Shown one piece after another: positions 1-32,959 of a stretch of 32,959 bases of DNA. The stretch covers positions 67,752,922 through 67,785,880 of the forward strand of contig NC_068982.1 of the NCBI RefSeq assembly GCF_001194135.2, given 5' to 3'. The translations under genes and the position numbers were made by a program. This stretch comes from Octopus bimaculoides (taxonomy: Eukaryota). Position 1 is the first letter of the stretch. Every line of letters starts with the position of its first letter. The notes below the pieces were generated by a model, which did no database searches, had not been told where the DNA came from, and saw only the letters and a program-made list of their open reading frames with translations.

Positions 1-176
1 ATAAACAAATCTCAGGGTCAAACACTGTCTGTAGCTGGTCTTCTCTTGGAAGAGCCCTGCTTCTCACATGGACAACTGTATGTTGGCTGCTCAAGAGTGG
101 GCAGCAAAAAAAAAACCTATTTGTATATGCTCCACAAGGGAAAACAAGGAACATTGTTTACAACGAGGTGTTATAA
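1..176 (+). mobile_element. Helitron Rep/Hel protein, C-terminal Pif1-like helicase remnant (frameshifted)
   Basis: Manual translation: INKSQGQTLSVAGLLLEEPCFSHGQLYVGCSRVGSKK, then a frameshift in the A-run, then NLFVYAPQGKTRNIVYNEVL-stop. This matches the Helitron helicase motifs (TINKSQGQT...CFSHGQLYVAxSRV). Confidence 0.93.
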
Positions 177-295
177 TCACAACAGCAAGAAAGTATGTAC
201 ATGATCACCTTCTTTTACGAAACTTCATTGACTTTCATATATTTATATTGATATACATATATATACGTGTGTTTGGGTGCGTGTGTGTATATACA

Positions 296-386
296 TCTCT
301 ATATATAAAGATGATGCGTAGTCTAGACGGCGTTTTTAGATTTCATTATTCTCTTTAACCCGGGCAACGCCGGGTATTTCTGCTAG
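296..386 (+). mobile_element. Helitron 3' terminus, possibly a 91-bp mini-Helitron
   Basis: GC-rich hairpin ACCCGG-GCAACG-CCGGGT (358-375) followed by ATTTCTG-CTAG (383-386) then T. A TC-TCTATATATAAA start at 296 is preceded by A, giving the canonical A^T target. Confidence 0.8.
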
Positions 387-397
387 TTATATATAAA

Positions 398-864
398 ATA
401 TGATTGACATGCGAGTTATGCAACATTGATAAACATAAAATAAACTAGACAAATCTGCTGAATTTTTAACAAGATCTCAACTAATAAAATGACACCTTTG
501 TTGCAAAACTTAACTCTCATTTTTACTGCGATTGTGGATTAGTTTTTCACTAAATTACTATCTAATTATGAGCGTCAGCCTTTATGGTCAACATTTGTAA
601 GAAGAGCATTCAATTAAGAAAATGTTGAAAACATGTATTACCTTTGGAGCTTGTTATATAATTATAGCATTAACCCACGTTATTTCTATCACTGCAAACG
701 CGACAAAAATAGATTTCGAACATCCATGTAAATTATGTATCCTTGACATCTTCACTGCTCATAGCAAAAAATAAATAAATAAATGTTGAGAAAAACGAAT
801 AAAATAAAATAAAATAAATGAGAAAAAGATATTTTTCTTCAAGAGGATTATTTTGAAACGGTGT
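398..864. repeat. Unclassified interspersed repeat; 398-520 duplicated at 1630-1752
   Basis: The ~123-bp block ATATGATTGACA...GTTGCAAAACTT.ACTCTCAT aligns by eye with 1630-1752. The right boundary is tentative (TTATTTTGAAACGGTGTA could be a TA-flanked TIR). Confidence 0.5.
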
Positions 865-984
865 ATGAATGTGTCTAAATGTAGCAACCTATGTGGAAAT
901 AGAAACAAATGCGGTGAAGGTGGACAAGACGGACACAAAATATGAAGGTCAGAAACTTGAATATGAAAAATAATGCTTTGATTT

Positions 985-987
<3 letters not shown>

Positions 988-1041
<54 letters not shown>
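988..1041 (+). repeat. (AAT)n microsatellite, ~18 units
   Basis: Direct reading. Confidence 0.99.
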
Positions 1042-3190
1042 TGCATACGGTAAATAAAAGGCTAAACCAAAGTAAAATCTCTACACAGCTACCTAAACCA
1101 GAAATAAATGGAACAGCACAGCAAGTCACCAACACACATAGACAAGCACATACTGAAACAAAACAACAAGAAGGAAAATAACACACACCATGACAGACCA
1201 ACTATAATCGATGATGGAGACGAACTGATTGAAGAAATAACAGAAATAGAAGAAAACATCATAAAGTCGATAAATATGAGTCAGCGTAAACGTCTCCTTA
1301 GACGACAACAAATAAACAGTTCTGTGCAAGGATAAATAGATACACCAGAACCCTACAAAAAAATAATGACCACATCAAAAGATAACCCAGATATCAACAA
1401 ACTATACAATCTGATCTACTCTGCAGCTGTAGCGATATTCAAAGAAAGCGGACTTCACCTCCACGAAAAAAAAAAAATAAAGAACAGCCAAATCTGAAAC
1501 CATGAAATGGAAACAGTATAAGAAATAATCTTAAAAAAAGAAAAGAAAGACTTATTCCTACTCTATGAATTAGAGACAGAGGTATCAAGCATGAAAAATA
1601 AAATGTCATATATAACAAAATAATACAACATATGATTGACAGGTGCGATATACAACATTGATAAACATTAAACAAACTAGACAAATCCGGTGAATTTTTA
1701 AGAAGGTCTCAACCAATAAAATGGCACCTTTGTTGCAAAACTTTACTCTCATGAGTATGGAGCAGGGAGGTAGAGGAAAAAATTAAACAGGGCATAACAG
1801 CAAAAACCTGACGCATACAGCGTTATGAAAAACACGAGCGCTTCTTTCAAGAACATAGAGAATTTAAGATAAACACGAAAAGATTCCACAGAAAGTTAAA
1901 CAAAAAAACCATAATGACATGCCTACAAAATCAGAGATTCATTCGCACTGGAAATAAATATGGAACAAACAAGAACAACGCAACGCAAATGCTCAATGCC
2001 TAAATAGGGAGAAGGAAAAGAAGAGCAAAATAGCACCAAAGGTATGGCCCGCCATCACAAGCCAAGAGATTACCGACACTCTGAGGACAACCAGTAACTG
2101 GAAAACTTCATGGATAGACAAGGTTCTCAACTTCTGACTGAAACACCTCACCAGTACCCATGCTTACACAGCGGCAGCATTTGATTTAATAAGAAGCAAG
2201 CCAGAATCAACACCAAACTGGATACTGGAAGGACAAACTGCTCTAATTCCCGAAAACAAAGACACCATATATCCACAAAATTATAGGCCAATAACATGCC
2301 TTTCAACAATCTACAAAACCTTCACATTCGTCATCTGTAACCGGCTTGTAATATAAAAATGTTTTTCCAGAACAAAAGGGATGTTTGGCTGTAAATAGCA
2401 GCTTCTGGTAAATCGAGCCATTATAGAGGACTGTAAGAAGAGATAGGCAGACCTAAACTTGATTTGGACTGATTACCAGAAAGTATTCGACAGTGTTCTA
2501 CACTAATGGATACTGGAATCACTCCACACAAATAAAGTAACTCCAACACTACTAAAATATATCAACTATGCAATGGCAAACTAGAAAGTCAGTATGACAC
2601 TGAAAAATGAATCACAAGTCATTAAAACCTGCCATATACCCATAAGAAAGTAGGGGTTCCAAGGAAACTCGCTGTCACTCCCGTTTTTCTGTCTTGCTTT
2701 GATCCCACTAACAAACTTGTTAAATGAAACGACCATAGATTACAGGTGTTATGGACAAACGATTGACCATCTCCTATACATGGATGACTTTAAAAATTTC
2801 ACCAATAATACTACGGAACAGGAAAACCTAAAAGTTGCCCATAGTTTCAGCAAGGACATCGGCAGTATAGAGCTGGAAAAAAATGATCAAAGTGACATTG
2901 AGAAGAAGTAAATTAATCAGCACTGAAAACACTGCAGTCGACATAAAAGAAAATGGCGGAGATCAGTGCAGACTGACTATGAGTGTTGTATATATCACCC
3001 AAACAGCATCAGCCAAGTAAAGACAGCAAATATAAATATATCAAGCAAGTGTCCAAACTATGAAGAAAACGATATTCTACGTGTCGGTAGTGAACATCTC
3101 AAGAACTACTCACTTCCTTAAACCCCAGAATTGCTGAACTAACACGCCTCAACAAAGTCCTGCAAGTGGAACACCCTACATACTACATAA
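1042..3190 (+). mobile_element. R4/Dong-clade non-LTR retrotransposon remnant (N-terminal region plus RT; 5'-truncated, decayed)
   Basis: Translated motifs with stops/indels: EKIKQGITAK-RIQRYE...FKINTKRFHRKL; SNWK; NWILEGQTALIPE...PQNYRPITCLSTIYKTFT; PEQKGC; WTDYQKVFDSV; GFQGNSLS..FCLALIPLTNLLN; HLLYMDDFK (YMDD at 2777-2788); FSKDIG. Ends are approximate. Confidence 0.88.
1630..1752. repeat. Non-LINE insert inside the R4/Dong remnant, copy of 398-520
   Basis: High visual identity to 398-520. LINE-like translation resumes after it (VEEKIKQGITAK). Confidence 0.75.
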
Positions 3191-3691
3191 AAAACAAGTA
3201 AATAAATTTATATATATATATATNNNNNNNNNNNNNNNNNNNNNNNNNNNNNNNNNNNNNNNNNNNNNNNNNNNNNNNNNNNNNNNNNNNNNNNNNNNNN
3301 NNNNNNNNNNNNNNNNNNNNNNNNNNNNNNNNNNNNNNNNNNNNNNNNNNNNNNNNNNNNNNNNNNNNNNNNNNNNNNNNNNNNNNNNNNNNNNNNNNNN
3401 NNNNNNNNNNNNNNNNNNNNNNNNNNNNNNNNNNNNNNNNNNNNNNNNNNNNNNNNNNNNNNNNNNNNNNNNNNNNNNNNNNNNNNNNNNNNNNNNNNNN
3501 NNNNNNNNNNNNNNNNNNNNNNNNNNNNNNNNNNNNNNNNNNNNNNNNNNNNNNNNNNNNNNNNNNNNNNNNNNNNNNNNNNNNNNNNNNCGATTCTTGA
3601 AGAGTCTGCATATCTTCACTGTCGTTTTTTTCTGCTATTTAGGTGATGATTTTTTAAGTTAGCTTACCAATTATTTTTGTTGGTAGTTAAT

Positions 3692-3735
<44 letters not shown>

Positions 3736-6130
3736 CGTATATTTCTTTTTTCCATTAGCAGTGAAGGTGTCATGTTTCAAAAGTTGAAATATCTAATGAG
3801 CAAAAGAGACAATGAAACTTTTAAATTCCTAAGACGTAACCAAGAACGTTGATTGTGTCATATTTCTGTAGATGTTACTTATGCGATTCCAGGTACCTAA
3901 AATGACAAGACACGACCTTCCATTATGACACAATTCTGCAGTGCCATTCATTTAAAAGACTGCCCTGCAATAAGTATAGACACTGGTCCTGATATTTAGC
4001 ACATAGGTGATGGCTGAAACTCTATTCGAGCAATGCTATCGCTTGTATTGTTCTGTTAAAATATTGGCATCACAGATGTGGTTATCCAGTAACGCTAGGA
4101 ACTACATTTTTTTTCCCAGGCGTAGCAACGATGGGCGCCTCTAGCAGCAAATATTAAGAGAGCCCACCACCAACACTTACACATACCTTCAGCCCTTCAT
4201 GGAACTTTTCATCGAGTGTTTTTCCTTTCTCGGCTACAGTCAGCCATAACATGCAACATATAATAGAGATGTTAAAAATTAAGCGATATCTGTGCCTGAA
4301 ACTTTAAAAGTAAAGGTAAACTTTGCAAAAGACTAATCCTACTCTCTAAACAACGAATGCATTTGTCGGAAAAGGATAATTAGACGACATTATTGGATGC
4401 AAAAGAAGCCGTATGTGTTATATCAAAGTTTTCCTTCAAGAGAAATTTATGGGCGAGGAGGAGTAAAATTGATGACTGGGGCAAAATGAGTAACTTTTGA
4501 TTTCTTGTTATCTTCTCTTTACCTGTTGGAAATCATTGCATTGCAAATATTGCACCTTCATTTTGTACTGTTGCATTATCTGTGAGAGTGGGAATTGGTC
4601 AGCAGAGTTGTTGAAGTTGAGACAGTTTGAAACAGTCAGGGAACAGGTCCTTTTTTCAAGAAATGTTTCCTCAAATGTGATCCGATTGTAATTCAGGTTG
4701 CTAACAAAATATCTGGATAATTGCTGGTGTCTAACAATCAATATTCTTTACTTTGTTGGATTCCAAGTCAATTTTCTCCGCTCTGATGTCTAATTTGATC
4801 ATTTTCAAGTTACAAAAAAAAAAAAAACTGTCTATACTGGAGCAAAATGAATAATGACTAATTTCAATAATTTCTTCTTTTTAACTGAATGGTGCTTAAA
4901 TATATCATGAAGAGAGACATCCCAGCAGATCATGAAGAAGCTCTAGAGGATATTTTATGTTGAGTTTTTACATTTAGTTGAGATTCGTTAATTTCATACT
5001 ATGTGCCATTTTCCCACGATCCTCTATCAATTTGTCCCAGATATTTTAAATTTGTGTTGCCTTTCTGATCTTTCTGATGTCTAAGGATGGATATCGATGT
5101 GTATGTGTCTTTTCTCAAATGTAATTCTGGAGAACTGAAGAGGCAAAGTTATCTTGTCTTGTCTTACTCATTCTGCCCTGGCAAAATTTTTCTTTTACAT
5201 GCTCGAAGAGAGCGGAGAAAGAGTTCAGATTATACTGTGTAAAAAATTTTTTCTCTTTGGTCAGTCAGTGTTATTTCCTATTTGCTTCTATCTAGAAATC
5301 ATGAGAAATGACTACTATTCCCTTCAAACTTTGCTTTCGTCACCTGCACATGAATGTTTTGAAACTCATTTTCCATTACATTTCAGACAGATTCAGCGCT
5401 GAGTTGCTGAAGCAAAAGTATTGTTATAGCAAATATTCTGCTCAGTACCACAGAATTGCTTGTCATTTGTTTGACCTTAACCACTTGAGCATGTCCCTTG
5501 GTGGCTGACAATATGTGCATCTCTGATCATGAGCAGGAGTAGTTGGGGAGCACCATAGCCTGTGTTCAGGGGGAATCTGAGGGGCTTAAATAAATATAAC
5601 AAAAGCAAAGTTTGAAGGAAATATTAACCATTTTTCATACTTTCTGGAGGTAAGCAACTAGGAAATAACAGTTACTACCCAAGGACAAAAGTTGTGTTAC
5701 ACAGTGTTATGTTACAGCATTTTTACACAGTATATCACAGTGTTACATTTTTAATGCATTCAGAGCAAGTCCTTTGCTTAGCTAGTATAGTTTCTTGTAA
5801 GGTAGTGAACATTTGAAAAAAAAAATTCGCAGAGTCAAAAATGCAGTAAATCTTACTCATTGTACACCGCTGATATCTCCCCCCACTCACCCACAGACTA
5901 AGCAAAGACGAGGGATTTCTCACTCCCAGTTGTTAGATGGCTACTGACTCTACTGAGTTCATCCGTCCTTTGACGTATTTTAATTTTTCACTTTGCAGGG
6001 TGTCCGATGAAAAGCACCTTCCATTACCAATCAGGCTTGGTAGGGTTGCCGGTTTAGTCGCCCACAGGTAGACCAAACAACAGCTTGTACTGGTTTACAT
6101 GTCACCAGTAGCACAAACAGTGATCTGACA

Positions 6131-6133
<3 letters not shown>

Positions 6134-6187
<54 letters not shown>
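6134..6187 (+). repeat. (CA)n microsatellite running into gap
   Basis: Direct reading. Confidence 0.99.
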
Positions 6188-6940
6188 NNNNNNNNNNNNN
6201 NNNNNNNNNNNNNNNNNNNNNNNNNNNNNNNNNNNNNNNNNNNNNNNNNNNNNNNNNNNNNNNNNNNNNNNNNNNNNNNNNNNNNNNNNNNNNNNNNNNN
6301 NNNNNNNNNNNNNNNNNNNNNNNNNNNNNNNNNNNNNNNNNNNNNNNNNNNNNNNNNNNNNNNNNNNNNNNNNNNNNNNNNNNNNNNNNNNNNNNNNNNN
6401 NNNNNNNNNNNNNNNNNNNNNNNNNNNNNNNNNNNNNNNNNNNNNNNNNNNNNNNNNNNNNNNNNNNNNNNNNNNNNNNNNNNNNNNNNNNNNNNNNNNN
6501 NNNNNNNNNNNNNNNNNNNNNNNNNNNNNNNNNNNNNNNNNNNNNNNNNNNNNNNNNNNNNNNNNNNNNNNNNNNNNNNNNNNNNNNNNNNNNNNNNNNN
6601 NNNNNNNNNNNNNNNNNNNNNNNNNNNNNNNNNNNNNNNNNNNNNNNNNNNNNNNNNNNNNNNNNNNNNNNNNNNNNNNNNNNNNNNNNNNNNNNNNNNN
6701 NNNNNNNNNNNNNNNNNNNNNNNNNNNNNNNNNNNNNNNNNNNNNNNNNNNCTAATGTGTTTTTGCTTTTTGTAACATTTACAACATTTTCTGTGATACA
6801 CGATCCCTTTCGATCGGCGCTTTTTTTTTCACGATCCCTATTGATCGAAATTTTATTTTTCTCCTTTTTCAAAAGTAAAGCTCTACGTTGTATTTTGTCC
6901 CCTCTGTGTTCGGCCCTTTGTGGCTAATAAAGAAACATTA

Positions 6941-6956
6941 TCTATCTATCTATCTG

Positions 6957-7017
<61 letters not shown>
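6941..7017 (+). repeat. (TCTA)n microsatellite
   Basis: Direct reading. It is preceded by an AATAAA signal (GGCTAATAAAG). Confidence 0.98.
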
Positions 7018-7018
<1 letters not shown>

Positions 7019-7244
7019 CCTTTTCGTCTAGTCTTTGATACTGTACGCTTGTATCGCAGTCTTACATATTTCAAAATTTTACTGAATATTTGTGTTTGTT
7101 AAACAATTGTGGAAAAATACCTAGCTAAGGCAAATTATAACGTGTCCGGTTGTGGAAACCCTATTACCAAATATGCATATACAGATACATACCTACCTAC
7201 ATACATAATACACACACACACACACAATATACATATAAATATAC

Positions 7245-7276
<32 letters not shown>

Positions 7277-8967
7277 ATGTATGCATATGTATATTTGTAG
7301 ATATACATACACACACATATATGTATACGTATATAAAATTAATATGCATATGTGTGAAGTTTTGCTTAGATGTATGCGTGTGTGTATTTATGCGTGCATG
7401 TATGTTTGTGCACAGATGTGCAACCACTTAATCAACAATGATCTTACTGAAAATATTGCTTTCCTTTAGCTTTGCATAAATATTGATTTTCTTTTGATTC
7501 TTTCAGCAAATATTGGAATAAAAATTCATGAAATCATATAAAAAGTGAAGTTCAGTTCATGAACATAGCAATATACGTACGAAAATACATTTTACAATTC
7601 AGCGTCCGCCAAGCTAACAACTTCGAAGCAAGTAAAAAGAAAAAAGAAAAAAAAAACTTAAATAAATGCCCATAAGACAGTAATCATTGAGAATAAAAGT
7701 ACAAAAGAAAATTATTATTACTATTCGTAACAATAGAAGTATAAACCAGCAGCCACATCAGTTATAACAAACCTAGTGACAGCAGCAAACACTGCGAAAA
7801 GTTAACCATCGTGAAAACAATACTTGGTTTCAGGAACGAATCAATAAGCTATTATGTACAAACATTATTATCAAGGAATAAGAAACTATAACAAAAATAC
7901 TAAAACTCTAATATTTTATGTTGTATCAAGTCATAACCGATATATTTCTTGCTTCGAAACTAGTTTTCTATATTTATTTGTTCTTTTACATTGTTTGTCT
8001 TGACTTTTCACCCTCTTCTCACCCTCTTCACACTCAGCACACATAAATTACACGGATTCATAAAAGAAAATCTGGACTACTGTACAATGGCAAACATCTT
8101 CACGCTTTCAAGCAAAAATGAATTTTGCAGCTAACCGACGATAGAAATATTAATGATAAAAGAAATGAAAAGGATAAAATGAATTCGTATAGACCCGTGA
8201 AGCTATTGTGGGATCTCTTTCCTTCACCCTTGCTCACTTCTCTCAATGATTTTTTCTTCTTCCTCTTTTACTGAGTTAAGGAACGTGATCAGAAGCTATC
8301 AGGTTCCATGAATTAATTTTCGTTTAAGATAATTATTTCTGTTTATGTCATAACTGATATGATGGGGGACATTAATGTCTGTTTATGAGTAGAAGCATTG
8401 TTGCCCTTTCACACGACGGCAGTACTCTTTGAAGATTTGAAGGTTTTTTTGTGAGGCTGAAAAAATGATTTGAAAACATTAAAAGTTATTTATTTGTTAT
8501 AATTTCCTTGGTGATTTTATTGTTACAATTGACTCTGTAGTTAGTTTTGCGACGATATCGGCTTTTCTCGCCACAATAGAACTGAAGGTGGTGACGTTAT
8601 TGGAACGAAGAGTGATGTGTTTTTGATGATAATTTTGTTCTTTTAAAAAAACTATCAGTGCTATCAATGGTATTAATAGTTTTGATGGCAGCATGGGCAT
8701 GTAATAAACATTAATTCAGCTCTTTAATAGTTATTATTTTATTACAATAAACTTCGGCATTTATGTTCCATATCGTATTTCCATAGCAGTTTTATAATAT
8801 GTTTATTTGATTGACAAAACGTTAATGTCGCATTTTCATAAATACCCTGAAGGCGCCCATGTCACGAATAATAATTTAGTGATTACTACACTTCAGACAG
8901 CTTTAATGATGTTATATGGTGTGAAAGTACTTCTATTCTGAAACATTTGTACTTGAATTAAACATGA

Positions 8968-9100
8968 GCGAAGTAGCAGAGTCGTTACGGCGTTGGAAAG
9001 ACAGCTTCTTTTTAAATATATATTATTCATTTCGGTTCTGAGTTCAAATCTCTTGAAGTTAACTTTTCTGTGCTCCCTCAAGGTCAATAAACAAAGTACA
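8968..9100 (+). mobile_element. Degenerate tRNA-derived SINE (family A)
   Basis: GCAGAGTCGTTA...GTTCTGAGTTCAAAT...AGGTCAATAAA..AGTAC resembles the better-preserved copy at 19689-19909. Confidence 0.6.
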
Positions 9101-9424
9101 AACCCTTTTATATGCTACCACCAGAAGTACAGAAAGAAGTGACGGGTCTTGTATCATCACCCTTAAGACCCACCAAACCTTCTCACTTCTCCCAATTTTG
9201 TCATCTCTTTATCCAGCTCTCTAAGCCCCACACTAGCAATATAATCTCCCTGAAATTACCGTCTTGTTCATCTTTACCTTGTAGTTACTTTTAGTTGTGT
9301 AAAAACAAAATCTACCGTACCAGTAGCACTGGTCTCAGAAGTTTTGCAAATGCCACGGTGATAACTCCGTCTTCCAGACCAAACCGTTAAAACCATATAT
9401 TAAATCAATCTTGGATTATACTAG

Positions 9425-10531
9425 GGATCTTTTCTCTTTGAACGGCACATCGAGAAATTAATTTTTTGTAACTAAACACTTTCAAACTTCGGACACTGGC
9501 AGAATGTGTTATATAAAACATCTTTTACTCTTAATGCTGTTGAGAAGAGTTTATATTTTCAAAGTTATTTCGTGTTAAAGTTGTCGTATTTCGGTAATTT
9601 CAACCAATCAATGACGTGTATTCAGCTGAATAAAATTACTGCCGTTGTTTGTCAACAACAACTGTCGACGTTGTATATTTCGTTTGTCACTGTTATTTAT
9701 GACATCGTTCGTGCGCTTGTACTGGTTTTAGCTTTAGGGTTTTAGAGTTAGGGTTAGGGTTAGGGTTAGGGTTTTAGGGTCAGGGTTAGGGTTTTAGGGT
9801 TAGGGATAGGGTTTTAGAGTTAGGGTTAGGGTTAGGGCTTTAGGGTTAGGTTGGGGTTAGGGTTAGGGTTTTAAAGTTAGGGTTAGATTTAGGGTTTTAG
9901 GCTTAGGGTTTTAGGATTAGGATGAGGGTTTTAGAGTTAGGGTTAGGGTTTTAGGGTTAGGGTTTTAGGGTTAGGGTTTAGGGTTAGGGTTTGGGGTTTT
10001 AGGGTTAGGGTTAAGGTTTTAGGGTTACGGTTAGGGTTGGGATTTTAGGGTTAGAGTTACGAAAAAATGTGAAAAAATGAAGAAATTGAAGAGGGAGGGG
10101 CAAAAATGTCTTTCCGAAAATAGTAGCTGAAAAACAGGAAGAAAAAAAAACTAAAAGCAGTAGAAATGCGCGAACGATTGTAGTGGTGCCATGAAGTAAA
10201 CATGCTCCACATACACTCGTTTATTCATACAAACGTAACTCAAATGAAATATGTCATAAATAGCAGTGACAAACGAAATATACACCGCTGGAAGTTGTTG
10301 TTGTCAAACAACAGCAGTAATTTTATTCAGCTGAATACACGTCATTGATTGGTTGAAATTACCGAAATACGACAACTTTAACACGAAATAGCTTTGAAAA
10401 TACAAACTTTTCTCAACAGCACTAAGAGTAAAAGATGTTTTATTTGATACATTCTACCAGTGTCCAAAGTCTGAAAGTGTTTAGTTACAAAAAATTAATT
10501 TCTTGATGTGCCGTTCAAAGGGAAAAGATCC
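9425..10531. mobile_element. Non-autonomous TIR/foldback DNA transposon (Merlin-like) enclosing a telomeric repeat array
   Basis: Termini GGATCTTTTC...GAAAAGATCC. Perfect 8-bp TSD TATACTAG at 9417-9424 and 10532-10539. The TIRs 9425-9705 and 10251-10531 (281 bp each) are reverse complements with scattered mismatches. GG termini plus 8-bp TSD plus long TIRs fit the Merlin superfamily; that assignment is inference. Confidence 0.9.
9733..10060 (+). repeat. Interstitial telomeric array (TTAGGG)n with TTTTAGGG and point variants
   Basis: Direct reading; lies inside the TIR element. Confidence 0.97.
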
Positions 10532-10689
10532 TATACTAGCTCTCCCCGTGCTCCCAATTTCTCCATGACATATTCAATAAACTTTTAAGAACAAAGAAAG
10601 AAAAACCCAAAAGCACTATACATATATAACATATGCATGATCCATCTCTACACAACAATGCAAACAACTAAATGTGAAAGAGCCCTTGG

Positions 10690-11127
10690 ATTTGTGAAGA
10701 CAGAATTGGTTGCTGAAGATATTTCATTACTGAAAGCCCCTGTCACTGCTTGATAGTCTAGCTATCTCAAGAACCTGAGTTGGGATTCACACTACTGAGT
10801 TGTTCCGACGAACAGTGACTGTTGTGCTCTGAAGGAAACCGTCTTGCCTGAGCCGCCGTAATTACTATCAGAATGTACAACCGTAGAAATTGGAACGAAA
10901 TTTGGTGAGAAGAAAATGTATCCAGACTGTAATACTGTACTCCATACGATTAATCATTGTTTACTGGAGTGTGCAGTATAGAATTCAGCTAGGTAAAAAC
11001 ATAGTGTCACTGGAAGAACAGATTTGAGGGAGGCGCATTGTCATTCAGACGACTACTTATTTAACAATAGGTTTGCTTAATCAGAATCGACTTGGGGTTA
11101 CACAAAAACAGCAACAACAACAATAAG
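10690..11127 (+). mobile_element. 3' end of an I/Jockey-group LINE ORF2 (CCHC knuckle) with a short CAA tail
   Basis: Translation from 10919: (C/Y)PDCNTVLHTINHCLLECAV-stop-NSAR, matching the CxxC...TxxHxLxxC motif. Followed by CAGCAACAACAACAATAA. Boundaries are approximate. Confidence 0.55.
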
Positions 11128-11363
11128 CATAAGCTAGTAGGTTGTGCAGAGGATGGACTACGAAATAACCTCACGGCAACATTGCACCTCTTACATCTTA
11201 CCAATGTTTATTGGAGTCTGCAGTATGGCCCTCACCAAGGTGGACGCATAGTATAACTGGAACAATGAATCCATTGGTCACGTCTAGTCGTAAATAGGAG
11301 GAAGTACAACCCGTTCCTATAAACAACAAGAATTGTTTTAGCATCTCTTTCCTTCTATAGTAA

Positions 11364-11705
11364 GAGCGTGGAGACTAGTGGTTAGGGTGTTTGGCTCATG
11401 ATCATAACGTTGTAGGTTCAATTTTTGGCTGAACGATACGTTGAGTCCATGAACAAGTACTTCATTTCACGTTACTCCAGTCTACACATCCGTAATGTGT
11501 ACCAACCGGGTCCTGGTACAATCGCCCCTTCTTCCAGTTGTCACATCGTCTATTTCTCTGGGTTATAGTTGAGAGGGCTAAGAGGATGTCTTATGTCTGT
11601 TCGCAAACACAAACACCAAAGCAATTTACGAAACATGGTGTATGACCAAGCCATTCTAACTTACGAGTGACGGATGGTTGTAGTGTACTGTACTTTACTT
11701 TATAT
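11364..11705 (+). mobile_element. tRNA-derived SINE (family C, CORE/V-domain-like)
   Basis: Decayed A-box (CTAGTGGTTAG) and B-box (GGTTCAATT), then GTCCATGAACAAGTACTT resembling the TCCTTGAGCAAGACACTT conserved SINE core. The 3' extent is approximate. Confidence 0.6.
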
Positions 11706-11819
11706 CGGAATACGTTACTAAACATCTAGTTATGTTCAACAATGACATTGTGACTCATATGAAATAGTTACAAACGAAACATTCAGTAGATACGGAACAG
11801 CGGATATATGAATACAAAC

Positions 11820-22574: not shown

Positions 22575-22801
22575 CTTGTTTGCTTTTCTTTTCTCTCTGA
22601 CAGAGTAATCGTTGCGTCTATGTATTTCACAATTCAAATTAAATTTGATACCGTTCACTTGCACTTTATCGTAAAATACAGAAAATTAAAGTTAATAATC
22701 AAGTGAGTGTTATGTACTAGAAAGAGAAAATCAAATTTTGAGCAGTGTGTTGTTACCTAGATCAGATTTAAGTACCTTGGGAAAATATTAGCACGATGGT
22801 A
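22575..22801. repeat. Degenerate dispersed repeat, homologous to 20185-20425
   Basis: Same collinear anchors as 20185-20425; ends CACGATGGTA. Confidence 0.65.
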
Positions 22802-23103
22802 CCTCATATTGTAGGATAAAAAAAACCACACAAACCTTCGAGGGCAATCATATTGCACACTTGGACACTGGAAGGCCTGTCGCTGCGAAAGAGCCTCCGG
22901 AAAAAATTCTCCTCACAGACAATATGTGTAAAACACGCTGGGCTATGAATGACGTCATCGAATCGTAGGATTAATGTGTCTGCGTCTTGCGTTTCATCAG
23001 CTACGAATACCAGATTCATCTTTCAGACTTATGCCCGCCATGAATTATTTCTTTTAGCTCATTCTTTTTGATTATATATATATTTACACACAGAGATAGA
23101 AAG

Positions 23104-23116
23104 AGATAGATAGATG

Positions 23117-23172
<56 letters not shown>
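23104..23172 (+). repeat. (AGAT)n microsatellite
   Basis: Direct reading. Confidence 0.98.
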
Positions 23173-24180
23173 TACATATATGCACGCGCACAATTTTCCA
23201 GAAGCAGCGCTTGCGTCTTCAATATTATTGATTTAGTTTCGTAACTGCTAATTTATGCAGTCGGACGTTTTTACGTTGCAGAAACTTCTATTTACTTATA
23301 AGTAAATTTACAATCATCTTGCATAACTGAACGGAGGACTAAAGCCTTGGTTCAGCTACACAGACATGCGCACATATAAAGCCAACTTCCGTTCTGAGCC
23401 TATTTTCTTTTACCAATCGTTTCGTTCCACCCCTTATATCACTCTCAAGCATGGCATCTTTTCTCTTGTATAGCCTTCTTTTCTCTTACATATTATATGA
23501 TCGATCCACTTTAATGCGACAGCTAATTAGAAAGTATGAGCGACGATGTCTGTATGATAAGCCAAGTGTTTCTGAAGAAGAAATGAAGGTACAGCTTAAC
23601 GTTGAAAGGAAGAAGAAAAAAAAGAAACATTGTTTATTCTTTTACTTTCTTTCAACGCTAACTTCATATATTACACACTTTGTATTTCCGTTGTACGTTT
23701 CTCTGTTCTGTTCCTAAGATGCGTCCTTGAAAGATCATATGTGGAAGTGACTTACCTACCAGCGGTTAGATACATAGATGGCTATTTTAATTGAATACTA
23801 CTTCAGTTGCGTTTACAATATTTTTATTTAGTCGCACGACTATTCGCAACGCCGGTGAATATTTTATTCACTGTTTCCTACATCATAGGCGACGAATACT
23901 CGTCCAAGCATGTAGCTAGCTGCAAGTGCACTTCATTGAGAGGTCTAATAAAGACTGAAATGCATCTGATATTCTCGTTGGTCGCTGGTAGGGCAATTTT
24001 AAAGTTTTATTCTATATTTATTGTGCCTTCAACATAGCATGTGCATAAGAGGTATTTTCTCAAAACGAATACTGTAGTAGCTGGCTTTTCACGTATATTT
24101 ATATGCATTGAGTATGATGCATAGATTGTTATTTTAATTTAATACTACCCCAAATGTGAATATATATATATATAATGGCA

Positions 24181-24198
24181 GAGGGAGAGAGCGAGAGG

Positions 24199-24242
<44 letters not shown>

Positions 24243-24252
24243 GAGAGAGAGA
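24181..24252 (+). repeat. (AG)n-rich microsatellite
   Basis: Direct reading. Confidence 0.97.
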
Positions 24253-25399
24253 AATATAGGTAGGTAAATAAACAGGATTGGCATATAAATAAAAGAGACC
24301 ACTCGAGAAATGGCTTGGTGCTTAAATATTGTACTGGTCTGTGACTTAAAACTACAGTACTAAAATTTTCACAAACATAAAATCATATCTAGTCTTTCAG
24401 ACATTGTCACTCTAAGTGGTGAAGTAGCCAGGAGTTCTAAAGAAGAGTGACTGTCATTGAATGATGCATAAAGTTCGTGTTTATTATTTTATTCATTCAC
24501 TTGAAGGAACACCTCTTGGCGGCTTATAAACTGTGTTGCGGCTGTTGACGCATCATTATGAGTAGTTTCCCTCTCTAAATTCCAGTCGAATTACAAGAAA
24601 GTTTCAGGAAAACTTATTAGAGAATGACATCAGCTAATGGTTTCAAATTAGCTCAGAGTTATTTCCAATCATGACTAGTATGAAATTTCAGATTTCTCAT
24701 TAAGTGATGTAGCTAAATATTATTGTATTATTTCTTAAAGTGACAAGGGAATAACAGTGACAAGACCATAAAATAACGAAATGAATATGAAAGGAAAGCT
24801 AAAATAGTTGAAATATAGTTGAACTGAAAACATCTAGAAAATATTTGAATGGAAAAGCTGAAGACAGAGTTCAGAGATGTACAAAAAAAAAAAGAAAAAC
24901 AAATGCAGATCGCATCAAATAATATAGATTGATGAAACTGAATGCATTTGAGAAAATTCGAAACAAGAGACGTCAGATTTATATATGAAATTAGCTTGGC
25001 AAACCTTGTAGCCACGAATGAAAAGAATGTTAGGTAGAAAACGATTGGCTAATCATTTACCATAACATTTTGCATAAATGTTGCACAAGCAGTCTCAACC
25101 AATTCCCCTCACACCATTCTGACACATCTATTATTATCACTAGAGCAAACAGTGGCTTAGTTGTACGCCAGACATTGAAATAAGTACAAATATTTAATTA
25201 TCCAATTATTAGTATGATAAATGTAGTTAATTTGTTTGATCAGCTTTATTGATTTTTTGGTGATTTCTCGATGGGATTTAATGAATTTCTTGCTTTTCCA
25301 AAATTATAGTTACAATAGATAAAATGGTGTCGGATTTATCTCTTGTAACAATTCGTTTATTAAATCTTCCTTCCTTTAGAAACTTTTGGTAAAAATTTA

Positions 25400-26250
25400 T
25401 ACTGTTAATCCGTTTGACCCTCTGCGACACATATTTGAACGATTATGGTGTACGTACGGTTTAACTATTTCACTTAAACAATTCCTTATTGCTTTTGTTC
25501 TAACGATATACAGACCTCCGTTGATGATATTGCCACTCTCTAGCTATACCCCTGCACACCTTGATAATCCATTTGCAGCTAAACAATTCACGGTGGACTA
25601 TTACTTATTCCTCATAAAGTGGTTTTATAAACATTTTCTCATAGTGATATCACAGCTGAATCTCCTTTCTCCTTCAAACGCATGAATACATAATCGAAAC
25701 TCATGTCAAAGAAACATTCTTGCACATGAACAACGCAATGAAAGTCACAAAAATCAGTGCAACTACTGTACCTCACGATACATAACGATCTCTCATGGTG
25801 ATATCACACATATATTACATTATATATGTTTCAAAACACCAAGACTTTCTCTTCAGAGTCAGAAAATAATTCAGCATTGATCAATTATTCATCTTCAATT
25901 AAGCTTGAATGCAACTCACAGTAATGATTATATTCTGGAGCCCTTTTACTGTTTCATACATGGAAATATCCTACTACCAAAAAGCAGAGGGACATCTGAT
26001 TCATTAACAAATATTTACTCATCGACGCAAAAGCTGTTAACAAAGGTCACACTATTTCTTCTCTTTATTGTTTCTTCGACGGCTATAATAGTACGCTGTA
26101 CAGTAACACCACCCATTATGTATACATAAATAGTACGTCCCCAATCTAACTGAGATGCCCTAAACTTAATTCCTCTCATCATTCACACATTGATCAGCTC
26201 CTTTATTGTTTTTACTGATTAAATCCCTCTAAAATGTTTTCTTAAAATTT
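25400..26250 (-). mobile_element. Probable highly decayed piggyBac-type transposase fossil
   Basis: Minus-strand motifs occur in the correct order: FCVDE-stop-I (VDEQI; D at 26001-26003), RMFFDMSF...LKEKGDSAVISL-stop-EN (FFDNWF...LKEKG.AVGT+R.N; D at 25705-25707), KW, R-stop-NKSNKE, EIVKPY, and a GGVD-like remnant near 25410. Many stops and indels; no TIRs found. Confidence 0.55.
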
Positions 26251-27379
26251 TTTCATACGGACATCAACGCACAGAATTTCAAATGAACATCAGCGGCATC
26301 GACCTGACTATCATAGAAATACATGCAACGGTAAAGGGTTCCTGCTGTTCTTTAGTAACTGACAGTTGACTAATATCAAAACTTTCCACATAAGTTGGTT
26401 TTTCGGGAGATTAAATCGTATAATTTTCTTCCTTTTTAATAGAGAGACAATCGTTTTTATCAAAAACTTTCTAAAGGAGGGAAGATGTAGCAAAAGAAAA
26501 CCTTGTAATTATACGTGGAGTAATGTTGTGATTTTGTATTTTTTTTAAAAAAGCAGTCAACCAATTTAAATGGAAGGTACTAAACGATTTGTTGACTTCT
26601 CTTTCTTGAGTGGTTTGTCCTAAAAATTTTGTTTGCATTGAATATTTTATTATTGATTTCATTTATTCTATAAAGTTGAAAAGAAAATCATGATTAACTT
26701 TTGGCAATTATCGATTTTATATTTTTACGAGACTGTTTATGATTTAGAAGAATAGTCTAATAGAAGATTTGATATTTTCGTTGTGCATCAAACTGAACTG
26801 CAAAGGACCATTAGTTATCTGCTTTGTGATAATGTTAAACGGTTGAATGGCTATCGTTAGAAATGCAATGTTAATTAGCAGCTCATGTGAACCGTTGATA
26901 TATTAACATCAAATGCGTGAAGGATATTTAATCATTCGTATTTATTCGCTCTCAAAAAGTTTCTTTCAGTATCTTCACTTTCAGCTCGATGTGTATCGAA
27001 ACAAACTCTCACAGACACACACAAATAAAGAAATATAAAATACACACACACACATATACATTTACATACATATATAGACACCTATCCCCTCACATATATA
27101 CACATATATGCATATACAGACATACACAGTTTATTTTATCTTAACTGTGATTTACGCCAATGACTAAACCAGGATCATTGTTACAAAATTAGAGTGGCTC
27201 AACTATAAGAGGTTTAACAATCTGTCACTTTCTTAATCTAAATTTTCACATTAACCTTTTTACACGTACTCGCACATACATATCCGTGTAAATGCCCATG
27301 CATGAAATGTGTGTCTATGTAAATCTATGCATAATTATAAATGCATATATGTGTACATGCACAAATACATATAAATATA

Positions 27380-27483
27380 TATGAGTGTGTATGTATGTAT
27401 GCATGTATGTATGTATGCATGAATGTATGTACGCATGTATGTATGTATGTATGTATGTATGTATGTATATTCGTATGTATGTA
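27380..27483 (+). repeat. (TATG)n microsatellite, imperfect
   Basis: Direct reading. Confidence 0.95.
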
Positions 27484-27569
27484 TAGCGAGGAATATTCGT
27501 TTCTGTGACTACTAAATTTATCAGGCCGTGTCAAAAAGTCAATATTCTCTGAAACCAGTGAATACATGA

Positions 27570-29661
27570 CAGTCTGTTACAGGGAAGTGGCTATAAGAGC
27601 AACCGTGGCTGATGAATATTGACCATTTAATCTACTTTAGCTATTGCTCAGTTATCCTGATAACCTTACGGAAAATTTCAAGCATCAAGCTCTTCAGGTA
27701 TATGTATTCCAGCATTGAAATTGAGCATACAGAAGAAATCCGCAATGAATCCCTCATTGGCAAACTCACAGACATATAAATGAGCAAGGATTTTAAAATA
27801 CAACTTCCCTCAACCTAACTACAGTGAAGTCAATAATCTAGTAAAAGAAATTTTAGAAGAGACATCATAATGTTGTCACATTGATAATATATGTCAATAA
27901 CAATGAAGTCAAACTTATTGGAAATTAGAAGGCAGTCTATTTTGCTATTTGTAGAGATTTTACAACAGAAAGCTGCTCATAGTGGAATTGGAAAGACATT
28001 CCCGATCGATCGGTCTATTGTTTGCCAACGTACATCAACATTAACGGCATAACTATTGTAGTTGTATCATTCTACACTCATGCTTCACGTGGACATGGAC
28101 ACAAAAGACACATCCGTTTGCATTATTGTCACAAATACAGGAACTGGACAAGTTCTTAGAAAATGCAAACTACTTGTCTGGGATGAATACGAAGTGGCAC
28201 ACAAGAGAGTTTGGCGGCCCTTGACAGGATATTGCAGAGCTTACGCATATCTTACTATAGCTCCCCAAAGAAACTAAAGCTTGATGAAAATCATGTTCGT
28301 CTTAAATCATTATCGCTTTGGACCAAAGTTATAATCTTCAAATTGTCTACAATTATGAGTCAATCTTTTTCGAGATGAGCTATCTGATTATTTTTTGAGA
28401 TCAGCTCTCAGGTCATTCTGCCGAAAAATTTGTCTCAAGCTGGAGAAAGACGATCTCCTCGCATCAGTTATGGCATCATGTTCAGTGATTAACACAGCAG
28501 ATGAATTAATATCGAACTTGATCTCCAGCCAACAACATCGTTAACACGAAGGGGCAGCTCAAAAACAAACTGTTTCGATGAGCAGCATGAAACTTCCAAG
28601 AAATGTTGATATTTCAGGAAGAAATAGTTGATTATCCTGCAGAATTTAAGAAATTCATTAGAACCTTCAGGTCTCCTTCCTTAGAGGTTACATGCTTTTC
28701 AAAAAGAATTCTCTTCTATGTTACTGCAAAATTTAAATCAGCAGCAGTTGTCCAATAGTACAAGGAAAATGGTTAAGAAGATTATACCATATTTGATGGA
28801 AACAAAAAATTCACTGAGTAGACTAAAAAAGAAAACATAATTATATTTAAAATTTCATACATACCAAAACGTGTGCCTTTTTGAGCTAAATAGACTTCAG
28901 TTTTCAAGTCATCTACGTTTCGTCAAATCAATGAAGGAATACCAAGGACAAGCATCGACAATTGCTGGACTGCATCTTGATCAATTCTGTCGAGCCCATG
29001 ATCAATTTTATGTAATATTTTCAAGAGATAGAAGCCCCCATAATCTCCCTGTTTATGCTTCTGTTGGTAAAAAAAAAATACCATATTCAGAATTCTCCAA
29101 ACAATGATGGGTACAGATCTAATATTCTACACTCAGAGACATATCACAAATTTTAGTATAATTTATTCATTATTTCATGCATTGCTCTTTTAGTATTTGC
29201 AGGTGAGGGTTTCTTCTTTTGCACTACGGTTTCCACGCATTATAAGTATAATTTTGTTTCCAACAGTAGTTTACTTTTCAGCATTCCAGCTTTTATTCAT
29301 TTTTCAAATAATTTAAAAATTTAAAGAATACTAAGAATAAAAGATTATCTCCTTTTATCTTCAATAATAGTTTCAAACGAAATAAAATTGTTTTCTTAAT
29401 TTAAAACTGTGCTCTTAATTTTCTTGCATTCAATAAAATTCATTTACACAATTAAATTACGAAGCATACTATTTATATTACTGAGTGTGTATCTGTAGTA
29501 TAGTGCATAAGAGAGCACAGTCGTATTGGTAAACCATTTTATTGCCTACGTAAAAGATAAATTTTCCAAGAAATTAAAAAGTGTTCTATTTAACCAAAAA
29601 TGCTTTCATTAAGAATATTTTTGCTGCCTTTCAATCTAGGCGGTCCTGGGTATTCTGTTAG
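27570..29661 (+). mobile_element. Decayed Helitron: helicase half plus 3' terminus
   Basis: Walker A-like SGIGKTF (27984-28001); VCII...QVLRKCKLLVWDE; ALDRILQSLR; NSLEPSGL; MLLQNLNQQQLSNSTR (MLLRNL...LCNGTR); KEYQGQ..IAGLHLDQFCRAHDQFYVIFSR. The 3' end CTAGGCGGTCCTGGGTATTCTGTTAG|T (to 29661) parallels GCCGGGTATTTCTGCTAG|T at 386. Confidence 0.9.
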
Positions 29662-29683
29662 TATATACATACAAACATCCGTA

Positions 29684-29713
29684 CGTACATACATACATAC
29701 ATACATATATTCA

Positions 29714-29741
<28 letters not shown>
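29684..29741 (+). repeat. (TACA)n microsatellite, imperfect
   Basis: Direct reading. Confidence 0.95.
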
Positions 29742-29744
<3 letters not shown>

Positions 29745-31157
29745 GTGCGCGTGTATGTGTGTTGACGTCAAAAGGATGTCTCACGAGCAGTCTTCAACAT
29801 TTTTAAGCAAAAGAGCTTTTCAACAAGTTATGTTTATAGGTTAATGTTTCTCTCGAGAGCCTCTATTCCCAAAGTATATATATATATATATNNNNNNNNN
29901 NNNNNNNNNNNNNNNNNNNNNNNNNNNNNNNNNNNNNNNNNNNNNNNNNNNNNNNNNNNNNNNNNNNNNNNNNNNNNNNNNNNNNNNNNNNNNNNNNNNA
30001 TATAGGGTAAAAATTAATAATTAATTAATAATCAATAATTTTACCAAGTAGTTCGGTATGTTAAAAAAACCATTATAGGTAAACTTATACAAAAGTTTTA
30101 TAATTATGAGAAAGAACTTCAATATCACAAAAGATACTTGGTATTTATTATACACACACGCATTCACACACACATACATATGCGCACACATGTACACATA
30201 CAAAAAATACATGTATAAATATATATGTGGAGGGGAGAGATGCGCCCGTATGTACATACATATATGTGTGTGTATGTACATGTGTGTGTGGTCGGGGGTG
30301 CGCTTGTAATGATCTGAAAATTGTTATTCACGCAATGTCCCATATATCTCTAAAACAATGTCTTATTTTTAAAAATATTCTTTGTTTCTTTTTGTTTTTT
30401 ACTAATACACCAATATATGTTTGGAAGTCCAAATGCGTGAGGTTGATAGAAGCTTGTAGTGAATCAAGTCAGTAAACCATTTTTGATGTCTAGCTGAAGC
30501 CAAATCTCTTAGCCCTAAAATATACATAACTGCGGTAAAATTCCATTACTATCGTGTAAAATTATTCTAAGTAAGAATATATATTTCATATGATTTTCTT
30601 TTAAGTATATCATTTTTAGTATGTTTTTCAGTTATTTATTTATGACTGTTAATTTTCTCTGAAATGCAGTTTGTGACAAATTATTGCTAAGTTAACCTTG
30701 CTTGAGCAGACACACGAGGAAAGACGTTCCAGTTGTTACTATCTCGGTTTTGATATATTTCGGATTATATTTTCAAAAGTATCTTTGCTTTAAGAATGTA
30801 GGATGTGAGATATAGTTGTCATTTCTTGCAGACCGATATAGGATGCTTTGTTGACATTATCATTTACTTTTTTCATACATGACATAAATGGCCTTTGTAC
30901 TTTAGAGGATGCATAAATTAGAAAGTATGACATTCATATTTTCCAATATTATAAGCAGAGTATGTAGAATGACATTTATATAACCACATATAAAACTGTC
31001 GCAGATTCGACTCATGTGAACCCCACAGTGCTTTTTAAAAGTTTACTTAAAATATAATTCTTACATAAATTAGTCGGCATTGTTTTATTTATGCATAAAA
31101 TATACATTTTGGCACATTATAAGTCCAGTATTTGCAGTGTCTTATTTATATATTTGA

Positions 31158-31373
31158 TAATAATTTCTACTATAAGCACAAAGCCTGAAATTTTGGGGAA
31201 TGGGGAAAGTCGATCTCATCGATTCCAGTACTTGGCTGGTACTTAATTTATTGACTCCGAAAGGATGAAAGACAAAGTCGAGCTCGGCGGAATTTGAACT
31301 CAAGACGTTAAGACGGACCAAATGCTGCTAAGCATTACTCCCGGCGTGCTAACGATTCTGCCCGCTCGTTGCC
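31158..31373 (-). mobile_element. Near full-length SINE (family A)
   Basis: Reverse complement GGCAACGAGCGGGCAGAATCGTTAGCACGCCGGG...GAGTTCAAATTCCGCCGAG.TCGACTTTGTCTTTCATCCTTTCGGAGTCAATAAATTAAGTACC; homologous to 19689-19909. Confidence 0.85.
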
Positions 31374-31544
31374 TTCTTTTTTTATATATTTGATAATATC
31401 ATTGTGTGATATTTGGCTTAGTACGATTAACAGTCTTCATTTATAATGTCTTTCCTCTAATTTGGTCCTTGGAATAAAAGATAGTCTGTTGTTGTCCTCC
31501 TTATGTGTCTTAACTCGAGTTAAATAAAAAAAAAAGATGGAAAT

Positions 31545-31700
31545 TAAGGGTTTCTGATCTGGGCACAAGGCCAACAATGTTGAGGTAGGGATTAGCCGAC
31601 GCGATTAAATCCAGTATTTGTCTAGCACATTATCTTATCAACCCAGAAAGGAAGAAATGAAAAGTTGACTCGAGCAGGAATTGAAGCGATTCTAGCACGC
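31545..31700 (-). mobile_element. 5'-truncated degenerate SINE (family A)
   Basis: GGGCACAAGGCC...CCAGTA...TTATCAACCCAGAAAGGAAGAAATGAAAAGTTGACTC matches the 3' part of family A. Confidence 0.6.
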
Positions 31701-32676
31701 AGTTTTCAGCAAAGGTTTTTAATGTTACAGTTAATACTATAACGAACTTCATATGAAACTATCTAAACCATGTAAATCTTTTATACCATTTTTAAAACCA
31801 TTTTTATGGTTTTAATTAGTTTTCTCAGAGTACAATCGAAGTTCATTAATTTTATTTTTCTAATTAAACACATTCTTAGCGTCAGCAGTGAGCTGATATT
31901 GACAACCGAATTTACAGAAAATAGTAAAAAATATTTAGAAATTAATACCAAGAGTTACAGAGGATATTTATAAACACAGACTAAACAGCTGAAACCTACA
32001 CTTCAATAGCATAATACATTTTGAATTTTAATCGGCTTGCAGGTTGGCAATTATAAAAAAGAAATCATCTCTTTTATATTGAGCTATTTTTAAAGCACAT
32101 ATTTTCTAACGAATCCGATCTTTTGTTATGTACAGATTCCATTAGGGCGAGTTTCGAGGTGAATAGTAAAATTCTAAACGATAATGTTACCTGGGTATCC
32201 TAATCAGATTATTTTCTCTATTCAAGCATTGAATAAAATAATGAAATATATTCATCGTGACAGGAGATGAATGAAATGTTTGGAAACTTCTATTTTCTCA
32301 GATAACAAATTCACTATAAAATAATTTGGGATATGCATTATAAATCTGATATACACTCAGTATTATCAAATTAAGGTTATTGGCTAATAGCTCATACAAA
32401 ATGAAGACAATACAAATCATTGCCTGTCTCACAGACGAGATTGCTAAAAGTAAACACTACCCGAAAATATTGGGTGACTCAGTGACGATATATTATTCCA
32501 CTTTCTTAATACTAATCTTCCACTTTGTAGCAAAAACGGATAATACACATGCAATCGCAATGTATACATTTGACATTCAAATACATATATACGCAGATGC
32601 AAGGAACTCCATCAATAACAGACACACAATTAGCAATTTAGTAGCATACAAAAACTCAGGCACGCTCGCATGTACG

Positions 32677-32687
32677 CACACACACAC

Positions 32688-32747
<60 letters not shown>
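32677..32747 (+). repeat. (CA)n microsatellite
   Basis: Direct reading. Confidence 0.98.
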
Positions 32748-32749
<2 letters not shown>

Positions 32750-32889
32750 TAAAATACTCTTCTCATAGTTCCATAGTTCCTCTTGTTTCTCTTCCGTACA
32801 TAACAAATCTTTGATCTCTTCCAACTTCCTGTATTTCTAACGTGCAAATACTCAGTTAATATGGCTCGAAATAATATATATAAAACAAA

Positions 32890-32892
<3 letters not shown>

Positions 32893-32920
<28 letters not shown>

Positions 32921-32926
32921 CATACA

Positions 32927-32955
<29 letters not shown>
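32893..32955 (+). repeat. (TACA)n microsatellite
   Basis: Direct reading. Confidence 0.98.

Positions 32956-32959
<4 letters not shown>

What the first reader, a model, noticed from the sequence alone, without database searches (positions are those of the whole stretch)
9417..10539. Foldback DNA transposon carrying a telomeric (TTAGGG)n array: a mobile source of interstitial telomeres
Seen: perfect 8-bp TSD TATACTAG, GGATC...GATCC termini, 281-bp TIRs, and ~330 bp of TTAGGG/TTTTAGGG repeats inside; no ORF. A further TIR match (9703-9729 vs 10151-10178) shows the left arm lacks ~70 bp present on the right. Known: 8-bp TSD with GG termini and long TIRs characterises Merlin (IS1016-related) elements, and TTAGGG is the telomere repeat of most animals including molluscs. 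Inference: this array arrived by transposition, not by chromosome fusion or telomerase healing. The family could scatter G-quadruplex-forming, shelterin-binding sites through the genome. I do not know of a description of such a family.
Basis: partly seen in the sequence, partly recalled or inferred. Interest (0 to 1): 0.82.

Follow-up and report, generated by a model that had tools for sequence, protein, structure and literature searches.

The report
Transposon carrying telomere-like repeat array
A 1.1-kb non-coding "jumping gene" with long inverted ends carries a stretch of telomere-type repeats in its middle, and a second, diverged copy 7 kb away does the same, so some internal telomere repeats in this genome probably arrived by transposition rather than by chromosome fusion.

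Summary
At 9425-10531 lies a 1107-bp element with a perfect 8-bp target-site duplication (TATACTAG), GGATC/GATCC termini and 281-nt inverted arms (93% identical). Between the arms is a 324-336-bp array of TTAGGG/TTTTAGGG units. There is no credible ORF.

The main new result is a second, diverged member (about 80% identity) that starts at 16511 with the same GGATC terminus. It also runs arm, spacer, (CCCTAA)n, in the same polarity as the first copy read from its right end, before an assembly gap. Both telomere-type arrays in the window, and all six G-quadruplex motifs, sit inside this family.

Best reading: a non-autonomous, foldback-like class II transposon that carries a telomere-motif minisatellite as cargo. 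Its TSD length, 5'-GG ends and arm length fit Merlin, but the transposase test could not be run.

No copies outside the window could be retrieved, because the available collections hold no host genome. Copy number, the autonomous partner and empty sites therefore remain untested. I could not show that the two arrays share one arm/array junction, so repeated in-place acquisition is not excluded.

Transposons carrying satellites are well known. A telomeric cargo is an unusual variant, proposed in reviews, but I found no description of one.

The parts
9417..9424 (.). Left copy of the 8-bp target-site duplication, TATACTAG
   Evidence: Read directly. Identical to 10532-10539.
9425..9705 (+). Left terminal inverted repeat of element E1 (core arm, starts GGATC)
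   Evidence: 281 nt, 92.9% to the reverse complement of 10251-10531. TATTTCG occurs 3 times.
9706..9735 (+). Inner end of the left arm. It pairs with 10147-10178. The left arm lacks about 72 nt that the right arm has.
   Evidence: blastn 9704-9735 vs 10178-10147, 81%. Alignment.
9736..10059 (+). Telomere-type minisatellite, G-rich strand on +. TTAGGG and TTTTAGGG units in 14- and 20-nt higher-order periods.
   Evidence: TRF. Unit parse and 5 G4 motifs. Edit distances 7.4% and 15.7%.
10060..10146 (+). Unique A-rich spacer between the array and the right arm
   Evidence: No match to the left arm or elsewhere in the window.
10147..10250 (-). Inner part of the right arm: a 32-nt match to the left arm plus about 72 nt absent from the left
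10251..10531 (-). Right terminal inverted repeat of E1 (ends GATCC)
10532..10539 (.). Right copy of the target-site duplication, TATACTAG
16511..16722 (+). Arm of a second, diverged family member (E2). It starts GGATCT.
   Evidence: 79-83% to the E1 arms by blastn and the repeat finder. nhmmer E=8.5e-61 with the 3-arm profile, which includes this arm, so that score is not independent. Different flanks, so an independent insertion.
16723..16800 (+). E2 spacer between arm and array
   Evidence: No significant similarity to the E1 spacer.
16801..16858 (.). E2 telomere array: (TAACCC)5.5 then (GGTTAG)4.2, both perfect, running into a 420-N gap (16859-17278)
   Evidence: TRF 100% matches. Sequence. 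Zero edits from the canonical unit.

Best explanation
E1 (9425-10531) is an old, immobile copy of a non-autonomous class II (cut-and-paste) transposon with very long inverted arms, that is, a foldback-like element. A DDE transposase supplied in trans would recognise the GGATC... termini, excise the element, and insert it at a target cut with an 8-bp stagger. Repair of that stagger produced the TATACTAG duplication. The TSD length, the ends and the arm length point to a Merlin-type enzyme.

The telomere-motif minisatellite between the arms is passenger DNA that travels with the element. Each insertion therefore creates an interstitial telomere-like site. A second subfamily copy (E2, from 16511) has the same layout: terminus, arm, spacer, then C-rich strand running inward. 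This makes the array a property of the family.

Shown: the anatomy, the TSD, the second copy, the shared polarity, and the hairpin potential.
Inferred: the transposition mechanism, the Merlin affiliation, that the array pre-dates the E1 insertion, and that the two arrays descend from one ancestral array.
For: - Precise 8-bp TSD and sharply bounded 281-nt arms. The array lies wholly inside them.
- No coding capacity.
- A single strand folds into a stem of about 290 bp with the array in the loop, -293 kcal/mol.
- Arm differences are mostly transitions (16 of 20) and K2P is 0.076, as expected for neutral decay after insertion.
- The E1 array needs 51 edits from pure TTAGGG, or 24 edits (7.4%) from a two-unit grammar. 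The TTTTAGGG variant has itself been amplified in 14- and 20-nt periods. That is more history than the roughly 3.8% per-arm decay since insertion allows, which suggests the array was already a variant minisatellite when E1 landed.
- E2 shares the GGATCT terminus and a core of about 200 nt, has unrelated flanks, and carries a telomere array 290 nt in from its end, in the polarity of E1's right half.
- Both telomere arrays in the 33-kb window, and all six G4 motifs, lie in these two elements.
- Merlin's structural criteria are 5'-GG ends, 8-9-bp TSD and TIRs of 24-462 bp (PMC8101967). All three are met.
Against: - Only two copies, both from one window.
- No outside copy, autonomous partner or empty site could be retrieved.
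- The spacers next to the arrays in E1 and E2 are not detectably homologous, and the arrays sit at different distances from the termini. Common descent of the arrays is therefore not demonstrated.
- E2's right arm is missing, either in the gap or absent, so it is not shown that E2's array is internal to a complete element.
- The E2 array is perfectly pure while E1's is degenerate. This fits recent or renewed array growth at least as well as simple inheritance.
- An 8-bp TSD with GG ends is not exclusive to Merlin.
- The host was not identified, so 'telomeric' assumes a TTAGGG-telomere host.
Confidence: 0.68

Rival explanations
1. The transposon is real, but the arrays were gained in place, independently in each copy. 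In this view the centre of a long inverted repeat is prone to hairpin or cruciform breakage, and telomerase-assisted double-strand-break repair inserts TTAGGG repeats there. Alternatively, a TTTTAG/TTTAGGG seed at the inner end of the arm expanded by slippage. The array would then mark fragile foldback centres and would not be cargo.
For: - ITS insertion during double-strand-break repair is documented in mammals (abstracts of PMC7215372 and PMC8537989).
- Both E1 arms end in ...CTG(G/C)TTTTAG, and on the left the array starts right after it. That is a plausible telomerase primer or microsatellite seed.
- The left arm has lost about 72 nt plus a spacer equivalent, as resection at a break would cause.
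- The spacers of E1 and E2 are not homologous.
- The E2 array is pure, so it looks young.
Against: - The E2 polarity (arm, spacer, then CCCTAA followed by TTAGGG) is the opposite of what telomerase extension of either or both break ends gives, which is TTAGGG then CCCTAA (inference from the 3'-end addition mechanism).
- The E1 array is at least as diverged as the arms are from each other, and it contains an amplified variant unit. It does not look younger than the insertion.
- Two of two family members carrying an array in the same polarity is more simply explained by inheritance.
Confidence: 0.2
2. The architecture is as described, but the element belongs to a different superfamily. It would be mobilised by a Mutator-like transposase (the group that includes the Drosophila Foldback elements), or by a P/Galileo-like, hAT or still unclassified enzyme, not by a Merlin one.
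For: - Very long TIRs and foldback structure are typical of MULE/FB and Galileo-type elements (my own knowledge; Tetris foldback, PMC4079207).
- 8-bp TSDs also occur in hAT and P elements.
- No Merlin transposase was seen in the window.
Against: - The termini are GGATC, not the hAT YARNG motif and not the P/Galileo CA-type ends. This is read from the sequence; the family motifs come from my own knowledge.
- MULE and FB elements usually make 9-11-bp TSDs (my own knowledge).
- All three published Merlin structural criteria are met.
Confidence: 0.3
3. It is not a transposon at all. It would be a relic of a telomere-telomere fusion or of an internalised, healed chromosome end flanked by inverted subtelomeric sequence, or else an assembly chimera.
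For: - Interstitial TTAGGG arrays are conventionally read this way, for example in a slug genome (PMC12506671).
- The window is a gapped draft with 6 N runs.
- E2 ends at a gap.
Against: - E1 is contiguous with no N.
- It has a perfect 8-bp duplication exactly outside the arms.
- Its array runs in one direction only.
- E2's junction is CCCTAA then TTAGGG, the reverse of a fusion.
- A related arm occurs at an unrelated site.
Confidence: 0.02

Closest known systems
Merlin superfamily non-autonomous elements (IS1016/IS1595-related DDE transposons)
   Same: 5'-GG termini, 8-bp TSD, and TIR length inside the reported 24-462 bp range (PMC8101967). No coding capacity, as in deletion derivatives.
   Different: No transposase or autonomous partner is linked to it. 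I found no reported Merlin element with an internal telomere-motif array. The arms make up more than half of the element.
Foldback-type transposons with internal tandem repeats (Drosophila FB, Tetris, Galileo)
   Same: Long inverted arms that can snap back into a hairpin, and tandem repeats inside the element that can seed satellites (Tetris, PMC4079207).
   Different: The arms here are unique sequence and are not built of subrepeats. The TSD is 8 bp with GG ends. The repeat is the telomere motif. In E1 it lies between the arms; in E2 it may extend the arms.
Tandem-repeat-containing MITEs and Helentron non-autonomous elements of bivalve molluscs (DTC84 of Donax; Cg170-type carriers in Crassostrea)
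   Same: Short non-coding mobile elements of molluscs that carry and disperse short satellite-like arrays (PMC3879986, PMC7492417, PMC8268682).
   Different: The oyster carriers are rolling-circle Helentrons. From my own knowledge, those make no TSD. Their arrays have monomers of about 150-170 bp, not telomere hexamers. Telomeric arrays are not mentioned in the two oyster satellitome papers I checked.
Ciliate telomere-bearing transposons (Oxytricha TBE1, Tetrahymena Tel-1)
   Same: DNA transposons physically associated with the host's telomere repeat (PMC4724952; references in PMC13085455).
   Different: In those elements the repeats are at the outer termini, and the elements are tied to programmed genome rearrangement. 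Here the array is internal cargo in an animal genome.
Interstitial telomeric sequences inserted at double-strand breaks by telomerase, or left by fusions
   Same: The end product is a short, degenerate TTAGGG array far from a chromosome end.
   Different: Those arrays have no flanking TIRs or TSD. Reviews mention TE-mediated transfer of telomeric repeats only as a proposal (PMC6410037; PMC9693754).

Membership tests
Merlin superfamily | 8- or 9-bp target-site duplication | tested here: met
   TATACTAG x2, exactly 8 bp. Criterion from PMC8101967.
Merlin superfamily | TIRs beginning 5'-GG | tested here: met
   GGATC at both ends of E1 and at the end of E2.
Merlin superfamily | TIR length 24-462 bp | tested here: met
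   281-286 nt core. About 311 and 385 nt when the inner match is included.
Merlin superfamily | Mobilised by a DDE_Tnp_IS1595 transposase encoded by an autonomous partner with matching termini | not testable with these tools
   There is no such ORF in the window and no other arm copy. The host genome is not in any searchable collection.
hAT superfamily | 8-bp TSD together with short TIRs starting YARNG | tested here: not met
   The TSD length fits, but the termini are GGATC and the arms are 281 nt. The family motif is from my own knowledge.
Mutator-like / Drosophila Foldback group | Long TIRs with 9-11-bp TSD | tested here: inconclusive
   Long TIRs are present, but the TSD is 8 bp. The TSD range is from my own knowledge and 8 bp is not strictly excluded.
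Foldback element (structural class) | Inverted arms make up most of the element and fold into a long hairpin | tested here: met
   Arms account for 562-696 of 1107 bp. Stem of about 290 bp, -293 kcal/mol.
Foldback element (structural class) | Arms built of tandem subrepeats, as in Drosophila FB | tested here: not met
   The arms are unique sequence. Only a 7-mer, TATTTCG, recurs 3 times.
Helitron/Helentron non-autonomous satellite carriers | No TSD, no long TIRs, 5'-TC...CTRR-3'-type ends | tested here: not met
   8-bp TSD, 281-nt TIRs, GGATC ends. Family features are from my own knowledge.
Penelope-like retroelement derivatives with telomeric tails | Hammerhead ribozyme in the repeat, or an RT/GIY-YIG ORF | tested here: not met
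   No Rfam hit at gathering score in the window, and none relevant at E<=1 in 9300-10700. No ORF.
Telomere-telomere fusion relic | Head-to-head (TTAGGG)n(CCCTAA)n flanked by subtelomeric DNA, without a TSD | tested here: not met
   The E1 array runs in one direction and has a TSD. The E2 junction has the reverse order.

The most novel reading that the evidence does not exclude
The telomere tract is not inert cargo. In this reading, a foldback transposon family keeps an outward-pointing telomere repeat in each half (G-strand running 5'->3' towards each terminus, as in E2). This would let the family recruit telomere-binding proteins or telomerase, or supply ready-made telomere seeds when a chromosome breaks inside or beside an element. 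The family would then be a driver of chromosome fission and neo-telomere formation, and the main source of interstitial telomeric sites in this lineage.
Probability: 0.06. Interest if true: 0.85.

Novelty: new variant of a known kind. Interest (0 to 1): 0.5.

Why it matters
Interstitial telomeric repeats are routinely read as scars of chromosome fusions or repaired breaks, and they are used to reconstruct karyotype history. If a transposon family spreads telomere-type arrays, that inference becomes unsafe in this lineage.

Such a family would also place G-quadruplex-prone, hairpin-prone and possibly telomere-protein-binding sites at many loci. In this window, one of the two copies coincides with an assembly gap.

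The idea is easy to test once the host genome can be searched. Count the copies, then ask what fraction of all interstitial telomeric arrays lie between these arms.

Tried and rejected
Retrieving more copies:
- I translated the 79-aa ORF in the arm and searched the 5.8-billion-protein collection. Nothing was found.
- Exact look-up of 10 window ORFs, aimed at reaching allelic or empty-site contigs, found none on record.
- DNA pattern scans used the arm core conserved between E1 and E2. Metagenome contigs (two different patterns), prokaryotic genome contigs and viral contigs all gave 0 hits. These collections do not hold the host, so the zeros say nothing about copy number.

Host identification:
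- A LINE-like ORF fragment gave no protein homologue.
- ARAGORN found no tRNA.
- The host therefore remains unverified.

Paralogous empty site:
- The flanks are unique in the window.

Homology of the arm/array junction between E1 and E2:
- Local alignment scored no better than shuffles; 274 of 500 shuffles reached the score.

Retroelement or ribozyme origin:
- No Rfam support.

Pfam on the arm ORF and on neighbouring fragments:
- Only a weak PIF1 hit, elsewhere in the window.

Tool artefact:
- The '100% inverted repeats' reported by the repeat finder at 6133-6612 vs 15794-16273 are N runs plus AC/TG microsatellites.

Literature (10 searches, 14 papers):
- Reviews propose TE-borne ITS.
- Mollusc TEs carry satellites.
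- I found no described TIR family with an internal telomeric array.
- No paper held all three phrases 'interstitial telomeric', 'target site duplication' and 'inverted repeats'.
- This covers open-access text only. Repbase and Dfam could not be consulted.

Full report
**1. What is there**

Reading 9300-10700 directly shows TATACTAG at 9417-9424 and again at 10532-10539. The first copy is followed by GGATC and the second is preceded by GATCC. The bases just outside the two octamers differ, so the duplication is exactly 8 bp.

The repeat finder reports a single inverted pair in the region, 9425-9710 against 10246-10531, 286 nt at 92%. blastn gives 281 nt at 92.9%, E=1.5e-119. The terminal 27-mer occurs only at the two ends of the element, with none expected in shuffles.

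After position 281 the right arm carries about 72 extra bases. Both arms then share ATCGTTCG.GC..T.TACTG.TTTTAG (9704-9735 vs 10178-10147, 81%).

Between the arms lie two parts:
- an array at 9724/9736-10059 (TRF periods 6, 14 and 20);
- an 87-bp A-rich unique spacer at 10060-10146.

The longest ORF is 79 aa, lies inside the arm, and has no homologue or domain.

**2. Nature of the array**

The array is telomere-type but is not a clean telomerase product.
- It holds 19 clean TTAGGG and 6 clean TTTTAGGG units, plus recurrent variants such as TTTTAGAG (4 times).
- 55% of its bases lie in perfect TTAGGG.
- The longest pure run is 4 units.
- Its minimum edit distance to pure (TTAGGG)n is 51 of 324 (15.7%).
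- Its distance to any concatenation of TTAGGG and TTTTAGGG is 24 of 324 (7.4%). Shuffled controls need about 122 edits.

The 8-nt variant has itself been amplified in 14- and 20-nt periods, so the array has a history of unequal exchange.

The array contains five non-overlapping G4 motifs. The only other G4 motif in the 33-kb window lies in the second array described below.

**3. Age**

The arms differ at 20 of 281 sites (16 transitions, 4 transversions, 4 of them in CpG context), giving K2P 0.076. If the arms were identical at insertion, each has drifted about 3.8%. With that much decay an intact TSD is unremarkable.

The array's residual divergence (7.4% even under the generous two-unit model), together with the amplified variant, suggests it was already a variant minisatellite when E1 inserted. 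This is an inference, because tandem arrays can mutate faster than unique DNA.

**4. A second family member in the same window**

The repeat finder over the whole window (families D13 and D14), blastn and an nhmmer profile of the arms all detect a related arm at 16511-16722.
- It begins GGATCT and is 79-83% identical to the E1 arms over the alignable core.
- The conserved stretch TATTTCG.TAATTTCAACCAATCA.TGAC is present.
- Its upstream flank is unrelated to E1's, so it is an independent insertion of a diverged subfamily and not a segmental duplicate.
- 78 bp further in comes (TAACCC)5.5, then (GGTTAG)4.2, both perfect, and then a 420-N gap. No right arm follows the gap.

Read inward from its terminus, E2 runs arm, spacer, C-rich strand. 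E1 has the same order and polarity when read inward from its right end.

Apart from these two arrays, TTAGGG and CCCTAA occur only as singletons in the window. Both telomere-type arrays therefore lie inside this family, which occupies about 4% of the non-N sequence.

**5. What the polarity excludes**

A telomere-telomere fusion reads (TTAGGG)n(CCCTAA)n on a given strand. So does telomerase extension of both ends of a break. E2 reads the reverse, and E1's array runs in one direction only and is enclosed by a TSD. Neither a fusion relic nor a healed break fits.

E2's flip fits a palindromic element: arm-spacer-(CCCTAA)n | (TTAGGG)n-spacer-arm. The centre of such an element could not be assembled. 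The 348 bp seen so far would need about 348 bp more, and the gap is estimated at 420.

E1 could derive from such a form by loss of the left spacer and the C-strand half. Its left junction, TTTTAG|CTTTAGGG, offers microhomology for that deletion. Equally, E2 could be a palindromised derivative of an E1-like form. I cannot tell which came first, and an assembly artefact at the gap edge is not excluded.

**6. Limits**

The spacers next to the arrays in E1 and E2 are not detectably homologous, and the arrays lie at different distances from the termini. I therefore cannot prove that the arrays descend from one ancestral array.

The main rival is repeated in-place gain at the fragile centre of a long inverted repeat. 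It could happen through telomerase-assisted break repair, as documented for mammalian ITS (abstracts). It could also happen through expansion of the TTTTAG seed that ends both arms. E2's polarity and the age of E1's array argue against this rival. I give it about 0.2.

**7. Mechanism and classification**

A non-coding element with long TIRs and a TSD is mobilised in trans by a DDE transposase that makes 8-bp staggered target cuts. This follows from established knowledge of class II elements.

The structural definition of Merlin is conserved 5'-GG ends, an 8-9-bp TSD and TIRs of 24-462 bp (PMC8101967). All three are met. The defining transposase could not be sought:
- the window has no other arm copy and no transposase-like ORF;
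- none of the searchable collections holds the host genome.

From my own knowledge of the family motifs, hAT (YARNG ends), P/Galileo (CA-type ends) and Helitron/Helentron (no TSD) do not fit. Mutator-like and FB elements usually give 9-11-bp TSDs but are not strictly excluded.

As single-stranded DNA the element folds into a stem of about 290 bp with the array in the loop (-293 kcal/mol). 'Foldback-like' is therefore a fair structural label, although the arms are unique sequence and not subrepeats.

TATTTCG recurs three times at identical positions in both arms and partly in E2. It may be a subterminal binding motif. This is untested.

**8. Comparison with the literature**

- Mobile elements that carry satellite-like arrays are well documented, especially in molluscs: DTC84 MITE (PMC3879986) and Helentron carriers (PMC7492417, PMC8268682). 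They are also known among foldback elements (Tetris, PMC4079207).
- Telomere repeats at transposon termini are known in ciliates: TBE1 (PMC4724952) and Tel-1, which is discussed in PMC13085455.
- In a slug genome, ITS are still read as rearrangement history (PMC12506671).
- Ten full-text searches found no described TIR family with an internal telomeric array. No paper combined 'interstitial telomeric', 'target site duplication' and 'inverted repeats'.
- This search covers open-access text only. Repbase and Dfam could not be checked.
- TTAGGG is the only experimentally determined cephalopod telomere motif (Adachi 2014, cited in PMC13218726). However, I could not verify the host, which looks like a repeat-rich, 34%-GC, gapped invertebrate draft.

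**9. Verdict**

This is a real feature, correctly described. The main interpretation, that the telomere-type array arrived inside a transposon, is supported. The second copy strengthens the case that the array is a property of the family.

Still open:
- Merlin membership, which is plausible but unproven;
- family size;
- common descent of the arrays;
- any effect on telomere proteins.

It is a new variant of a known kind (satellite-carrying, foldback-like, non-autonomous DNA transposons). Interest is moderate. It would rise sharply if a genome-wide count showed that most interstitial telomeric sites in this lineage are carried by this family.

Noticed in passing
window 16801-16858 with gap 16859-17278: A perfect (TAACCC)5.5 array switches directly to (GGTTAG)4.2 at the edge of a 420-N gap. 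The CCCTAA-then-TTAGGG order is the reverse of a telomere fusion. It suggests an unassemblable palindromic centre of the second element, or a gap-edge artefact.
   Followed up: partly
window 28062-28274 (+) and 1-201 (+): PIF1-like helicase fragment (Pfam PF05970, E=2e-5, 24.8 bits, just under the 25.9 cut-off). The window start reads ...KSQGQTL...HGQLYV..SRV, which looks like a Helitron/Pif1 helicase C-terminus by eye but has no Pfam hit. These are probably Helitron remnants.
   Followed up: partly
window 19388-19620 and 20998-21296: Two roughly 90% identical copies of a composite repeat with an internal (ATT)n microsatellite of very different length (about 12 vs 34 units). Each ends in a GGAATCGAAC box that resembles the reverse complement of a tRNA T-arm. 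ARAGORN finds no tRNA. Probably a SINE-like family.
   Followed up: partly
window 2138-2908 (+), 13675-14184 (-), 21326-21535 (-): Stop-free stretches with retroelement-like motifs seen by eye: NYRPI and YMDD of a reverse transcriptase, a LINE ORF-like stretch, and a GIY-YIG-like C-terminus. None reached Pfam significance and one gave no protein homologue.
   Followed up: partly
window 6133-6751 and 15794-16280: The '100% complementary 480-nt inverted repeats' reported by the repeat finder are N runs next to (AC)n and (TG)n microsatellites. Several assembly gaps abut microsatellites. This is an artefact, not biology.
   Followed up: yes
window 391-520 and 1623-1752: A 130-nt direct repeat at 88% identity, 1232 bp apart. 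It could be the ends of another element. Not examined.
   Followed up: no
window 9566-9682 and 10274-10390: The heptamer TATTTCG occurs three times at identical positions in each E1 arm, and once plus a degenerate copy in E2. It may be a subterminal transposase-binding motif.
   Followed up: partly
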